Assembly (NCBI GenBank): GCA_937991435.1
Contig: CALKPY010000002.1
Location: forward strand, 9,840-73,839
Origin: an uncultured Acidimicrobiales bacterium
GTDB taxonomy: Bacteria > Actinomycetota > Acidimicrobiia > Acidimicrobiales > UBA10347
Reading direction: 5' to 3'
DNA: 64,000 nt
Part shown: positions 1 through 64,000 of the stretch, in pieces
How positions within the stretch are numbered: position 1 is the first letter of the stretch
Layout of the letters: every line of letters starts with the position of its first letter
Made by a program: the position numbers and the translations under genes
Notes under the pieces: model-generated
Database searches by the model: none
Told to the model about the DNA's origin: nothing
The model's input: only the letters and a program-made list of their open reading frames with translations

Positions 1-309
1 TCCAATGACAACTCGCGTTACGCCGGAGTCCCACAAACGCTGGGCTGCTTCGAGCGAACGAACGCCACCACCAACTTGTAGGGGCACGTCGACCGCGGCT
101 GCGATCGCTGAGATTGCCGTCAGGTTGAGTTGCTGTCCGCTGCGTGCGGCGTCGAGGTCAACGACGTGAATCCACTCGGCGCCCTCAGCGGCGAATGCAG
201 CTGCCTGTTCGGCAGGGTTCTCGCCGTAGACAGTCTCGCGGTCGTAGTCACCCTGGTAGAGGCGCACACAGTTGCCGTCACGAATGTCGATTGCGGGGTA
301 CAGCTTCAT
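1..309 (-). CDS. hisA: HisA/PriA-type ProFAR isomerase, N-terminal part only (gene continues beyond left edge)
   Basis: Reverse-strand translation from ATG (309-307) reads MKLYPAIDIRDGNCVRLYQGDYDRETVYGENPAEQAAAFAAEGAEWIHVVDLDAARSG, a classic HisA N-terminus. ATGA overlap with the hisH stop. Absent from the ORF track because it has no stop in the window. Confidence 0.85.
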   Translation of the reverse strand, partial: MKLYPAIDIRDGNCVRLYQGDYDRETVYGENPAEQAAAFAAEGAEWIHVVDLDAARSGQQLNLTAISAIAAAVDVPLQVGGGVRSLEAAQRLWDSGVTRVVIG

Positions 310-914
310 GATTGCTCCGTTTGGCCAACGAAGTTCTGCAGCAACTTCATGCCGTGTCGACCTGATTTTTCGGGGTGGAACTGGGTCGCAACGATCTGAT
401 CGCGACCAGCAACGGCGACGACTTTGGCTCCGTAGTCACAAGTCGCAAGCACCGCTGTGGTTGCGGTGACCGCATAGGAGTGCACGAAGTACATCCAGGT
501 GCCGTCGAGGTCTCTCGTCACGATGTGCGGTGCCGTCGTGGAAATTGGGTTCCACTGCATCTGTGGGCGCTTGACGGTGTCGGGCAGTAGCTCGACTCGT
601 CCCGGAAGCACACCGAGCCCAGGCACGTCGGGACTCTCATCGCTGGATTCAAAGAGCATCTGCATACCAACGCAAATGCCAAGAAACGGTCGCCCGGAGA
701 TCGTCGCGGCGCGAGTCGCGTCCGCGAGGCCTTCGTCATGCAGCCGTTGTATGCACCGGCCGAAGTTGCCAACTCCCGGAAGTACGACGCCATCAGCGGC
801 GCTGATCGCGGCGGGGTCGTTGGTCAGCCGGGCGTCGGCACCGGCGCGCGTCAAGGCCTTTTCAGCCGAGCGAAGATTGCCAATGCCGTAGTCGATCACG
901 GCGATTGTTGGCAT
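306..914 (-). CDS. hisH: Imidazole glycerol phosphate synthase, glutamine amidotransferase subunit
   Basis: 202-aa ORF with MPTIAVIDYGIGNLRS start, class-I amidotransferase nucleophile elbow LGICVGMQML and C-terminal FVHSY/QFHPEKS. Lies between hisB and hisA. Confidence 0.95.
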   Translation of the reverse strand: MPTIAVIDYGIGNLRSAEKALTRAGADARLTNDPAAISAADGVVLPGVGNFGRCIQRLHDEGLADATRAATISGRPFLGICVGMQMLFESSDESPDVPGLGVLPGRVELLPDTVKRPQMQWNPISTTAPHIVTRDLDGTWMYFVHSYAVTATTAVLATCDYGAKVVAVAGRDQIVATQFHPEKSGRHGMKLLQNFVGQTEQS

Positions 915-1502
915 CTACAACACGCCCTTGGTCGACGGCACCTCGGAGCCTTCGATCCGCACGGCGTCGCGCAGTGCGCGCGCTGTCGACTTGAAGGCCG
1001 ATTCGATGATGTGATGCGTGTTCCGGCCACGAACCATGACCTGGTGCAACGTGATGCCAGCGCTTGTGATGAACGCGCGCCAGAACTCTTCAACCAGCTG
1101 GGGGTCAAAGGGAGGGTCTCCGTGGATGATCTCGCCGGGTGGGTCGATCTCGTAGACAAGAAATGGGCGGCCAGATAGATCCAAGGCGACTTCGACTAGG
1201 GCTTCGTCGAGGGGGCACGCTGCGGTTGCGAATCGGCGGACCCCGGCTTTGTCGCCCAAGGCTTCACCGAAGCAGGCTCCCAGGGCAATGCCGACGTCTT
1301 CGACCGTGTGGTGCGCATCGATCTCAAGGTCGCCGACTGCGTTGACCTTGAGCCCAAACCCGCCGTGGCGACCCAGCTGGTCGAGCATGTGATCGAAAAA
1401 TGGAAGCCCGGTCGAGCAGCTGACTGGTCCGCCGTCGAGGTCGACTGAGACGTCGATCGACGTCTCTTTGGTCGTACGCGACCGGCTGGCAGTGCGAGTC
1501 AT
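915..1502 (-). CDS. hisB: Imidazoleglycerol-phosphate dehydratase
   Basis: 195-aa ORF with IGPD metal-binding signatures IDAHHTVEDVGIALG and GRNTHHIIESAFK. Directly abuts hisH. Confidence 0.95.
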   Translation of the reverse strand: MTRTASRSRTTKETSIDVSVDLDGGPVSCSTGLPFFDHMLDQLGRHGGFGLKVNAVGDLEIDAHHTVEDVGIALGACFGEALGDKAGVRRFATAACPLDEALVEVALDLSGRPFLVYEIDPPGEIIHGDPPFDPQLVEEFWRAFITSAGITLHQVMVRGRNTHHIIESAFKSTARALRDAVRIEGSEVPSTKGVL

Positions 1503-1547
1503 GTTGATCCTGTCTGTCGGTCTCTACGCCGCGTGGTTCGAGGCTTG

Positions 1548-2618
1548 TTAATTCAGTATGGCTTCGAGTGCACCGAGGAACGCATCGTTTTCGGCTCTGG
1601 TCCCAACCGTCACGCGAAGGCAACCATCAAGACGCGGCCAGCTCGCGCAGTTACGTACCAACACGCCGTGGGCGACAAGCTGATCCCAGATGACCTGCCC
1701 GGTGTCGCTCGGAGGCCGAAACAACACAAAGTTCGAACTCGAGGGCCAATACTCAATGCCGAGATCAGCCAGGCCAGCCTGAATCTGACCACGGCGTTCC
1801 ACGAGCAGCGCCACTCGAGCTTGCATTTCAGACTCGTAGTCGAGCGCCACGCTTCCGGCAATCTGAGACACAGCGTCGAGATGGTACGGAAGCACCGCTG
1901 TCTCTAGCCGCTCGACGATCCACTGCGGGGCAATGAGGTAACCGAGTCGTGCCGCTGCCATCGCCCACGTCTTTGAAAAGGTTCGGCTGATGACTAGGGG
2001 GCGATCTTCGTCGAGCATCTCGATGGCGGACCACGTCGAGAACTGTGCATACGCCTCGTCTACGACGAGCAGCCCGAACGGTTCGACGGTGGCGAGCGAC
2101 TGCTCGACGAACGAGCGGGACTCGACGAGCCCAGTCGGATTGTTCGGCGAGCACAGGAAGGTGATGGTGGGTTCGTGGCGACTCATCGCTGCGAACGCCT
2201 CGCCCTCGTCGATCGTGAAATCGCTCTCCCGATCAATTTCAACCACATGGGTACCCGTGACCCGGGCTATCTGGCCGTGCATGGCGTATGTCGGTTCAAA
2301 CGTCATGACAGATCGCCCCGGACCGCCCCACGCCATGAGAAGCGTTTGTAGGACCTCGTTTGACCCATTGGCGACAAAGATGTTGTTCGGATCGACTTGG
2401 TGATGCTGGGCCAATTTTGCACGCAACTCCCCGACTGAGCGATCGGGATACCGATTCCAGTCAAGCTCAGCGACTCGACGAGCGACTTCGGCACGGAATG
2501 CGGTTGGTGGCGGCTCGGGGCTCTCGTTGGTGTTGAGCCGAACCTCGACATCGAGTTGTGGTGAGTGATAACCCGGCAGCGCAGCGAGATCGTCACGTAC
2601 CGGTGGCCGAAAGCTCAT
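1548..2618 (-). CDS. hisC: Histidinol-phosphate aminotransferase
   Basis: 356-aa ORF with class-II aminotransferase PLP-lysine context SRTFSKTWAMAAARLGY. 4-nt overlap with the hisD stop; his operon context. Confidence 0.9.
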   Translation of the reverse strand: MSFRPPVRDDLAALPGYHSPQLDVEVRLNTNESPEPPPTAFRAEVARRVAELDWNRYPDRSVGELRAKLAQHHQVDPNNIFVANGSNEVLQTLLMAWGGPGRSVMTFEPTYAMHGQIARVTGTHVVEIDRESDFTIDEGEAFAAMSRHEPTITFLCSPNNPTGLVESRSFVEQSLATVEPFGLLVVDEAYAQFSTWSAIEMLDEDRPLVISRTFSKTWAMAAARLGYLIAPQWIVERLETAVLPYHLDAVSQIAGSVALDYESEMQARVALLVERRGQIQAGLADLGIEYWPSSSNFVLFRPPSDTGQVIWDQLVAHGVLVRNCASWPRLDGCLRVTVGTRAENDAFLGALEAILN

Positions 2619-3904
2619 GGCGAATCCTCAAGTCGCAGCAGTACCGACTGGGCATGGGCATGAAGTCCTTCTGCCTGAGCCAGCGTGGCAACGTGTGGTC
2701 CTGCCCATTTGAGGCCTTCGGCGTCGACCGACACCACGTGAACATGCTTGCAGAAGTCTTCGATGCCAAGCGCACCGCCAAACCGCGCTGTGCCGTTGGT
2801 CGGAAGCACATGTGATGGCCCGGCGATGTAGTCGCCGAGCGATGCTGGAGCCAACGGCCCGACGAACACAGCTCCAGCGTGGCGCACCAGCGGAACGAGC
2901 TCTTCAGCACCTCGCACCATCAGCTGCAGGTGTTCTGGCGCGATCGCGTTGGCAACTTCAATCGCCTGCGCGTGATCTCGAACGAGCGCCACGTGCCCGC
3001 CGCTTTTCAGCGTGGCACTGATGTCATCGTGGCGTTCGGCGTCGGCAAGCAGCGATTCGATGGCCTGTTCAACATCGTTTACTGTCGAGTCGTCGGCTGC
3101 GATGAGCCATGAGAGCCCGTCTGGACCGTGTTCGGCTTGGACCATGAGATCGATCGCCACATAGCGAGGGTCGACGGAATCATCGGCGACAACGCAGATC
3201 TCGCTGGGGCCGGCGAATGCCGAAGGGACTCCGACGACACCGGCAACTTCTTGTTTGGCTAACGCGACATAAACGTTGCCCGGCCCAACAATTACGTCGA
3301 CCGCGGTGACAGTTTCAGTGCCATAGGCCATTGCCGCGACCGCTTGCGCGCCGCCGACGGCGTACACCTCATCGACGCCGGTGATGGCTGCAGCTGCGAG
3401 TGTCACATCGGCAATTCGGCCATCGGACTGCGGCGGCACGCAGAGCACGATTTGGTCGACGCCTGCGGCGCGGGCTGGAAGCACCGTCATCAGCACCGTC
3501 GATGGGTACGCGGCGCGTCCGCCAGGCACGTAGCAGCCAGCGCGGTCTACCGGCTGGCGCCTCGCCGCGACGGTGATGCCATTTGATCGGTGGGTGTGCG
3601 GCGCGGGAATCAGCGATTCGTGAAACGCAAGGATCGAGGTGGCAGCAGCGCGCAGCGAGGCGACGACGTCAGGGGAAACCCGAGCGAGTGCCTCATCGAG
3701 CATTGCCGGTGGTACGCGCAGCGGGTCCGGTGCTGCTCCGTCAAAGCGTTTGCCCAGGTCAGCGATCGCAGCGTCACCTCGTGTGCGCACGTCGGCAATG
3801 ATCGTGCGGACCGCATCAAGCGGCCCGGCGGTGTCACCCAGCGGACGCGGCAGCACGTCAGCGTAGTTGGACTCGACGGAGCGCAGGTCATGACGGGTCA
3901 GCAC
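2615..3904 (-). CDS. hisD: Histidinol dehydrogenase
   Basis: 429-aa ORF with HisD signatures QAEHGPD and GDYIAGPSHVLPT. First gene of the his operon. Confidence 0.95.
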   Translation of the reverse strand: MLTRHDLRSVESNYADVLPRPLGDTAGPLDAVRTIIADVRTRGDAAIADLGKRFDGAAPDPLRVPPAMLDEALARVSPDVVASLRAAATSILAFHESLIPAPHTHRSNGITVAARRQPVDRAGCYVPGGRAAYPSTVLMTVLPARAAGVDQIVLCVPPQSDGRIADVTLAAAAITGVDEVYAVGGAQAVAAMAYGTETVTAVDVIVGPGNVYVALAKQEVAGVVGVPSAFAGPSEICVVADDSVDPRYVAIDLMVQAEHGPDGLSWLIAADDSTVNDVEQAIESLLADAERHDDISATLKSGGHVALVRDHAQAIEVANAIAPEHLQLMVRGAEELVPLVRHAGAVFVGPLAPASLGDYIAGPSHVLPTNGTARFGGALGIEDFCKHVHVVSVDAEGLKWAGPHVATLAQAEGLHAHAQSVLLRLEDSP

Positions 3905-4013
3905 AATAGGAACCGTAGCCGTGGGTTCGTCTTGCGACGTGGGCGTTTCGTGTGAGTTGGAGCTGCGTCAACAGACACGGCCAAGTCAGCGCTACGCGGC
4001 GCCCATCACAACC

Positions 4014-4271
4014 ATGATTGATCTCGACCGCGCATTCGGCCAGACTCTGCCGGTGACGACACCCCAGGAGTTCTCCCCCAGCCGCGACAGCGCGGAGCTG
4101 CACTCAATCGGAACGGTGCTCGACGACATGCAGCTGCGCGTCGTCGAAGTCGCTGATCGTTGGCGCGAATTGGAACGAGACGATGTAGCGGGTGACCTGT
4201 ACGAAGTTGAGAGGTCGCTTCGAAATGCCCAGCGGCGCATCCGACGCGCCGTTCAAGGTTTCGAACGCTGA
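4014..4271 (+). CDS. Small predicted helical protein of unknown function (85 aa from ATG 4014; longest ORF starts 3921)
   Basis: Codon pattern looks coding. Sequence MIDLDRAFGQTLPV...DLYEVERSLRNAQRRIRRAVQGFER is charged and helical. Divergent from hisD. No family recognised. Confidence 0.4.
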   Translation: MIDLDRAFGQTLPVTTPQEFSPSRDSAELHSIGTVLDDMQLRVVEVADRWRELERDDVAGDLYEVERSLRNAQRRIRRAVQGFER

Positions 4272-4337
4272 CCAGCGCTCCGGCCGTGATCGCGTCGCCG
4301 TAGCAACCACATATCGCACCGGCGTAAAAGCGAGAAG

Positions 4338-4363
4338 GCCGGCGCCCCCGAAAGGGCACCGGC
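4338..4363 (+). other. GC-rich hairpin (10-bp stem with one mismatch, CCGAAA loop) in an ORF-free gap; possible factor-independent terminator of the small ORF or part of an sRNA or leader
   Basis: GCCGGCGCCC-CCGAAA-GGGCACCGGC read directly. Followed by two further hairpins (GACACA..TGTGTC at 4371-4400; GGGGT-TATG-ACCCC at 4412-4425). Confidence 0.3.
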
Positions 4364-4600
4364 GTGCGGCGACACAGGGCGGCGGATCCCTATATGTGTC
4401 ACCAGATCGGAGGGGTTATGACCCCAGCGGCCTCAAGGCCCAAACAACTTCACGGAGCATACGCCGACTGAACAAGCGTTCAACCTTGATCCGCCTTGAG
4501 AGATAGCGGCTTCCGAAGAGCCCGGTTCGTAGCCACGCTTGACGCTCAGCGGCTCGATCGGTGAGCAAGGTACAAGGTCTACACCTCGCAGCACCTACCC

Positions 4601-5305
4601 TTGCCGATCATGGTGCTAACTCTCGACCCTCGGTCCAACGATGGGCCATTCGTCGCGCACATGCCAAGCACTCCGTCTGGTAAGGATTTCGACGACCTTG
4701 CTGCAGTCATCAAGGAGTCCGAGGCCACTGGCGCTGCACTGACACTGTGGGCTCACGATGTCAACGACGAAACTGATGCGCTTATTCGGTCCTGTGGCCT
4801 GCGGCAGTGGCGCGACCTGTGGCAGCTTCGATGCGACCTTCCCGCTACAAAATCAACGATTGCCACGCGCGCGTTCACCGATGGCGACCTGGAACGGTTC
4901 GTCGCCGTCAACAATCGAGCATTCAGTTGGCACCCCGAACAAAGCGGACTCACTGTCGATGCAGTTCGCGAGACGATGCGGGAACCTTGGTTCAATTCTG
5001 ACGGATTTCGTCTCTACGAGATCGACGAGCAGCTCCTGGGGTTCTGCTGGACCAAGGTCCACACAGACCTTGAGCCACCGATCGGCGAGATCTTCGTTAT
5101 CGCAGTCGACCCGTCGGCACACGGCCAAGGTCTTGGGACCCCTATGACACTTGCAGGACTCGACTGGCTCGCCGACCAAGGACTCACACGTGCCATGTTG
5201 TATGTCGAAAGCGACAACGTCGCGGCCAACGCGACCTATGAACGCATCGGCTTCCGACGTCACCTGACGAATCGGGCCTACACCACAAACGCGGCCTCCT
5301 CGTGA
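4601..5305 (+). CDS. GNAT N-acetyltransferase resembling the C-terminal half of mycothiol synthase MshD
   Basis: 234 aa. VAVNNRAFSWHPEQSGLTVDAVRETMREPWFNSDGFRLYE...GFCWTKVH...GEIFVIAVDPSAHGQGLG...MLYVESDNVAANATYERIGF matches the MshD acceptor-domain pattern from memory. TTG start (or ATG at 4610); in-frame stop at 4562 limits the N-terminus. Confidence 0.6.
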   Translation: MPIMVLTLDPRSNDGPFVAHMPSTPSGKDFDDLAAVIKESEATGAALTLWAHDVNDETDALIRSCGLRQWRDLWQLRCDLPATKSTIATRAFTDGDLERFVAVNNRAFSWHPEQSGLTVDAVRETMREPWFNSDGFRLYEIDEQLLGFCWTKVHTDLEPPIGEIFVIAVDPSAHGQGLGTPMTLAGLDWLADQGLTRAMLYVESDNVAANATYERIGFRRHLTNRAYTTNAASS

Positions 5306-6396
5306 CCGTCAGCCCGCCGGCCGTCGACGAAGGTTCCGGCGAGAAGTCACAGACCTTGTATGACCATGACCGAGAAAGCATTGGCGCACTTCTGAACAAC
5401 GAGCCGCGCTACCGGGTCGACCAGTTATGGCAAGGGCTGTATCAGAATTTTGCAACCCCTCAGCAGATAACAACGCTACCCAAAACACTCCGAAGTGCGC
5501 TCGACGCACGCGCTCCCCTCGCCCTCACCGAAGTAGAACGATCCGAAGCCGATGGCGGCCAGACGATTAAGTGGCTTTGGCGTCTGCACGATGGACACCA
5601 GGTCGAGACCGTGCTCATGCTGTATCCCGATCGGGCGACCGTATGCGTCAGCTCCCAAGCTGGGTGCGCAATGGCGTGCAGTTTCTGCGCGACCGGCCAG
5701 GCCGGATTTGATCGGCATTTGACTACCGGCGAAATCGTCGAGCAAGTAGTCCGAGCCGCGGCGGCTGCCGGCGAGCGCCGCGTCTCGAACATTGTGTTCA
5801 TGGGCATGGGCGAACCGCTCGCAAACTTCGACAACACCTGGTCTTCAATCGAGCGCATCCACGGCGATATTGGATTGTCTGCTCGATCGATCACGGTGTC
5901 GACCGTCGGCGTGATTCCCGGAATTAGGCGTCTCGCAGCAGCAACATTGCCGGTGACCTTGGCCGTATCGCTGCACGCCGCCAACGATGTGTTACGTAAC
6001 GAACTCGTACCTCTGAATCGTCGCTATCCAATCAGCGCGTTGTGCGATGCCATGATGGAGTTTCGACAAGCAAAGGGCCGACGAGTCTCACTCGAATGGG
6101 CACTGATCCATGGTGTGAACGACACCGATCGTGACGCTACTGAGTTGGCATCGATCGCCCGCCGGGTACGAGCACACGTGAACCTCATTCCCCTCAACCC
6201 AACCCCGGGTTACCCGGTGGTAGGCGCCCCGCCGGCGCGACTGCGTGAGTTTCGTGATCTCCTCGAACAGCACGGCGCCAACGCGACGGTGCGACGCACT
6301 CGAGGCCTTGAGATCGATGCAGCGTGCGGGCAACTCGCCGCCCGTCACCGAGACGTTGCTGATCAGCCGGTCACTATTGGTTCGCCGAGTCGCTGA
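5302..6396 (+). CDS. rlmN: 23S rRNA/tRNA adenine-C2 methyltransferase (radical SAM)
   Basis: 364 aa with radical-SAM cluster motif CAMACSFCATGQ and RlmN-type C-terminal Cys context IDAACGQL. GTGA overlap with the upstream stop. Confidence 0.9.
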   Translation: MTVSPPAVDEGSGEKSQTLYDHDRESIGALLNNEPRYRVDQLWQGLYQNFATPQQITTLPKTLRSALDARAPLALTEVERSEADGGQTIKWLWRLHDGHQVETVLMLYPDRATVCVSSQAGCAMACSFCATGQAGFDRHLTTGEIVEQVVRAAAAAGERRVSNIVFMGMGEPLANFDNTWSSIERIHGDIGLSARSITVSTVGVIPGIRRLAAATLPVTLAVSLHAANDVLRNELVPLNRRYPISALCDAMMEFRQAKGRRVSLEWALIHGVNDTDRDATELASIARRVRAHVNLIPLNPTPGYPVVGAPPARLREFRDLLEQHGANATVRRTRGLEIDAACGQLAARHRDVADQPVTIGSPSR

Positions 6397-6446
6397 AGCG
6401 GTGAGGCTGCAGCCGATGATCGTGTCTGTGATGGCACACTGATCTG

Positions 6447-6806
6447 GTGGCGACCATGCGTTGGACCAACCCAAACCATCCCCAAACGCTTCACATTGGC
6501 GTAATCTTGCTGTATATCGATGCGTTCTTCGCGTTGTTCGGCGGCGCACGCGGCATCGGCCCGCTGATGACAATTGGCGCAGTTGGAAGCGCAGTCGGCA
6601 TCGCAAACGACAAGCGGATCGCCTGGTACGTGGGGATTGCCTTGTCGGCGTTGGCGCCGGTGGTGCTGGCACGTTGGTTGTGGCTCAATGGGCTGACAAA
6701 CCTCTTCGACTTCAACGTCATGATTGACGCGGTGTTTCCGATTGCGCAATTGGTTGCACTTGTACACCCCATGAGCCGCTCCTATGTCAAGTCCTGGTTC
6801 GAGTAG
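6447..6806 (+). CDS. Small integral membrane protein, unknown function
   Basis: 119 aa with 3-4 hydrophobic segments (GVILLYIDAFFALFGG, GIALSALAPVVLARWLWL). Tightly packed between rlmN and menG. Confidence 0.5.
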   Translation: MATMRWTNPNHPQTLHIGVILLYIDAFFALFGGARGIGPLMTIGAVGSAVGIANDKRIAWYVGIALSALAPVVLARWLWLNGLTNLFDFNVMIDAVFPIAQLVALVHPMSRSYVKSWFE

Positions 6807-6808
6807 CC

Positions 6809-7507
6809 GTGATGATTCCCACTCGCCACGATCCTTTACCCACCGGGCAAGACAAGGTCGACAGCGTTCGCACACTGTTCGACACCATCGCACCTCGTTA
6901 CGACCTGGTGAACCGCATAATGACCTTTGGTCTCGACGTTCGTTGGCGCGACCGCACGATCAAGTCGCTCAGCCTGCCAGCTGGGTCAATCGTGGCTGAT
7001 CTTGCATGCGGAACTGGTGACTTCTGCCGGTCACTCGAAGCACAAAACATGCAGGTTCTCGGCTTTGATCTTGCTCTAGGCATGCTTGAACATGCCCGCA
7101 CTGAAGCCCCGCTGACCCAAGCCGATGTCTTGCACCTGCCGATCGCGAACGACAGCGTCGACGGTGTCACCTGCGGTTTCGCCCTTCGTAACTTCGTCGA
7201 ACTCGGCCCCTTCTTCACCGAGCTGGCGCGAGTCGTGCGCCCGGGCGGCCGGATCGCCCTGCTCGATGTCAGTCGGCCGTCTTCTCGTGTGCTTCGTGCA
7301 GGCTATGACATCTACTTTGGCCGCGTAGTGCCGCTGATCGGCGGCTTGCTGTCAAACGCCGACGCATACGGCTATCTGCCTCGGTCATTGTCATATCTGC
7401 CCGCGCCCGATCGCCTGCGATCCGATGTCACCGCTGCGGGCTTCAGTAACGTCGAACATCATCAGCTCAATGGTGGGCTCGTGCAGCTCATCACCGCAAC
7501 GGCGTAA
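6809..7507 (+). CDS. menG: Demethylmenaquinone methyltransferase (UbiE/MenG family)
   Basis: 232 aa with VRTLFDTIAPRYDLVNRIMTFGLDVRWR (UbiE signature) and SAM motif VADLACGTGD. Confidence 0.85.
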   Translation: MMIPTRHDPLPTGQDKVDSVRTLFDTIAPRYDLVNRIMTFGLDVRWRDRTIKSLSLPAGSIVADLACGTGDFCRSLEAQNMQVLGFDLALGMLEHARTEAPLTQADVLHLPIANDSVDGVTCGFALRNFVELGPFFTELARVVRPGGRIALLDVSRPSSRVLRAGYDIYFGRVVPLIGGLLSNADAYGYLPRSLSYLPAPDRLRSDVTAAGFSNVEHHQLNGGLVQLITATA

Positions 7508-7525
7508 ACGAACTCGAGCGCCGGT

Positions 7526-8410
7526 CTAGGTCAACGCAAGACCAATCGTGACGAGCGCGCCGAAAACGAGCTGGGTTCGCGCGGTTGACTCGAGAACGGA
7601 AATTAGGTCTCTCGCCATCGCTCCGCCTCGTACCGCTCCCACCGCGCCCGCCGCCCATGGCAACGCGCCGATTCCAAGAACGAGCCACCACCAGCGACTG
7701 GCGACGGCCAAAACAACGACGATCGCAAACGCGACCAGCATCAAGCCGACAAAGAGATGACGGGTTCGCGTATCGCCGAGACGCACGGCGAGCGTAAGTT
7801 TTGATGTTGCTGCATCGGTCGGTATGTCACGAAGGTTGTTGGCAACCAGAAGCGCTGTTGCTAATGCGCCAACAGCAGCTCCGAGGGCCCATGCTTGCCA
7901 AGACCATGAACCGGGCTGTACGTAGGCCGACCCTACGGTCGCGACCAGCCCAAAGAATACGAAAACAAATACTTCGCCAAATCCCAGGTAGCCATAGGGA
8001 CGGCTTCCGCCGGTGTAGAACCAACCGGCGAGAATCGAAGCAACGCCCACGAGCAGCAGTTCTGGCCCGACCGCCAACACCAATGTGGCGCCGACGATCG
8101 CAGCTACGCCAAACGATCCAAACGCCGCAATCTTTACATTGCGAGCCTCGATTAGCCCGGATCCAACCAGGCGTAGTGGCCCAGTACGGTCGTCGTCAGT
8201 GCCGCGAATTCCGTCGCTGTAGTCGTTGGCGTAATTGGTACCCACCTGCAAGGCCACGGCAACAACGAGCGCCGCTGCAGCCCTCCACCAGATCAACGGG
8301 CCAGAAACCGAGGCCACAGCGGTTCCGACAGCGACCGGGACCACCGCAGCGGGCAGGGTGCGGGGCCGGGCGCCAGCCAGCCAGGTTGACAGGCCTGGTG
8401 AGCTCACCAT
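7526..8410 (-). CDS. menA: 1,4-dihydroxy-2-naphthoate polyprenyltransferase (UbiA family)
   Basis: Multi-TM protein with WLAGARPRTLPAAVVPV N-terminus and Asp-rich NDYSDGIRGTDDD motif. Start trimmed to ATG 8410 (longest ORF reaches 8491 but overlaps the nitroreductase gene). Confidence 0.85.
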   Translation of the reverse strand: MVSSPGLSTWLAGARPRTLPAAVVPVAVGTAVASVSGPLIWWRAAAALVVAVALQVGTNYANDYSDGIRGTDDDRTGPLRLVGSGLIEARNVKIAAFGSFGVAAIVGATLVLAVGPELLLVGVASILAGWFYTGGSRPYGYLGFGEVFVFVFFGLVATVGSAYVQPGSWSWQAWALGAAVGALATALLVANNLRDIPTDAATSKLTLAVRLGDTRTRHLFVGLMLVAFAIVVVLAVASRWWWLVLGIGALPWAAGAVGAVRGGAMARDLISVLESTARTQLVFGALVTIGLALT

Positions 8411-9003
8411 CGCCCCCGATGAATGATGTCGTCGACCGGCGGGCGACCTCGCGCCGCTGACTGGCTCGGGCGGTCCCCAGGTGCAGGCCATCCGAGCGCG
8501 ACTGTTCCAATCGGGCGCACTCCCGTTGGCAACCCGAGTGCATCCGCGACAGCAGGTTCGTGCTCAAAGAGACCGAAGAACAGCGCTCCAACGCCTGCGT
8601 CGACCGCCGCATGTAGCAAGGTCATTGTGGCCATCGCCGTATCGACGTGCCAGTACGGCATAGTCCATGCATCGGCAGAAACTCCGAGCCCGCTATGGGA
8701 CTTATCAGGCTCGCTGTATCGATCAACGTACGCCCGTTGATCACCGCACGGAAGCACCAAAACCGGCGCAAGTAACAACCCTGGCCACGGAAAACGGTCT
8801 CGACGTTCAATCGGCAAAGTGATATCCCAGTACCGAGCGGTTTCAGCACCCTCAAGCACAACGAAGTGTGTTCCGCCGGTATTGCCTGCGGAGGGGGCCC
8901 GCTGCGCCATGGCGAGCATCGTGTCGACGAGTGGCGCTGGTATCGGGTCGGTCGTGAATCGCCGCACCATGCGACGCCGCCGGACGACGTCAGCGAACTC
9001 CAT
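8404..9003 (-). CDS. Nitroreductase-family flavoprotein
   Basis: 199 aa. RRMVRRFTTDPIPAPLVDTMLAMAQRAPSAGNTGGTHFVVL is the typical nitroreductase N-terminal FMN-binding pattern. Confidence 0.75.
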   Translation of the reverse strand: MEFADVVRRRRMVRRFTTDPIPAPLVDTMLAMAQRAPSAGNTGGTHFVVLEGAETARYWDITLPIERRDRFPWPGLLLAPVLVLPCGDQRAYVDRYSEPDKSHSGLGVSADAWTMPYWHVDTAMATMTLLHAAVDAGVGALFFGLFEHEPAVADALGLPTGVRPIGTVALGWPAPGDRPSQSAARGRPPVDDIIHRGRW

Positions 9004-9039
9004 TGTTCACACCGTCACCCTGGTCTGGGAGCAGTAGTG

Positions 9040-9711
9040 TCAGCTTCCGAGTTTGGCGAGACGCTCGGGAGACACCCAGCCGTGAGCAACAAGTGTGTCC
9101 CCAACGGAGGCGTCATGGCCTTCGAACAACGCTGCAATCTCAGGCTTAATCTTGTCGCGGTTCGGGGTGACGTAGTCGAGTACCGATGCTTGGTCGTCGT
9201 CGCCTTTGACCTTGAAGGACCGCTCGTCGTAGCGGCTCGCGCCGATACCGAACCGCTTCACGAGTCGACGTCCCCACGCGCGCTCTTCACCGTTTGGACG
9301 GTATCCAGGGCGAGGGATGAGATCGGCAAGTTCCTTATACGCGTCGAAGCCCGATGCATCGTTGAACTGGGCACCGATCAGCACATCTTCGTCAGGAAAG
9401 GCCATGAGCGCTCGATGATAAAGCTCGCTCATGAGCGCCCGAAGCACCGTTGATGCACGAGAGTTGTGGACGGTCGCTCCGAGCCCAACGATCACCGCAG
9501 GGGTGCCGCCGATGCGCTCAAGCGTCGAGAAGGTGTAACCCCTCAGGCGCCCATTTTCTCGTGCGGTGGTGCACAGCACCCAAAGCTCAGTTTGTTTGGA
9601 CAACAGGCCGATCGAAAACGGGTTTGGCCCCTCGGCGCAGATGTCGGCCATCTCTTCGAGTTCGGCGTCGGTGATTGCCGTGCAGTCCTGCGTAGTCACG
9701 TCAAGCGCCAT
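9040..9711 (-). CDS. Hypothetical protein (223 aa), family not recognised
   Basis: Long ORF with a coding-like composition, co-directional with the nitroreductase. No motif I can name. Confidence 0.45.
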   Translation of the reverse strand: MALDVTTQDCTAITDAELEEMADICAEGPNPFSIGLLSKQTELWVLCTTARENGRLRGYTFSTLERIGGTPAVIVGLGATVHNSRASTVLRALMSELYHRALMAFPDEDVLIGAQFNDASGFDAYKELADLIPRPGYRPNGEERAWGRRLVKRFGIGASRYDERSFKVKGDDDQASVLDYVTPNRDKIKPEIAALFEGHDASVGDTLVAHGWVSPERLAKLGS

Positions 9712-9912
9712 TGTTCAAGCCCCCCCAAGGAACCGGTTGCGAGTGCGATATCGCGTTCAAGCCGTCAATGCCGCCCCTAGATTGTCTCGCGCTACAACCG
9801 GTGCCGCAACCCGGGTTGTCGAATTGTCGCCGCATTGTTGAATCAACGCCCAAGAAATGACAACAGCGGCAACGGCAGGCAACACGAGCCCCACCGGCCA
9901 GGATGAGCTTGG

Positions 9913-12900
9913 TCAGGCCACAATGGCTTCGGGGCCGAGTAGCACCGCAAGCTCTCCCATCAGGGCGGAATCGGGCTCCACGGCATAGCGATTCGAGAGG
10001 CGGACCGTGCGAGGGCCCAACTCGATGAACACGTCGGACTCGCCCGGATGGCGAAGAAGCAGGTTCTTGAATGCCTCAAGGCGTTGCGGCTCAAGCGCGG
10101 TAGAAGACAAGCGAAGTTTCAGAGCGTTGACCCGCTCGGGGGCTACGAATACCTCGATCTCGTTGGCGATCATTTGCCGCTCGTCGTCATTGGCTTTGAC
10201 CCGACCTTTAACAATCACGATCGCGTCATCGCTCAACGCGTGGCCGTACTTGAGCATCGACCGGGGAAACACCATGACCTCGATCGATCCCTGCAGGTCC
10301 TCAAGTTCAAACACTGCCATCAGGTCTTGTTTGCGGGTGTATTTGCGCTGCAGGCTCGTCACTACGCCTCCGACGGCCCGGAACTCGCCATCGGGCAGCT
10401 CCTTGAGGTCGACGACGCTGCAGTCGGTTTTGCGCTGCAGCGCACCTTCGACTCCCATAAGCGGATGGTCCGAGATGTACAACCCGAGCATCTCCTTTTC
10501 AAGCGCTAGCCGAGGAGACTTCTCAAACTCGATGTCGGGAATCGTTGGCCGCTCTTCAAAGCCGCCCGATTCATCAGCATCACCGAACAGTGTCTGTATA
10601 CCCATGTCGCGTTCACGACGCCGACTCAGGGTGAGATCGATGATGCGCTCAAATACCTGCAACAACCCCTTGCGAGGCAGACCGAAACCGTCGAAACCGC
10701 CAGCCTTGATCAATGCTTCGATCGTGCGCTTGTTCAGCACCGATGGATCGACCCGCTCGCAGAAGTCGTAGAAATCTTCGAAGCGCCCGTTGGCTTCGCG
10801 CTCGGCAACGAGCAGGTCCACAAGTCCTTCACCGACGTTACGAACCGCCGAAAGGCCAAACACGATCTTGTCGGGATTACCAGATTCATCGGTCGCTGCG
10901 CTGAACGGACTGTCGGCAAGGTTCACATCAGGAACGAGAACCTCGATGTCCATGAGTCGGCACTCGTGGAGGTAGCCCGCAGCCTTGTCAAGGTTGCCCT
11001 TGACGCTTGTGAGCAGACTGGCCATGTACTCGACGGGGTAGTGAGCCTTGAGGTACGCAATCTGAAACGCGATAAACCCGTAGCCGTAGCTGTGACTCTT
11101 GTTGAACGCGTAGTCCGCGAAGGGTTCGATTCGTTCCCACCACGACTCGCCGACGTCAGGGCCGTAGCCAGTCGCCTTGCAGCCCGCGACGAACTTGACC
11201 TTTTCTTCGGCCATCTTCTCGCGGATCTTCTTACCGCACGCTTTGCGCAGATTGTCGGCTTCTTCGAGCGTGAATCCGGCGAATTTCTGCGCGATACGCA
11301 TCATGGATTCCTGATAGATCATCAGGCCGTAGGTGTCTTTAAGGATCTCTGCAGCGTCGCTGTGTACTTGGGTGATGGGCTGTCGCCCGTTTTTGCGATC
11401 GGCGTAGTCAGTATGCATGTTCATCGCCATTGGACCAGGGCGATACAGGGCGACAAGCGCAGCGACATCGTCGAAGTTCGTGGGCGCCAAGGAACGCATG
11501 AGCGCGCGCATGGGCGAGCTTTCGAGCTGGAACACGCCAATCGTGTCACCCCGCTGCAGCAACTCGTAGGTCGCCAGATCATCGAGCGGCACGTTGTCGA
11601 TGTCGACGTCGATGCCGCGGGTACGTTTGATCAGCGCCAGCGCGTCGCTGATCACATCGAGATTTCGCAGGCCGAGGAAATCCAGCTTCAGCAGGCCGAG
11701 ATCTTCGACGCCATGCATTTCGAATTGGGTGACGACCGGCGCCTCGTCTGGATCCTGTCCGCTAACAGGCTTGCGCTGAATCGGCAGATACGTCGTCAAC
11801 GGAAGGTCGGTGATCACTACCGCGGCGGCGTGAATGCTGTCGCCACGCCGAAGTCCTTCGAGCCCAAGTGCGACGTCGAGCACTTGGCGGGCCTCGGTGT
11901 CGGCCCCATGCAGTTCACGTAGCTCTTTGGCCATTGCAAAGCCGTCTTCGTACTTGTCATGCTTTTCAAGACAGGCATACAGGGGCGTATCACGCCCCAT
12001 GACGAGCGGCGGCATCAACTTCGCTATGCGGTCACCAACGGCGTACGGATGGCCCAAGACGCGGGCGGCATCACGGACCGCAGCGCGAGCTTTGATAGTC
12101 GAAAACGTGATGATCTGTGCCACGTGCTCGCGCCCGTAGCGCTCGGAGGCATAGCGGATCATCTCGTCTCGGTAGCGCGAATCGAAGTCCATGTCGATAT
12201 CTGGCATCTGGCGCCGGCCAGGGTTCAGGAACCGTTCAAACAGCAGGTCGTACTTGATCGGGTCCAAGTCGGTGATCCGCAAGCAGTAACTGACGGCACA
12301 ACCGGCCGCGCTTCCTCGTCCGGGGCCCACGCGTATGTTGCAATCGCGAGCGTGCTGAATCAGGTCGCCTGTTATCAGGAAGTATGACGAAAAGCCCATG
12401 TCATCAATGACCTTGAGCTCATACGCAAGGCGTTCGACTGTCTTGTCATCGAGCTGGTCGCCCCAGCGTTCTCGGGCACCTTCAAAGGTCAGGTGTTCGA
12501 GATATTGCCCATCGGTCAAGAACCCTTCGGGCAGCGGGAATGCCGGCAATTTTGGCTCGCCGAACTCGATCTCAACGTTGCATCGCTCGGCGATCCACAA
12601 GGTGTTATCACACGCCGACGGGACCTCGCGAAAGACGTCGCGCATCTCGACCGCGGACTTGAGGTAGTGATCGTGACCATCGAACTGGAATCGATCGGGG
12701 TCGCTCATCAGGGAGCCGGTTTGCACGCACAACAGCGCGTCGTGGGCCTGGTGGTCTTCGGCGTGGGTGTAGTGACTGTCGTTGGTCGCAACGAGCGGTG
12801 CGCCAATGTGGCGGGCGATATCGAGCAGCTGCGGGTTGGTCTGGCGTTGGGCCGCGATTCCTTGGTCTTGCAACTCGACGAAGAGATTGTCACGACCAAA

Positions 12901-13437
12901 GATGTCTTGTAGACGTCCAGCCTTACGTCTGGCGCCCTCTTCGTTGCCGTTGAGAAGCTCCTGCAGCACATGTCCGCCGAGACAGCCGGTAGTCGCAATG
13001 ATTCCGTCGCTGTGCTCTTCGAGTAGCTCCCAGTCGATCCTGGGCTTGTAGTAATACCCCTCGAGGTACGCGCGGCTTGACAACTGAATCAGATTTCGAT
13101 AGCCGATCTGATTCTCAGCCAGCAAGGTGAGGTGGTAATACAGCTTGGCGCCAGAGTCGGTGTCGCCGCCGCTGTCATCGAGACGGCCTCGACGCTTGGG
13201 GCGTTCACTTCGATGATCGTGGGCCATATAGGCCTCGGTGCCGATGATTGGTTTGACGCCGGCGTTGTTGCACTCTCGGTAGAAATCGAGGGTGCCATAC
13301 ATATTGCCGTGATCGGTCATGGCGAGCGCTGGCTGGCCGTCGGCCGCAGCGGCTGCAGCAAGCTCCCCTACCCGGGAGGCACCGTCGAGCATTGAGAACT
13401 CGGTGTGTACATGAAGATGCGAAAAGGAACTTGCCAC
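9913..13437 (-). CDS. dnaE: DNA polymerase III alpha subunit
   Basis: 1174 aa with PHP-domain start FSHLHVHTEFSMLDG and polymerase core motifs (GPGRGSAAG, MPDIDMDF). GTG start preceded by GGTGGAG. Confidence 0.97.
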   Translation of the reverse strand: MASSFSHLHVHTEFSMLDGASRVGELAAAAAADGQPALAMTDHGNMYGTLDFYRECNNAGVKPIIGTEAYMAHDHRSERPKRRGRLDDSGGDTDSGAKLYYHLTLLAENQIGYRNLIQLSSRAYLEGYYYKPRIDWELLEEHSDGIIATTGCLGGHVLQELLNGNEEGARRKAGRLQDIFGRDNLFVELQDQGIAAQRQTNPQLLDIARHIGAPLVATNDSHYTHAEDHQAHDALLCVQTGSLMSDPDRFQFDGHDHYLKSAVEMRDVFREVPSACDNTLWIAERCNVEIEFGEPKLPAFPLPEGFLTDGQYLEHLTFEGARERWGDQLDDKTVERLAYELKVIDDMGFSSYFLITGDLIQHARDCNIRVGPGRGSAAGCAVSYCLRITDLDPIKYDLLFERFLNPGRRQMPDIDMDFDSRYRDEMIRYASERYGREHVAQIITFSTIKARAAVRDAARVLGHPYAVGDRIAKLMPPLVMGRDTPLYACLEKHDKYEDGFAMAKELRELHGADTEARQVLDVALGLEGLRRGDSIHAAAVVITDLPLTTYLPIQRKPVSGQDPDEAPVVTQFEMHGVEDLGLLKLDFLGLRNLDVISDALALIKRTRGIDVDIDNVPLDDLATYELLQRGDTIGVFQLESSPMRALMRSLAPTNFDDVAALVALYRPGPMAMNMHTDYADRKNGRQPITQVHSDAAEILKDTYGLMIYQESMMRIAQKFAGFTLEEADNLRKACGKKIREKMAEEKVKFVAGCKATGYGPDVGESWWERIEPFADYAFNKSHSYGYGFIAFQIAYLKAHYPVEYMASLLTSVKGNLDKAAGYLHECRLMDIEVLVPDVNLADSPFSAATDESGNPDKIVFGLSAVRNVGEGLVDLLVAEREANGRFEDFYDFCERVDPSVLNKRTIEALIKAGGFDGFGLPRKGLLQVFERIIDLTLSRRRERDMGIQTLFGDADESGGFEERPTIPDIEFEKSPRLALEKEMLGLYISDHPLMGVEGALQRKTDCSVVDLKELPDGEFRAVGGVVTSLQRKYTRKQDLMAVFELEDLQGSIEVMVFPRSMLKYGHALSDDAIVIVKGRVKANDDERQMIANEIEVFVAPERVNALKLRLSSTALEPQRLEAFKNLLLRHPGESDVFIELGPRTVRLSNRYAVEPDSALMGELAVLLGPEAIVA

Positions 13438-13539
13438 GAATTCTCCACCGCTCAGGGCGACATGTGTGTAATTTCGGAACCTAGCAGGGCCGATCTCCCG
13501 AGCGCAGGTACTCCCGCCCGGTACTCACGTGGTCACATA

Positions 13540-14058
13540 TTAGAGATACTGGCCGGGACGGCTCTCTGGTACTTGTCCGCCGGCCGGCGCAGGGGTACCT
13601 GCGGGAAGCCCCTGGCGCATCGAAGCCAGTTGCTGCTGCGCCGCCACCTGTTGGGCAAACAAGGTTGCCTGAATGCCTTGCACAAGTCCCTCAAGCCATC
13701 CGACAAGCTGTGCCTTGGCCACCGCTAGTTCGGCTTCGCTTGGGGTTGAAACGTTGCTGAAAGGTAACGACAGGCGAAGCAGCTCATCGTGAAGATCGGG
13801 CGACAACGCACTGCTCAGCTCTTCAACGGATTGCTCATAGATATCGCGCATGCGCTCTCGTGATGGCTCATCGAGATCGATTTCCCGGACCTGTTCGAGT
13901 AGCTGGCGCATCATGGCTCCAACGCGCATGACCTTTGCCGGTTGTTCAATTGACTCGCCATCTGTGACCGGCGATTGCTCGGCAGACGGTGGTGCGTCAA
14001 CAAGCTCTGCAGGCTCAACGTGATCGGCTGATGGGGCGCTCCCGGTCGTATCCGTCAT
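13540..14058 (-). CDS. bpa: Bacterial proteasome activator Bpa/PafE
   Basis: 172 aa. EQPAKVMRVGAMMRQLLEQVR and AKAQLVGWLEGLVQGIQATLFAQQ closely resemble the M. tuberculosis Rv3780 sequence as I remember it. The protein ends in GQYL, the proteasome-docking motif. Confidence 0.9.
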   Translation of the reverse strand: MTDTTGSAPSADHVEPAELVDAPPSAEQSPVTDGESIEQPAKVMRVGAMMRQLLEQVREIDLDEPSRERMRDIYEQSVEELSSALSPDLHDELLRLSLPFSNVSTPSEAELAVAKAQLVGWLEGLVQGIQATLFAQQVAAQQQLASMRQGLPAGTPAPAGGQVPESRPGQYL

Positions 14059-14112
14059 AGCTTTAGCTCCTGTAGGTCCGAGACGCAGAATCGTAGGGGT
14101 CGCAACTTGGTT

Positions 14113-15252
14113 TCAACCATCGCGATCAAGGCAAATGAGAGGCACGTGCATTTCGGCCGCCGTGACGGAACCGTGGCGTCCGAATAGGTGTATCGACGGT
14201 GGATTTTGTTCTTCGAACGCCAAAACGCCCCGCGCTGCCATCGCCACATCGCCGAGCCGAGAAGCAGCTGGCCGCGACACCTGCGGACCGAGCCAGCCCT
14301 GGTCGATCACCTGTTGACGGGTGCGAACCCACGCGTGTTCGCTGTGAGCCGCTAGCGCACGCTCGTACAGCGCTTCGCTTCGGTTCGGAGCCGAATGCAG
14401 CCACACAAAGCGGGCCTCGCCCGACATCGCCACGGTTTCGCGCAGAACACCGTCATCTACCGGAACAATCTCGTCATCGGTCAGTACTTGTCCATGATCG
14501 GCGGTAACCAACATGGCCGCTCCGTCAGGAAGCACCTGTTGCAGATCGCTCACCAAGCGGTCAATGAACGCCAGCTCGGCGTCATATGAATCACCGTGAC
14601 CACGCTCGTGGCCAATCCGATCGAGACCGTCGTAGTAGACGTACACAAAGCGTTCTCCTGCGGTCAGCGCGGTACGTACCTCGTGAACCAGCATCGCTGG
14701 CGTGCTCCAACCCAGAAACCGTGTACCGCCGAGATGCGCCTGGGTGAATCCGCTTCCTCGAAACTCGCTTTTGGTGATCACGACCGGTTGCCGACCACTA
14801 AATGGAACCACGGGTTGCAGCTCGGCAGGCACGATTCGTTCACGCGCATCGCCGTTGCCGGTTCGCCAACGCAGCGCGTTGAGAGTTTCTCCTTCGATTC
14901 GCATGCGGTAGCCAACCAGGCCGTGTTCACCTGGGGGGCACCCGGTCGTCAGTGATGTCAGCGCAGCCGAGGTGGTCGACGGTGCGACAGTCGTCACCGC
15001 TACTCGCTCAGCGTCAACCAGCGTCGGGGCGACCTCTGCCCTTCGCAACAACTGGTGCCAACCCAGACCATCGACAACGAAAACGACGACCTGTTCGGCA
15101 TCGAGGGCTCGGTCGGGTACCCAGCCACGACCGATGACATCATGTTCGAGAAGAGCGGGAACGATATTGGTGATGCAAGCACCCTGGTAATCAGGAAGCA
15201 CCAGTTCAGTGTCAAACGGGGTCGTAGTCACTGAACCAACTGCTGGCACCAT
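14113..15252 (-). CDS. Alkaline-phosphatase superfamily protein (nucleotide pyrophosphatase/phosphodiesterase-like)
   Basis: VVFVVDGLGWHQL metal-site motif, YYDGLDRIGHERG and LVTADHG motifs. Start trimmed to ATG 15252 (longest ORF reaches 15327). Confidence 0.65.
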   Translation of the reverse strand: MVPAVGSVTTTPFDTELVLPDYQGACITNIVPALLEHDVIGRGWVPDRALDAEQVVVFVVDGLGWHQLLRRAEVAPTLVDAERVAVTTVAPSTTSAALTSLTTGCPPGEHGLVGYRMRIEGETLNALRWRTGNGDARERIVPAELQPVVPFSGRQPVVITKSEFRGSGFTQAHLGGTRFLGWSTPAMLVHEVRTALTAGERFVYVYYDGLDRIGHERGHGDSYDAELAFIDRLVSDLQQVLPDGAAMLVTADHGQVLTDDEIVPVDDGVLRETVAMSGEARFVWLHSAPNRSEALYERALAAHSEHAWVRTRQQVIDQGWLGPQVSRPAASRLGDVAMAARGVLAFEEQNPPSIHLFGRHGSVTAAEMHVPLICLDRDG

Positions 15253-15272
15253 TGAGTTGTGTGTCCATAAAC

Positions 15273-15299
15273 GTGACGGTAGTAGCCGCGCACCGTCAC
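15273..15299. promoter_or_regulatory. Inverted repeat GTGACGGT-N11-ACCGTCAC in the divergent promoter region; candidate Rrf2 operator
   Basis: Perfect 8-bp arms read directly. Lies in the 98-bp gap between the AlkP-family gene and the Rrf2 regulator gene. Confidence 0.4.
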
Positions 15300-15350
15300 A
15301 GTGTGGCCGTTTCGGCGGGGCTCGCATCGCACCGTCTACGATGGACCCTC

Positions 15351-15800
15351 ATGCGCGTATCAACCCGTGGCGACTACGCCTGTCGAGCGCTTCTTTCGTT
15401 GACAATGCGAGAAGACCGCACGAAGCCCGTTTCGGTCCGCGACATCGCAGATCGCACCGGCCTACCTCAGCCTTACCTCGAACAGATTTTGCTCGCACTC
15501 AAGGGCGCAGGCATCGTTCGCTCGAAGCGCGGTGTTGGCGGCGGGTACACACTCGCACGTGAACCTCAAGAAATCGCGTTGAGCCAGATTGTGAGCGCAG
15601 TCGACGGCCCGATCGTTGCGGGTGACTTCGGCGTGCCCCACAGTGACAGTGCGTGCGATCACGAGGGACAGTGCGTGTTGTTGGCTGTATGGGGCCATGT
15701 CGGAGACCAGATGCGCGATCTTCTCGACTCGTTCATGCTTTCCGATGTCGCACTGATGGCACGAGGTGAACTGGCCTGGCCCGAAATAGCGGCCGAATAG
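15351..15800 (+). CDS. Rrf2-family transcriptional regulator
   Basis: MRVSTRGDYACRALLSL start and wHTH segment VSVRDIADRTGLPQPYLEQILLALKGAGIVRSKRGVGGGY. The longest ORF (from 15252) adds a non-homologous extension. Confidence 0.85.
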   Translation: MRVSTRGDYACRALLSLTMREDRTKPVSVRDIADRTGLPQPYLEQILLALKGAGIVRSKRGVGGGYTLAREPQEIALSQIVSAVDGPIVAGDFGVPHSDSACDHEGQCVLLAVWGHVGDQMRDLLDSFMLSDVALMARGELAWPEIAAE

Positions 15801-15833
15801 CCAGTACCCAGTGCTCACCAACGCTTTCCGGTG

Positions 15834-16778
15834 TCAGTCAGGCGACTCGTCGGAGCTGAGACCGAGCGAGTTGATCAAGGTCGCCATGTCGGTCGGCGGC
15901 GGTTGAACAAAGTGCATTGTCGCACCAGTAACCGGGTGCGAAAAGGCTAACTCGGTTGCGTGTAGCGCGACCCGGTCAAAGGTCAGTCCGTCACGGCTCG
16001 CCCCATAGATCACGTCACCAACGACCGGATGCCCGATCGCGGCGAGGTGCACACGGATCTGATGCGTTCGCCCAGTTTCGAGTCGGCATCGAAGCAGGGT
16101 CGCTGCTGGGCCGTCATAGCGCCGATCGATCACTTCGTAGTGGGTCACAGCATCGCGGCCGTCAGCAGCGACCGCCATTTTCGTTCGTCGGCGGCTCGAA
16201 CGTCCAATCGGAGCGTCGATCACACCTCGGTCATCAGCGGCCACACCGTGGCTCACAGCGGTGTAGAGACGCATGACGGTGCGGGCCGCGAGGGCGTCTA
16301 CCAGGTGGTCGTATGCGTCGCCACTTCGTGCGACCACCAACAGCCCGCTGGTCGTCGCGTCGAGGCGATGAACAATTCCTGGGCGATGACAGTCTCCGAT
16401 GTCAGCGATATCGGGGAAGCGAGCGAGAAGACCATTGACCAAGGTCGCAACCGGGCGACCGGCGCCTGGGTGCACGACGAGCCCAGCCGGCTTGTTGACC
16501 ACAATGACTTGACTGTCGCTGTGAATAACCTCGAACTCGATCTGGCTTTCTGCGGCTGGTAGTGCGGTTTCGGCGGCATGGAACTCGAACGTCACCCTCA
16601 TACCAGCGTTTACACGTGTCACGCGCGATGACCGTGAAGCCCCGTCAACGTTTACCGAACCAGCGGCTATGAGCTCTTTTGCCTCGGACCGGGAGCAACC
16701 GCTGAGCATGGCGACGACCCGATCGAGGCGTTCGCCGTCGAGTGCGGCTGGAATCACTTCGTCAACCACTGAGGCCAT
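15834..16778 (-). CDS. rluD: RluA-family 23S rRNA pseudouridine synthase (RluD-like)
   Basis: S4 domain (ERLDRVVAMLSGCSRSEAKELIAAGSVNVDG) and catalytic motif HRLDATTSGLLVVA. Start uncertain: ATG at 16778, 16790 or 16835, or GTG at 16769. Confidence 0.85.
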   Translation of the reverse strand: MASVVDEVIPAALDGERLDRVVAMLSGCSRSEAKELIAAGSVNVDGASRSSRVTRVNAGMRVTFEFHAAETALPAAESQIEFEVIHSDSQVIVVNKPAGLVVHPGAGRPVATLVNGLLARFPDIADIGDCHRPGIVHRLDATTSGLLVVARSGDAYDHLVDALAARTVMRLYTAVSHGVAADDRGVIDAPIGRSSRRRTKMAVAADGRDAVTHYEVIDRRYDGPAATLLRCRLETGRTHQIRVHLAAIGHPVVGDVIYGASRDGLTFDRVALHATELAFSHPVTGATMHFVQPPPTDMATLINSLGLSSDESPD

Positions 16779-17310
16779 TGGGTGCTCCATCGGCGCTCGT
16801 GCCGGATTGTTGTTCGTGATGTTCATCGTCGGCAAAGACCTGACCGCGCCAGATCATCAGCGCTAGACCTGCAGTTCCAACCACGACCGCCATGTCTGCA
16901 ACGTTGAACACGGGCCACCACTGCAAATCAATGAAGTCGACCACGCCCCCACTCAAGATTCCGTCCTCGGCACGCACAATGCGGTCGATCAGATTGCCAA
17001 TCGCTCCGCCAACAACGAGACCAAGTAAGGCAAGTAGACGACGATCAGTCATCGATCGGGCCCACCACAGCACTCCGAGGACGATCGCTATTACGAGAAG
17101 CCCGAGCCACCGACCCAGTCCCCCGCCGATGCCGAATGCCGAGCCGAAATTTCGGATTAAGCGAAATCGCAAGCTACCGGCGACATCGATGACGTCGCCG
17201 GTGAGTCTGTCGACCGCCCAGACCTTAGTGACCTGATCGACCGCGATCACGACAAGCGCGATCGCCACCAACAAGGCACGCGAACGACGAAGATCGCCGA
17301 AATCGGTCAT
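16762..17310 (-). CDS. lspA: Lipoprotein signal peptidase II
   Basis: Multi-TM protein with IRNFGSAFGIG, GGAIGNLIDR and VVDFIDL..FNVAD motifs. Start trimmed to ATG 17310. Confidence 0.9.
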   Translation of the reverse strand: MTDFGDLRRSRALLVAIALVVIAVDQVTKVWAVDRLTGDVIDVAGSLRFRLIRNFGSAFGIGGGLGRWLGLLVIAIVLGVLWWARSMTDRRLLALLGLVVGGAIGNLIDRIVRAEDGILSGGVVDFIDLQWWPVFNVADMAVVVGTAGLALMIWRGQVFADDEHHEQQSGTSADGAPNGLSG

Positions 17311-17321
17311 GTGAAGGTCGC

Positions 17322-18023
17322 TCAGCGGCGACGGAACCCGGCGACTTTGTACTCGACGCGCTCCGCGGCCCAAGGAATGACCTCGAGTCGTTCTTGAGGA
17401 ATTGCGAGGCCTGACGTCACACACATGCCATAGGTGCCTTCGTCGACGCGCTTGAGAGCTGCATCGATTTCTTCGACGGCAGCCTGAGCGTGACTGCTCA
17501 GCGCGAGGTCTCGCTCGCGTTCGATCGCCAAGGTGTCACCCTCGCCGGATTCCTCGTCGAATTGCACATCGCCTGGCTCGCGTCCTTCGAGCAAGCTGTC
17601 GGCCTCGGCCTTCCAAACCTCAGCCGACGACACATATCGAGCCCGTTCTTCGAGCAATCGACTTTTCTGAGCTGCGACGAACTTGGCGCTGAAGGTCGAC
17701 TTGGGCACCACCATCTTCTTGGTTGTCGCCTTGGAAGGTGACGTTGATGGCGCTGGAGTCGCAGCAGCGGTCTTTGCCTTGGCTTTCTTCGGTTCTGAAG
17801 TCGTGGCGTCCTTTTTCCCCGCAGCCTTCTTTGGCGCGGCTTTCTTTGCGGCTGTCTTTTTCGCAGCAGCCTTTTTGGGGGTCGCCTTGGTAGCGGCAGC
17901 CTTCTTCGCAGCCGGTTTCGCAGCTGCTTTCTTGGTCACCGCAGCGGTTTTTGACGCCGGCGATTTCTTCGTTGTGGCCTTCTTGGCCGGTGTTTTCTTT
18001 GCGGCCTTCTTCTTTGCAGCCAT
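17322..18023 (-). CDS. Fusion of an N-terminal Lys/Ala/Pro-rich histone H1-like domain with a C-terminal DksA/TraR-like domain (DdbA-like)
   Basis: From ATG 18023: MAAKKKAAKKTPAKKATTKKSPASK...(about 105 aa of AAKK/PAKK repeats), then coiled-coil and EEIDAALKRVDEGTYGMCVTSGLAIPQERLEVIPWAAERVEY. The finger retains only one Cys. Sits between lspA and ileS. Confidence 0.75.
   Translation of the reverse strand: MAAKKKAAKKTPAKKATTKKSPASKTAAVTKKAAAKPAAKKAAATKATPKKAAAKKTAAKKAAPKKAAGKKDATTSEPKKAKAKTAAATPAPSTSPSKATTKKMVVPKSTFSAKFVAAQKSRLLEERARYVSSAEVWKAEADSLLEGREPGDVQFDEESGEGDTLAIERERDLALSSHAQAAVEEIDAALKRVDEGTYGMCVTSGLAIPQERLEVIPWAAERVEYKVAGFRRR
17709..18023 (-). repeat. Low-complexity coding repeats (AAKK/PAKK units) of the histone-like domain
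   Basis: Repetitive GCAGCCTTCTT/GCGGCCTTCTT-type units visible on the plus strand. Coding, not a CRISPR or satellite. Confidence 0.8.
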
Positions 18024-18139
18024 CGCCACCCTTCCAGTCGACGCGGCGCCGGGATTATAGCGAACGATAATGCGACCGGTACATGCGGCCGCGCGAGATA
18101 CCCTCACACCCGATTCGCGACCTAGCCGAGGGATCACCG

Positions 18140-21100
18140 ATGGCCGACCAAAAGCCGTACCCAAGCGTCGAGGCGAAACTCGACCTTCCTGCCCTCGAAT
18201 CTCGCATTCTTGAGGTCTGGAAAGACGAAGGTGCGTTCGCTGCCTCAATCGAGCAACGCTCCCCCGACAACGAATATGTGTTCTATGACGGACCGCCGTT
18301 TGCCAATGGGTTGCCGCACTACGGCCACCTGTTGACCGGTTACGTCAAAGACGTTGTGCCTCGCTTCCAAACAATGCTCGGAAAGCGCGTAGACCGCCGG
18401 TTCGGCTGGGATTGTCACGGTCTCCCGGCCGAGATGGGCGTAGAACAAGAACTTGGTGTTTCCGGACGCCGCGCCATTACCGAATACGGAATCGACAGTT
18501 TCAACGAATACTGCCGGTCCTCGGTGCTGCGCTACACCGCCGAATGGGAACGCTCAGTCACTCGCCAAGCGAGATGGGTGAAGTTCGACAACGACTACAA
18601 GACCATGGACCTGTCCTACATGGAGAGTGTCATCTGGGCGTTCAAGCAGCTCTGGGACAAGGGACTCATTTACAGGGCCAACCGGGTCATGCCCTATTCG
18701 TGGGGGGCGGAAACGCCGCTGTCGAACTTTGAGATCCGCCTTGACGATGCCACCCGTCCTCGCCAAGATCCAGCGCTCACTGTTGGCTTTGATCTCGCGC
18801 CGATCGACGCTGACCCCGGACCTCTTCGCCTTTTTGCGTGGACTACGACCCCGTGGACGCTGCCTTCAAACCTGGCCCTCGCCGTCGGTCCCCAAATCGA
18901 GTACTCGGTGATTCGCTCAAGCGAATGGGCCGGCACGCTGCTGATTCTCGGAAGCTCGACCATTGCCAACTACGAACGTGAGCTCGGCGAGCACGAGGTC
19001 GTCGCGACCATGACTGGTGCGGACCTGATTGATCGCACCTACTCGCCGTTGTTTCCCTATTTCGCTGGCCACGAGAACGCCTTCCGCGTCTTGGGCGCGG
19101 ACTTCATCGACACGGCCGAAGGCACCGGCGTTGTGCATATGGCGCCTGGTTTCGGTGAAGATGACCAGACGACATGTGAAGCCGCCGGAATCGAGATGGT
19201 CGTACCAGTCGATGACGAGGGTCGGTTCACCGAGCCGGTGTCTGAGTGGGTCGGCTCCAATGTGTTCGAGGCCAACCCGCTTGTTATCGCCCACCTCAAA
19301 ACCCAGGGCGTCGTGCTGCGCCACGAGACCTACGATCACAATTACCCGCATTGCTGGCGCACCGATACGCCAATCATCTACCGGGCGTTGCCCTCGTGGT
19401 ACGTCGAGGTGACAGCCTTTCGCGATCGAATGGTCGAGTTGAATCAAGAGATCAACTGGGTGCCAGAGCATGTACGCGACGGTCGCTTCGGCAAGTGGCT
19501 TGAAGGTGCACGAGACTGGTCGATCAGCCGCAACCGGTTCTGGGGTTCGCCAATTCCGGTCTGGGAGTCTGACGACCCGGCCTATCCGCGCACTGACGTA
19601 TACGGCAGCCTCGACGAACTCGAAGCCGACTTCGGCGTGCGCCCCACAGACCTGCACCGGCCGTACGTCGATGACCTGGTTCGCCCCAATCCCGATGATC
19701 CGACCGGGAAATCGATGATGCGCCGCGTACCCGAGGTCTTCGACTGTTGGTTCGAGAGCGGATCGATGCCCTATGCGCAGGTGCACTACCCCTTCGAGAA
19801 TAAGGAGTGGTTTGAGAGCCACTTCCCCGCCGACTTCATTGTTGAATACATCAACCAGACTCGCGGCTGGTTCTACACGCTGCATGTGTTGTCTACTGCG
19901 TTGTTTGACCGCCCACCATTCCGCAATGCCATCGGCCACGGTGTGGTACTCGCCGAAGACGGAGCGAAGCTTTCGAAACGGCTAAAGAACTACCCCGATC
20001 CGGAAGAGATCTTTTCGACAGTCGGCGCAGATGCGCTGCGGTGGTATCTCATGGCGTCGCCAATCGTTCGAGGCGGCGATCTGCGCATCAGCGAGCGCGA
20101 GATACGCGACGTCACCCGGCTGATCATCAACCCGATCTGGAACGCCTATTCGTTCTTTACGCTCTATGCCAACGCCGATGGTGTGACAGCCAAGTTCGAT
20201 GCCTCGAGCGACGAGCTTCTCGACAAGTACATCCTCGCCAAAACCTGCACGTTCGTCGAGTCGGTCACCGCTTCGATGCACGCGTATGACCTGCCAGGAG
20301 CTACTGCGACTGCTCAATCATTCACCGACGCTCTCAATAACTGGTACATCAGACGCAGCCGCAGCCGATTCTGGGCGCCGGCGTCAACCAGCGCCACAGC
20401 GGACAAGCAGGCCGCTTACAACACGCTGTACACCGTTCTCATCACGCTTGTCCGTACGTTGGCCCCGTTGCTACCAATGGTGGCAGACGAGATCCACCGA
20501 GGCCTCACAGGCGGTGTCTGCGTTCACCTCGCCGACTGGCCAGACGCTACAGAACTTCCGAGTAATCCTGAACTCGTAGCCCAAATGGACGTTGTCCGCG
20601 ACGTCTGCTCGACTGCTCTGAACCTTCGCGAAGACCATGGCATCGGCGTGCGTGTTCCGCTTGCCAGCATGGTGATCGCCGGCGCGGGTGCTTCCAGCCT
20701 TGATGGTTTACTCGAACTCGCAGCCGACGAAGTGAACGTCAAGTCCGTGACCGTGTCCGATGACCTTGACGCATACGCAGAACAGGTACTGAAGCCCAAC
20801 GGGCGGGTACTCGGGCCGCGGCTAGGCAAAGACATGCAAGCTGTGCTCGGCGCCGCACGCGAAGGCAACTGGACTCTTACCGCGAACGGAAGCGCCGAAG
20901 TCGCAGGGCACACGCTCAGCGGTGACGACTTCGAACTGGCGCTTGAACCCAAACATGGTGGTGCAGTCGGATCGCTAGCTTCTGGGGAAGCTGTGGTGGC
21001 ACTCGACACGGTCTTGACCGACGCACTCGTCAACGAAGGACATGCTCGTCAGCTCGCGCGACACGTGCAAGACGCCCGACGTCAGGCCGAACTCGACGTA

Positions 21101-21286
21101 AGCGATCGAATTCGTTTGCGTCTCGCCGCCTCTGACGAAGTGCAGGGTTGGCTTGGTCCGCACCTCGACAACCTCGCTGCCCAGGTACTGGCTACTGAGG
21201 TCGCTTTCGGGGCAATCGACGACGTCAACACCACCTGTGTGTTGGGTGACCAGACCGTCGGCATCAGCATCGTACTCGCTGGCTAG
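18140..21286 (+). CDS. ileS: Isoleucyl-tRNA synthetase (long, type-2 form)
   Basis: Class-I HIGH motif PHYGHLL and KMSKS-type motif KLSKRLKNY; 1048 aa from ATG 18140, which has a GAGGGA Shine-Dalgarno 6 nt upstream. Confidence 0.97.
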   Translation: MADQKPYPSVEAKLDLPALESRILEVWKDEGAFAASIEQRSPDNEYVFYDGPPFANGLPHYGHLLTGYVKDVVPRFQTMLGKRVDRRFGWDCHGLPAEMGVEQELGVSGRRAITEYGIDSFNEYCRSSVLRYTAEWERSVTRQARWVKFDNDYKTMDLSYMESVIWAFKQLWDKGLIYRANRVMPYSWGAETPLSNFEIRLDDATRPRQDPALTVGFDLAPIDADPGPLRLFAWTTTPWTLPSNLALAVGPQIEYSVIRSSEWAGTLLILGSSTIANYERELGEHEVVATMTGADLIDRTYSPLFPYFAGHENAFRVLGADFIDTAEGTGVVHMAPGFGEDDQTTCEAAGIEMVVPVDDEGRFTEPVSEWVGSNVFEANPLVIAHLKTQGVVLRHETYDHNYPHCWRTDTPIIYRALPSWYVEVTAFRDRMVELNQEINWVPEHVRDGRFGKWLEGARDWSISRNRFWGSPIPVWESDDPAYPRTDVYGSLDELEADFGVRPTDLHRPYVDDLVRPNPDDPTGKSMMRRVPEVFDCWFESGSMPYAQVHYPFENKEWFESHFPADFIVEYINQTRGWFYTLHVLSTALFDRPPFRNAIGHGVVLAEDGAKLSKRLKNYPDPEEIFSTVGADALRWYLMASPIVRGGDLRISEREIRDVTRLIINPIWNAYSFFTLYANADGVTAKFDASSDELLDKYILAKTCTFVESVTASMHAYDLPGATATAQSFTDALNNWYIRRSRSRFWAPASTSATADKQAAYNTLYTVLITLVRTLAPLLPMVADEIHRGLTGGVCVHLADWPDATELPSNPELVAQMDVVRDVCSTALNLREDHGIGVRVPLASMVIAGAGASSLDGLLELAADEVNVKSVTVSDDLDAYAEQVLKPNGRVLGPRLGKDMQAVLGAAREGNWTLTANGSAEVAGHTLSGDDFELALEPKHGGAVGSLASGEAVVALDTVLTDALVNEGHARQLARHVQDARRQAELDVSDRIRLRLAASDEVQGWLGPHLDNLAAQVLATEVAFGAIDDVNTTCVLGDQTVGISIVLAG

Positions 21287-21348
21287 GACCACCGCCGGTA
21301 GCCGTCACAACAACGCCGATCGCTCAGTCGAACAACGGCCGCAGTGAT

Positions 21349-22431
21349 CTAGTCGCGATCGAAAAACCCGTCGTCGGCATCGTCATCATCTGCATCATCG
21401 GCGGCATCGCGTAGCTCGGAAAGAAAACTGTCGCTGCGATCGCTCGCAAGGTCGTCGCTGCTTCCGGAAACTTCCGAAAGGAACGTTCCGGCTGACGCAG
21501 CCCTAGTGCCATGAGCGCTAGTTTCGGCTACCTCAGGCTCATCGACCACCGTGTCGTCGGGCAACTCGAGGTCGTACTCATAGTGGGCGTCGGTATCGGT
21601 TTCGGAATCAATCGAAATCACCTCGGCCAGCGACGTCGGATCATCGCCGTCAGATTTTGCTGCCGTCGCTGGCACAGGATCGCTCGTAGGCGGCAGGTCC
21701 GCTTCGGCCTCTACCGATCGTAGGTGTCCCCCAATGTGGCTGGGCTCGGTCACTGCTTCTGACGTTCGAGCGGCAGCAGGAGCCGGATCGGCCGCTCGTT
21801 CCGCTGACGGTTCGGTCGTGGCCAGCCCGGCAAGAGTCACCTCGGCGTCGACATAATCAGGCAGGTCAACGGCAAGAAGCGGTCCTGCAGCCGCGGCGGC
21901 GAGGGTGTCAGATGCCTCTCTCGACTGGTGGCGATACCGGTCGAGAGCTGCCTTGAGCTCCACAGCTTCGGCCCGCAGATCGTTGCGTACTCGGCGCACT
22001 TGAGCGAGCTCACCCATTGCCTTGTCACGTTCAACCTTGATTGCGCTTCTTGCGGCGATCACGCCCTGCTCACGTACTTCAGCTGCTTGCAGCTCGATGT
22101 CTGCCAGCAGCTTCGCTGCCCGCGCGTCTGCGTCGGCAATCGTTGCTGTTGCATGTTCGTCGGCGTCGGTACGGCGACGGTCAGACTCAACGCGAGCATC
22201 GTGCAGCACGCGATCGGCGGTCTCCTGGGCGATCGCCAAGGTGCGTTTTACGGCACCCTCGGGGTCGTGCAGACGAACATCTGCGTCAAGACCGTCATCG
22301 GTAACCGAAACTGCACGGCGCAGTTCGGTGACTTCTCCGCGTAATTGTTCGACATAAAGATCGACCTCTTCGCGGTCGTACCCGTCGGGACGGATGGTGA
22401 AACTTCGAAAGGGGAACTCGCCGTCGCTCAT
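21349..22431 (-). CDS. divIVA: DivIVA-domain protein with long coiled-coil and acidic C-terminal tail
   Basis: N-terminus FRSFTIRPDGYDREEVDLYVEQL is the DivIVA lipid-binding domain signature. Position after yggT is as in actinobacterial dcw regions. Confidence 0.85.
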   Translation of the reverse strand: MSDGEFPFRSFTIRPDGYDREEVDLYVEQLRGEVTELRRAVSVTDDGLDADVRLHDPEGAVKRTLAIAQETADRVLHDARVESDRRRTDADEHATATIADADARAAKLLADIELQAAEVREQGVIAARSAIKVERDKAMGELAQVRRVRNDLRAEAVELKAALDRYRHQSREASDTLAAAAAGPLLAVDLPDYVDAEVTLAGLATTEPSAERAADPAPAAARTSEAVTEPSHIGGHLRSVEAEADLPPTSDPVPATAAKSDGDDPTSLAEVISIDSETDTDAHYEYDLELPDDTVVDEPEVAETSAHGTRAASAGTFLSEVSGSSDDLASDRSDSFLSELRDAADDADDDDADDGFFDRD

Positions 22432-22555
22432 TGCTTTGCTCCTTGGGTTGCGCCGACCGCGACCACAATCTCGAAAGGCTAGCCAGAGAGATGTCGGGTT
22501 GTCGCGATGGCGTTCAGTTCAATTGAAGATCAGGCAGTTGCGCGGGCTGACGAGC

Positions 22556-22807
22556 TCAACACAGGAATCCTGTGAGAATACGTGCGCCGAAAATGACGAC
22601 GATCGGAGACAAGTCAAGACCGACCGAGCCGAAACGGGCGACAGGAAGCATGCGTCGCAGCGGTCCAAGCACCGGTTCGGTGAGCAAATGCAGCAGTCCT
22701 TGGAACGTTGCCACAAGCCCATCGGAGTTGATTGGAAACCAGCTCATGACGATGCGAACGAGTACTACCACTACGTAGGCGTCGATGATGGTGCACAGGA
22801 CAGCCAT
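22556..22807 (-). CDS. yggT: YggT-family membrane protein
   Basis: 83 aa with VLVRIVMSWFP...LTEPVLGPLRRMLP pattern. Lies between sepF and divIVA. Confidence 0.85.
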   Translation of the reverse strand: MAVLCTIIDAYVVVVLVRIVMSWFPINSDGLVATFQGLLHLLTEPVLGPLRRMLPVARFGSVGLDLSPIVVIFGARILTGFLC

Positions 22808-22917
22808 TAGATCTCTGATTCTGCTTCTCGGCGCCGGCGCGTATTTCGCGACCGTGGGGTTTCGTCCAGTAGGGAGGTTTCATTCAGTAAGGACTTGTGT
22901 ATTGAGATCACGGCGGC

Positions 22918-23553
22918 TCAGGTGAGCAAGCCTGTTTCGCGCAGCATGCGGTGGTCCTCTGCGCTCAACTGGACATCGGCTGGGGTGACGAGAAACACAC
23001 GGTCGCCTACTCGCTGCATTTGCCCGCCAAGGCCGTAGCAAAGGCCGCTGCAGAAGTCGATAAGCCGTCGGCCAAGCTCGGCATCGGTTTCGCGCAAGTT
23101 CAGAAGCACCGGTGCGCCACCCCGGAAACGATCCGCGACTTCCTGCGCGTCGTTGAAACTTCGGGGGGCCACGATTTGGGGCTTCGAGGGTCCACGAGCG
23201 GGCACAGCACGAACCGATCCCATGCTCTGTCCCATTGTGGAATAGTCCGCCTCGACAGGCTGGAGCGTGCGGTTCGACATCTGCGCACCTGTCAGATCTC
23301 GCACTGTTGATGCTTCTCCCCCGGCTTCAGGCAAATTCGTCGGGGTAGACATTGGCCCAAGCGACCGCACAGCGGTGAAGTCTGAGGCAGGCCGTTCCGT
23401 CGTCGTGGCCCCAACCTCGTGATCAGACGGAAGCGGTGTTACCTGGCCTCCTGTCAGGGCAGGGTCGACCGCGCCGCCCTGATCAGGCAACGGTTCATAG
23501 TCTGCGTCGGGACCAAGCCCGAGCCATGACATCGTGGTTTTGAAGAGTGACAT
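22918..23553 (-). CDS. sepF: Cell division protein SepF
   Basis: N-terminal membrane-targeting helix MSLFKTTMSWLGLG and C-terminal FtsZ-binding domain IVAPRSFNDAQEVADRFRGGAPVLLNL...DFCSGLCYGLGG. Confidence 0.9.
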   Translation of the reverse strand: MSLFKTTMSWLGLGPDADYEPLPDQGGAVDPALTGGQVTPLPSDHEVGATTTERPASDFTAVRSLGPMSTPTNLPEAGGEASTVRDLTGAQMSNRTLQPVEADYSTMGQSMGSVRAVPARGPSKPQIVAPRSFNDAQEVADRFRGGAPVLLNLRETDAELGRRLIDFCSGLCYGLGGQMQRVGDRVFLVTPADVQLSAEDHRMLRETGLLT

Positions 23554-23654
23554 ACGCCTATCAGACCTGTTGGTGGAGCGTGCCCCGAATAGTAGTTACG
23601 CAATCGGTCCGGGTGGCGGAGGGTCGGCCGCGGAGCGCCGATTTCGCCGCGAAC

Positions 23655-24338
23655 CTATGTTCTTGGGCCAAAGATTCCTGATCCGACTCTGACCATTGTC
23701 GACCCATTTCGCACTGCAGGAAGCAGATCGGCGGTCATGCCCATAGAGCATGTCGCCAGCGACAGTTGGTCGCACAGGCGTCTGAGCTCGCCAAATGCTG
23801 CTGCAGTGGCAGTCTCATCTCGGTGCGTTCCAACCCCCATCAGACCTTCGACTGTCAAGCCCAGTTCGGTCGCGGCTTCGACCAGTGCCGGAACGTCGTG
23901 CAACGCTGCTCCAGCTTTGCGTTCGGTGTTAGAGAGATTGGCCTGAATAAGTACCCGAGCTCCTGGCGCTCGACGGGCGATCTCTGATGCAACCCGAAGC
24001 CGATCGACTGACTGCCAAAGCGTCACCTCGCCAGCAATGAGCCGAACCTTATTGGTTTGCAGCTGTCCAATGAAGTGCCACTCGACGTCGTGCAGCCCTA
24101 GCTCGGTTAACAACGCAGCTTTAGCAGCCAGTTCTTGGGCGTAGTTCTCGCCGAAGCACCGAAGGCCGACGCGGTGCGCTGCAACCAGTGCCTCGACAGG
24201 CTGACCTTTCGTAACTGCGAGCAGGCGCACTTCGCGGAACGGGGCGATCGACTCTCGCGCTGCTGGCACATTTTTCGACAGACGAACGAGAAATGCTTCG
24301 ACGACCGACTCGTCAATGTTGGGGTGGCTAAGAGGCAT
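23655..24338 (-). CDS. yggS: YggS-family pyridoxal-phosphate homeostasis protein
   Basis: 227 aa with LLAVTKGQP (PLP-lysine), HFIGQLQTNKV and MGMTADL motifs. Confidence 0.9.
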   Translation of the reverse strand: MPLSHPNIDESVVEAFLVRLSKNVPAARESIAPFREVRLLAVTKGQPVEALVAAHRVGLRCFGENYAQELAAKAALLTELGLHDVEWHFIGQLQTNKVRLIAGEVTLWQSVDRLRVASEIARRAPGARVLIQANLSNTERKAGAALHDVPALVEAATELGLTVEGLMGVGTHRDETATAAAFGELRRLCDQLSLATCSMGMTADLLPAVRNGSTMVRVGSGIFGPRT

Positions 24339-25050
24339 CTGCCCACCACGCCATCAAAGCGACCCTCGACGGTTCTGATCGCGCACGATGAGACCAGAAC
24401 TGTCCAGCATTGCTTGCCGTGCATGTCTGAGCCGTCACGACTGGGCGAACTGCTAGACGCCGAAACTCGCTCGACACAACCTCGCCCAGGTCGAGAGCGG
24501 GCTTGCCGTGCCTCGTCGTCGACCGCACGGCGGTTCCGAATCGGCTCTCGAAACAATCGAGCAGGTCAGAACCAAACTCATAGTGGTATGGGCTGATATG
24601 GGGCCCGACAACCCCAATCAACTCTTGTCGATTCGATGCATGACAGCGCACGCTGCGCGCCAGGGTTTCGATCACACCATGGAACAGACCCTGCCAGCCG
24701 CCATGGGCGACTCCCAGCCGGCCTGAGGCGCTCGCAATAGCCACAGTCACACAGTCGCCAGAATGCACCGCCAGCACTTGGCCACGTTGGTTCGTGACCA
24801 GCGCATCCCCAAAGCCGTGAATACCTTGGGGCGGCGCAACCGAGGTCGCGCCGATGCGTCGGTCGATATCGATCACGCGATCGCTGTGAATCTGTCGCAC
24901 CACATGCCAAGGCATGTCGACGACATCGGCGCGACGCCGAGCGAGCGTGTCGGGATCGACCATCGCCACCGACATGTCGCCGTCAGATTTCGTGGTATGA
25001 GCAACGTTGAGTGTTCTGCCGTTCACGACATCGCGGAAAAGCATTTGCAT
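24328..25050 (-). CDS. pgeF: YfiH/PgeF (laccase-domain, DUF152) protein
   Basis: 240 aa with GDALVT...HSGDCV and HGGWQGL motifs typical of YfiH. Immediately downstream of ftsZ. Confidence 0.85.
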   Translation of the reverse strand: MQMLFRDVVNGRTLNVAHTTKSDGDMSVAMVDPDTLARRRADVVDMPWHVVRQIHSDRVIDIDRRIGATSVAPPQGIHGFGDALVTNQRGQVLAVHSGDCVTVAIASASGRLGVAHGGWQGLFHGVIETLARSVRCHASNRQELIGVVGPHISPYHYEFGSDLLDCFESRFGTAVRSTTRHGKPALDLGEVVSSEFRRLAVRPVVTAQTCTASNAGQFWSHRARSEPSRVALMAWWADAS

Positions 25051-25096
25051 AACGAACCGGACCTGGAAGAGTCGCTGGGTTCTCGTTGGTGCTCGC

Positions 25097-26257
25097 CTAC
25101 TTCAGGAACGAAGGTACGTCGAGATCATCGAACTCGCCGATGACCTCAGTTGGTTCCGTCAGGTCTTCGAACGGGTCGCTCAACTCGTCGAAGACATCGC
25201 CTTCGGGTTCGATGTAAGGCGTTTGTTCTCGCGGCGTTGGACGCGGTGCGGTCGCCGCTGTCGAGGTGGGGCTCACGGTTTGACTGGCAGCGGGTACCCC
25301 AGCGTCTTCAGACCAACGGTCGAATCCGGCCGCGATAACGGTGACGCGAAGAGCGTCGCCCATGCTCTCGTCGATAACCGTTCCGAAAATGATGTTTGCG
25401 TCAGGGTGAGCGACAGCGTGAATGATCTCGGCCGCATCGTTGAGTTCCGCGAGGCCCAGCGTCGATCCGCCGGTGATGTTTAGCAATATGCCCCGGGCAC
25501 CCTCGATCGAGGACTCGAGCAATGGACTCGAAATCGCCTTGCGAGCGGCGCCGACACCGCGCTCTTCGCCAGACGCCTGCCCGACGCCCATGAGAGCCGA
25601 GCCTGCGTCGGCGAGAATCATCTTGACGTCAGCGAAGTCAGTATTGACCAGCCCTGGCGTGGTGATAAGGGTTGTGATGCCCTGCACACCTTGCAGTAGT
25701 ACATCATCAGCAATCCGGAACGCTTCGAGCACCGAGGTATCAGGGCTCGAGATCGACAACAGCCGATCATTCGGGATGACGATCTGAGTGTCGACCTTTT
25801 CCTTGAGGCGCCCAATGCCTTGTTCAGCCTGCACCGATCGACGACGGCCCTCAAACGAGAAGGGACGCGTCACAACGCCGATCGTCAGCGCTCCGAGCGA
25901 CTTGGCGATATCAGCAACGACGGGGGCGGCGCCGGTTCCGGTGCCACCGCCTTCGCCTGCGGTGATGAAGACCATGTCAGAGCCTTCGAGCGCAGTTCGG
26001 ATCTCGTCTTCGTGCGCCTCGGCGGCTGCCATGCCGACCTCTGGGTCGCTGCCCGCGCCGAGGCCGCGAGTCAGATCACGTCCGATATCGATCTTGATCT
26101 CGGCGTCGCTCATCAACAATGCCTGAGCATCGGTGTTGATGGCGACGAACTCGACGCCGCGCAAGCCTGCGTCGATCATGCGGTTAACGGCATTGACACC
26201 GCCACCGCCGACTCCGACGACTTTGATGACTGCGAGATAATTGATTGGTGTGGTCAC
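25097..26257 (-). CDS. ftsZ: Cell division GTPase FtsZ
   Basis: Tubulin signature [16 protein letters not shown]-terminus [17 protein letters not shown], and conserved C-terminal peptide [13 protein letters not shown] start with GGAG 6 nt upstream. Confidence 0.98.
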
Positions 26258-26330
26258 GGGTGCTCCATTCGCACGTGCGATCCGATCAGCTTAGCTTCCG
26301 GAACGTCGACTGTAGGTTTTAGGTGGGACA

Positions 26331-26351
26331 CTCTCAACTTCAAGTTGAGAG
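26331..26351. promoter_or_regulatory. Palindrome CTCTCAACTT-C-AAGTTGAGAG in the ftsQ-ftsZ spacer
   Basis: Perfect 10-bp arms read directly. The core hexamer GTTGAG recurs at 26344, 26370 and 26384, with an inverted copy at 26333. Confidence 0.35.
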
Positions 26352-26438
26352 TTGTGATATCAGGGTGTGGTTGAGGTTTGTCTGTTGAGGAAGTTGGCAG
26401 TGTTGCTCGTGCGCAGTTGTGTCAGGTCGATCCGCCGG

Positions 26439-27236
26439 TCAACAGCTTGCCCGACGAACGATGACAGGAACTGTCGGCGCCGAGAGTTTGAGCTCGTCGA
26501 GGCACGACAGGTCCACCTGTTCAATGAACGATCGCAGAGCTGCGTATTTCTCATCGAGCGCCCTGGCATCACCCAGCGAGGCAACGCCACCGCCCACGAG
26601 ACGAAGCGAAACCGAGTCGACGGTGAGCTCGATGCGTTCCGTCACAAACCGAAGATCAGCCGGTAGCGCTTCTGCAACAACGAGTGCGTCGACAAGTTCC
26701 GATGGCACGATGGTGCCAGGTGCGGCCGAAAACATTGCACCCGAAACCCAAGGGACCTCGACGGCAGAAACGACAGCGTCAAAGGAGACCTCTTCGATGA
26801 CGATGCCGTCGGAGTCGACGACGAGGGCACCATCGTTTGTGAGGAACTGCGCGGTCGGAACCCGTTCTTCGACGGTGATCGTCACGACCCCGTTCCACGA
26901 GCGTTCAACCGACGCATCAGCGACCAGGCGGGCTGCACCAACCGTCTGAGTCGCTGCGTCAAGGTCAAGGCCAAGCAGTGGGCTTCCGAGACGAACGCCA
27001 GACAACTCTCGGACGGTTTCGGGCGAGATCGACGATGCGCCGACGACGCGTACCTCGTCGACGTCGAGAGCCGGAGACTGCGTGAGTAAGGCCGCGACCG
27101 TCGCCACAGCAAGCACTGCGGCGATGGCGAGAGTCCATCGCCTGCGTGAGCGCTCGCTCTGATCGGCTACCTCCGCGCGTCGGGCGCGTATGCGCGGGTG
27201 TAGCGCAACCGGTGCGCTTGGCGTTATCGCGGTCAT
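26439..27236 (-). CDS. ftsQ: Cell division protein FtsQ (POTRA domain)
   Basis: 265 aa: basic N-terminus, single TM (WTLAIAAVLAVATVAALL), then POTRA-like VDEVRVVGASSISPETVRELSG. Canonical position upstream of ftsZ. Confidence 0.85.
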   Translation of the reverse strand: MTAITPSAPVALHPRIRARRAEVADQSERSRRRWTLAIAAVLAVATVAALLTQSPALDVDEVRVVGASSISPETVRELSGVRLGSPLLGLDLDAATQTVGAARLVADASVERSWNGVVTITVEERVPTAQFLTNDGALVVDSDGIVIEEVSFDAVVSAVEVPWVSGAMFSAAPGTIVPSELVDALVVAEALPADLRFVTERIELTVDSVSLRLVGGGVASLGDARALDEKYAALRSFIEQVDLSCLDELKLSAPTVPVIVRRASC

Positions 27237-29773
27237 CAGCTTGTTCCTTCACTATCTCGTGCGTCGTTATCTCGTGCGTCGTTTTGTACGCGTTGTGGCT
27301 TGTCGTGTACGACCGTGGGCTGGTCAACCGCGGTTTGGTCGGTCAGGCGGACATCGGTTCGTGTCTGGTTCGAGAAGCCAAGCAAGTGCGTCTCGCGACG
27401 AAGGGTTACTCCGTATTTGTCGGCCACCCGTTTTGAAACAGCAGCCATCAGTGCGAGTACGTCATCAGCGAACCCACCCGCGTCGACTTGAATAAAATTG
27501 GCATGCTTAGAGCTCACGACCGCAGTTCCGATTCGCAGCCCCTTGCATCCCGCAGCGTCGATCAATCGCCCTGCGGAGTCATCTGGCGGATTCGCAAAAA
27601 CCGATCCGGCGTTCTGTCCGCCTGGCTGATGCGTGCGTCGCCAGCGCACGATCTCCGATATGCGATCACGGCATTGTTGTTCGGGCGCACTGTGCAGTTG
27701 CAGCGACACTCGAAGCACAACGTCGCCGTCGGCGAGATTCGACGTCCGGTATCCGAGGTCGAGGTCGGCCGCTGGTTCGGTGCCGATGCCTCGCCCAGAG
27801 CGAAGAACCATGGCCGAGACAAGAGATGCCGCGAGATCGGACCCGTGTCCGCCAGCGTTCATTCGGACCGCTCCCCCAATGCTTCCGGGTACGCCGACGG
27901 CCCATTCGAAGCCCGTCATACCCGCTTGCGCCGTTCGGCGAGCAAGCAGCGGAAGCGCCACCGCTGAGCCAGCGGTTACCGCCATCGACTCAGTGTCGAA
28001 ATCCAGGTCGTGAAACTCGCCATCAAGAACGAGTGCGACGCCATCGAAACCGCTATCGGAAACCAATAGGTTCGAGCCACGCCCAACCGTTGCAACCTCG
28101 AGCCCCATTGCCTGGGCCGAGTCGAGAACGAGCTCAACGTCGCGACTCGTCGTCGCCGTGGCGACAAGGGCGGCGCTGCCTCCACACCGATAGGTCGTGC
28201 GTGCTCCGAGTTCGCCATCACGTGCCAACTCGCCTGCGAAGCCGTCGGAGTGCAGGTCTGCTACGAGAGCATCGAACAGGCTTCGGCGATCGCCGTTTTC
28301 ACCGCGACGGACAGCCGCAGGAGATTGTGGAACCTTCGTCGTGGTTGTCCGTGTAATCAGTTCCTGCACGACTGGCGGCACCGTTGTCAGGTCTCCCGCT
28401 CCGAGGGTCAGGCAGAGGTCGCCGGGCTGGAGAATCTCCGCGAGCGTGGTAGCCACATCGTCGAGCGTTGGGGTGTAACGCACATCATCGTTGGGGCGCT
28501 CCGAACGAACTGCGTCGAAGACAATACGACCGTCTACGCCATCGACCGGATGCTCGCCTGCCGGATAAATGTCGGTTAGCAACGTGATATCAGCGTCGGC
28601 AAACGAGCGAGCAAACGAGGCACCGATCTTGGCCGTACGACTAAAGCGGTGGGGCTGATAGGCGCACACGATGCGCTGCCAACTCCCCGACCGCGCCGCG
28701 CTCAGCGCGGCCTCGACCTCGGCCGGGAGATGGGCGTAGTCATCGACAAAATCGACTCCGTTGAGCGAGCCCCTGGGTTCGAAGCGGCGGCTCACGCCTG
28801 AGAACTCCGATACGGCCAGGGCCGCTGAAGCCAGTGGAACGCCAAGCGCCACCGCAATGGCGACAGCGCCTGCAGCGTTGAGGGCATTGTGGGTGCCCGG
28901 TACCGCCAGGTGAACCTGGGCACGGGAGCCTGCATATTCGACGTTGAAACGCTGACCGAGACCGTCGCTTCTCCGACCCGCAATCACAACGTCCGCGTCA
29001 GCTCGCTGACCGTACGTAACAACATTGTTGGCTTCGAGCAGGCATGCGGCATCCGAGTCGTCAACGCACAGAGCCACGGGCCCATCGACACGGTCGACAA
29101 ATACAGCGAACGCGTCTTGCATCGCTTGCACCGATCCGTAAAAGTCGAGATGATCTGGGTCAAGCGAGGTAACGATTGCGGCGACGGCGTCGAGAACCAG
29201 AAATGTGCCGTCACTTTCGTCAGCCTCGATTACTGACCACGGGCCATCGCTCCACCGGGCGCCCGTGCCGAATCGTTCGACGTCCGCGCCAATAATGAAC
29301 GACGGCGCGTGACCGCACGCCTCGAGAAGCACCGCAAGCATTGATGACGTTGTCGTTTTGCCGTGAGTTCCGGCGACAAGGATCGCCGGGCGCACAGAGG
29401 CGATAGCAGCAAGAATCTCCGCTCGATCAAAAACTGTCACCGCCGCGCCGCGTGCCGCGACGACTTCGGGGTTCGTATCTGGAACAGCGGTAGATCGAGC
29501 CACGACGACGTCGCTACCGAACGTGGTTCGTTCGTGGCCGTCTGCGATCGGAATGCCGAGCTGTTGCAGGCGCTCGGTATGAGCCGTCGTTGCCATGTCT
29601 GAGCCCGATACATGGTGACCCATTTCGTGCAGCACACGAGCGATTGCTCGCATTCCTGCGCCACCGACGCCGACCAGATGCACTTCACGCGGGCGCGAAA
29701 GATCAATCGAGCGGACCGCCGGTCGTAGCTGGTCGATCAGTTCTTGGCGTACTTCTTGGCGTTCAGTCGACAC
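27236..29773 (-). CDS. murC: Bifunctional MurC (UDP-MurNAc:L-Ala ligase, about aa 1-473, nt 28355-29773) fused to MurB (UDP-GlcNAc-enolpyruvate reductase, about aa 498-845, nt 27239-28282)
   Basis: One uninterrupted 845-codon ORF. MurC motifs: HLVGVGGAGM, VAGTHGKTTTSSM, DDYAHLPAEV. MurB motifs: TTYRCGGSAALV, GRGSNLLVSDSGFDG, SSKHANFIQ. Confidence 0.9.
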   Translation of the reverse strand: MSTERQEVRQELIDQLRPAVRSIDLSRPREVHLVGVGGAGMRAIARVLHEMGHHVSGSDMATTAHTERLQQLGIPIADGHERTTFGSDVVVARSTAVPDTNPEVVAARGAAVTVFDRAEILAAIASVRPAILVAGTHGKTTTSSMLAVLLEACGHAPSFIIGADVERFGTGARWSDGPWSVIEADESDGTFLVLDAVAAIVTSLDPDHLDFYGSVQAMQDAFAVFVDRVDGPVALCVDDSDAACLLEANNVVTYGQRADADVVIAGRRSDGLGQRFNVEYAGSRAQVHLAVPGTHNALNAAGAVAIAVALGVPLASAALAVSEFSGVSRRFEPRGSLNGVDFVDDYAHLPAEVEAALSAARSGSWQRIVCAYQPHRFSRTAKIGASFARSFADADITLLTDIYPAGEHPVDGVDGRIVFDAVRSERPNDDVRYTPTLDDVATTLAEILQPGDLCLTLGAGDLTTVPPVVQELITRTTTTKVPQSPAAVRRGENGDRRSLFDALVADLHSDGFAGELARDGELGARTTYRCGGSAALVATATTSRDVELVLDSAQAMGLEVATVGRGSNLLVSDSGFDGVALVLDGEFHDLDFDTESMAVTAGSAVALPLLARRTAQAGMTGFEWAVGVPGSIGGAVRMNAGGHGSDLAASLVSAMVLRSGRGIGTEPAADLDLGYRTSNLADGDVVLRVSLQLHSAPEQQCRDRISEIVRWRRTHQPGGQNAGSVFANPPDDSAGRLIDAAGCKGLRIGTAVVSSKHANFIQVDAGGFADDVLALMAAVSKRVADKYGVTLRRETHLLGFSNQTRTDVRLTDQTAVDQPTVVHDKPQRVQNDARDNDARDSEGTS
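27254..27283 (-). repeat. Perfect 15-bp tandem duplication (ATCTCGTGCGTCGTT x2) inside the 3' tail of murC::murB
   Basis: Read directly. In frame; encodes NDARD-NDARD in the non-conserved C-terminal tail. Confidence 0.95.
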
Positions 29774-30899
29774 GAGCGTGTTCCATAACCAGATCGGCGA
29801 TCAACGATGCCGCGTCAGGGCGACCTTGGGTGCGGGCGGCAGTACTTATCGCCTGCAGACGTTCGACGTCACCGGCGAGCTCATCGATCAGTTCGACAAG
29901 CCGTTCAGACGTCATCTCACCGTCGGGAACCAGAACGGCTCCTTCTCGATCGCTCAACGCACGTGCGTTGAGCGTCTGGTGATCGCCTGGCGCGCCAGGT
30001 AGCGGTATCAGCACGGCAGGCGTTCCGGTCAAAGCGATCTCGGCCACCGATGTAGCACCGGCACGACAGACCAAGAGGTCAGCGGCGCCATAGACATGAT
30101 GCATTGCCTGCTCATACTCAATACTCACGTATTCAAGGGAGCCCAGACGTTCGTTGTTGCCGTAGTCATCCCAGTCTCGGGATCCAACGATGTGCCGAAT
30201 CGAAAGGTCTGGGCGATCTGCGATGGCCGGCAGCGCACCGACTACGGCTTTGTTGATGGATCGTGCACCCAACGACCCACCGAAGACCACGACCAGGCGG
30301 CGGTTGCCCGACACGCCTAGCGCGGCTCGTGATGCGCTTCGATCGCGGGCTCTGTTCACGGTGGCGACGTCAGATCGAGCCGGGTTGCCCGTGTGGACAG
30401 CGTTGGGTAGGTCGGTGCCATCGAACGACACGGCGCATGCCTTGGCCCACTTCGACGCCAGCCGATTCGCAGCGCCTGGCACTGCGTTCTGCTCCATAAC
30501 GACCACCGGCACGCCGACAAGACGAGCAGCGACCGCAGCGGGGGCGCTCGCGTAGCCACCAACCGAGATCAGCACGTTCGGACGCATGCGGCGCAACGCT
30601 CGAACGGCCATGACGAGGGCCTTGCCGAGCGCGAGACCGGAACGCAGGTTCTCGACGCTGAGTCGGCGAACGATGCCCCGCCCCGGAAGCAAGGTCAGCG
30701 GGTAGCCGTGTTCTGGCACGACAGTCTTTTCAAGACCACGTTCGCTTCCGATGAAATGGACCGATTGAGCTTCGTAGCCACGGCGCACGAGTTCATCGGC
30801 AATTGCTAGGGCGGGGTGCACGTGTCCTGCGGTGCCGCCACCCGCGATCACTGCCCAAACGTCGGTTGTCTTGCGCCGGGTTGACATACGAGTGGCCAT
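29763..30899 (-). CDS. murG: UDP-GlcNAc:lipid I GlcNAc transferase MurG
   Basis: AGGGTAGHVHPALAIADEL N-terminal G-loop and GAGTSVAEI-like ATSVAEIALTGTPAVLIP. Start trimmed to ATG 30899, which forms TAATG with the ftsW stop; the longest ORF (to 31238) overlaps ftsW. Confidence 0.92.
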   Translation of the reverse strand: MATRMSTRRKTTDVWAVIAGGGTAGHVHPALAIADELVRRGYEAQSVHFIGSERGLEKTVVPEHGYPLTLLPGRGIVRRLSVENLRSGLALGKALVMAVRALRRMRPNVLISVGGYASAPAAVAARLVGVPVVVMEQNAVPGAANRLASKWAKACAVSFDGTDLPNAVHTGNPARSDVATVNRARDRSASRAALGVSGNRRLVVVFGGSLGARSINKAVVGALPAIADRPDLSIRHIVGSRDWDDYGNNERLGSLEYVSIEYEQAMHHVYGAADLLVCRAGATSVAEIALTGTPAVLIPLPGAPGDHQTLNARALSDREGAVLVPDGEMTSERLVELIDELAGDVERLQAISTAARTQGRPDAASLIADLVMEHARVD

Positions 30900-32101
30900 T
30901 ACCGAATCTGGCGAGACACGTTGAGTACCACGCCCATGGCCGCCAGGTTCACCATGAGTGAAGAACCACCCATCGACACGAACGGAAGCGTGACCCCTGA
31001 GATCGGTAACACGTTGATGGCTGCGCCAATATTGATAAAGGCCTGCATAGCAATGACTGTCGAGATACCGCCGGCGAGCAACATGCCGAGCCGGTCTGGT
31101 GCTCGCAGAGCCACCCGCACGCCGAACGCTACGAGCGCGACATAAAAGAGGATCAAGATCAACCCGCCAATGAACCCGAGTTCTTCGGCGATCACGCTGA
31201 AAATGAAGTCGGTATGGGCAAAGGGCAGAAAGCCCCATTTGGCGCGTCCGCCTCCGAGACCGACACCATCAATGCCACCGCTTGCGATTCCTACGAGTGA
31301 CTGAACTGTCTGGTAGCCCGCACCATCAGGGTCGACAAAGGGGTCGCCCCAGACATCGAGGCGTCGTCGGCGGTAAGGCGAAAAGTAGGCCAATCCGGCA
31401 AACGCCACGAGCAGACCGAGGGTGCATGAACCGAGTGACCAGATCGAAACGCCGCCGAGAAAAAGTAGAACCATCGCAGTGGCGACAAGAATCGTCGCGG
31501 TGCCTTGGCTTGGTTGCAACAGCACCAGAGCTGCGACCGAGAGCGACACGAACATCACCGGAGCAAAAACGGCTCGGGTTTCATGGATCAGGTGCGCCCG
31601 TCGAGCGAGCATGTGTGAGACGAAAAGGACCAGCGCCAGCTTCGCCAGCTCACTTGGCTGCACCGTCAACGGGCCAAATGACAACCAGCGACGGCTGCCA
31701 TTAGCGCTCACGCCAATGGTTGGTACCAACACCGCTGCGAGTAGTAACACCGTGACCGCTAACAGCACCGGTGAGAATCGGGCAAGGTCTCGGTAGTCGA
31801 TCCGCATCGCCACACCCATCGCTAGCACGCCCAGAGCAGCCCACATGCCCTGTCGCTGCAGGAAGTACCAAGGTGTCCCAGATTCCTCGAGGCCGGTCAC
31901 TGTCGATGCCGACAGCACCATCACCAGACCTATGAAGGTCAGTGAAAGCGTCAACATGACGAGCGCGCTGAACTCAACGGTGCGTCTTCCTGGCACACGT
32001 TGCGGGCTGAGTAGTGGTCGCCACCAGCCGGCGCGTTGTTCGGCGGCTGGCTGCGGGCGCGCCGAAGCCCTTCGACGGGTTCCGTTGATGGTGGCGGTCA
32101 T
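30899..32101 (-). CDS. ftsW: SEDS-family peptidoglycan polymerase FtsW
   Basis: 10-TM SEDS pattern (PSELAKLALVLF, HTDFIFSVIAEELGFIGG, LPISGVTLPFVSMGGSS). Start at ATG 32101 gives an ATGA overlap with the murD stop. Confidence 0.92.
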   Translation of the reverse strand: MTATINGTRRRASARPQPAAEQRAGWWRPLLSPQRVPGRRTVEFSALVMLTLSLTFIGLVMVLSASTVTGLEESGTPWYFLQRQGMWAALGVLAMGVAMRIDYRDLARFSPVLLAVTVLLLAAVLVPTIGVSANGSRRWLSFGPLTVQPSELAKLALVLFVSHMLARRAHLIHETRAVFAPVMFVSLSVAALVLLQPSQGTATILVATAMVLLFLGGVSIWSLGSCTLGLLVAFAGLAYFSPYRRRRLDVWGDPFVDPDGAGYQTVQSLVGIASGGIDGVGLGGGRAKWGFLPFAHTDFIFSVIAEELGFIGGLILILFYVALVAFGVRVALRAPDRLGMLLAGGISTVIAMQAFINIGAAINVLPISGVTLPFVSMGGSSLMVNLAAMGVVLNVSRQIR

Positions 32102-33426
32102 TGTGTAGTTCCTTGTGGCGTCAGGTTCTTTACGCAGGCGGTGAAGTCGTCGCCCCGTGCTCGATAGTTCAGATACCAGTCGTACGACGCGCATGCTGGC
32201 GAGAGCAGCACGGTGTCGCCGCGTTGAGAGATCGCGTGGGCCGTAGCGACGGCCTCGGCCATTGATCCGGCGGTCGTCGAATCGACGTCGACTCCAAACG
32301 CGTCGATCATCACATCTCCGGCTTCGCCGATAGCGATCAGATGTCGTACCCGCGTCGCGAGCGCCGAAAGCCCAGACAGATCGAGTCCCTTGTTTCGTCC
32401 GCCGGCGATAAGGATCACTGATTCCATAGCACCGAGTGCTGCTTCGGTTGCGTGGGGCGTGGTCGCTTTTGAGTCGTTGATCCAGCGAACTCCGCCGTGA
32501 TCTGCAATCAGTTCGGCTCGATGCGGCAGTCCGGTGAACTCTCGAGCAATGCTGGCTACCGAATCGCGATCAGCGCCGGCAGCCAGCGCACAAGCTGCTG
32601 CAGCCAAGATGTTGGCAATATCGTGCGGCAGGTTTCGCTGTAGCTCCGAACGAGCGACGAGTGCTTCCCCTCCAACAATCAGCGTGTCGCCGACGAGTCC
32701 GTGATCACCGCGTGCATCAGCGCCAAACGTCTGCAACCCCGGTGTATCCGGAGAGGCATGGCGCATCACCGTCGGGTCGTCGCGGTTTGCCACTCGAACC
32801 CCCGGTGACGTTGACCGATGCCATAGAGATGCCTTTGCTGCTTCGTAGTCTTCGAGCGTCGCGTGGGCGTCGAGGTGGTCCGGCCCGAAGTTGATCCAGG
32901 CGGCAACAGCGGGAGCGAATGTCGCACTGTGCCCCAGGCGAAACGACGAGGCCTCGACGACAAAGGTCTCCCACGACGAGTCCTCGATTGCGGAGACGAC
33001 TGGCACATCGGTATTTCCCACGGCCGCTGCTGCGATTCCGGCTCGGTTCAGCATGCGTTCGATCAGCGTGACCACCGTGGTTTTGCCGTCGGTCCCGGTG
33101 ACGGCGATCATCGGCCGGTCGTCCCACATCTGGGCAAGATCCAACTCGCTTCGAGTGGGGGTGCCGACCGCGCGGGCGAGTTCGAATACTTCGTGATGGT
33201 CAGGCAGGCCGGGCGCGGGCAGGAGTGCATCGGCCGCAGCGACGGCGGCCTTAAGCGCTGCTGTCGTAGGAACGGTCACCGTGACACCGCTCGATTGGGA
33301 CCAAGCGATCAATTGCTCAGTCATATTGTCGTCAAACGCGACGACCTCGACGTCTCGGGCGATCAACGCGTCGGCTACGGCTCGCCCGGTAATTCCCATA
33401 CCCATTGTCACAACACGGCGCATCAC
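32098..33426 (-). CDS. murD: UDP-MurNAc-L-Ala:D-Glu ligase
   Basis: 442 aa with Mur-ligase P-loop VTGTDGKTTV, MurD-type N-terminal Rossmann fold GMGITGRAVA, and DSKATTPHA motif. Confidence 0.92.
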   Translation of the reverse strand: MMRRVVTMGMGITGRAVADALIARDVEVVAFDDNMTEQLIAWSQSSGVTVTVPTTAALKAAVAAADALLPAPGLPDHHEVFELARAVGTPTRSELDLAQMWDDRPMIAVTGTDGKTTVVTLIERMLNRAGIAAAAVGNTDVPVVSAIEDSSWETFVVEASSFRLGHSATFAPAVAAWINFGPDHLDAHATLEDYEAAKASLWHRSTSPGVRVANRDDPTVMRHASPDTPGLQTFGADARGDHGLVGDTLIVGGEALVARSELQRNLPHDIANILAAAACALAAGADRDSVASIAREFTGLPHRAELIADHGGVRWINDSKATTPHATEAALGAMESVILIAGGRNKGLDLSGLSALATRVRHLIAIGEAGDVMIDAFGVDVDSTTAGSMAEAVATAHAISQRGDTVLLSPACASYDWYLNYRARGDDFTACVKNLTPQGTTQ

Positions 33427-34460
33427 TCGACCGACCCTGGAATCGACAGAAAGTCGGCATAAAAAAGGCCAAGCGCCATCGCAGATGCGAAGCCGGCCAT
33501 GAGCCAGAACCTGATGATCACGCGGGTCTCAGGCCATCCGAGCAATTCGAAGTGGTGATGAATAGGGGCCATGCGAAATACCCGAGTGCCGCGCAGCCGA
33601 TACACCGCGACCTGAATGATCACCGACACTGTTTCGCTGACGAACAACGCACCGAGAATCGGCAGCAAGAGATGCGTGTTGGTGGCGAGTGCCAATGCTG
33701 CCAAACCTGCGCCGAGAGCGAGACTGCCGGTGTCGCCCATAAAGATCTGTGCCGGAGCTGCGTTCCACCAGAGGAAGCCAGCGCACGCGCCAACACCTGC
33801 GGCGGCGATGACCGCAACATCGAGCGCATGGGGAACGTCGTAGATATCAAGATTGCCAAACATCCAAAAGGCCATAGCTGTGAAACACGAGTACGCAAAC
33901 AGCGAGGCGCCACTGGCAAGCCCGTCGAGGCCATCGGTCAGGTTCACTGCGTTACTCGTGCCGACAATCAACAACACAGCCCAGATACACCACCCGATGG
34001 GTCCGAGATCAAAGCCAATTGAGTCCCACCTTGTAAACGACAACTCGGTGTGTACGTCGGTGGTGGTCACCATCAAAACGGCGAACGCCAACGCGACACC
34101 GATCTGCCCAAGCAATTTGGCGCGAGCCGAAAGGCCGAGGTTGCGAACCTTGCCGATCTTTATCCAGTCATCGAGGAAACCGATCAACGCGGAACCGACG
34201 ATCACCGCGAGCACCAGCAACCCGGTGCGGGTGTAAATGCCGTTGTACAAGTCACTGATCACATAAGCGGCGACGATGCCGACAACGATGGCGATTCCGC
34301 CCATCGTCGGTGTTCCGGCCTTGGTCTCGACATGACTCTGGACTCCGTCGGACTGGATCGGTTGAGCGAACTTGTGTCTACCGAGCCAGCTAATCAGAAA
34401 ACGTGTGGTTACCAACGTGACTGTCAGACTGATAGCGACGGCGAGAAGTAGTCGAATCAT
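33423..34460 (-). CDS. mraY: Phospho-MurNAc-pentapeptide translocase
   Basis: 345 aa, polytopic. Motifs KAGTPTMGG, NAVNLTDGLDGLA and MAPIHHHFEL. Confidence 0.95.
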   Translation of the reverse strand: MIRLLLAVAISLTVTLVTTRFLISWLGRHKFAQPIQSDGVQSHVETKAGTPTMGGIAIVVGIVAAYVISDLYNGIYTRTGLLVLAVIVGSALIGFLDDWIKIGKVRNLGLSARAKLLGQIGVALAFAVLMVTTTDVHTELSFTRWDSIGFDLGPIGWCIWAVLLIVGTSNAVNLTDGLDGLASGASLFAYSCFTAMAFWMFGNLDIYDVPHALDVAVIAAAGVGACAGFLWWNAAPAQIFMGDTGSLALGAGLAALALATNTHLLLPILGALFVSETVSVIIQVAVYRLRGTRVFRMAPIHHHFELLGWPETRVIIRFWLMAGFASAMALGLFYADFLSIPGSVE

Positions 34461-35875
34461 GTCGACCGCTCCGCGAGTAGTTCACTTGCAACGGTGACAT
34501 CATCAAAGTCGAAAACGTCGGTGCCAATCGTCTGGGTTCGTTCATGTCCTTTGCCAGCGATGAGAACCACATCACCGGGGCCTGCTAGCGCCAGACCAGC
34601 AGCGATAGCGGCTTGGCGTTCGGTGATGAGTTCAACGTTGGCGCGTTGTTCTAGACCCGAGGCGGCTTCAGCGATGATCGCGTCTGGGTCTTCGCTTCGT
34701 GGATTGTCCGACGTGATGATCACGATGTCTGCTCCCTCTTCGGCAGCGCGCGCCATCATCGGACGTTTCGAGCGATCCCGGTCACCGCCGCAGCCGAAGA
34801 TAATGATGCGCTTGCCGCCGGGGTTTGTGGCGGCGATCGACGAGAGAGCTCGCTGAATGGCGTCGGGCGTGTGCGAGTAGTCGACGAAGACCGTCGGAGC
34901 ATTTCCGCCAGAACCGGGCACGATCTGCATGCGTCCGGCAACCGGCGCGCTGGCGGTGACGCCATCAGCTGCCTGAGACTCAGTGAGCCCTATAGACAAC
35001 GCTGCTTCGGCGGCCATCACGGCGTTGGCGACGTTCATGCGACCCGGCAGCGGCACCGTCATTTGCTGGCCCCGCCAGGTGACCTCAGTATCGGTCACGG
35101 TCGCGTTCAGCACAGACACTTCAGCAAGAGTCACACGATGTGCGGCTGGTCGTCGATCGGCGAGGCGTTGCCCCCACGGATCGTCGACATTGATCAATTC
35201 GTGCAGCGCTCGCCCATCGAACAGACGCGCTTTGGCCTCGAAATACGCATCGATGTTGCCGTGGTAGTTCAGGTGGTCGGGCGTCAAGTTCGTAAATGCC
35301 GCTACCGAGAACGCAGTCGCGTCGACACGTGCTTGATCGAGCGCATGTGACGAAACCTCAATAGCAACTGTGTCAGCGCCGTCGGCGACCATCGCAGCCA
35401 GCCGGCGTTGCAACTCAGTCGCTTCGGGCGTCGTTCGGGTACCTGACAACGTGCCGATCGTCTCAACACGTCGGCCTGCCGACTTGACGACATCGGCGAA
35501 CAGAGAGGTTGTGGTCGTCTTGCCGTTGGTTCCCGTGATCCCGAAGAGTGTGAGCTTCTTGCTCGGGTGCGAGTGAGCTGCGGCAGAGAACGGCCCGAGC
35601 GCCCGTCGAACGTTGTCGGTCCGAATCTGGGGGACCTCGATTGGCAGCCACCGCTCAACAAGCAGTGCCGTCGCGCCTGCGGCAACAGCCGCTTCGGCAT
35701 AGGCGTGTCCATCGGTGACGGCGCCGCCGAACGCGGCGAATAGGCAACCAGGTGACACCTGGCGAGAGTCATGTTCGACATCACCGACGGGTATTGGGAT
35801 CGCGCCGACCAATCTGGTTTCGAGCGCGAGGTTCTTCCCAACTTCGGCAACCAGCGTCTGGATCGACGGACTCAT
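34457..35875 (-). CDS. murE: UDP-MurNAc-L-Ala-D-Glu:meso-diaminopimelate ligase (MurE, not MurF)
   Basis: GITGTNGKTTTTS P-loop, DYSHTPDAIQRAL, GCGGDRDRSKRPMM and the DAP-specifying DNPR motif (ITSDNPRSEDP). ATGA overlaps with ftsI on one side and mraY on the other. Confidence 0.9.
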   Translation of the reverse strand: MSPSIQTLVAEVGKNLALETRLVGAIPIPVGDVEHDSRQVSPGCLFAAFGGAVTDGHAYAEAAVAAGATALLVERWLPIEVPQIRTDNVRRALGPFSAAAHSHPSKKLTLFGITGTNGKTTTTSLFADVVKSAGRRVETIGTLSGTRTTPEATELQRRLAAMVADGADTVAIEVSSHALDQARVDATAFSVAAFTNLTPDHLNYHGNIDAYFEAKARLFDGRALHELINVDDPWGQRLADRRPAAHRVTLAEVSVLNATVTDTEVTWRGQQMTVPLPGRMNVANAVMAAEAALSIGLTESQAADGVTASAPVAGRMQIVPGSGGNAPTVFVDYSHTPDAIQRALSSIAATNPGGKRIIIFGCGGDRDRSKRPMMARAAEEGADIVIITSDNPRSEDPDAIIAEAASGLEQRANVELITERQAAIAAGLALAGPGDVVLIAGKGHERTQTIGTDVFDFDDVTVASELLAERST

Positions 35876-37998
35876 GGCGCTCCGCCATCGGTGAGCGCCT
35901 GAGCCTGATCGGTCGAAGTTGTCGGGTCGACAGCGCCATCAGCAGACGACGACATATCAGTCGAAGCCTGCGCCGCAACTGGGTCTTGGGTCACGTCCGC
36001 TGTTGGTTGCTCGGCAGATTCGCTCACGACTTCTGCCGTTGCCGCCGCCGGGGTCGCGGCTTCAGCTGCGACTCCGGTAACTCGCGGTTCGAGTCGGGCA
36101 GGTATCGATGGCACCCCCCAGGGGGTCACGAGGTTGACCTCAGTCGGCGGTGCAATGCGGAAGTGGCGCATTGCATACGACGCGATGTCAGCAAAGGCTG
36201 GGGCCGCGGCGGTACCTGCGTAGAACGTCGCGGTTGGTTCGTCGATGGTTACGAGTATCGAAAGTTCGGGTTGATCTGCAGGAAGGAAGCCAACGAAGCT
36301 CGACACGTAATGGAAGTTTCCCGCCGCGTCTTCGTAACCAGCGCGTTCGCCGATTGGCTTGCGAGCGGTGCCCGTTTTACCCGCGACGCGGTAGCCCTCG
36401 ATTTGGGCGTTTGTGCCGGTACCGACCGACACGGCGTTCTCGAGCATGCTGCGAACGTCAGCCGCAGTCTGGGCGCTGATAACTGGTCGCGGCTCAGCGC
36501 TTTGTGGAACGGTACGTGTGCCGTCGCTGTCAACGGTTTCGTTTACGAGTTGCAGCGGAACGTAGCGACCTCCATTGGCGATGACGTTGTAGGCAGTGAT
36601 CATCTGAGCCGGCGTAACAGTCACGCCCTGGCCGAGCGACGTGGTGGCGGTAGCAATGCCGCCCCAACGGCCCGGCTCGATCAATAGTCCAGCAGTCTCA
36701 CCGGGAAATCCGAGACCTTGAACCGAGCCAAAACCAAAACTGCGGAGATACGCGTCGAGCAGTTCGCCGCCCAACCGCTCGCCCCACAAAACAGTTCCAA
36801 CGTTTGATGAAACGGTCATGATGTCGGCAAGCGACCAATCCGCTACACCGTGCGCAGTCGTATCTGTGAAGACCGCGTCGTACAACTCATAGGTATCGGG
36901 AACAGGCATCAATGTGGTGGGGTCAGCCAGACCTGCGTCGATGATCGCGGCAAAGGTCATCGCCTTCATGACCGACCCCGGCTCAAACGACCACGAAGTC
37001 GCCATGTTGAGTGAGGGGGCAATGAGCTCGCCCTGGTCGTTGCGGGTCACACTCGCCATGGCGAGGACCTCGCCGGTTTCGGGTTTCGACACGATGACGA
37101 CGCCGCCTTTGGCGCCCATCTCTGCGACCTGACGCGTGAGCACTCGTTCAACTTCGAACTGCAACGACTGGTCGATTGTCAGGTAAAGATCGTGTCCTGG
37201 CTCGGCCGGTTCCACAAGTTCTGGTGCTCCGGGAATCGTTGCGCCGTTGACACCGATCTCAATCAGAAGTTCGCCACCGCGCCCTTCGAGAACCGGATTG
37301 TGTATCGACTCGACTCCGCTCAGGCCTTTTCCGTCGATGTCGACGTTGCCGATGACCGCCCGAGCGAGGTCTTCGCCGCTCGGATGGTGGCGTCGAGGTT
37401 CCTCTGTGGTGAACACGCCGGGTATATCAAGCGCAAGAATCTGTGCTGCCTGTGAATCGGAGACTTGTCGGGCTATCCACGCGAATCGTCCTTCGCCAGC
37501 CATTCGTTCGCGTACGGTTTCCACGTCAAGACCAACGAGCGGCGCCAGCTTGGTCGCGTCGCGCACAGGGTCTTCGACAAACTTGGGATCGACGAAGAAC
37601 GAGGTACTCGGCAGCGACACGGCCAGCGCACTGCCTCCTCGGTCATAGATATCTCCCCTACCGCCAGCGAGTTGGACTGTGCGGAATCGTTGCTGTCGAC
37701 CAATCTCGACGAACGCAGCGGCGTCTCGAAGCTGCAGGTCGACAAGCCGGTACACGAGCCCGCCGGCCACCACGCTCATGACCAAGAGTACGGCAAGGAG
37801 CCGCCGAGCGAGATCTGGCGGCGCTCCCACCGTTGCGCTCGGTGCCAGGCGACGACCCGCGACTCGACGTCGCTGCTTAGCGTTGGTAGTGGACTCGCGT
37901 GCTGTACGTCGAGAGGTATTGCGCGTGCGTTCAGCCGCTGCTCTACGGTCTTTCGCGGGTTTGGGCGCGGCCGGACGGCGTCGCAACGTTGCGGTCAT
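35872..37998 (-). CDS. ftsI: Class B penicillin-binding protein (FtsI/PBP3-type transpeptidase)
   Basis: SxxK (GSVMKAM), SxN (SSNVG) and KTGT (AGKTGTA) motifs. Basic cytoplasmic N-tail plus a single TM. Low-complexity Ala/Thr/Ser-rich C-terminal tail. Confidence 0.92.
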   Translation of the reverse strand: MTATLRRRPAAPKPAKDRRAAAERTRNTSRRTARESTTNAKQRRRVAGRRLAPSATVGAPPDLARRLLAVLLVMSVVAGGLVYRLVDLQLRDAAAFVEIGRQQRFRTVQLAGGRGDIYDRGGSALAVSLPSTSFFVDPKFVEDPVRDATKLAPLVGLDVETVRERMAGEGRFAWIARQVSDSQAAQILALDIPGVFTTEEPRRHHPSGEDLARAVIGNVDIDGKGLSGVESIHNPVLEGRGGELLIEIGVNGATIPGAPELVEPAEPGHDLYLTIDQSLQFEVERVLTRQVAEMGAKGGVVIVSKPETGEVLAMASVTRNDQGELIAPSLNMATSWSFEPGSVMKAMTFAAIIDAGLADPTTLMPVPDTYELYDAVFTDTTAHGVADWSLADIMTVSSNVGTVLWGERLGGELLDAYLRSFGFGSVQGLGFPGETAGLLIEPGRWGGIATATTSLGQGVTVTPAQMITAYNVIANGGRYVPLQLVNETVDSDGTRTVPQSAEPRPVISAQTAADVRSMLENAVSVGTGTNAQIEGYRVAGKTGTARKPIGERAGYEDAAGNFHYVSSFVGFLPADQPELSILVTIDEPTATFYAGTAAAPAFADIASYAMRHFRIAPPTEVNLVTPWGVPSIPARLEPRVTGVAAEAATPAAATAEVVSESAEQPTADVTQDPVAAQASTDMSSSADGAVDPTTSTDQAQALTDGGAP

Positions 37999-38456
37999 TG
38001 ACTGCCTCGTAGCTGAGCTGACGCGACTCGAAGCACGCGATCGTCGAGTTCCGCTGGGCTTCCTTGCAGATACACGACGGCAGGCGCCTCGATCATGCCC
38101 AACGTCTTTGCCTCACGCACGATGCGGGCCGGGGCTTCGAGCTGTGCGAGTTCGAGACTGAGTATCTGGGCTTCGACCTCAAGGGTCGCTATCTGGCGGT
38201 TTCGTTCGTCGAGGTCATGTTGACGTTCGATGATCTTGGCGTGGAGCACGAGCCCACCCACGAGGCCGATCACGACCGTTACCGCAAGGGTGGTGCCGAG
38301 AAATCGCACAAGTCGGCTGGCCATGCTGACGCCACCGTCGATCACCCGGAACGAGCGCGTCGCGCGTTGATCGACAGGATCACTATGTCCCGGTTGTGCG
38401 TGGTCGGGGTCGGCAAGCACCGCGGCACTGCCGAAACGGTCGAATGTGATGGTCAT
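37995..38456 (-). CDS. ftsL: FtsL-like septation protein (single TM plus coiled coil)
   Basis: 153 aa with TM segment FLGTTLAVTVVIGLVGGLVL followed by a heptad-like region. Canonical slot between rsmH and ftsI, with 4-nt overlaps on both sides. Confidence 0.7.
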   Translation of the reverse strand: MTITFDRFGSAAVLADPDHAQPGHSDPVDQRATRSFRVIDGGVSMASRLVRFLGTTLAVTVVIGLVGGLVLHAKIIERQHDLDERNRQIATLEVEAQILSLELAQLEAPARIVREAKTLGMIEAPAVVYLQGSPAELDDRVLRVASAQLRGSQ

Positions 38457-39415
38457 GATGTCGTCGCCTTGTCGTTTAGTCGCTCAAAGCAGCGCAAGCG
38501 GGCGCTTGTACTTCGGCGGTTCGTTGCTTGTTCGATTTGGGAAGCTCTGCGAAATCGCGGAAGAATGGGCTGTACTCGGCGGACCGCATCGCAGGCACAT
38601 CCGAGATCGGTCGGACAGGTGCAGCCGCCGGTCTCGGCGAGTGCAATGGTGTGCTTGGTGATTCGATCCTCACCGGAGTGATACGTCAGTACCGCGCCCC
38701 GACCACCTGGCACGAGGGCATCGATCGCAGCGTTGATGGCGGGTTCGATCTGTTCGAGTTCGTCATTGACCGCAATCCGAATGGCCTGAAACGTGCGCTT
38801 GGCCGGGTGTCCACCGGTACGACGTGTGGCGGCTGGAATCGCGTTGATCACAATCTCGGCAAGCGAAGCAGTCGATGCGATCGGCCGATTTGCGATGATT
38901 CGATCAGCAATCCGGCCGGCGAAACGCTCGTCAGCGCCATCGCGTAACATTTGCACGAGCGCGCCCCGGGGCCACTCGTTGACAATGTCGGCAGCAGTTC
39001 GCGGGTCGTCGCTGTTCATACGCATGTCGAGCGGCCCATCAAGCCGGTAGCTGAATCCGCGATCGGCGATGTCTAGTTGCGGCGAGCTGACACCAAGGTC
39101 AAACAACACCGCCGTGACTGGTTCGTCGACTGCGGTGCGCTCAAGAACGGACCGTATTTGGTCGAATCGGGCCGCAACGATGGTCACTCGTTCATGATGC
39201 GGACTGAGATGTTCGAGGGCAGCGGCGCGGGCCACCGGATCGCGGTCGATTCCGACAAGCTTTAGATCAGATCGCTGGTCGAGCACCGCCTTGGCGTGTC
39301 CGGCACCGCCAAGTGTGGCGTCGACAAAGATGCCAGGCGGAACCGTCGAGAAGATCTCAAGGATCTCACGGAGCATGACCGGTTCGTGTTCAAAGGTGGT
39401 GGGGGAAGTAGTCAC
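38453..39415 (-). CDS. rsmH: 16S rRNA m4C1402 methyltransferase RsmH (MraW)
   Basis: HEPVMLREILEIF, DATLGGAGHA, FDLGVSSPQLD and TYHSGEDR motifs. I prefer GTG 39415 (MTTSPTTFEHEPV..., 320 aa). The longest ORF (ATG 39556) would read through a strongly structured inverted repeat. Confidence 0.88.
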   Translation of the reverse strand: MTTSPTTFEHEPVMLREILEIFSTVPPGIFVDATLGGAGHAKAVLDQRSDLKLVGIDRDPVARAAALEHLSPHHERVTIVAARFDQIRSVLERTAVDEPVTAVLFDLGVSSPQLDIADRGFSYRLDGPLDMRMNSDDPRTAADIVNEWPRGALVQMLRDGADERFAGRIADRIIANRPIASTASLAEIVINAIPAATRRTGGHPAKRTFQAIRIAVNDELEQIEPAINAAIDALVPGGRGAVLTYHSGEDRITKHTIALAETGGCTCPTDLGCACDAVRRVQPILPRFRRASQIEQATNRRSTSARLRCFERLNDKATTS

Positions 39416-39433
39416 TGGTTGCCTGCGAAAACA

Positions 39434-39566
39434 ACCAGCGGCCTGTCGGCCGCTTCCCGGAAAACTGGCGTCTGCACGATTTTCTCTTCGCAACAGACTC
39501 GATGGCAAGCGGGCGGAGTAGGGGCTCTCCATCGTGTTCTCCGGGAAACGGCCCACAGGCCGCTGG
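39434..39566 (-). ncRNA. Structured element in the mraZ-rsmH spacer: 26-nt arms (39434-39459 / 39541-39566) enclosing 81 nt with nested helices; candidate cis-regulatory leader of rsmH
   Basis: The arms are reverse complements at 24/26 positions. In the sense (minus-strand) RNA, 25/26 positions pair, including one G-U wobble. Interior helices CACGAU/AUCGUG and CGAUGG/CCAUCG overlap. Confidence 0.45.
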
Positions 39567-39677
39567 ATTGGGGGGTGATTTTGGTGAGGTTTGAGGTCTC
39601 AGTTGTTCTTTCGTGGTGAGTGTTGTGTCGTTCCGCTGTTCCGCAGGTTTGCGGTACGCCGGTGACGCCGGCGGGCA

Positions 39678-40100
39678 TCACAGCAGATTGGAGATGTCGG
39701 GCAGCTCATCGAGGGCGGCGTCTGGGCTGGTGACTTCGGCAGCAAAGACGGCGAGATGGTTGGCAACGCCAACAATTGTTGCGTCTTTGTCGAGGTCAGC
39801 CCAGGTGCGAAGTCGGTCGGGCACGTTGATGCGACCTTGTGAGTCGATTGGCGACTGAGCGATTGCAGCCATGACGTTGGTGAGCTGTTTCTGAGTGAGC
39901 TTTCCGTCGCGCTTGGCCTGCTGCAGGCGATCGACCATTCCCCTAAATGCTTCGGCTGGGTAAACGCTGAGGCAGTGTTGATTGATTTCGGGAACGATGA
40001 AACAGACCTGCTCTTCAGCAAATGCGTCACGAAAGACGGCGGGTAGCGCCAATCGTCCTTTGGCATCAATGCGATGCGTATGTGAGCCGTAGAAGTCCAC
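39678..40100 (-). CDS. mraZ: Transcriptional regulator MraZ
   Basis: 140 aa. MDFYGSHTHRIDAKGRLALPAVFR and a second DxxGR repeat (PIDSQGRINVPDRLR). GTG start. First gene of the dcw cluster. Confidence 0.95.
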   Translation of the reverse strand: MDFYGSHTHRIDAKGRLALPAVFRDAFAEEQVCFIVPEINQHCLSVYPAEAFRGMVDRLQQAKRDGKLTQKQLTNVMAAIAQSPIDSQGRINVPDRLRTWADLDKDATIVGVANHLAVFAAEVTSPDAALDELPDISNLL

Positions 40101-40220
40101 AGGGTCTTATCCATCCGTGCGAGAAGGCGCTGCTTCGCCCCGTCACGGCCTGATGTCTGAATCTTGAAAACCACGGTTGGTCCTCCTGATGTCATAGGCA
40201 AGCCGCTTACTCAACATTGA

Positions 40221-40294
40221 CCACAATAGACACATGATCCCCACTAGTCAACACATTTCCCCACTTCTCCCCACTTGACTCCACCCGGATCCAC
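40221..40294 (-). promoter_or_regulatory. 10-bp-phased array of GTGG(GG) repeats overlapping the promoter; candidate MraZ operator
   Basis: On the plus strand CCAC begins at 40221, 40241, 40261, 40271, 40281 and 40291, with CAC at the intervening turns. Three perfect TCCCCACT octamers (AGTGGGGA on the minus strand) lie at 40238, 40258 and 40268. Confidence 0.5.
40223..40251 (-). promoter_or_regulatory. Putative dcw/mraZ promoter: -35 TTGACT, 17-nt spacer, -10 TATTGT (minus strand)
   Basis: Minus strand reads TTGACTagtggggatcatgtgtcTATTGT. The -35 is at plus 40246-40251 and the -10 at 40223-40228, about 120 nt upstream of the mraZ GTG. Confidence 0.5.
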
Positions 40295-40318
40295 CTCGCA
40301 GCTTCGTCCAGGCGCGCC

Positions 40319-40344
40319 AAAAACGTTGCAATAGCAACCTTTTT
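40319..40344 (-). terminator. AT-rich near-palindrome AAAAACGTTGC-AATA-GCAACCTTTTT; possible (bidirectional) intrinsic terminator insulating the dcw promoter
   Basis: 11-bp stem with one C-C mismatch flanked by A5/T5 runs. Compositionally distinct from the surrounding GC-rich DNA. Downstream of the LplA-like gene. Confidence 0.35.
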
Positions 40345-40390
40345 GCGACCACCTGAGCTGACCTAGCCGCTTGAAGCTGATACTCGCTCC

Positions 40391-40406
40391 GACCCGGTGT
40401 CGGGTC
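40391..40406 (-). terminator. Short GC hairpin GACCCG-GTGT-CGGGTC just after the LplA-like stop codon
   Basis: Read directly, 6 nt downstream of the TAG at 40412-40414. No U-tract, so weak as a terminator call. Confidence 0.25.
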
Positions 40407-40411
40407 TGATC

Positions 40412-41203
40412 TCAGCGGCTAGCGAACCAGGCAGCTGCGAATGCTTCGATGATCGACAATCGATCTGGGAACGGGGACTGCGGGCTGGCTGGGTGCGGGT
40501 CGTGCCGACTAAGAGAAGTCGTCATGCCACACGCTGTGATCAACTGGCCCCGGGTCAACCCCGCTTCTGCCAAAGCCGCATCAGTTACATAATCGACAGC
40601 ACGAGTCGACGAGTCATCGAAAACCGCCAATCCCTGAATTCGAGCCCCCCATCGGGTGCGGCGTTGCGAAAGGCCCACCACCTTGCGGGTTCCAATAGTG
40701 AGCTCGCCCCACCCCTTGCCTGCCCAACAAATGAGCGATGACGACGGTTCGCGTGTCGGAGCAGTGCGAACCATTGCAGCGTCGATATCGAGCTCGGCAA
40801 GTGCTGACTTCCAAAGTTCACCTACCGCCAAAAATGTGCGGGCCGGATCTGTGCTCCACAAGCGGGAGTTCTGCGGAGCCCACACATCGATCCACGCGGT
40901 CGCCTGTGGGTCAATGAACACTGCTCCGCCTCCGCTGCGCCGACCAGTGAGTTCAACGTCGTCGGCCGCGAGCCTGACTGCGTCGAAGACATTGTCATTT
41001 TGCGCGCTTCCACGAACCAGAGCAGGCCGGACAGGATGCATTACCCACAGCGCTTCGCCAGAGTCATCGGCAATGACACCCGCGTGTAGTTCGCCAGCGG
41101 TGCCGCTCACGTCAACTCGACAGGCGTCGGAATCACCTCGAATTGGCAAGCTTTGAGGAGTCAAACCGGCGCGGAATCGCCGGGCAAGTAGGCCCGCCAG
41201 CAC
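40412..41203 (-). CDS. Biotin/lipoate A/B protein-ligase family protein (LplA-like)
   Basis: RRSGGGAVFIDP (LplA RRxxGGGAV motif) and GTRKVVGLSQRRTRWGARIQG (catalytic Lys context). 263-aa ORF; start uncertain. Confidence 0.6.
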   Translation of the reverse strand: MLAGLLARRFRAGLTPQSLPIRGDSDACRVDVSGTAGELHAGVIADDSGEALWVMHPVRPALVRGSAQNDNVFDAVRLAADDVELTGRRSGGGAVFIDPQATAWIDVWAPQNSRLWSTDPARTFLAVGELWKSALAELDIDAAMVRTAPTREPSSSLICWAGKGWGELTIGTRKVVGLSQRRTRWGARIQGLAVFDDSSTRAVDYVTDAALAEAGLTRGQLITACGMTTSLSRHDPHPASPQSPFPDRLSIIEAFAAAWFASR

Positions 41204-41667
41204 TCGGGCATCGTTGGAACAGCTTGCCGCACCCAGGCGAACCGCCCTGGCGCACGTGGCACGCGCGCAGGGCGCATGTGAATCTCCGAGAGCAGCCGAT
41301 CACGTTTGTGCGAATTGCACCGTCGGCACGCGGCTACGACGTTTTCCCAAATGTGATTGCCGCCGCGCGAGCGCGGGCGGACATGGTCGATGTTCTCGGC
41401 ACGGGCTCCGCAGTACTGACATTGGAAGCGGTCTCGAGCGAACACTCCCCTGCGCGTCACCGCAGACGCCCGACGTGCCGGCGCTTTGACGTAGTACCGA
41501 AGACGCACCACCGAGGGAAGCTCGACCTCGATCGACGCTGAGCGCAACATTTCACCCGAGCCATGGATGGAATCGGCGCGGTCGCACAGAACAAGTACCG
41601 CCGCACGGCGTTGCGAAACGACTGACAGCGGTTCATACGTTGCGTTGAGCACGAGCGCCCGGGCCAT
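41161..41667 (-). CDS. Stand-alone HNH nuclease-domain protein
   Basis: CQYCGARAENIDHVRPRSRGGNHIWENVVAACRRCNSHKRDR is a complete HNH/zinc-ribbon motif. The N-terminus MARALVLNATYEPLSVVSQRRA is typical of a conserved actinobacterial family. Start trimmed to ATG 41667. Confidence 0.75.
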   Translation of the reverse strand: MARALVLNATYEPLSVVSQRRAAVLVLCDRADSIHGSGEMLRSASIEVELPSVVRLRYYVKAPARRASAVTRRGVFARDRFQCQYCGARAENIDHVRPRSRGGNHIWENVVAACRRCNSHKRDRLLSEIHMRPARVPRAPGRFAWVRQAVPTMPECWRAYLPGDSAPV

Positions 41668-41757
41668 GCCACGACCATAGTTCGCAGCCCAAGGGCCGTG
41701 CCCGCAAAAAGGCAAGTGCGTAATTGCCTCGATCACGAGTTCACCTCGATCACGAAC

Positions 41758-42156
41758 TCAATCGACAAGGCTGCCCATCGACCGACACCATTCCAGCCAG
41801 TCAACGACTTCATCGACGTCTGGAACGGCCGATTCGCACCCAGTTGACGTGACCTGTCGAAACCGCAGGTAGTCCGGGGCGGGCAACGGTAGGAACGGGC
41901 GTGATTTCCACCATTGAGTAGGTGCCAGAAGCCGAACCTGCCGAACTGCTGTAGGAATCAGATGAGGCTTCTTCGCCAACGAAAAGAGCAGCTTCGGAAG
42001 TACGGCAAGAACCGCAAAGGTGTCGTCGCGTGGCACCGATTCACCGTACCTCAGGTGTCGAATGAGCGGCACAGTCGAGAACACGACAAGCGCATAACAG
42101 GTCTCAAAATGTCTACGCGACCCGATTCTGCGGCACTGAATGGCTAGTGTCTCCAC
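41758..42156 (-). CDS. Hypothetical protein (up to 132 aa; real start probably internal)
   Basis: ORF with plausible codon pattern ending ...PAPDYLRFRQVTSTGCESAVPDVDEVVDWLEWCRSMGSLVD. No family recognised. Overlaps the longest moxR ORF start by 17 nt. Confidence 0.3.
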   Translation of the reverse strand: METLAIQCRRIGSRRHFETCYALVVFSTVPLIRHLRYGESVPRDDTFAVLAVLPKLLFSLAKKPHLIPTAVRQVRLLAPTQWWKSRPFLPLPAPDYLRFRQVTSTGCESAVPDVDEVVDWLEWCRSMGSLVD

Positions 42157-43147
42157 CGTTCACTTCGGAGGTGCCGTGTCTACAACCACAGCAACACAAC
42201 AGCCGCGCACAGAATCGTTCACCGACCTGTTTGCTTCGCTTACAAACTCAATCGAACGGGTGATCCGTGGCAAGCGCGACGTCATTCAGCTTGTGTTGTT
42301 GACAATGCTCGCCGAGGGCCATGTCCTGCTCGAGGATGCACCCGGCGTTGGAAAAACAACGATTGGCAAGGCCTTGGCCGCCAGCATCGATATGTCGTTC
42401 GGCCGTGTGCAGTTTACCCCAGACCTTCTTCCTGCTGATGTGCTGGGTGTCTCGATCTGGAACCGAACCGCCCAACAGTTTGAGTTTCGACCAGGGCCAA
42501 TCTTTAACGGAGTAGTCCTCGCTGACGAAGTGAACCGGTCATCGCCGAAGACACAATCTGCGCTTCTTGAAGCAATGGCCGAGCGCCAGGTCACCTCCGA
42601 CGGAGAAACACGGGCGCTCGAGTCTCCGTTCCTCGTTATTGCTACGCAGAACCCGCTCGATCATGCGGGTACCTATCCGCTTCCAGAGAGCCAGCTAGAC
42701 CGGTTCCTGGTGAAGATCTCGGTGGGCTACCCGGCGCGAGATGCGGAGCTTGAAATTCTCGAGAGCCACGGCAGCAGTGACCCCCTCAATGAGCTTTCAC
42801 CGGTTGCGGATCGACGCCGAATACGATCGATGATCGCCGCAGTGCGCACGGTCCATGTGGCGCCGGCCCTTCAGGGGTACATCATCGACATCGTCGAGGC
42901 AACGCGACGGCATCCGTCAATGGCTCTCGGAGCGTCGCCGCGCGCGTCGCTCGCGTTGCAAAGCATCTCCCGTGCTCGTGCGGCCGCCGCCGGGCGTAAC
43001 TACGCAACCCCGGATGACGTCAAGGCTCTTGCTGGCCACGTACTGTGTCATCGACTTGTTTTGACCTCTGACGCTGAAATGCGCGGGATCGAGACCAGCG
43101 CTGTTGTCCAGGAGATCTTGCAATCCGTTCCAGCCGGCGCAAGTTGA
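42140..43147 (+). CDS. moxR: MoxR-family AAA+ ATPase
   Basis: Walker A LLEDAPGVGKT, Walker B VLADEVNR, and the MoxR-typical ATQNPLDHAGTYPLPESQLDRF. Confidence 0.92.
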   Translation: MASVSTVHFGGAVSTTTATQQPRTESFTDLFASLTNSIERVIRGKRDVIQLVLLTMLAEGHVLLEDAPGVGKTTIGKALAASIDMSFGRVQFTPDLLPADVLGVSIWNRTAQQFEFRPGPIFNGVVLADEVNRSSPKTQSALLEAMAERQVTSDGETRALESPFLVIATQNPLDHAGTYPLPESQLDRFLVKISVGYPARDAELEILESHGSSDPLNELSPVADRRRIRSMIAAVRTVHVAPALQGYIIDIVEATRRHPSMALGASPRASLALQSISRARAAAAGRNYATPDDVKALAGHVLCHRLVLTSDAEMRGIETSAVVQEILQSVPAGAS

Positions 43148-43150
43148 TTC

Positions 43151-44302
43151 ATGCCTACCCGCAGCGGTTTCGCCGCAGCGTTGATGGGCGTCTTGCTGAT
43201 CATTGCCGCAAAGGTGTTCGGCATCTTCGAGCTCTACATCGTCGCAGTGGCGATTCTCGTCCTCGTTGTGGCCGCAGTGTTGTGGGTCGTGCTCAATTGG
43301 CGATCTATCCAGGTCACCCGCACGGTGATGCCGCCGCGGCTACATGTCGGCCAATCGAGCGCGGTCACGCTTGACCTACACAATCGCCGATGGCTTGCCA
43401 CACCGGTTGCTCACATCACCGATTCCGTCGCTGGCTCGATCCGCGCCGATGCACATATTCCCCCAATGCGACGAGGCACGCCGACAAAGGCCGGCTATCG
43501 CCTGACTCCGGACCGGCGCGGACGTATCGACATTGGACCTATGAAGACGCACGTCACTGATGCGTTCGGACTCGCCAGGGTCACTCGCACAAGCGCCCCC
43601 GATGCATCGTTGCTCGTGCTCCCCAGAATCGATGTCGTGGCTCCCCCGCAGCTGCCAGGCGGACAAATGAATCCGCAACCGGATCGGCGTGCTGGACGCG
43701 TCGGCAACCAAGGCGAAGAGTTCTCGGCGCTGCGCGAATACTCGATTGGCGACGATCTTCGTAAAGTGCACTGGCCGAGCACCGCTCGTAGCGGCGAACT
43801 CGTTGTCCGCACCGAAGAGGTGCCCGAGCACGGGCGCTCCGCGATCGTGCTCGACACCCGCGCACACGTCGCCGACGAGATCACCTTCGAACGTATGGTC
43901 TCCGCCGCAGCGAGTCTCGTTGTCGCCTGCAGAGACCGAGACGACGAGGTATCGCTCGCGTTCACCGATGGGCAACGATTCGATGCCGTGGCACCCCACG
44001 ACTTCGCAGCAATTCTCGATCGGCTCGCCACCGTGGTGCAGACACCAGAGCGAGACATCAGTCTTGGCGGGCGGCAGTCCTCAGGCGCATCGACCTCGGT
44101 GCTCCTGGGCGGCGATGACGCTGGCCCCCTAATGCGTTCTGCGGGTGCAGGAGCGACAACAGCTGTTCTGTTTGGGGATCAAATCTCCCAAGAATCACAC
44201 ACCAGACGCCGATCTCACAGGATCCTTCCCGTACCGCTTGAGTCGACCTTCGCAATGGAATGGAACCGGGCGAACGGACGGCGGGCTAACAGTCGGCGAT
44301 AA
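43151..44302 (+). CDS. DUF58-domain protein (MoxR partner, vWA-like)
   Basis: Two N-terminal TM helices and the DUF58 core FSALREYSIGDDLRKVHWPSTARSGELVVRTEE. Confidence 0.85.
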   Translation: MPTRSGFAAALMGVLLIIAAKVFGIFELYIVAVAILVLVVAAVLWVVLNWRSIQVTRTVMPPRLHVGQSSAVTLDLHNRRWLATPVAHITDSVAGSIRADAHIPPMRRGTPTKAGYRLTPDRRGRIDIGPMKTHVTDAFGLARVTRTSAPDASLLVLPRIDVVAPPQLPGGQMNPQPDRRAGRVGNQGEEFSALREYSIGDDLRKVHWPSTARSGELVVRTEEVPEHGRSAIVLDTRAHVADEITFERMVSAAASLVVACRDRDDEVSLAFTDGQRFDAVAPHDFAAILDRLATVVQTPERDISLGGRQSSGASTSVLLGGDDAGPLMRSAGAGATTAVLFGDQISQESHTRRRSHRILPVPLESTFAMEWNRANGRRANSRR

Positions 44303-44372
44303 TGACCGTTTTGATGGTGTGGATCAACCGACTTCGGTCAACAGCGGCGCAGACACGAGGCGGTCGGCCCCT

Positions 44373-46799
44373 ATGGCACCCGCCCCGGGAAGCAGCGTTA
44401 TGAACAACTCACGACTTGCCTGGACCTGGATCCCCGCGGAGCTTCTCCTCGTCGCTACAACCGTCGCCGGGGTTCTCATGCTCGAGCGAGTCTTCGCCGA
44501 CGATGCCTACCTCAGTCCACTTCTTTTCGGTGTTGTGATTACCCACGGCATCTTGATCGCCTTGCGCTGGTTCGGGTTCAGCGCTGCGGTGGCGGCAGCC
44601 GGCTCGCTCGTCGGAACAGCTGTCACGCTCGTCGCTGTTCACTACTCAAACTCCGCGTTCGCGGCGGTCGTGCCAAGCGGCGCCACGATCGACCAAATCC
44701 GAATCGACCTTACGGCTGCTCGCGATGTGTTTGAAACGATCAAAGCACCAGTCCCATCGGTGACCGGGTTTCTGGTGTTTGCCGCGCTTGCGTTTTGGGT
44801 GGCGGCCGTTATTGCTGATTGGTCTGCCTTCCGCCTGAAAGCTCCGGGGCAAGCGTTGTTGCCCATGCTCGCGTTGTTGGTGTTCGTCTCGTTGCTCGGC
44901 GTCGACGATCGACGAATTGCCACGACGTCAACCTTGGTGATCTGCGGTGTGTTGTTCGTGTTGGCCTGTCGCTCCGCTCAACGAGCATCAACCGGTACCT
45001 GGCTCGGCAGAGGCTCCGCTCAGGGCTACAACGCGCTCATGGCAACCGGGGCGTTGGTCGCGATTTTGGCGATCGTTGGCGGAGTCGCCGGCGGCCCCCT
45101 CGTACCCGGAGCGGACGAAGCCCCCCTCGTCGAGATAGGCGAAAACTCTCAAGAGGACACCAAGCCACTCGAAGTGATCAGCCCTTTGGTACAGATCCAG
45201 CCGCGACTCCTCAATCAGTCTGACCGTGTGATGTTTACGGTTGACACCGATCAGCCGCAGTATTGGCGAATCGCGGTTCTTGACTATTTCGATGGGTTCT
45301 TATGGCGGTCAAACGGCAGCTACGAACCTGCTCGCGGCGAACTTCCTGCAGCGTACGAATCGCAGGGCCCGTCGAATATCTCCACACAGACGTTCAACGT
45401 CTCTGCCCTTAACGCCATCTGGGCTCCCGCTGCGTACCGCCCCGTGGCGTTCAACAACATGACGTCGATCGGCGTTGGCTACGAAGCCGAGAGCGCCACA
45501 CTCATTGTTGACGTCGATGATCAAGAGGTGTCCGACGGTCTTCGCTACGAGGTCACATCTGAAATTCCGTCGTTTACGCCTGAGTTACTCATCGAGCTTC
45601 CGAAATCAAACGACGACAATCTCGACGACCGATACCTGCAAATGCCCGACGATTTCAGTCCTGAGGCAGCAGCGATCGCTGCGGAGCTAACAGCCGGAAT
45701 CGAGGAACCGTATCTTCAAGCACTCACCCTGCAGAACTGGTTCCACGAGAACTTCGTGTACGACATTGATGTCGCCGATGGTCACAATATCGAGCGGATC
45801 GAAGATTTTCTCGAGGTGCGGCGCGGGTACTGCGAACAATTCGCGACCACGTACACCGCAATGGCACGATCCATAGGTTTGCCAGCCCGCGTCGCTCAAG
45901 GCTTCACCATGGGCGACCTCGACCCGACGACACCGGGCCGCTACATCGTTCGAGGCAAGCACGCTCACACGTGGCCCGAGGTATACATCGACGGCGCCGG
46001 CTGGGTGGCATTTGAACCAACCCCCGGCCGCGGAGCGCCAAACGCAAGTCAGTACACAGGAATCGCCGAAGCCCAGGACTCGGCTCCTGTCGAGCAGCAG
46101 TCGCCCGAACAAGAATCATCCAACCCGAACGACCAGGCGGCTGCCGAGCAGCAAGAGGCGGGCGCCCCAGACGCAGAACCGACGCCTACCCCCGAAGAAT
46201 CGCAGGCAGAAGGCGACGAAGACACCCAAGAGGCCGTTGGTCAACCGTCGAGCTTTCCGTGGCGAATTCTCGTCTTTGCTTTGGTTCTCATCGCCGCAGC
46301 GATCGCCTGGGTGTTTGGCATACCTGCGCTGAAACGCCGTCAGGTCGCGGGTCGTCGCGATCGCTTGGGAGATGCAAACCGCCGGCGGATCGCGCTTGCG
46401 TGGGCCGAAACCGTCGACATTCTTGAACATCGTGGACTCGGTCCGGCCACGCCCGAGACGCTGCTCGAATACGCGGCTCGAGTCGAGAACACCGCTCGGC
46501 TTCCGCAGGGCTCGTTCATGGCATTGACCACAGCGGCCGTTGACTCCGCATATCGCAGCAACGAGCCGAGCAGTTCTCAGGCCGAAGACGCAGAGCGACA
46601 AGCCAACGCGATTCAAGCCCACCTCATCGACGGCCAACCGTGGGTCAACCGGCAGGCCGAGATACTCGACCCACGACCTCTCCTTCGTGGTTCCGACACC
46701 ATTGTTGGACGAGCTCGCGAGCTGGCCGACGGAGCGGTGTCAGCCAACGAGGTCAGGTCAGCGTCGCAGACCGCGGATCGCGCTGGCCAGGTCCCCTAA
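44373..46799 (+). CDS. Transglutaminase-like polytopic membrane protein
   Basis: Six or more TM helices followed by the transglutaminase core RRGYCEQFATTYTAMARSIG...GKHAHTWPEVYIDGAGWVAFEPTP (Cys-His-Asp/Glu). Start uncertain: ATG 44373 chosen; the ORF is open from 44145. Confidence 0.85.
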   Translation: MAPAPGSSVMNNSRLAWTWIPAELLLVATTVAGVLMLERVFADDAYLSPLLFGVVITHGILIALRWFGFSAAVAAAGSLVGTAVTLVAVHYSNSAFAAVVPSGATIDQIRIDLTAARDVFETIKAPVPSVTGFLVFAALAFWVAAVIADWSAFRLKAPGQALLPMLALLVFVSLLGVDDRRIATTSTLVICGVLFVLACRSAQRASTGTWLGRGSAQGYNALMATGALVAILAIVGGVAGGPLVPGADEAPLVEIGENSQEDTKPLEVISPLVQIQPRLLNQSDRVMFTVDTDQPQYWRIAVLDYFDGFLWRSNGSYEPARGELPAAYESQGPSNISTQTFNVSALNAIWAPAAYRPVAFNNMTSIGVGYEAESATLIVDVDDQEVSDGLRYEVTSEIPSFTPELLIELPKSNDDNLDDRYLQMPDDFSPEAAAIAAELTAGIEEPYLQALTLQNWFHENFVYDIDVADGHNIERIEDFLEVRRGYCEQFATTYTAMARSIGLPARVAQGFTMGDLDPTTPGRYIVRGKHAHTWPEVYIDGAGWVAFEPTPGRGAPNASQYTGIAEAQDSAPVEQQSPEQESSNPNDQAAAEQQEAGAPDAEPTPTPEESQAEGDEDTQEAVGQPSSFPWRILVFALVLIAAAIAWVFGIPALKRRQVAGRRDRLGDANRRRIALAWAETVDILEHRGLGPATPETLLEYAARVENTARLPQGSFMALTTAAVDSAYRSNEPSSSQAEDAERQANAIQAHLIDGQPWVNRQAEILDPRPLLRGSDTIVGRARELADGAVSANEVRSASQTADRAGQVP

Positions 46800-46801
46800 G
46801 G

Positions 46802-47776
46802 GTGACCGAGCCCAGCCAGTTCGCGATCGATTGGAGCGACATAACCGCCGCAGCGGAACGCATCTCGTCGTTGATTGAAAACACACCGGTGATGCGCAGT
46901 GACGCCATCGACGCACTCGTCGGGTGCCGGGTGGTGTTCAAGTGTGAGCATCTGCAACGCACAGGTTCGTTTAAGTTCCGTGGAGCCTGCAATGCGATTG
47001 CGTCGCTGTCGAGCATTCAGCTCCAATCTGGAGTTGTGACATGGTCATCGGGTAACCATGCTCAGGCCATCGCCACCGCAGCCATGATGCTGGGTACATC
47101 AGCGGTGATCGTGATGCCAACCGACGCACCCAAGATCAAACTTGCGGCAACGAAGAGCGCAGGGGCCCGGGTGATCCTGTACGACCGGTATGCAGACGAT
47201 CGCGAAGCGATCGGCGCCAAAATTGCAGCGACCGAGTCTCGGGTGATCGTTCCGCCCTATGACCATCGACACGTAATCGCTGGGCAAGGAACTGTTGGTG
47301 CCGAATTGTTCCGCACGAACAGCAACCTCGACTTTTGCTATGTGTGCGTCGGAGGTGGCGGACTTCTCGCAGGTACCTCAACTGCTGCCGCCGCTCTCTC
47401 GCCCGGCACCAAAATGGTCGGTGTTGAGCCAGAAGCCGGCGACGACCACAGACGGTCGCGCGAGGCGGGGTTTCGAGTTCGAGTACCGGTGCCAAAGACA
47501 ATCGCTGACGGACAGCAAACGGTCATGCCAGGCGAACTGACATGGCCGATCAACGACGCTCGCGTCTATGAGTTCAAATCAGTGTCCGACGCGGAGATCG
47601 TGACGGCACTTCGCGTGCTGCATCGCGAACTGGGTTTGACGGTAGAACCAAGCGGCGCCAGCGCATTCGCTTCGGTCATTGCTGATCCTCCACCTCGTGG
47701 AAGCTCAGTCGGTGTCACGCTCTCTGGCGGCAATGTTGACCCAGGTTGGTTCACGACTCACGTCGCAAACCACTAG
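46802..47776 (+). CDS. PLP-dependent serine/threonine dehydratase-family enzyme (no ACT domain)
   Basis: PLP-lysine motif CEHLQRTGSFKFRGACNA, GNHAQA, and glycine loop VCVGGGGLLAG. GTG 46802 lies directly after the upstream stop. Confidence 0.8.
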   Translation: MTEPSQFAIDWSDITAAAERISSLIENTPVMRSDAIDALVGCRVVFKCEHLQRTGSFKFRGACNAIASLSSIQLQSGVVTWSSGNHAQAIATAAMMLGTSAVIVMPTDAPKIKLAATKSAGARVILYDRYADDREAIGAKIAATESRVIVPPYDHRHVIAGQGTVGAELFRTNSNLDFCYVCVGGGGLLAGTSTAAAALSPGTKMVGVEPEAGDDHRRSREAGFRVRVPVPKTIADGQQTVMPGELTWPINDARVYEFKSVSDAEIVTALRVLHRELGLTVEPSGASAFASVIADPPPRGSSVGVTLSGGNVDPGWFTTHVANH

Positions 47777-47785
47777 CTGCCCCAT

Positions 47786-48169
47786 TCAGACTTCGTCGTT
47801 TTTGAGACGGTCGCGAAGCTTTTGTGCGGGGTCGTTGAACGCCGTACGCAACGTGGTCGTGCGAAGGGACTGCGCAAGCTGGTCGACGCCAACCTTGCCA
47901 AGCCGTCGTGCGTTCTGTTCGAAGATCAGGGCAGCGCCGAGCATCACGAGGAAGCCGACAAACGCAAACCAGTAGCTGGCAGAAAGCGTCACGATCATCA
48001 CAATCAGACCGATCACAAAACCAACGATCGCCCAGCGCACTCGGCGAAGGCCAGCGGTGTAAACCGTGGTTGAGGCAACCTCTTTGGCGAGGCTTGGGTC
48101 AGTCTCGTAGAGCTTGGCCTCGATCTCGCTGAGAATTCGCTGCTCATTTTCTGAAAGCGGCACAGGCAT
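47786..48169 (-). CDS. DUF3040-family membrane protein
   Basis: MPVPLSENEQRILSEIEAKLYETDPSLAKEV N-terminus followed by two TM helices. Start trimmed to ATG 48169. Confidence 0.8.
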   Translation of the reverse strand: MPVPLSENEQRILSEIEAKLYETDPSLAKEVASTTVYTAGLRRVRWAIVGFVIGLIVMIVTLSASYWFAFVGFLVMLGAALIFEQNARRLGKVGVDQLAQSLRTTTLRTAFNDPAQKLRDRLKNDEV

Positions 48170-48255
48170 ATCTTCCCACAGCTGGAGCCCGGCGACAACG
48201 CGTCTCGACGAAAAGACCAAACATCTACCCAATGACAGACACGTCGCTGGCGGTG

Positions 48256-49542
48256 TCAGCCCCAAGGGCGCTCGTTGCGGGTACGGGTGTCAAGGCCGTC
48301 GCCCGGCTTGATGAGCGATGCGGGGCCAATGGCGCCGACGCCGAAACGCTGCCTTATAGCGTCGATCGCCAGTTCGGCATCGCGTCGATCGGTCTCGCCC
48401 GGCCCGGCACCAGAATTGCCGACATCGTCAAGGGTTAGTTGTTGTGGCTGTGGTTCTACGAGCCCGACGACACCGACACCGAGCAGCCGCACGCCGCCTG
48501 AGATGTCGATCTGGTCCAGCAAAATGCACACTTGACGATGCAGCGCTGCGGCGGAGTCGCTTGCCGTTTCGAACGTGAAGTTGCGGCTCAATGTGCGAAA
48601 GTCACCAAAACGGATCTTGAGTGTGACGGTTCTGGCCTGCAGCTGTGAGCGGCGCAAGCGGCCCGCCACCGCGTCACACAGGCGCAGCAGTTCAACCCGC
48701 AGTTCGTCAATGTCGCGCTTGTCGAACTGAAAGGTTTCTTCTTGACTGATGGACTTGGCTTGGCGTATCGGTTGCACGGGGCGCCCGTCACGGGCGTGAG
48801 AGAGTTCGTGCAGGTGATGGCCCATAGATCGTCCGAGCGCCGAAACGAGTGTGTCTCGTGGCAATGCAGCAACATCAGCAACGGTCTCTACGCCGAGTCG
48901 TTCGAGTTTGGTCATCGTGGCCGGCCCCACGCCCCAAAGGGCGCGAGCAGGCAAGGGGTGTAGGAATGCAATCTCATCGCCGGGAGCGACCACATGAACC
49001 CCGGCACCCATCACGGGACCGGTTTTCGACGCTTGCGGTTTCGCTGTTTCTGACGCGAGCTTGGCAAGGAATTTCGAACGAGCAACACCTGCGGAAGCCC
49101 AAAGGCCAGTGTCGTCATAGATCTCTGTGCGAATTCGAGCTGCAATTTCAGCACCGCTGCCAAAGAGCCTTCGCCCGGCGGTGACATCGAGAAATGCCTC
49201 GTCGAGCGAAAGCGGTTCGATGAGCGGGGTGTACTTGCGCATCGCCGCCATGACCTGCTCGCTTATCTGGTGGTAGTACGAGTGATCTCCCGGCAAGAAA
49301 ACGGCTTGCGGGCAGCGCCGTTTCGCTTCGCTCGACGGCATGGCGGATCGCACCCCGAACCAACGAGCCTCGTAGCTTGCAGCGGCTATCACGCCGCGGC
49401 GGCCGCTTCCGCCGACGACAACTGGTTGGCCGCGCAGCTCGGGATGACGAAGCAGCTCAGCTGCAGCAAAAAAGGCGTCCATGTCCACGTGAACGATGGT
49501 TCGCAGGCGTTCGTCTCGGCGACTCGTGGCTTGGCGACTCAA
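48256..49542 (-). CDS. dinB: DNA polymerase IV (Y-family)
   Basis: IVHVDMDAFFAAAE, SLDEAFLDVT, and the little-finger region. 428 aa; ATGA overlap with the upstream NUDIX gene. Confidence 0.93.
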   Translation of the reverse strand: MSRQATSRRDERLRTIVHVDMDAFFAAAELLRHPELRGQPVVVGGSGRRGVIAAASYEARWFGVRSAMPSSEAKRRCPQAVFLPGDHSYYHQISEQVMAAMRKYTPLIEPLSLDEAFLDVTAGRRLFGSGAEIAARIRTEIYDDTGLWASAGVARSKFLAKLASETAKPQASKTGPVMGAGVHVVAPGDEIAFLHPLPARALWGVGPATMTKLERLGVETVADVAALPRDTLVSALGRSMGHHLHELSHARDGRPVQPIRQAKSISQEETFQFDKRDIDELRVELLRLCDAVAGRLRRSQLQARTVTLKIRFGDFRTLSRNFTFETASDSAAALHRQVCILLDQIDISGGVRLLGVGVVGLVEPQPQQLTLDDVGNSGAGPGETDRRDAELAIDAIRQRFGVGAIGPASLIKPGDGLDTRTRNERPWG

Positions 49543-50099
49543 GGCAACGGCGGCCGTTCGAGCACATCAATAGTGGGATTCCGCAGATCGCCAGTCACGG
49601 TGAAGCGCCATCGATCAGGTGGAAGCACAAGGGCCACCGAAGGATCCGGCTGTGACCGTCGACGCGTCAGTTCAGCCATCAATGGCTCGCCGACCCAACG
49701 GGGGCTCTGCTCGATTAGGGGTCCCCAGGCATCGGCCATAGCGAATCGGCCGTCGACGACAACATCGTCGGGGTCATCGACACGTAAGGTGCCAGACCAC
49801 TGCTCGGCTTGAAAGATTTGCGCGTCGAGCGTCATCTCACGGTCGGGAAAGTCGACGAGCACCTGGTAGATGCACGACGACCATTGGTGCACAACAAGGC
49901 TGGTTTCTTCGACTACTTCACGGCTCAACGCCTCGAGTACTTCTTCGCCCTCATCGACGATGCCTCCGGGAGTGCTCCAGTCAAGCGAGCCGTTCCGGCG
50001 CCGATTCTGCACAAACAGCAGGGAGCTGGCGTCGAACACCAATCCGCTTGCTACCCGATACGACTTCACGGCTCCCAGTATCGCCGACTCTTGACTCAT
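49539..50099 (-). CDS. NUDIX hydrolase
   Basis: Nudix box GGIVDEGEEVLEALSREVVEETSL (GX5EX7REUXEEXGU). Confidence 0.85.
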   Translation of the reverse strand: MSQESAILGAVKSYRVASGLVFDASSLLFVQNRRRNGSLDWSTPGGIVDEGEEVLEALSREVVEETSLVVHQWSSCIYQVLVDFPDREMTLDAQIFQAEQWSGTLRVDDPDDVVVDGRFAMADAWGPLIEQSPRWVGEPLMAELTRRRSQPDPSVALVLPPDRWRFTVTGDLRNPTIDVLERPPLP

Positions 50100-50141
50100 G
50101 GTGTCGAGACGGCCGAAAGCTGCGGCTCATACACTCGCCTC

Positions 50142-50447
50142 ATGGCTGGTGCCCCCAAAGATCTCACGACGCCGATTCCGTCGGCATTACCGAGCAAACG
50201 CGCTCGCCTCCTGGCGGTTTTTGCGATCGTGGTTGCGGGGGTGTGCGGCATCTTGATCGGGTACAGATTCGGCGAGTTGATGTGTACCGGAGACTGCACC
50301 ATGTGGCGTGGAATTGGCGTGATCGTGGGTGCACTGATGGCTGCGGGTGGCGTGGCAATCGTCGCCGTATTGACCTTGCGGGCAATGGATGAGTGGCAGA
50401 CCACAAGCGATCGTAAACGTAACCAGATGACCGCTGATCGTCCGTGA
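50142..50447 (+). CDS. Small membrane protein (101 aa), unknown function
   Basis: Two TM helices (LLAVFAIVVAGVCGILIGY; GIGVIVGALMAAGGVAIVAVL). The upstream part of the 49809 ORF is antisense to the NUDIX gene and was discarded. Confidence 0.45.
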   Translation: MAGAPKDLTTPIPSALPSKRARLLAVFAIVVAGVCGILIGYRFGELMCTGDCTMWRGIGVIVGALMAAGGVAIVAVLTLRAMDEWQTTSDRKRNQMTADRP

Positions 50448-51250
50448 GCGACGCCGGTTCAAGGCTCGCTTCCGAACTCACCCGCCTTGCGCTCGACGTC
50501 GGCCGCGAGGCCGCCGCGATGGTGCTCGGGCGACTCGGGGAACGTGTCGATGTGGCAACCAAGTCCTCAGCAGACGATCTTGTCACCGAGGTAGACAAGG
50601 CCTCAGAATCTCTGATCACCGAACTCCTCCTCGCGAAACGTCCTAACGACGGGGTCCTCGGCGAAGAAGGCACTGGCATCATCGGTACAAGCAACGTTGA
50701 GTGGGTGATCGACCCGATCGACGGCACCACAAGCTGGGTCTACGGGCTGCCCGGATTCTGCGTTTCCATTGCTGCGCGCGCCGGCGGACAGGTCGTCAGC
50801 GGTGTAGTGCTAGCCCCGGCGTCAGCGAACGAGTACACAGCGGTTCGCAACACCGGAAGCACCCATAACAGCCGCACTGCTTCAAGCAGCCCAATTACCG
50901 ATCTCGCCCGTTCTCTCGTCGCCACCGGGTTCTCGTCGAACAACGCTCGTAGCGTGCGTCAAGGTGCAGTCTTTGCACAGGTGATCGGTCATGTTCGCGA
51001 CCTGCGGCGTATGGGATCTGCTGCGCTCGACCTCGCAGCTGTCGGCACTGGTCAGCTCGACGCCTACTACGAAGTCGGCATCAACCCCTGGGACTATGAA
51101 GCAGGCCTACTCATCGCTGCCGAAGCGGGTGCCGAGACGATTGTCGAACTCGACGACGTGACAGGCACAGCGTTTGTCGCTGCGGCTGCGCCCGGTATTG
51201 CCTCCGACTTCTTTGCGTTGCTTGAACGCACCAATGCCCGACAGGCCTGA
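50444..51250 (+). CDS. Inositol monophosphatase-family phosphatase (SuhB/ImpA/HisN-like)
   Basis: EEG...WVIDPIDGTTSWVYG and the WDYEAG motif. The subfamily cannot be assigned by eye. Confidence 0.85.
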   Translation: MSDAGSRLASELTRLALDVGREAAAMVLGRLGERVDVATKSSADDLVTEVDKASESLITELLLAKRPNDGVLGEEGTGIIGTSNVEWVIDPIDGTTSWVYGLPGFCVSIAARAGGQVVSGVVLAPASANEYTAVRNTGSTHNSRTASSSPITDLARSLVATGFSSNNARSVRQGAVFAQVIGHVRDLRRMGSAALDLAAVGTGQLDAYYEVGINPWDYEAGLLIAAEAGAETIVELDDVTGTAFVAAAAPGIASDFFALLERTNARQA

Positions 51251-51357
51251 ACGGTTCTGACCGCTCTCGAGCGATTCGCTGCCACCCACACCACGCGATT
51301 TCTGAAGTTTCGACGCAATGCCAAGCTTTTGGTGTGCCGGTCAGGCACGATTGAGGT

Positions 51358-52041
51358 GTGGAAACACGTGTCCTTACCGTCGAAGACGATGATTCAATTC
51401 GCACCGTGGTCAAGCTCGCGCTTGAAGACGAAGGATGGGGCGTAGTCGAAGCCGACAATGGCGAGGTGGCTCTTGAGCTGTTTCGCTCCCAAGGCGCCGA
51501 CGTTGTCCTGATCGACATCATGTTGCCCGGTATGAACGGCTTCGAAGTGTGCCGGTCGATCCGCCGCACGACCGACGTACCGATCATCATGGTCACGGCT
51601 CGCAGCGACACGCACGATGTCGTCGCTGGTCTCGAAGCCGGTGCCGACGACTATCTCACGAAGCCGTTCGAGCCCAAGGAACTCAGCGCCCGAATTCGCG
51701 CGCTTCTGCGCCGATCGCGCACAACCGCCGACGAGTCGGATCAGCAGATGATCTTCGGTGACCTCGACATCAGGCCCGACGAAGCAGTCGTGCTGCTGCG
51801 GGGCGAACCGGTTCCGTTGACGAAGACCGAATTCAATCTTCTCGTCGAACTGGCGACCGAGCCCGGCAAAGTCTTTAGCCGTGAGACACTGCTCGAAAAA
51901 GTCTGGGGTTACGACTATTTCGGCGATGGGCGCCTCGTCGATGTGCATGTACGACGACTTCGCACAAAGATCGAACCCGATCCTGCTGATCCGCGATATG
52001 TCGTGACGGTGCGCGGCCTCGGTTACAAGCTCGTCCCGTAG
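51358..52041 (+). CDS. mtrA: OmpR-family response regulator, MtrA-like
   Basis: Receiver domain (VLTVEDDDSI, VLIDIMLPGMNG, DDYLTKPF) plus winged-helix output. Followed by a kinase and an LpqB-like lipoprotein, as in the actinobacterial mtrAB-lpqB operon. Confidence 0.85.
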   Translation: METRVLTVEDDDSIRTVVKLALEDEGWGVVEADNGEVALELFRSQGADVVLIDIMLPGMNGFEVCRSIRRTTDVPIIMVTARSDTHDVVAGLEAGADDYLTKPFEPKELSARIRALLRRSRTTADESDQQMIFGDLDIRPDEAVVLLRGEPVPLTKTEFNLLVELATEPGKVFSRETLLEKVWGYDYFGDGRLVDVHVRRLRTKIEPDPADPRYVVTVRGLGYKLVP

Positions 52042-52051
52042 CGGACCTTCG

Positions 52052-53458
52052 TTGTTGCGCCGTTTTGGTCTACGCAGCCGGGTTATCACCGCGTTCGGTG
52101 TCGGAGCCCTCATGCTTTCGATCTTGTTGTCGGTCGTCGCCTATTCGCTGACGCGTTCCAATCTCGTAGAGCAACGTCAAGACGTCGTCTTTGAAAATGC
52201 TCGAACAAATGCGTTTCAGCTCGACAACCGGCTCTTGACTGCTTCAGTTTCACCAACCGAGTACGCGCCGCTACTCGAACAACTGTTGGTGCTCGAGGGG
52301 TTCCAACTCGGCCTTTTCGCTAACGGGGTCTATAGCTTCGTCGATCCCATTCGGTTCAGCTCCGATGATTTGCATCCGGCCTTTCAAGCGGCCGTCGAGC
52401 GGGGCGAAGCGGTCGACATGAACTTCAAATCTGGCGAAGAATCGTTTTACGCCGTCGCCATTCCAATGAAGAAGTCTGAAGTTACGGCGACGTACATCGA
52501 GGCCGCGTCACTCGACGATCTGGCTCGGACTTTCAACACCTTGCTGTTGACGCTTCTCGGTGCGTCGGCGGTAACGACAGTGCTCGGTCTCGGATTCGGG
52601 GTGTACACCGCGAATCGCTTGTTCTCGCCGCTTGGCGACATCAGCGAGGCCGCTTCGTCGATCACCGAAGGCGACCTGTCGACCCGGCTTAGAGAAACCT
52701 CTGACCCCGACCTGCAGGGTCTTATTCATTCGTTTAACGAGATGACAAGTGCGCTCGAAACCCGAGTACAACGAGATGCCCGGTTCGCGAGCGACGTCAG
52801 CCACGAACTGCGCTCGCCGTTGATGACGCTCACAGGGTCGGTCGCAGTGCTTGAACGGCGCCGCGACGAACTTCCGGAGCGATCTCAGGTTGCGCTCGAT
52901 CTGTTATCAACCGACATTCGGCGATTTAAGTTACTCGTCGAGGACCTTCTCGAAATAAGTCGCTTTGATATCGGAGCCGTTCAGCTCCAGCACGAAGAGG
53001 TGCTTTTCACCGAGTTTGTTCGCCAGGCGATTCTCGTCGCGACTACCGGCGAAGGCGAGGTCACCTTCGTGCACGACAGCGACGTCACCGACGTGATCAT
53101 CGCCATCGACAAGCGCCGCGTCGCTCAGGTCATTCGCAACCTGAGCGAGAACGCCGACAAGTACGCAGGCGGTGTCACCCAGATCCGATTGTCTGTAATC
53201 GACGGCGATGGCGTACAGATCGACCTCGAAGACGAGGGTCCGGGCGTGCCTCGTGACGAGCGAGAACTCGTCTTTGACCGATTCGCACGAGGAAGCGAGG
53301 GAGGCCGCCGCGGGTCAGGCAGCGGTGTCGGTCTGGGCTTGTCGCTGGTTCGTGAACATCTCGCGCTCCATGGCGGCACGGTGCTCGTCACCGACCGGGT
53401 CGACCAGAACCCCGGTGCCCGTTTCGTTGTTCGACTTCCGGGCGTGGTCGCCGAATGA
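52052..53458 (+). CDS. mtrB: Sensor histidine kinase, MtrB-like
   Basis: Two TM helices, HAMP, H-box FASDVSHELRSPL, and N/G boxes (NLSENADKYAG, GSGVGLGLSLV). Confidence 0.85.
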   Translation: MLRRFGLRSRVITAFGVGALMLSILLSVVAYSLTRSNLVEQRQDVVFENARTNAFQLDNRLLTASVSPTEYAPLLEQLLVLEGFQLGLFANGVYSFVDPIRFSSDDLHPAFQAAVERGEAVDMNFKSGEESFYAVAIPMKKSEVTATYIEAASLDDLARTFNTLLLTLLGASAVTTVLGLGFGVYTANRLFSPLGDISEAASSITEGDLSTRLRETSDPDLQGLIHSFNEMTSALETRVQRDARFASDVSHELRSPLMTLTGSVAVLERRRDELPERSQVALDLLSTDIRRFKLLVEDLLEISRFDIGAVQLQHEEVLFTEFVRQAILVATTGEGEVTFVHDSDVTDVIIAIDKRRVAQVIRNLSENADKYAGGVTQIRLSVIDGDGVQIDLEDEGPGVPRDERELVFDRFARGSEGGRRGSGSGVGLGLSLVREHLALHGGTVLVTDRVDQNPGARFVVRLPGVVAE

Positions 53459-54915
53459 CAGCCGTCGAAGACACGCACAGCAGGTTGGTCGCACCCCGCC
53501 GACCTCGTGTCGCCGTGATCGCAGCGGCGATACTCGCCTTGGCTCTCGTCGCATCGTGCGGAGTGCCCATCGATGATTCCCCGCGAGCAGTCGGGTCGGA
53601 ACAGTTGTTGTCGGCTCTAGAGCCCCCGTCGCCCGCAACCTTTGGCAGTGACACCTTCGATGTGTTCATGGTTGGCGCTGACGGACTTTTGAAGCTCGTG
53701 AGCCGCACCATCGAGGCCGACCCTGATGCAATCTTGAATCGGCTGTTGGTCGGCCCAGTTACGACCGAACGGGCACAGGACATTTCGTCGGCCCTCGTGG
53801 CCCGGGCCAGTTTCAACCCGGTTCGGCTCGACCTCACGTCCGGAATCGCCTACGTCGACATGATTGAGGGCAGTCTTGTCGGAGTCCTCGCTGCTGAGCA
53901 GAAGTTAGCCATTGCACAAATTGTGTACTCGATAACTGAGTTGCCCTCAGTCGACGCTGTTGTGCTGTCAATCGAAGGCGACCCCATTGCCGTCGCTACG
54001 GATTTCGGCACCGTCGACCCCGGCACGCCGCTAACGAAGAGCGACTTCGCTTCGGTCGGCCGTCGTAGCCCAATCGAATTTCCCGACGGTGAACCAGCGG
54101 CCACGCCGAACACAGAGCCCACGCCAATCACAGTGCCGACGTGGGAGCTCTATATCTGGATGATTACGCCCGAACGGTCCCTCGTCGCTGTGCCGCGTCA
54201 GCTCGAACGGTCGCCCGAGGTCATGCTCGCCGACCTGTTGACTGGGCCTCGCGAACTGGAGACTGCATTAGGGATCACATCTGCGCTACCGCCTGATGCG
54301 TTTGCGAACAACGGCACCGCGATCGACATCAACGAACAAGACGGCACAGCGTTCGTCAACTTTGGTGCAGGTAGCTTGCCGAACCTCGCCGACGACCGCA
54401 AGCTACTTGCCACAGCGCAAATCGTGTACACATTGACCGGGCTGTTCGAGATCAAGGGCGTCGTGATCGCGGTCGAGGGTGAACGCCAAGCGCTGCCGAC
54501 CGACGAAGGTCTCAGCAAGCCCGGACAGCCACTGTTCCGGGCTGATTTCGCATCGCTTGCACGAGATCTTGTCCCCCGGCCGTTCGCCGAGGTGGGAACC
54601 CGCGTGCCGGTTGCTGAGGCGGCCCCAACTGCGTCACCCGAGCCTACAGCCACTATCGAACCTGAACCGTCGCCGACCCTCTCCCCCGTGCCGACAGCCG
54701 TGGCCGAACCGGCAGCCGAAGCAACCGCTGTGCCCAATGCCACCGCTAGCGCAGGCGCCGATGGCGCATCAACATCGCAAACCGACACGGCCACGTCAAC
54801 TCCAGAGTCGACTGCGACACCCGAGGGCGACACCTCATTTGGTGCACCTGCGTCGCCCACCTCGGTACAAACCCCAGTTGCGACGGCCCAACCCACGCCG
54901 ACAACGGGCGCATAA
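53455..54915 (+). CDS. lpqB: LpqB-like lipoprotein with GerMN-type repeats and a Pro/Thr/Ala-rich C-terminal tail
   Basis: Lipobox LALVASCG. Two similar modules (..LAIAQIVYSITELPSVDAVVLSIEGDP.. and ..LATAQIVYTLTGLFEIKGVVIAVEGER..). 4-nt overlap with mtrB. Confidence 0.8.
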   Translation: MTAVEDTHSRLVAPRRPRVAVIAAAILALALVASCGVPIDDSPRAVGSEQLLSALEPPSPATFGSDTFDVFMVGADGLLKLVSRTIEADPDAILNRLLVGPVTTERAQDISSALVARASFNPVRLDLTSGIAYVDMIEGSLVGVLAAEQKLAIAQIVYSITELPSVDAVVLSIEGDPIAVATDFGTVDPGTPLTKSDFASVGRRSPIEFPDGEPAATPNTEPTPITVPTWELYIWMITPERSLVAVPRQLERSPEVMLADLLTGPRELETALGITSALPPDAFANNGTAIDINEQDGTAFVNFGAGSLPNLADDRKLLATAQIVYTLTGLFEIKGVVIAVEGERQALPTDEGLSKPGQPLFRADFASLARDLVPRPFAEVGTRVPVAEAAPTASPEPTATIEPEPSPTLSPVPTAVAEPAAEATAVPNATASAGADGASTSQTDTATSTPESTATPEGDTSFGAPASPTSVQTPVATAQPTPTTGA

Positions 54916-54968
54916 CCGCATTCCCGTTATGTGACGAGCCGCACAGCGCCGTCAGGTACCTTGAGCAC

Positions 54969-56441
54969 ATGGCAGGACTCGTAGTTGCGATCGATGCGGG
55001 AACGACCGGAATCCGGTCAACCGCGGTTAACCACGCCGGGCAGATTGTTGCATTTGCCTATCGCGAGTTCACCCAGTACTTCCCTCAACCGGGCTGGGTT
55101 GAACATGATGCTGATGAGATCTGGCAGGTAACTCTGGCCACGTTGGCTGAACTCGCGCCTCAGCTTCGTGAACCGGTCGTGGCGATCGGCATCACGAACC
55201 AGCGCGAGACCGTGGTCGTCTGGGACCGCAAGACGGAACAGCCATTGCACAACGCGATCGTGTGGCAAGATCGCCGTACAGCGTCGCTGTGCAGCGAATT
55301 GGCCGATGCTGGGCATCTCGACATGGTTCGGGCCCGCACCGGGTTGGTGCTTGATCCATATTTCAGCGGCACCAAGCTGCGATGGCTCTTCCGCGACGGC
55401 GGGGTGCCGGTTACTGCCGACACGGCTGTGGGAACGATCGAGACCTGGCTCATCTACAAGCTGTCGGGCGGCGTCGCCCATGTAACCGAACCGAGCAACG
55501 CGTCTCGTACGTTGCTGTTTGATCTCGACACGATGGACTTCAGCGAGGACCTCTGCGAATTGTTCGAGGTGCCGATGCATGTGCTTCCCCAGATTGTGAC
55601 AAGCAGCGGGCGTTTCGCAGTCACCGGCGCCGATCTTCCGGTAGGCGCCGGAATACCGATAAGCGGTGCTGCAGGCGATCAACAGGCCGCGTTGTTCGGC
55701 CAGGCATGTTTCGAGCCGGGCGATGCCAAAAACACCTACGGAACCGGCTCGTTTGTGTTGATGAATGTCGGTGCTCAACGACCGGCTCCGGCCGACGGCC
55801 TACTGACCTCTGTGGCCTGGTCTTTGCCGGGCGAGGCACCGACCTATTGCACCGAAGGCGCGATCTTCGTGACAGGTGCCGCTGTGCAGTGGCTACGAGA
55901 TGGTCTTGGAATCATCGACAAGGCAAGTGACCTGGAGCCTCTCGCCCGCCAGTGCGAAAATACCGGCGACGTCTTCTTTGTGCCCGCTCTCACCGGTCTC
56001 GGAAGCCCGTGGTGGGACCCCACGGCCCGCGGTGCAATCGTCGGCCTTACTCGCGGCACCGGGCGACCAGAGATCGCTAGAGCGGTGATCGAGGCAATGG
56101 TGCATCAGACGCGCGACGTCGTCGACGCGATGCAGGCCATATCGGGCACCCGGCTCAAGCGGTTGAGGGTCGACGGTGGGGCGTCGGCGATGGACCTGAT
56201 GTTGCAAATGCAGGCTGATCAGCTCGGTGTACGCGTCGAGCGGCCGGTCAACCAACAGACAACGGTGATGGGTGCGGCGTTTCTGGCCGGCATCGCCGAG
56301 GGGTTCTGGGATATATCGGCGGCCTCAACGGCTTGGGAGCTCGACAGGGCCTTCATCGCTGACGCCGAGGTTGATCGCTCGACCCATCACGCTCGCTGGC
56401 AGCAGGCCGTGCAACGTTCGCTCGATTGGGCCACCGACTAA
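54969..56441 (+). CDS. glpK: Glycerol kinase
   Basis: VVAIDAGTTGIRS, FPQPGWVEHDADEIW, ITNQRETVVVWD and GDQQAALFGQ motifs. 490 aa. Confidence 0.95.
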   Translation: MAGLVVAIDAGTTGIRSTAVNHAGQIVAFAYREFTQYFPQPGWVEHDADEIWQVTLATLAELAPQLREPVVAIGITNQRETVVVWDRKTEQPLHNAIVWQDRRTASLCSELADAGHLDMVRARTGLVLDPYFSGTKLRWLFRDGGVPVTADTAVGTIETWLIYKLSGGVAHVTEPSNASRTLLFDLDTMDFSEDLCELFEVPMHVLPQIVTSSGRFAVTGADLPVGAGIPISGAAGDQQAALFGQACFEPGDAKNTYGTGSFVLMNVGAQRPAPADGLLTSVAWSLPGEAPTYCTEGAIFVTGAAVQWLRDGLGIIDKASDLEPLARQCENTGDVFFVPALTGLGSPWWDPTARGAIVGLTRGTGRPEIARAVIEAMVHQTRDVVDAMQAISGTRLKRLRVDGGASAMDLMLQMQADQLGVRVERPVNQQTTVMGAAFLAGIAEGFWDISAASTAWELDRAFIADAEVDRSTHHARWQQAVQRSLDWATD

Positions 56442-56465
56442 CGGCCGCCAACTGTGCAAGCGAGC

Positions 56466-57644
56466 TCAGAGTTCGAGGTCAGGCAGCGCGGCCTTGATGC
56501 TTCGAACTGCTTGGTTGATTCGCTGTTCGTTCTCAATGAGGGCGAAGCGCACGTGGCCTTCGCCGCCGGGTCCGAATCCAACGCCTGGTGACGTGGCGAC
56601 CTTAGCTTCTCGTACCAGCTTGGAACAGAACTCGACCGAGCCCATCGACCGATACTGCTCGGGGATTTTTGACCAGACGAACATGGTGCCTTTAGGCGGA
56701 TCGACAGGCCATCCAATGCGGTTGAGGCCGTCACAAAGGGCGTCGCGGCGGCCCTGATAGATCTCGTTGACAATCTGCGGATGGTCGTGGGCTTCGTTCA
56801 ATGTGACCGTCGCTGCGATCTGAATTGGCTGAAACGCTCCGTAGTCGAGGTAGGACTTCATCTTGGTCAGGGCGCCAACGACCTCGGCGTTACCCATCAT
56901 GAAAGCCACGCGCCAACCGGCCATTGAGAACGATTTCGTCATTGAGTACAACTCGACGGCGACTTCATCCGCGCCGGGCACCTGCAATATTGACGGTGGC
57001 CGATAGCCATCGAACCCGAGTTCGGCATAGGCGTTGTCGTGCACGAGCAGCACGTCGTTCTCGCGAGCGAAGTCGACGGCACTTTGAAAGAAGTCGACAT
57101 CGACGCAGATGCCTGTCGGGTTATGCGGAAATGACAGCACGATGACGCGAGGCTTCGGCCAGCTGTACTCCCATCGTTCGCGCATGATGTCGAGACAGCT
57201 CTCGGGAGTTTCCATTGGCATCTCGCGTACTTCGGCGCCAGCGAAAATGGCGGCGTAGCGATGGATCGGATACGACGGCGTCGGTACCAGCACCGCGTCG
57301 CCCGGCTGGCACAGAGTCCACATCAGGTGCGATAGCCCCTCTTTTGCACCGATGGTGTTGATGATCTGCGTTTCGGGGTCGAGGGTCACGTCGAACCGGC
57401 GCTGGTAATAGCCAGCCATTGCTTCGCGGAGTTTGGGGATTCCACGGCTCGATGAGTATCGGTGATTGCGGGGGTTCTGGACCGCTTCTGCCATTTTGTC
57501 GACGGTGAGTTGCGGCGATGGCAGATCGGGATTGCCAAAGCCGAGGTCGATGATGTCGTCGCCGTTGCGCCGGCCAGCCACTTTGAGCTCGTCGATGATG
57601 GTGAAGACGTATGGCGGAAGATTGGTTATGCGCCGGAATTCCAT
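56466..57644 (-). CDS. Class-I PLP aminotransferase (alanine/aspartate aminotransferase-like)
   Basis: [14 protein letters not shown]-terminus, NPTG, and PLP-lysine context [13 protein letters not shown]. Confidence 0.85.
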
Positions 57645-57677
57645 AGCGGTTTCCTGTCTGAGAAGTTGGGTCGCTGG

Positions 57678-58154
57678 TCAGCTTGCAGTGGCAGACGGCT
57701 GTCCTTGTTCGATCCAGCAGCGCAGGTCGTCGAGGGCCGTGCGCAAAATGCTGGTTTCTGCGCGTCGCCGCACAAAACCGGGCATGGGCATTGAGACTTC
57801 GACTTCGAGTTCGTAGACGACCTCTGTTTGTGCTCCGGCAGAGTCGTCAGGCAGTGGCGTCAGCACATATCGCCCGTCAAGGCGGCGTACAAGGTCGCCC
57901 TGCGCGAGTCGCCACGATACGCGCAGTGGGTTTGTACCGTAAAAGTATTCGAGTTGGTACGCGGCGCTGCGACCCATTGCGGCGGCGCGGTACGACACGA
58001 GCCCGGCGCGGCCGTCGTCATCGATGCGGTCGACTTCGACCGACTTCACGTGGGTGGCCCATGTGGGATAGGCATCATAAGTGATGATGGTGTCGAAAAT
58101 TTGTTGTGGCGTGGCACGAATCACCGTTCGTTCACTCGCTCGTTCAGCCATCAT
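57678..58154 (-). CDS. SRPBCC (START/polyketide-cyclase-like) family protein
   Basis: 158 aa from ATG 58154. IRATPQQIFDTIITYDAYPTWATHVKSVEV is the typical SRPBCC N-terminal pattern. Confidence 0.7.
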   Translation of the reverse strand: MMAERASERTVIRATPQQIFDTIITYDAYPTWATHVKSVEVDRIDDDGRAGLVSYRAAAMGRSAAYQLEYFYGTNPLRVSWRLAQGDLVRRLDGRYVLTPLPDDSAGAQTEVVYELEVEVSMPMPGFVRRRAETSILRTALDDLRCWIEQGQPSATAS

Positions 58155-58677
58155 CGGTGCTCCTCTCGGCGGGTTCGGGTATCGGTTCGGGGCGTCGGCG
58201 GCGACGCAAAGGGGCTCGTGGTTCAAACGTGCCGTGCATCGCCGCCCAGAGGCCGCCGAGACCAAGACCGAACATGGGTACGAGGATACCGAACGCCTGC
58301 GCTGTGAATGGGCGCATTGATGCGGCAATGATCGAAACGACTACTTGAACGGCGGTCAGCATGTGGAATCGCCATCGGATCCCGCCGGGAATCGGTGCTG
58401 CTAGGCCGTAGATTCCGAGCACGCTGACCTCTTCGGTGCGGCTGCGTTCGATCGCTCGGGCATATGCCCACAGAAAAGTGATGCACCCGAGCAAGAACAG
58501 CACAATGCTGAGCGCGGCAAACGCAATTCGTAGACCGCCAAATACCACCGAGATAGCTGCCGCCGCAGTGAAGATGACCGTGCCAATAGCGTCGCGGGCG
58601 AACAAGGAACTTCCGTCGGCGTCATAGGGAAGCCGAAACAGGCCCAGGTCCTGGGCTCGCAGCAGGTTGTCTTGCAC
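58144..58677 (-). CDS. Integral membrane protein, unknown function
   Basis: Four hydrophobic helices. GTG 58677 chosen because the longer ORF (to 58881) overlaps the glycosyltransferase gene. Confidence 0.5.
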   Translation of the reverse strand: MQDNLLRAQDLGLFRLPYDADGSSLFARDAIGTVIFTAAAAISVVFGGLRIAFAALSIVLFLLGCITFLWAYARAIERSRTEEVSVLGIYGLAAPIPGGIRWRFHMLTAVQVVVSIIAASMRPFTAQAFGILVPMFGLGLGGLWAAMHGTFEPRAPLRRRRRPEPIPEPAERSTDDG

Positions 58678-58687
58678 TCGTAAAAGG

Positions 58688-59839
58688 CTACAGAGACGGG
58701 CGGGGTTGGCTGTCGATGCAAGCCGTGATCGCACCGTGGAGCCGGGGCGCGAGCACGTCGTAGGCGAAGTTGCTGGTGGCATGTTGGCGCGAGGCAACGC
58801 GGAGTTGGTCGCTCCAGTCGTGGTTCGTGAGCACCCGGTCGATGGCAGCTGCGACATCGTCGACATTTTTTGCCCGAGCAACTACGAGCCCGGTCTGTTC
58901 GTGGTCGACCGCATCGGCTGCGCCGCCGGAGTCGCCGGCAATTTGGGGGCATCCGGCGGCGGCAGCTTCGACGAAGACGATGCCGAAGCCTTCTTGTTCG
59001 AGCCCACCCCACCGTTTTCGGCACAACATCACCGATGCGTCGGCGCACGCGTACAGGCCTGGCAAGTCATCGTCGGGCACGTAACCGAGCATGCGCACAG
59101 GAGCGCCAGTGGCGCCGATTAGTCGTCGCAGGCGGCTTTCGTCACGGCCGATCCCGGCGATGACGACCTCGAGGGCCGGGTGGCGGTGACGCAATATTGC
59201 CGAAGCCTTGATCAGGGTGTCGAATCCTTTGCGCGGCACGAGGCGGCTGACACCGACGAGTAGCGGTACATCAACCGGTAGGCCAAAGGCACGTCGTTGC
59301 GCGTCTCGCTCGGGCTTCGCCATTGGCACGAAGCGTTTGGTGTCGACACCCGGGGGCACGTAGACGGTTGGCGGAAATGTGTCGTTGGCGACGACGCGGC
59401 GTGCTTCACGTTCGGCGAATCTGCTAGCGCTGATAACGAGAGCTGCGTTGGTGACGATGTTGCGCAGGACTCGTGAGGTGCCAGCGAGCCGCGCTGGCAC
59501 GCTGACCTCCGCGCCGTGCAATACGACCGCATACGGGCGCTCCAGTTGGCTGGCCAGAGCGGCAAGCGGAAACGCGGGGTCGATCACGACGAGGTCGGCG
59601 TCGATGTCATGAGCGACAGCTCTCGCCCGTGCTGCGACTCGACGTGTCGGCGGAAGCCAGAACCGGTCATGGCGAACGATTCGATGTTGTTGGGCGCGAT
59701 CAAAGTCAGCGGCGTTGGCGTGTGGGGACGTGAACACGGCGAAGTCGTCTTGAGGGAGCCTGCGCCATAGCTCCCACAGATAGCTCTGAATGCCACCCAC
59801 CTTGGGCGGGTAGTCGTTGGTGAGCAGCAAATGGGTCAC
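58688..59839 (-). CDS. GT4-family glycosyltransferase (PimB-like mannosyltransferase type)
   Basis: LLLTNDYPPKVGGIQSYLWEL N-terminus and C-terminal EQEGFGIVFVEAAAAGCPQIAGDSGG (E-x7-E region). GTG 59839 gives a GTGA overlap with the queG stop; the alternative is ATG 59872. Confidence 0.8.
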   Translation of the reverse strand: MTHLLLTNDYPPKVGGIQSYLWELWRRLPQDDFAVFTSPHANAADFDRAQQHRIVRHDRFWLPPTRRVAARARAVAHDIDADLVVIDPAFPLAALASQLERPYAVVLHGAEVSVPARLAGTSRVLRNIVTNAALVISASRFAEREARRVVANDTFPPTVYVPPGVDTKRFVPMAKPERDAQRRAFGLPVDVPLLVGVSRLVPRKGFDTLIKASAILRHRHPALEVVIAGIGRDESRLRRLIGATGAPVRMLGYVPDDDLPGLYACADASVMLCRKRWGGLEQEGFGIVFVEAAAAGCPQIAGDSGGAADAVDHEQTGLVVARAKNVDDVAAAIDRVLTNHDWSDQLRVASRQHATSNFAYDVLAPRLHGAITACIDSQPRPSL

Positions 59840-60882
59840 GTCAACGCGAGCCCAAGCCGCTGCGCCGCCCATTGGGCGTGTTCGGCAAGCAGTTCGCTGC
59901 GAACTGCGGTGCTGTTGAGAACCGCTGCTGTTTCGGTTCTGTTCGATTGATCGAGTGGCGAGTTGCCGAGAGCGATCAACGCGTTTCTTCTGACGACGTC
60001 GGGGTCGCGGTCAGGCACATACCAGCGCCCAACAAGCTCAAGGAGTTGAGCGTCGTCGAGTTGCAACAGATCGAGCAGGTCGAGCCCCGCGTCTGCCAGG
60101 TTCGACGAATTTCGCATAGTCACCCGGTTAGGAGGGCAGCTGACCTGGCACTCGTCACAGCCGTAGATTCGGGTGCCGAGCGCTTCTCTGAACTCAACAG
60201 GGAAGCTGCCCGGCTTTTGCAGTAGCCAGGCCAAGCAGCGAGCGGCGTCAAGCCGTCCGTCTTCGGTGAGTGCTCCCGTTGGGCACGAATCGATACATCG
60301 ACCACACGTGCCACAGCCGTCCGCTATCTCGGTATCAGGCCGCAGCGCAGCGTCGGTGATGATGCTGCCGAGAACGACCATGCTTCCACGACCAGGAAGC
60401 AAGAGGTTCGTGTTCCGACCGCTCCACCCGAGACCAGCGCGGCGCGCCGCGGCACGGTCGACCAGAGCGTTGTCGTCGAGCACGACCCGCGCCTGCCACC
60501 CATCGGCGATCAGTCGCTCGGCGACCTGCGTCAGCGCAGCTTCAAGGTCTGCATAGTGGTCGTTGACCGCGTAGGCAGCCACTGCTCCCATCGCTCGGCC
60601 CATTGATTCTTGGGCGACTTCAGTGGCGATTGGGGCCATTGGGTACGCCCATGCTCCAACAATCACGGTGCGGGCGTTGGCCAGCGTAAATCGTGGCGTA
60701 GTAGACCGTTCCGGATTACGAAAGGTGAACTGCATACCGTCGGAAAGGCCATCGAAGCGCGCCTGTTCGATGCGTTGGCGAGCGGCGACGAACGGCGCAG
60801 CCGAAGCAAAACCGAGCGCCACCAGACCCGTTTGGTCAGCGCGTGCGACGAGAGCGTCGCGCAATCCCAACGGTTTCGACAT
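59836..60882 (-). CDS. queG: Epoxyqueuosine reductase
   Basis: Two ferredoxin-type clusters, CGTCGRCIDSCPTGAL and CDECQVSCPPN, with DAARCLAWLLQ between them. HEAT-like C-terminus (RRNALIALGNS). Confidence 0.85.
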   Translation of the reverse strand: MSKPLGLRDALVARADQTGLVALGFASAAPFVAARQRIEQARFDGLSDGMQFTFRNPERSTTPRFTLANARTVIVGAWAYPMAPIATEVAQESMGRAMGAVAAYAVNDHYADLEAALTQVAERLIADGWQARVVLDDNALVDRAAARRAGLGWSGRNTNLLLPGRGSMVVLGSIITDAALRPDTEIADGCGTCGRCIDSCPTGALTEDGRLDAARCLAWLLQKPGSFPVEFREALGTRIYGCDECQVSCPPNRVTMRNSSNLADAGLDLLDLLQLDDAQLLELVGRWYVPDRDPDVVRRNALIALGNSPLDQSNRTETAAVLNSTAVRSELLAEHAQWAAQRLGLALT

Positions 60883-60886
60883 TACG

Positions 60887-62935
60887 TCAGCGTGTGGTCA
60901 TTCCCAGAACCGCTGTTGGTTCGGCAACGTTGGCGTCTTCGGCTATTGCGGCTCGGCGAACAAGGTCATCACCAGCGATAACAACAAGCGGTTGGTCCGC
61001 TGGGAAGCCAATACACAACGCTCGGACCCGGTCTGCAACCGTGTCAGCGCCGGTGACCTGGTGCACCCCGATAGCGACCTGTTCTGGTACACCGCCGACC
61101 GGCGTCGAGACGGGCGTTACGACTACCTCGATGGGTACGTCGAAACGGTCGCGTATCTGCCCGAGACGGTGAAACAATTCGCTTGGGCGCATACCCGTCG
61201 TCGCGCAGCTGCTGCGAGCGTCGACGATGGCGCCAACGCCACGTTGACCGAGCAGGAACTCGATTGCCTCGGGCGTATTCGGGTCTATCTGTGCGGGTAG
61301 CGGTGTGCGGCGGCGTTGACCGGCGAACACCGCAGCAGCGTGGTCGGGTGCGGAATCGGCCCACACCGGTTCTGAGGTGGCCCCGGCGATCGCCGCGGCA
61401 GTGGTTGTTCGAGCCACGGTGGTTGGGGCCGCGCTGTTTGGCGCCGCTGTGTTTGGGGCCGCTGGGGGTGGAGAGGTCGGCGTGACAGATTCGTCAAAGC
61501 TGAACGCGGCAACGGTACGGGGCTTGTCAATCTCGACCGGAGCCGGGTTCTGTGCCGTTGGGGCATCGAAGGGCGAGCGCATGGACTCGTCGAATCCGCC
61601 GGGGATCTGAATGGGCGGTGGCGGTGGCAACTGTTTCGCGCTGGTCGCGACCGGCATTGCAGCGGCTGGCAGGTCCTCAGTCGGCCCCTCGGCACTAGGT
61701 GCGTCGTCAACCAACGGACTGACTGAATCGTCGGCGACCTCACTGGACGCGTCTTCACTGGCGGGCAGATCAAGGTGATGGTCGTGACCGGCTACGTTGA
61801 CCGCTAAAGGTGCCGCACCCGTTGTTCCTGTTGCCTCGAGGCTCTTGATGCGCTCGGTGAGGCGTCGAAGCTCTGCTGAGGTTTCGCCGACCATGGCAGC
61901 CGCGGCGATTGGCGAGGCTTCCGATGTCTGTTGCCGGTCGAGTTCGCGTTCGAGTTCTTCCACCTTGGCGGCGAACTCGTCGCGCTCGCTTGACCGTTCG
62001 GCCAGTGTTTCAACCGCTCGTGCGGTGGCGACTGCTTTGGCGGCGTGGGATTCGACGCTACCTTCGAGTTCAGCGACGCGGCGTCGCAGCAACACGTTGT
62101 CTCGCCGCAGTTCGATGATCTCTCCGTCGAGATCTTTGGCGCGCGCCGCGTCTTCGCTCATCGACTCAATACGCCGATTGAGATAGCTGATTTCGTTGGC
62201 TCGCCGTTCGATGAGACCTTCGAATCGCGTTGCACGTCGTTCTTCTTCGTCGCGAGCGTGGGTGAGATCGGCAACCAGTTCGGTGAGGCGTCGGTGGTCT
62301 GATCGCAGATCGGTGAGTTGCATTGCTCTGGCCGAGAACTCAGATGACTCTGTAGCACGAGCCGTTTCGAGAGCGCTGAGTTTGTTGGTGACTTCGGCAC
62401 GCACGGCGTCGACTTGTTCGAACTTGCTGAGAGCGGTGGCGAGGAGCTCTTCGAGATGCTCTTTCTCTGACTGCAGGCGATGTGCCAGGTCGGTGAGCTC
62501 CTGACGTTCCGCGAGACGCGCTTCGAGCAGCGCTTTGAGTCGGGAGACCTCGCGGCGCTCTGCGGCAAGTTCGGTGCGGCCTTGGCGTTCGTTGCGTATG
62601 GCTTCTTCACCGGCGCGAATCTGTTTCTCGAACCCGCCAATTCGTTCGCTCAATTCGCCGAGAAGCTCGTCGCGTTCGGCGAGGGCTTCTTGGGTCCGAG
62701 CCAGATCAGAGCGCAACGTTGCGGCTTCGCTGACGAGTTCGAACCGTTCGGCTGACGAGCGCAGTTCGTCTGGGCCTCGGTCGGTGGAGGATTCCGCCGA
62801 GCGAAGATCGGGATCGGCTGACGCGAGTTCAGCGCGCGCAGACGCGTACTGGCGTTCGAGATCTGCGAAATGGTCGTCTACCTCGCGAAAAAGGTTATCG
62901 ACAAGGCTGTCGGGATTCTCGTCGTCAGTACTCAT
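60887..62935 (-). CDS. Large coiled-coil protein: about 330 aa of heptad-rich helix, about 200 aa Pro/Ala-rich linker, and a C-terminal globular domain of about 140 aa
   Basis: 682-aa ORF with AAGGAG Shine-Dalgarno. The E/R/L/A-rich N-half is consistent with a long coiled coil. The C-terminal pattern IVDA..., VHQVTGADTVADRVRAL and LVVIAGDDLVRRAA resembles a YacP/NYN-like fold (weak, by eye). Confidence 0.7.
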   Translation of the reverse strand: MSTDDENPDSLVDNLFREVDDHFADLERQYASARAELASADPDLRSAESSTDRGPDELRSSAERFELVSEAATLRSDLARTQEALAERDELLGELSERIGGFEKQIRAGEEAIRNERQGRTELAAERREVSRLKALLEARLAERQELTDLAHRLQSEKEHLEELLATALSKFEQVDAVRAEVTNKLSALETARATESSEFSARAMQLTDLRSDHRRLTELVADLTHARDEEERRATRFEGLIERRANEISYLNRRIESMSEDAARAKDLDGEIIELRRDNVLLRRRVAELEGSVESHAAKAVATARAVETLAERSSERDEFAAKVEELERELDRQQTSEASPIAAAAMVGETSAELRRLTERIKSLEATGTTGAAPLAVNVAGHDHHLDLPASEDASSEVADDSVSPLVDDAPSAEGPTEDLPAAAMPVATSAKQLPPPPPIQIPGGFDESMRSPFDAPTAQNPAPVEIDKPRTVAAFSFDESVTPTSPPPAAPNTAAPNSAAPTTVARTTTAAAIAGATSEPVWADSAPDHAAAVFAGQRRRTPLPAQIDPNTPEAIEFLLGQRGVGAIVDARSSCATTGMRPSELFHRLGQIRDRFDVPIEVVVTPVSTPVGGVPEQVAIGVHQVTGADTVADRVRALCIGFPADQPLVVIAGDDLVRRAAIAEDANVAEPTAVLGMTTR

Positions 62936-63063
62936 GGTGATCTCCTTGCGGGCCGCGCTCCGACGCCAGGGCGGCCTGCATGCTTCATATTTGCGGGATT
63001 TGACATTGTATGCCTGGGTTTGCCCGCCGAATAGCCACCGGCATCGGCCGCTAGCCTTCAGCG

Positions 63064-64000
63064 GTGACTTTGAAGACCTCTCCCCTGTTCCGCACCGTGG
63101 CGCTTGTTGCTGTCAGCGTGTTGTTGATGGCGTCGTGCGGCGGCGATGATTCCGCTGATGAAACCGGCGTAGCCGACACCTCTGAAGTGTCCTCTGATGC
63201 GTCGACCGATGGGGCTGACAGCAGCGCCGCTGTCGAAGCTGCGACTGCTGTGCCTGGTGGCGCAGTCGATGACTTGAGCGGCAAGCCTGCGCTTGCCGAC
63301 GATCTTCTCGGCGACGTTGGCGAGCTAACGCTGACCGATGTCGTGGTTGGATCCGGCGCAGTTGCCGAGTCGGGTTCGTCGATTTCTACGCAGTACGTTG
63401 GCTATTTGGCAGCGGACGGCACCGAGTTCGACAGTTCGTGGAGCCGCGGAGCTGAGCCGCTGTCTTTCGATCTCGGCCGCCAACAGGTCATCGCCGGTTG
63501 GGATCAGGGCATTATCGGAATGAAGGTCGGTGGCCGTCGCATCATTCAGATTCCGTCTGATCTTGCCTATGGAGCCGCCGGCGCTGGCGCCGATATCGGC
63601 CCCGATGCTGATCTTGTGTTCATTGTCGACCTTGTTGACGTTGCGCCACCGCCGGAACCAGCTCCAGAGATTCCATCTGATGCCCTCGGAGCCGTCTCTG
63701 AGCTGGGCATTATCGATCTTGTCGAAGGAAGCGGCCGCGCCGTCCAGGCGGGCGACATTGCCAAGGTGCAGTACGTAGGTGTCGGCGCCGATGATGGCGT
63801 TGAGTTCGACAGCTCTTGGGCGCGCAATGGCGAACCGTTTCCTTTGGTTGTCGGCCGCGGCCAGGTCATCGAGGGTTGGGACACTGGACTTCTCGGCATG
63901 AAGGTAGGCGGCGAGCGCATTTTGCAGATTCCTGCCGCTCAGGCCTACAACGACGGCGACCTTGTATTCCGTGTACATCTTGAGGAGCTCGTCGAAAGCC
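63064..64000 (+). CDS. Lipoprotein with two tandem FKBP-type peptidyl-prolyl isomerase domains (3' end beyond the window)
   Basis: My own plus-strand translation from GTG 63064: VTLKTSPLFRTVALVAVSVLLMASCGG (lipobox), then two FKBP modules (YVGYLAADGTEFDSSW...VIAGWDQGIIGMKVGGRR and YVGVGADDGVEFDSSW...VIEGWDTGLLGMKVGGER). Absent from the ORF track because there is no stop in the window. Confidence 0.85.
   Translation, partial: MTLKTSPLFRTVALVAVSVLLMASCGGDDSADETGVADTSEVSSDASTDGADSSAAVEAATAVPGGAVDDLSGKPALADDLLGDVGELTLTDVVVGSGAVAESGSSISTQYVGYLAADGTEFDSSWSRGAEPLSFDLGRQQVIAGWDQGIIGMKVGGRRIIQIPSDLAYGAAGAGADIGPDADLVFIVDLVDVAPPPEPAPEIPSDALGAVSELGIIDLVEGSGRAVQAGDIAKVQYVGVGADDGVEFDSSWARNGEPFPLVVGRGQVIEGWDTGLLGMKVGGERILQIPAAQAYNDGDLVFRVHLEELVES

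Follow-up and report, generated by a model that had tools for sequence, protein, structure and literature searches.

The window (the whole 64-kb stretch of DNA analysed) contains one uninterrupted open reading frame (ORF) whose 845-residue product consists of a complete MurC at the N-terminus and a complete MurB at the C-terminus. The protein is very likely a bifunctional peptidoglycan-precursor enzyme that, to judge from sequence comparisons, was fused in an Acidimicrobiia-type lineage independently of the fusion in Verrucomicrobia. It represents a known fusion design in a new lineage and not a new design. Among the best matches listed in a literature search, no paper describes a MurC-MurB fusion in the Acidimicrobiia lineage. 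What appears to be new, and is modest, is the independent actinobacterial origin of the fusion and its inheritance through a clade of ten sequences; the finding does not alter how peptidoglycan synthesis is currently understood. The coordinates of the gene, its modules and its neighbours are listed in Table 1.

Table 1. The murC-murB fusion gene, its modules and the flanking genes, in positions of the window.
Feature	Position	Strand	Basis or description
murC-murB fusion gene	27236..29773	minus	845 codons and TGA stop at 27236-27238
MurC module, residues 1-479, with C-terminal helix 461-480	28337..29773	minus	Pfam, NCBIfam and solved-structure alignment
Flexible linker, residues 480-491	28301..28336	minus	AF2 pLDDT < 50
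Type II (short) MurB module (by sequence), residues 492-802, N-terminal helix 494-509	27368..28300	minus	Pfam, NCBIfam and solved-structure matches
Disordered, non-conserved C-terminal tail, residues 803-845	27239..27367	minus	pLDDT 32-45
murG, directly upstream	29763..30899	minus	Pfam Glyco_transf_28 and Glyco_tran_28_C; 378-residue gene call
ftsQ, directly downstream	26439..27236	minus	POTRA_1 domain

The ORF starts with GTG and has no internal stop codons in the ORF listing. Five Pfam domains were matched above their gathering scores, namely Mur_ligase (residues 30–126), Mur_ligase_M (133–307) and Mur_ligase_C (329–460) in the MurC half, and FAD_binding_4 (535–651) and MurB_C (701–797) in the MurB half. 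Of the NCBIfam models, TIGR01082 (murC) matches residues 31–465 with 427.7 bits (cutoff 335.1) and TIGR00179 (murB) matches residues 526–799 with 173.9 bits (cutoff 144.5), and the alternative MurB model NF010480 scores 258.7, just under its cutoff of 259. The Pfam domains and the two TIGR models bear out the original prediction that both enzymes are complete within a single ORF. The motifs that it quoted (GVGGAGM, AGTHGKTTT, DDYAHLP, TTYRCGGSA and SSKHANFIQ), the linker TRTTTTKVPQSPAAVRRGENG and the MurB stretch GRGSNLLVSDSGFDG are all present in the translation.

Solved MurC structures align to residues 25–467 of the fusion (E=3e-87). The MurC motifs GTHGKTT (P-loop, residues 135–141), EADESD (182–187, including E183/D185/E186), DDYAH (344–348) and QPHR (373–376), as well as H208, show no or almost no variation across 31 fused homologues. 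The top solved matches of the MurB half are 4pyt, 2gqt and 1hsk, which, together with 3tx1, are matched over the full length with E-values of 1e-34 to 1e-47; E. coli-type MurB structures match the FAD domain only (E about 1e-11). By these matches, the MurB half is of type II (short) and not of the E. coli-like type I. Residues R676, S724 and E794 correspond in the 1hsk alignment to Arg188, Ser238 and Glu308 of S. aureus MurB, which we take from the established MurB literature to be the catalytic Arg/Ser/Glu. The loss of essential MurB residues that the original prediction had held out as a possible refutation was thus not seen: all three are retained here and are invariant in the 31 diverged fused homologues, as are the FAD-binding motifs.

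It is very unlikely that one half is dead or repurposed, for example with MurB serving as a scaffold, while a separate murB or murC elsewhere supplies the activity. Such a loss might be suspected from the near miss of NF010480 and from the MurB/C fusion of V. spinosum, the only such fusion studied so far, whose MurB activity could not be demonstrated in vitro; the same fusion, however, complements both murB and murC mutants of E. coli in vivo (Naqvi et al. 2016, PMC4803751). The search for further copies covered the 64-kb window; within it there was no second murB or murC, and one weak Mur-ligase paralogue match is murE. The TIGR00179 score and the conservation of the motifs of both halves also argue against it. 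In the favored interpretation, both halves are active: the C-terminal MurB would convert UDP-GlcNAc-enolpyruvate to UDP-MurNAc with FAD and NADPH, and the N-terminal MurC would then add L-alanine to UDP-MurNAc with ATP. These are consecutive cytoplasmic steps of peptidoglycan synthesis, as originally noted.

The ORF is flanked by murG and ftsQ, each of which it overlaps, in agreement with its predicted location in the dcw cluster. The TGA stop of murG falls 11 nt within the murC-murB ORF (junction GTGTCGACTGA), and the ATG of ftsQ and the murC-murB stop share one base (TGATG). Fused relatives from other samples keep this gene context. For comparison, the best 80 of at least 599 pattern matches in species-representative genomes were used, a set that does not include the window's own genome, and each locus was classed as fused or split from the tblastn frame of each half and a check for stop codons; per-taxon frequencies drawn from these matches are no census. 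Among the best 80 loci, murB directly follows murC in 47, and it does so in all seven of the Acidimicrobiia-type split relatives. The expectation that murB lies elsewhere in actinobacterial clusters holds for Actinomycetes, as at the loci of Nonomuraea (L045) and Kribbella (L065), where murC has no adjoining murB, but fails for the Acidimicrobiia type.

Acidimicrobiia, Coriobacteriia and many Proteobacteria carry murC and murB side by side in their dcw clusters as two distinct genes. The spacing in split relatives is very short or overlapping, and a separate stop and start yield two polypeptides. The nearest split sequences among the matches listed, L001 (the closest, 52%/57% identity) and L006 (49%/56% identity), have the same murG-murC-murB-ftsQ order as the window. 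The L001 junction consists of TGA, six codons and ATG in a single frame. A further locus, L012, was rejected as a fusion, its apparent continuity being due to a chance absence of stops in an off-frame of the high-GC DNA.

The ancestral state in the Acidimicrobiia-type lineage would have been an adjacent murC and murB, tightly coupled within the dcw operon, and fusion would have followed when the stop codon of murC disappeared together with the very short spacer. Since murB normally lies directly downstream of murC in this lineage, fusion needs the loss of one stop codon only, and because it would have joined adjacent genes, the MurC-first order of the polypeptide reflects the order of the genes and not that of the reactions. 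We infer that selection favours the fusion because the two consecutive steps are then co-expressed at a fixed 1:1 ratio and co-localised; the fusion possibly also raises the local concentration of UDP-MurNAc.

The V. spinosum fusion, to which the original prediction ascribed the opposite domain order, in fact has the same one, with the MurC residues N-terminal and the MurB residues C-terminal (PMC4803751). Not one of the 150 best representatives of clusters at 50% identity has the MurB-to-MurC order. The V. spinosum and window proteins agree in their five Pfam domains and in how these are ordered; they are similar in size (770 versus 845 residues), and the gap between Mur_ligase_C and FAD_binding_4 is comparable (about 100 versus 75 residues). 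Their sequence identity is ~33–39%, so that the V. spinosum protein is no closer to the window protein than split proteobacterial genes are. The 2016 paper reported the fusion in Verrucomicrobia lineages only (PMC4803751), whereas the window fusion belongs to Acidimicrobiia-type Actinomycetota.

A neighbour-joining tree with bootstrap (710 columns) places fused and split members together in an Acidimicrobiia-type clade with 99% support, while monophyly of all fused sequences and a grouping of Acidimicrobiia with Verrucomicrobiota, as a common fused ancestor would have it, each receive 0%. A tree of MurB only has lower resolution. The tree thus shows the actinobacterial and verrucomicrobial fusions as most probably independent in origin, with the same architecture reached by convergence. 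The clade of the window protein comprises 10 sequences, all fused (99% bootstrap), which have diverged to about 45–55% identity; within it, the fusion is old and inherited throughout. It offers a clean case of convergence, in which an identical arrangement of neighbouring genes gave rise to one type of Mur fusion separately in different phyla, with one relative a single stop codon away.

That same relative raises the question of a sequencing or assembly artefact, in which a missed stop codon or an indel joined adjacent genes, as a single base error in such a locus could mimic a fusion; moreover, the exact sequence was found in one sample only. An artefact is nevertheless extremely unlikely. 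A second assembly (a Logan contig, run ERR9287622) also encodes the identical 845-residue product, and every member of the ten-sequence clade, drawn from other samples, is fused. Across the linker, only the frame of the ORF is open, the other two carrying stops, and first codon positions are GC-rich in the linker as they are in the rest of the ORF. The search of relatives for the same fusion yielded about 60 diverged homologues from other samples (41–54% identity) with the same five domains in a single polypeptide, two of them encoded on long contigs (505 kb and 372 kb). On both of these, the fused ORF is intact even though the gene calls of neighbours such as murG, mraY and murE are truncated or fragmented.

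The AF2 model of the fusion has a mean pLDDT of 88.2, with values mostly above 90 in the MurC module and disorder confined to the linker and the C-terminal tail. In the model, a disordered linker of ~12 residues, the sole internal stretch of such low confidence, joins two confidently folded bodies and is flanked by two helices. In the family alignment, the linker region is weakly conserved and varies in length, and the C-terminal tail is missing or dissimilar in most homologues. The spacer, measured between the equivalents of residues 466 and 518, is 51 residues here, compared to a median of 30 and a range of 5–78 in 98 fused representatives. The pTM of 0.61 indicates no confident packing between the domains, and no MurC-MurB chain was found among solved structures.

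These features bear on whether the fusion could be a true channelling device, with facing active sites that pass UDP-MurNAc from MurB to MurC and bypass the bulk cytoplasm. The two steps are consecutive, many family members have nearly no spacer, and the helices on either side of the linker could constrain the geometry in the manner of the MurE-MurF structure (PMC10214165). Channelling is plausible, but on balance it is unlikely to be what the fusion exists for. Spacer length is widely spread and the inter-domain packing is not confident; furthermore, the domain order mirrors the gene order and no MurB-to-MurC fusion was found among the 150 representatives, so that opportunistic read-through fits better than selection for geometry. 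Fusions of non-consecutive Mur enzymes (MurG-MurC, MurC-Ddl) are equally common (PMC10214165), and channelling is therefore not required to explain Mur fusions. The ~12-residue linker, with the near-zero spacers of some homologues, might make the Acidimicrobiia enzyme a better structural model of MurB-to-MurC transfer than the V. spinosum protein. The short-spacer members could also help to test whether fusing consecutive Mur steps yields channelling.

The preferred explanation, a bifunctional enzyme formed by joining neighbouring genes, has parallels among other Mur chimeras, which include MurE-MurF (Bordetella, structure solved), MurC-Ddl (Chlamydia) and MurG-MurC (Actinobacteria) (Shirakawa et al. 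2023, PMC10214165). As in MurC-MurB, each of these unites neighbouring dcw genes with the gene order preserved; the steps united are consecutive in MurC-MurB but not in MurG-MurC or MurC-Ddl. Such chimeras have been proposed to fix stoichiometry, to stabilise a Mur complex or to raise the local concentration of intermediates (PMC10214165). The fusion type is both known and widespread among environmental bacteria, accounting for 98 of the 150 cluster representatives and for 11% of the Mur chimeras in UniProt (PMC10214165), which leaves the original observation intact but removes most of the novelty attached to it.

MurG-MurC-MurB triple fusions of about 1155–1210 residues exist among metagenomic proteins. 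It is conceivable, though rather doubtful, that the dcw fusions form a recurrent graded series, from separate genes through genes one stop codon apart to MurC-MurB and finally MurG-MurC-MurB; in that case, the enzymes MurG, MurC and MurB of these bacteria would be physically associated while acting at the membrane. Among the 25 NCBIfam families listed, models exist for MurC/Ddl and MurE/MurF bifunctional proteins and none for MurC/MurB, so that metabolic reconstructions from Acidimicrobiia metagenome-assembled genomes can wrongly call murB missing. In IMG annotation, the fusion already carries a bifunctional name.

The murC-murB gene is one uninterrupted ORF with a GTG start. All five MurC and MurB domains expected of it scored above the Pfam gathering score, and its two halves match the NCBIfam equivalogs of murC and murB. 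The original prediction of both enzymes in a single 845-residue ORF is thus confirmed as stated; the motifs quoted in its support were all found in the translation, and its annotation of the gene is correct.

Coordinates of the murC-murB gene, its domains and the dcw features discussed
Feature	Window position (strand)	Residues	Remark
murC-murB	27236-29773 (-)	845 aa	
Mur_ligase		30-126	Pfam
Mur_ligase_M		133-307	Pfam
Mur_ligase_C		329-460	Pfam
murC equivalog		31-465	TIGR01082, 427.7 bits (cutoff 335.1)
Linker		480-491	pLDDT <50
FAD_binding_4		535-651	Pfam
MurB_C		701-797	Pfam
murB equivalog		526-799	TIGR00179, 173.9 bits (cutoff 144.5)
C-terminal tail	27239-27367 (-)	803-845	pLDDT <50
mraY	33423-34460 (-)		
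murE	34457-35875 (-)		TIGR01085, 430 bits
ftsI	35872-37998 (-)		between murE and ftsL-sized ORF
ftsI-mraY interval	33423-37998		sole Mur ligase is MurE
ftsL-position ORF	37995-38456 (-)	153 aa	no Pfam match at E<=1e-5
ORF upstream of rsmH	39599-40201 (-)	200 aa	no Pfam match at E<=1e-5; no MraZ domain

An assembly or sequencing artefact is a very improbable source of the fusion, given that a separately assembled Logan contig of run ERR9287622 encodes the identical product, which an independent gene caller likewise reads as one 845-residue gene, and that the linker is open only in the frame of the ORF, with stops in both other frames. The codon-position GC pattern of the ORF also runs on through the linker. 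The artefact reading is further opposed by some 60 clusters in a large protein database whose polypeptide has the same five domains (41-54% identity, many samples), by the conservation of both halves in an alignment of 31 fused homologues, and by the intact ORFs (777 and 806 residues) of two fused relatives from other samples, the metagenomic proteins P0004 and P0044, whose contigs are 505 kb and 372 kb long. On these contigs the gene calls for neighbors such as murG, mraY and murE are truncated or fragmented.

Along its entire length the MurC half can be aligned with solved MurC structures (E=3e-87), and its P-loop GTHGKTT (residues 135-141), EADESD, H208, DDYAH and QPHR vary little or not at all across the fused family. 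The full length of the MurB half matches structures of the type II (short) form of the enzyme (4pyt, 2gqt and 1hsk), whereas its match to E. coli-type MurB structures is confined to the FAD domain. By residue count in the 1hsk alignment, R676, S724 and E794, invariant in all 31 fused homologues, correspond to Arg188, Ser238 and Glu308 of S. aureus MurB, which we take from the established MurB literature to be the catalytic residues.

An AlphaFold2 model built on the alignment of the 31 homologues has a mean pLDDT of 88.2, with values below 50 only in the linker and the C-terminal tail; the linker is predicted to be flanked by the C-terminal helix of MurC (461-480) and the N-terminal helix of MurB (494-509). 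With a pTM of 0.61 and no confidence estimate between domains, the model does not show how the active sites lie relative to each other. No single chain in the PDB spans both halves. The tail, 43 acidic and polar residues predicted to be disordered, stops exactly at the ftsQ start; it is missing from most homologues, and a few of them, P0003, P0012 and P0019, carry a comparably long tail with RGES at its end.

The gene lies in a compact minus-strand dcw cluster with the order rsmH, ftsL-sized ORF, ftsI, murE, mraY, murD, ftsW, murG, murC-murB, ftsQ and ftsZ, followed by Cu-oxidase_4 (PgeF-like) and Ala_racemase_N (YggS-like) genes, sepF, yggT and divIVA. The murG stop falls 11 nt within the murC-murB ORF, and the TGA of the latter shares one base with the ftsQ ATG (TGATG). 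Gene order around the fusion is the same in P0004 and P0044, and the 64-kb window contains no second murB or murC. As a separate observation, murF is absent from its canonical dcw slot in the window, between ftsI and mraY, and none of ten other window ORFs of 378-490 residues is a Mur ligase; the single-ligase arrangement also occurs in fused relatives from two other samples (loci L082 and L083).

The architecture itself is already characterized and widespread; new here are the lineage and the independent origin. The V. spinosum 'MurB/C' enzyme, given in the original prediction as a fusion of opposite order, in fact has the same domain order as the window protein: despite its name, its N-terminal part is MurC and its C-terminal part MurB, and some 100 residues separate the two sets of domains (Naqvi et al. 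2016, PMC4803751). It complements both E. coli mutants, murB(ts) and murC(ts), in vivo. Its MurC activity was seen in vitro, MurB activity was not demonstrable in vitro, and the fusion was found in Verrucomicrobia only (PMC4803751). In a later survey by Shirakawa et al. 2023 (PMC10214165), MurC-MurB makes up 11% of annotated UniProt Mur chimeras and is 'concentrated in Verrucomicrobia'. No paper among those listed for fused murB and murC mentions the Acidimicrobiia lineage. Two fused homologues already carry a bifunctional product name in IMG, whereas the NCBI name of another gives the ligase alone.

Of the best 150 cluster representatives (50% identity) from a library of 1.84 billion proteins, 98 carry the fusion in the MurC→MurB order and none in the MurB→MurC order. 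MurB acts before MurC in the pathway; the polypeptide follows the gene order, murC before murB, because it probably originated from adjacent genes. In a scan of species-representative genomes, the best 80 loci among the matches listed, which are not a taxon census, were sorted by the frame in which each half is read and by where the murC stop lies. Five are truly fused (four Verrucomicrobiota, one Solirubrobacterales), 47 have murC directly followed by murB (nine share a frame that a stop interrupts, and in 38 the frames differ), 27 have murC only, including the Actinomycetes Nonomuraea and Kribbella, and in one murB is distant or not classified. All seven Acidimicrobiia-type relatives among these loci have adjacent murC and murB. 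At the junction (7340-7440) of the closest of the matches listed, an Acidimicrobiales MAG (L001, contig JBDNHK010000057.1; 52% MurC and 57% MurB identity), CGA TCG TGA is followed by six sense codons and ATG in a single frame, and one substitution there would yield a fusion like that of the murC-murB gene. This locus represents a stage before fusion or, alternatively, a fused gene that has split again. Eight further listed loci, from other phyla, have an in-frame stop between same-frame murC and murB.

With the MurC and MurB regions joined into one alignment, a neighbor-joining tree (47 sequences, 710 columns, 200 bootstraps) recovered an Acidimicrobiia-type clade of mixed fused and split sequences, including the window protein, with 99% support. 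Monophyly of all fused sequences and a grouping of the Acidimicrobiia-type with Verrucomicrobiota each received 0%, so the actinobacterial and verrucomicrobial fusions are convergent. The window protein groups with nine other fused sequences (99%), and within this clade of its own the fusion is inherited and was kept through divergence to about 45-55% identity. Fused and split forms are interleaved in the wider Acidimicrobiia-type clade, so fusion or fission has happened more than once; the tree does not tell which.

Three elements make up the best-supported account: a bifunctional enzyme in which the MurB module would make the UDP-MurNAc used by the MurC module, creation of the fusion through stop loss between two already coupled genes, and its retention for fixed 1:1 expression and proximity. 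Possible benefits discussed in the survey are stoichiometry, complex stabilization and local intermediate concentration (PMC10214165). Direct channeling from MurB to MurC, as suggested in the original prediction, is possible because short spacers are common (median 30 residues, minimum 5, in 98 fused representatives). It is not required, however, as spacers range from 5 to 78 residues, the predicted inter-domain geometry is not confident, and Mur fusions joining non-consecutive enzymes are just as frequent (PMC10214165).

Outside the window, the metagenomic proteins P0059, P0133, P0142 and P0199 (about 1155-1210 residues) are MurG-MurC-MurB triple fusions, with Pfam Glyco_transf_28 and Glyco_tran_28_C ahead of the five MurC/MurB domains; this combination is not among the chimeras in the available text of the Shirakawa et al. 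2023 survey (PMC10214165). MurG-MurC double fusions are represented by P0206, P0231, P0247 and P0268, the Pfam check covering P0206. The P0059 cluster contains five full-length members of 1185 residues, from several contigs.

Follow-up and report, generated by a model that had tools for sequence, protein, structure and literature searches.

What does a long inverted repeat do in the spacer between mraZ and rsmH? In the window (the whole 64-kb stretch of DNA analysed here), both genes are encoded on the minus strand, as are all the features described below: mraZ at 39678..40100 (Pfam PF02381, E = 1.3e-22), with its stop codon at 39680..39678, and rsmH, which encodes the 16S rRNA m4C1402 methyltransferase, at 38453..39415 (Pfam PF01795, E = 8.6e-96, and homologues). 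The repeat forms helix P1 of a conserved three-way-junction RNA that acts in cis in the dcw-operon transcript, and an unconserved spacer of 111 nt separates it from the mraZ stop codon. This element probably controls the expression of RsmH and of the cell-division genes behind it.

The repeat itself is real. In the operon-sense orientation, the arms 5'-CCAGCGGCCUGUGGGCCGUUUCCCGG (39566..39541) and CCGGGAAGCGGCCGACAGGCCGCUGG (39460..39435) pair over 26 nt with 24 Watson-Crick pairs, one U-G wobble and one G-G mismatch. The initial annotation had described this pairing correctly, but placed the second arm at 39434-39459 of the plus strand instead of 39435-39460. The full repeat has 31-nt arms (39536-39566 and 39435-39465) that are 90% complementary and lie 70 nt apart. 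It is by far the best inverted repeat within 300 nt in the 64-kb window, where three other pairs are 78-80% complementary, and dinucleotide shuffles gave 0 arm matches. The sense RNA folds with -90.7 kcal/mol (z = -8.6) and the antisense RNA with -82.6 kcal/mol (z = -5.3). No tRNA or tmRNA was found within the window, and the exact 26-nt arm has no match in a genome collection of species representatives, among which the source genome of the window does not figure.

P1 has about 30 bp (29-31 bp; 29 model pairs) and is near-perfect in all members of the family. Its 5' strand, CCAGCGGCCUGUGGGCCGUUUCCCGGAGAAC (39536..39566), carries a UUUCCC pyrimidine run opposite the purine run of the 3' strand, GUUUUCCGGGAAGCGGCCGACAGGCCGCUGG (39435..39465), in which GGGAAG (39458..39453) represents the Shine-Dalgarno (SD)-like purine tract of the family. 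Further along, UGU of the 5' strand (39557..39555) is paired with ACA of the 3' strand (39446..39444). P2 is formed by CGAUGG (39529..39534), which holds ATG 39532, i.e., the rsmH start of the public annotation, and by its partner CCAUCG (39500..39505). This helix (39534..39529 x 39505..39500) had been named in the initial annotation and turns out to be conserved. The apical loop of P2, AGAGCCCCUACUCCGCCCGCUUG (39506..39528), is near-invariant across the family (...CCCCUACUCCGCCCGCUU...), with a core, ACUCCGCCCGCU, at 39519..39508; its stretch CUCC(G/A)CCC is the most conserved of the entire element. P3 is a hairpin at 39470..39498 made of GUCUGUUGCGA, the loop AGAGAAAA (39487..39480) and UCGUGCAGAC, and has the family consensus CGGG-GAGAMAU-CCCG, with GAGAMA in the loop. 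The interior of the element is more conserved than the arms, and its conserved nucleotides sit in the hairpin loops, not in the junction.

Other pairings are restricted to the lineage or find no support. All the nested helices named in the initial annotation are present in the sequence, but CACGAU/AUCGUG, the proposed switch-like competitor of P2, is not conserved (32.8% of cells paired, against 32.6% in shuffles). The hairpins that each arm can form on itself (CGGCC-N4-GGCCG) exist here but are shared only by the nearest relatives. A small hairpin, GGUUGUUU-UCGC-AGGCAACC (39417..39436), which directly follows P1, ends 1 nt before the rsmH GTG and carries the U-rich run UUGUUUU, is also lineage-specific. 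RNAalifold proposed an alternative between CUCCG of the P2 loop and the GGGG run of P3; it is unsupported, both sides being invariant in most members and the window having no GGGG. A search of the window for complements of the P2 loop returned only the loop itself, with 6 matches at two or fewer mismatches when 9.4 were expected.

What the initial annotation did not notice is that the three-way junction represents a widespread family, in which the repeat it described makes up only the outer helix. Using an 18-base pattern from the P2 loop to search metagenomes, we obtained at least 120 loci, and in 117 of the 120 listed mraZ lies upstream and/or rsmH downstream. The covariance model (R1) recovers the structure in 15 Acidimicrobiia loci fetched by RsmH alone, and weakly in two more (L010 and L015); the P2 loop is conserved in those 15 as well, independently of the loop pattern. 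The window reaches 108.2 bits (E = 1.2e-20) across the whole length of the model, being itself among the 78 seed sequences, and its nearest independent relatives score 105.9 (L201) and 96.8 bits (L204). The element is specific to Acidimicrobiia, many of which carry it. Dispersed copies, which would have been the sign of a miniature transposable element, were looked for: there is a single copy in the 64-kb window and one match per locus elsewhere, always between mraZ and rsmH.

The alignment of the family shows extensive covariation. Among 88 sequences, 91.2% of the cells are paired, compared with 75.2% in shuffles and 35-47% with slid partners, and compensatory changes affect 39 of 44 pairs (27/29 in P1, 4/5 in P2, 8/10 in P3). 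For P2, the variants include GAUGG/CCAUC, GGUGG/CCGCC and AAUGG/CCAUU. None of 500 shuffles reaches the observed value for any of five covariation measures. The initial annotation had argued, from a single wobble pair, that selection acts on the sense transcript; the family bears this out, with 280 G-U against 105 A-C cells and with the sense strand scoring 54-134 bits under the model, compared with 25-52 bits for the antisense strand.

An RNA motif has been described at the same place in other Actinomycetota, the mraW motif (RF01746), which is presumed to be cis-regulatory and has stayed without a functional explanation since its description (Weinberg et al. 2010, PMC2864571). Both RNAs are found directly upstream of mraW/rsmH and downstream of mraZ, here in the presumed 5' UTR of rsmH, and both have a long hairpin of about 27-30 bp, whose base is marked by a C-run/G-run, and a conserved C/U-rich apical loop (ACUUCCCC in the mraW motif, ACUCCGCCC here). 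The suggestion that the two might be the same was not borne out. RF01746 gives no match in the window at its gathering score (50 bits), nor in 39300-39800 at E<=10, nor in 15 Acidimicrobiia loci, nor, at E<=10, in 8 typical members. The positive controls from Nocardia, Kutzneria and Saccharopolyspora score 58-66 bits (L051 65.6, L063 60.3, L055 57.6). When all Rfam 15 models were searched against the whole window and 20 related loci (gathering scores), and against the region and 8 typical loci (E<=10), the only matches were those of the mraW motif in the Actinomycetes controls. Our own model does not support homology either: it scores true mraW motifs at only 11-14 bits (E about 0.4-2) with filters off. 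The architectures also differ: the mraW motif, from Actinomycetales, consists of one long hairpin that ends in the loop ACUUCCCC, whereas the element of Acidimicrobiia is a three-way junction with an additional P3, a P2 loop of 22-23 nt with the core CUCCGCCC, and a 3' strand that contains an SD-like run and a start codon. Two members without P3 (L192 and L142) have a shape seemingly intermediate to the mraW motif, yet RF01746 is silent on them.

In the 3' strand of P1, alignment columns 144-149 are purines in 88 of 88 sequences, and the strand of this run never flips, though neighbouring pairs do. Six nt after the run, at the position of ACA in the window, 64 of the 88 sequences have ATG or GTG. 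Neither the purine run nor the start codon present in most members had been noticed in the earlier reading. The embedded codon serves as the rsmH start (at most 12 codons ahead of the HxPVM motif) in 11 lineages, and 9 others have it in frame; of the 84 lineages, 40 have it out of frame or terminated (4-343 codons), and 24, including that of the window, have no start codon at this position. Occlusion of the ribosome binding site is the best-supported mechanism because of the invariant purine run and of the start codon 6 nt further on, which is the rsmH start in at least 11 lineages. Given the 40 out-of-frame or terminated cases and the 24 lineages without the codon, direct occlusion of the rsmH start can therefore hold only for a minority. 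Translational coupling between an embedded upstream ORF and rsmH would show in the distance from stop to start, and no consistent geometry was found among these ORFs of 4-343 codons, a weak result since the filter of candidate starts is imperfect.

In the window, the embedded AUG has become ACA, a change compensated by CAU to UGU in the P1 5' strand, while the close relatives L201, L203 and L204 keep the AUG. The embedded start being lost, rsmH most likely starts at GTG 39415 (39413..39415; MTTSPTTFEHEPVML...), 20 nt after P1 and the sole in-frame start downstream of the RNA element. Judging from homologues, this start is the expected one: most of them have 307-320 aa and begin 4-12 codons ahead of HxPVM, and the Pfam MraW model spans residues 8-312 of the 320-aa product.

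We consider it about an even bet (probability near 0.5) that the element acts post-transcriptionally as an operator of rsmH and, through polarity, of the ftsL/PBP/mur genes that follow. The very stable P1 would sequester the SD-like purine run and, in most lineages, a start codon too. The P2 loop (...CUCCGCCC...) and the P3 loop (GAGAMA) would offer a recognition surface to a factor acting in trans, which would establish or lift the block; RsmH is the preferred candidate. A helix of 30 bp is too stable to be simply opened by a ligand or a protein; cleavage, a helicase or co-transcriptional kinetics would therefore be needed, and the pathway is likely to include the cutting of the long duplex by RNase III. 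In the window, control would pass through adjacent structure or processing and not through direct occlusion of the start codon. What the sequences show is the structure with its family, its strand and its constant location, as well as the purine run and start codon of the 3' strand; the regulation of translation by occlusion, the binding of a factor to the loops and the identity of this factor are inferred.

The strongest competitor, possible if clearly less probable, is that the element serves RNase III processing and stability only, uncoupling mraZ from the rsmH-dcw message and setting the MraZ:RsmH ratio with no factor-dependent control of translation; the P2/P3 core may then be released as a stable excised RNA. 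Duplexes of at least 20 bp are RNase III substrates, and P1 is longer than this (31-nt arms; 29 model pairs), near-perfect in all members and retained where the embedded start codon is absent. Known stems processed by RNase III, in the rnc and pnp leaders and in the 16S processing stalk, resemble the element in being long-range repeats of at least 25 bp that enclose a structured core in a polycistronic transcript; they differ in that their cores have no invariant loops of such kind, and cleavage here is only predicted. There are also parallels in the same operon: Maeda and colleagues reportedly showed in 2016 that, in Corynebacterium glutamicum, the cutting of mraZ mRNA by RNase III is important for cell division. 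In enterobacteria, the mraZ-rsmH-ftsL-ftsI operon gives rise to stable RNA fragments (PMC6156199). However, processing leaves unexplained the near-invariant P2 loop (12-20 nt) and the conserved P3 loop, as well as the strand-fixed purine run with a start codon at SD spacing. It is also compatible with the operator, and the two are not exclusive.

As for the factor that would act on such an operator, the P2 loop bears a suggestive likeness to the target site of RsmH. Its core ACUCCGCCCG matches 16S rRNA positions 1396-1405 (ACACCGCCCG; sequence and position checked) at 9 of 10 positions, including an exact 7-mer, CCGCCCG, around C1402, on the strand that RsmH methylates. The loop may mimic the decoding-centre strand, so that free RsmH, or a late 30S assembly intermediate competing for it, would attach to the leader and thereby feed back on the translation or processing of rsmH and the downstream division genes, but we regard this as rather doubtful. 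There is a precedent, as the translational autoregulation of the ermC rRNA methylase was reportedly described by Breidt and Dubnau in 1990. The rRNA-mimic leaders of ribosomal-protein genes and ermC share with the element a structured mRNA leader, a gene product that binds rRNA, a loop resembling the rRNA target and the involvement of an SD-like tract. The resemblance here is short, with a chance in loop shuffles of 1.5-5% (P = 0.015 when the exact 7-mer is required and 0.054 when any 7-mer over C1402 is accepted). Moreover, the loop of the mraW motif, ACUUCCCC, has no CCGCCCG, which counts against mimicry. Finally, E. coli RsmH methylates 30S subunits and not naked 16S rRNA (PMC2831307), which departs from the model of the rRNA-mimic leaders and weakens the case for binding to a naked RNA mimic.

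A riboswitch, with P1 as its expression platform and a junction that recognises a small molecule such as SAM/SAH or a cell-wall precursor, is improbable. It would fit a three-way junction with highly conserved nucleotides and an SD-like tract within P1, in a 5' leader whose gene encodes a SAM-dependent enzyme and has mur genes behind it. Yet the conservation is in the loops and spares the junction, the ~30 bp of P1 are far above what ligand binding could tip, a conserved alternative pairing is absent (the competitor of P2 does not exceed shuffles) and the Rfam riboswitch models give no match.

Still less likely is a transcription attenuator proper to the lineage of the window, in which the 3' arm AGCGGCC-GACA-GGCCGCU followed by GGUUGUUUUC would form a terminator competing kinetically with P1. 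Both arms self-fold here and in the nearest relatives, and a scan for terminator-like sites flags 39454..39437 with a U-rich tail. This flag is not very specific because the scan returns 6 sites in the 1.15-kb region when 1.2 are expected, and P1 is far more stable than two short hairpins. The U-tract is absent from L201, L203, L204 and most of the family; for want of its conservation we rejected a terminator.

That the element codes for protein, be it an extension of the RsmH N-terminus or a conserved leader peptide (MEGPYSARFPSS...), is hardly credible, although gene callers have annotated it so in several MAGs, the translations look conserved and the frame is open from 39556 in the window. 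The public annotation starts at the in-frame ATG 39532 (P0001, 359 aa). The longest rsmH ORF does begin at 39556, as the initial annotation had it, but with GTG instead of ATG; its proposal of a normal-length protein from GTG 39415 agrees with our results, the 47 extra residues being translated RNA motif. Relative to rsmH, the P2 'AUG' falls in frame 0, 1 or 2 depending on the lineage, with ORFs that often stop after 8-60 codons, and P0010 translates the same nucleotides in a different frame. Indels fall inside the 'peptide' (a 1-nt insertion in L007, a 1-nt deletion in L080), L056 and L001 have no start codon, the 'AUG' lies within a stem and covaries with its partner, and RsmH homologues mostly have the 307-320 aa given above. 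Because of inconsistent frames, indels and absent start codons, we rejected the interior as a peptide.

A mobile or DNA-level palindrome (MITE/REP, cruciform or DNA protein-binding site) has next to nothing beyond its long near-perfect inverted repeat to recommend it. The element occurs once in the 64-kb window and at one constant locus across more than 130 genomes and contigs, its interior is more conserved than its arms, and compensatory changes, G-U pairs and strand-asymmetric model scores point to RNA.

The element represents a structured RNA family new to Rfam 15, with more than 130 loci, a class-wide distribution and very strong covariation, in abundant but barely studied Acidimicrobiia of freshwater, marine and soil habitats. 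Gene callers repeatedly misread it as an N-terminal extension of RsmH (MEGPYSARFPSS...), and a covariance model would fix these starts. It is the second RNA, structurally different from the mraW motif, to be found before the same gene, which makes a comparison possible: both have a long helix and an apical loop rich in C. The SD-like tract and start codon within a helix, together with the likeness to the RsmH target, lead to hypotheses of ribosome-binding-site occlusion, RNase III processing and RsmH autoregulation. If the mimicry of the RsmH target were true, the functionally unexplained mraW motif of Actinomycetes would be an analogous operator, and ribosome maturation would be coupled to division in Acidimicrobiia.

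The spacer between mraZ and rsmH holds the sole high-quality inverted repeat of the whole 64 kb at a spacing of up to 300 nt. The repeat proposed in the initial annotation is real; its plus-strand arm lies at 39435-39460 and not at 39434-39459. On the minus strand, 39566..39541 pairs with 39460..39435 through 24 Watson-Crick pairs, one U-G wobble and one G-G mismatch, and a repeat finder lengthens each arm to 31 nt (39536-39566 and 39435-39465; 90% complementary, 70 nt apart). Folding energies are -90.7 kcal/mol for the sense RNA (z = -8.6, equalled by no shuffle) and -82.6 kcal/mol for the antisense RNA (z = -5.3). Dispersed copies of the unit, which would have pointed to a mobile element, were not seen: no second copy of the arm occurs in the 64-kb window, and none in shuffles either.

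The element is flanked on the minus strand by mraZ (39678-40100; PF02381) and by rsmH (38453-39415; PF01795, with profile positions 2-308 of 309 within residues 8-312). Further downstream lie a 153-aa ORF without a Pfam family (37995-38456; 4-nt overlap with the rsmH stop) and the gene of a class B penicillin-binding protein (35872-37998; PF00905, PF03717), both also on the minus strand. The 153-aa ORF probably encodes an FtsL/DivIC-like division protein, because a relative's gene at the same place gives a faint DivIC match. The best RsmH homologues have 63-67% identity, the named ones being from Actinomycetota or Ilumatobacteraceae MAGs, and the source organism is an actinobacterium of the Acidimicrobiia type. 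The 111 nt from the mraZ stop to the element (39567-39677) are C/A-rich and contain two short GC hairpins (GCCGGCGUCACCGGCG; CCGCAAACCUGCGG), with no U-tract and no conservation in the relatives compared. In front of mraZ, eight boxes of GTGG(G/A) type with an exact 10-nt period (40221-40294, minus strand; GTGGATCCGG GTGGAGTCAA GTGGGGAGAA GTGGGGAAAT GTGTTGACTA GTGGGGATCA TGTGTCTATT GTGG) overlap a promoter-like TTGACT-17-TATTGT at 40251..40223. MraZ binds direct repeats of GTGGG type, and by its sequence the array looks like an MraZ operator on the dcw promoter.

Relatives of the element came to light in RsmH proteins. Several divergent homologues (51-63% identity) aligned to the window's long ORF share a peptide, MEGPYSARFPSS..GEKSR, with the interior of the window's element; it sits in their annotated N-terminal extensions. 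In P0010 the same nucleotides are translated in another frame, giving RRTRWRAPTPPACHRV, and the conservation is therefore at the nucleotide level, not in the protein. A fuzzy search placed the core GATGGAGRGCCCCTACTCCGCCCGCTT shortly before rsmH in five genome loci of Acidimicrobiales fetched via RsmH alone, and an 18-base pattern from the loop of one hairpin, P2 (TGGANNNNCCNNACTCCGCCCGCT), retrieved at least 120 metagenome contigs. Among the matches listed, mraZ lies upstream, rsmH downstream, or both, in 117/120, as far as the contigs extend; the other three (L082, L157, L165) have only the pattern in common. A covariance model, R1, was built from 78 non-redundant elements (126 positions, 44 base pairs). 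It also matched loci without the exact loop pattern (L001, L003, L004, L007, L014, L023, L056, L057, L080, and weakly L010 and L015), and all these additional matches are Acidimicrobiales, Acidimicrobiaceae, Ilumatobacteraceae or unclassified Actinomycetota MAGs. At E<=0.1, R1 had no match in loci of Streptomyces, Nocardia, Kutzneria, Saccharopolyspora, Embleya, Coriobacteriia, Nitriliruptoria, Iamiaceae (L006) or Firmicutes. With filters off, it gave palindromic matches of 22-28 bits on both strands of L051, away from rsmH, and 18.6 bits (E = 0.39) in the Firmicutes locus L060. Some related lineages have lost the element or never gained it. Two long contigs of one sample represent neighbouring lineages: in L206 (767-2175) mraZ and rsmH overlap, with neither spacer nor element, and L207 (547-2211) has a 207-nt spacer with the element at 106 bits.

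The family folds as a three-way junction. The outer helix P1 pairs CGCUCAUCUGCAGYCUCCCGGnnnGCA with GYnnnCCGGGGGGCUGCAGAUGAGCG; P2 has the consensus GAUGG-[AMRGCCCCUACUCCGCCCGCUUS]-CCAUC and P3 CGGG-GAGAMAU-CCCG, its lower stem being variable. In an alignment of 88 sequences (A5), which was fitted to R1 and is hence biased toward the structure, standard pairs fill 91.2% of cells, compared with 75.2% for shuffled partners and 35-47% for partners slid by 1-3 columns. The covariation sought in relatives is extensive: compensatory changes affect 39/44 pairs (652 cells; P1 27/29, P2 4/5, P3 8/10), and 0/500 shuffles matched the real alignment on any of five measures. P1 had been recovered earlier by an independent MAFFT/RNAalifold run, with compensatory changes in 23/33 predicted pairs. 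G-U cells outnumber A-C cells in the family (280 vs 105) and R1 scores 54-134 bits on the sense strand against 25-52 bits on the antisense strand, which identifies the sense RNA as the functional molecule, in agreement with the selection on the sense transcript first suggested by one wobble pair. A conserved sense-strand RNA structure is nearly certain, and the element belongs to a widespread, strongly covarying and apparently uncatalogued family of leader RNAs in the dcw operon of Acidimicrobiia. A promoter-like TTGCCA-18-GAAAAT (9/12) inside it (39479-39508, minus strand, across P2 and P3) is probably fortuitous, since the family consensus does not keep the hexamers.

The initial annotation had raised the mraW motif (RF01746) as a possible identity. 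This is ruled out, since the two models do not cross-recognise: RF01746 had no match on the window, on 15 related loci (gathering score) or on eight typical members (E<=10). Controls in the run on the 15 loci (Nocardia, Kutzneria, Saccharopolyspora) scored 58-66 bits directly upstream of rsmH, and on those true mraW motifs R1 reached only 11-14 bits with filters off. The likeness is nevertheless of kind. Both occupy the same genomic position. In each, a long helix, whose 5' strand is rich in pyrimidines and whose 3' strand is rich in G close to the base, is topped by a conserved C/U-rich apical loop (ACUUCCCC in the mraW motif, ACUCCGCCC in the element); structurally, the element is a variant of the type for which the mraW motif stands. 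Two divergent members without P3 (L192:7891-7982, next to an RsmH with 39% identity to the window's, and L142:165-257) consist of a long helix and a P2 hairpin with the conserved loop; they resemble mraW hairpins in shape and may be intermediates between the two. The mraW motif was described as a cis-regulatory candidate of Actinomycetales (PMC2864571) and is transcribed within the mraW 5' UTR of C. glutamicum (PMC3890552), its function being still unknown (PMC5640933). A literature search of limited reach found no publication on the Acidimicrobiia structure.

A switch between two interior helices had also been proposed. One of them, CGAUGG/CCAUCG, is P2 and is supported; its competitor CACGAU/AUCGUG pairs in 32.8% of cells compared with 32.6% in shuffles, and is thus a coincidence of the window's sequence. 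The self-hairpins of the arms do exist but are restricted to the window's sub-clade, and they occur in both arms because a palindrome in one entails the other.

The P1 3' strand carries, at columns 144-149, six consecutive purines in 88/88 sequences. Their partners are pyrimidines without exception, and these pairs never flip strand, whereas flanking pairs on both sides do. The run is a strand-specific, Shine-Dalgarno-like sequence constraint. An ATG or GTG follows 6 nt past it in 64/88 sequences. Among 84 elements with the RsmH N-terminal motif HxPVM located, this embedded codon is the rsmH start (<=12 codons before HxPVM) in 11 lineages (e.g., L011, L087, L107, L112, L171, L185, L198, L002, L057), lies in the rsmH frame with a longer N-terminus in 9, is a start but out of frame or terminated (4-343 codons) in 40, and is not a start in 24. 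In the simplest reading, occlusion of the rsmH ribosome-binding site would be what P1 evolved for, and in many lineages the rsmH start would later have shifted downstream with P1 and the purine run retained. P1 is so long that it cannot act as a marginal switching helix; it would be either cut, with RNase III as the obvious candidate, or the decision would be taken during transcription. The P2 and P3 loops are invariant and dispensable for occlusion or cleavage, which argues for a sequence-specific partner. Post-transcriptional control of rsmH via the P1 helix is the likely function.

Could RsmH itself be that partner? The P2 loop core ACUCCGCCCG matches 16S rRNA ACACCGCCCG at 9/10 positions (1396-1405, canonical numbering), including an exact 7-mer CCGCCCG centred on C1402; sequence and position were confirmed in the annotated 1541-nt E. 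coli 16S gene. Across 15 loci chosen without the pattern, CUCC and CCC never vary, and 14/15 keep the intervening G. This match and conservation make autoregulation by RsmH attractive, and the ermC rRNA methylase, reportedly autoregulated at translation (Breidt & Dubnau 1990), offers a precedent. Against it count the chance statistics, which are only suggestive (composition-preserving loop shuffles give P = 0.015 for the exact 7-mer and P = 0.054 for any 7-mer covering C1402), the lack of CCGCCCG in the mraW loop of Actinomycetes, and the action of E. coli RsmH on 30S subunits rather than naked 16S rRNA (PMC2831307). On balance, we consider such autoregulation unlikely.

The window's own version differs from its closest relatives (L201, L203, L204, L084, L097, L099; RsmH 63-65% identity) in having ACA instead of AUG on the P1 3' strand and UGU instead of CAU on the 5' strand, two pairs altered on both sides with pairing kept. 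It retains the purine run (GGGAAG, 39458..39453). Past P1 come a run rich in U and a small hairpin, the latter ending at the rsmH GTG, and the 3' arm alone scored terminator-like; run and hairpin are absent from these relatives and were therefore treated as lineage-specific. The longest rsmH ORF does begin at 39556, with GTG rather than the ATG first reported. The GTG at 39415 is most probably the rsmH start, because no other in-frame start follows the element, its 320-aa product matches the length of most homologues and Pfam coverage is full; the public start, ATG 39532 inside the P2 stem (P0001), is almost certainly wrong. This start codon (39413-39415) is non-AUG, and E. coli without m4C1402 shows more non-AUG initiation (PMC2831307). 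By analogy, under-methylated ribosomes could translate GTG-started rsmH better, a speculative built-in feedback.

Public RsmH gene calls of many MAGs run over the RNA element (39416-39556 in the window). Spurious N-termini, such as MEGPYSARFPSS..GEKSR or, in another frame, RRTRWRAPTPPACHRV, over-extend P0001, P0002, P0010, P0063, P0064, P0077 and P0118. A coding reading fails across the family: depending on the lineage, the P2 'AUG' falls in any of the three frames (0, 1, 2) with respect to rsmH, it covaries with its pairing partner, its ORF often stops within 8-60 codons, a 1-nt insertion (L007) and a 1-nt deletion (L080) occur within the 'peptide', and the start codon is missing in L001 and L056. 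The over-extension of RsmH is an annotation error of a systematic kind, one that could be corrected with the covariance model. The finding is more interesting than the initial annotation supposed, the inverted repeat being one member of a widespread family.
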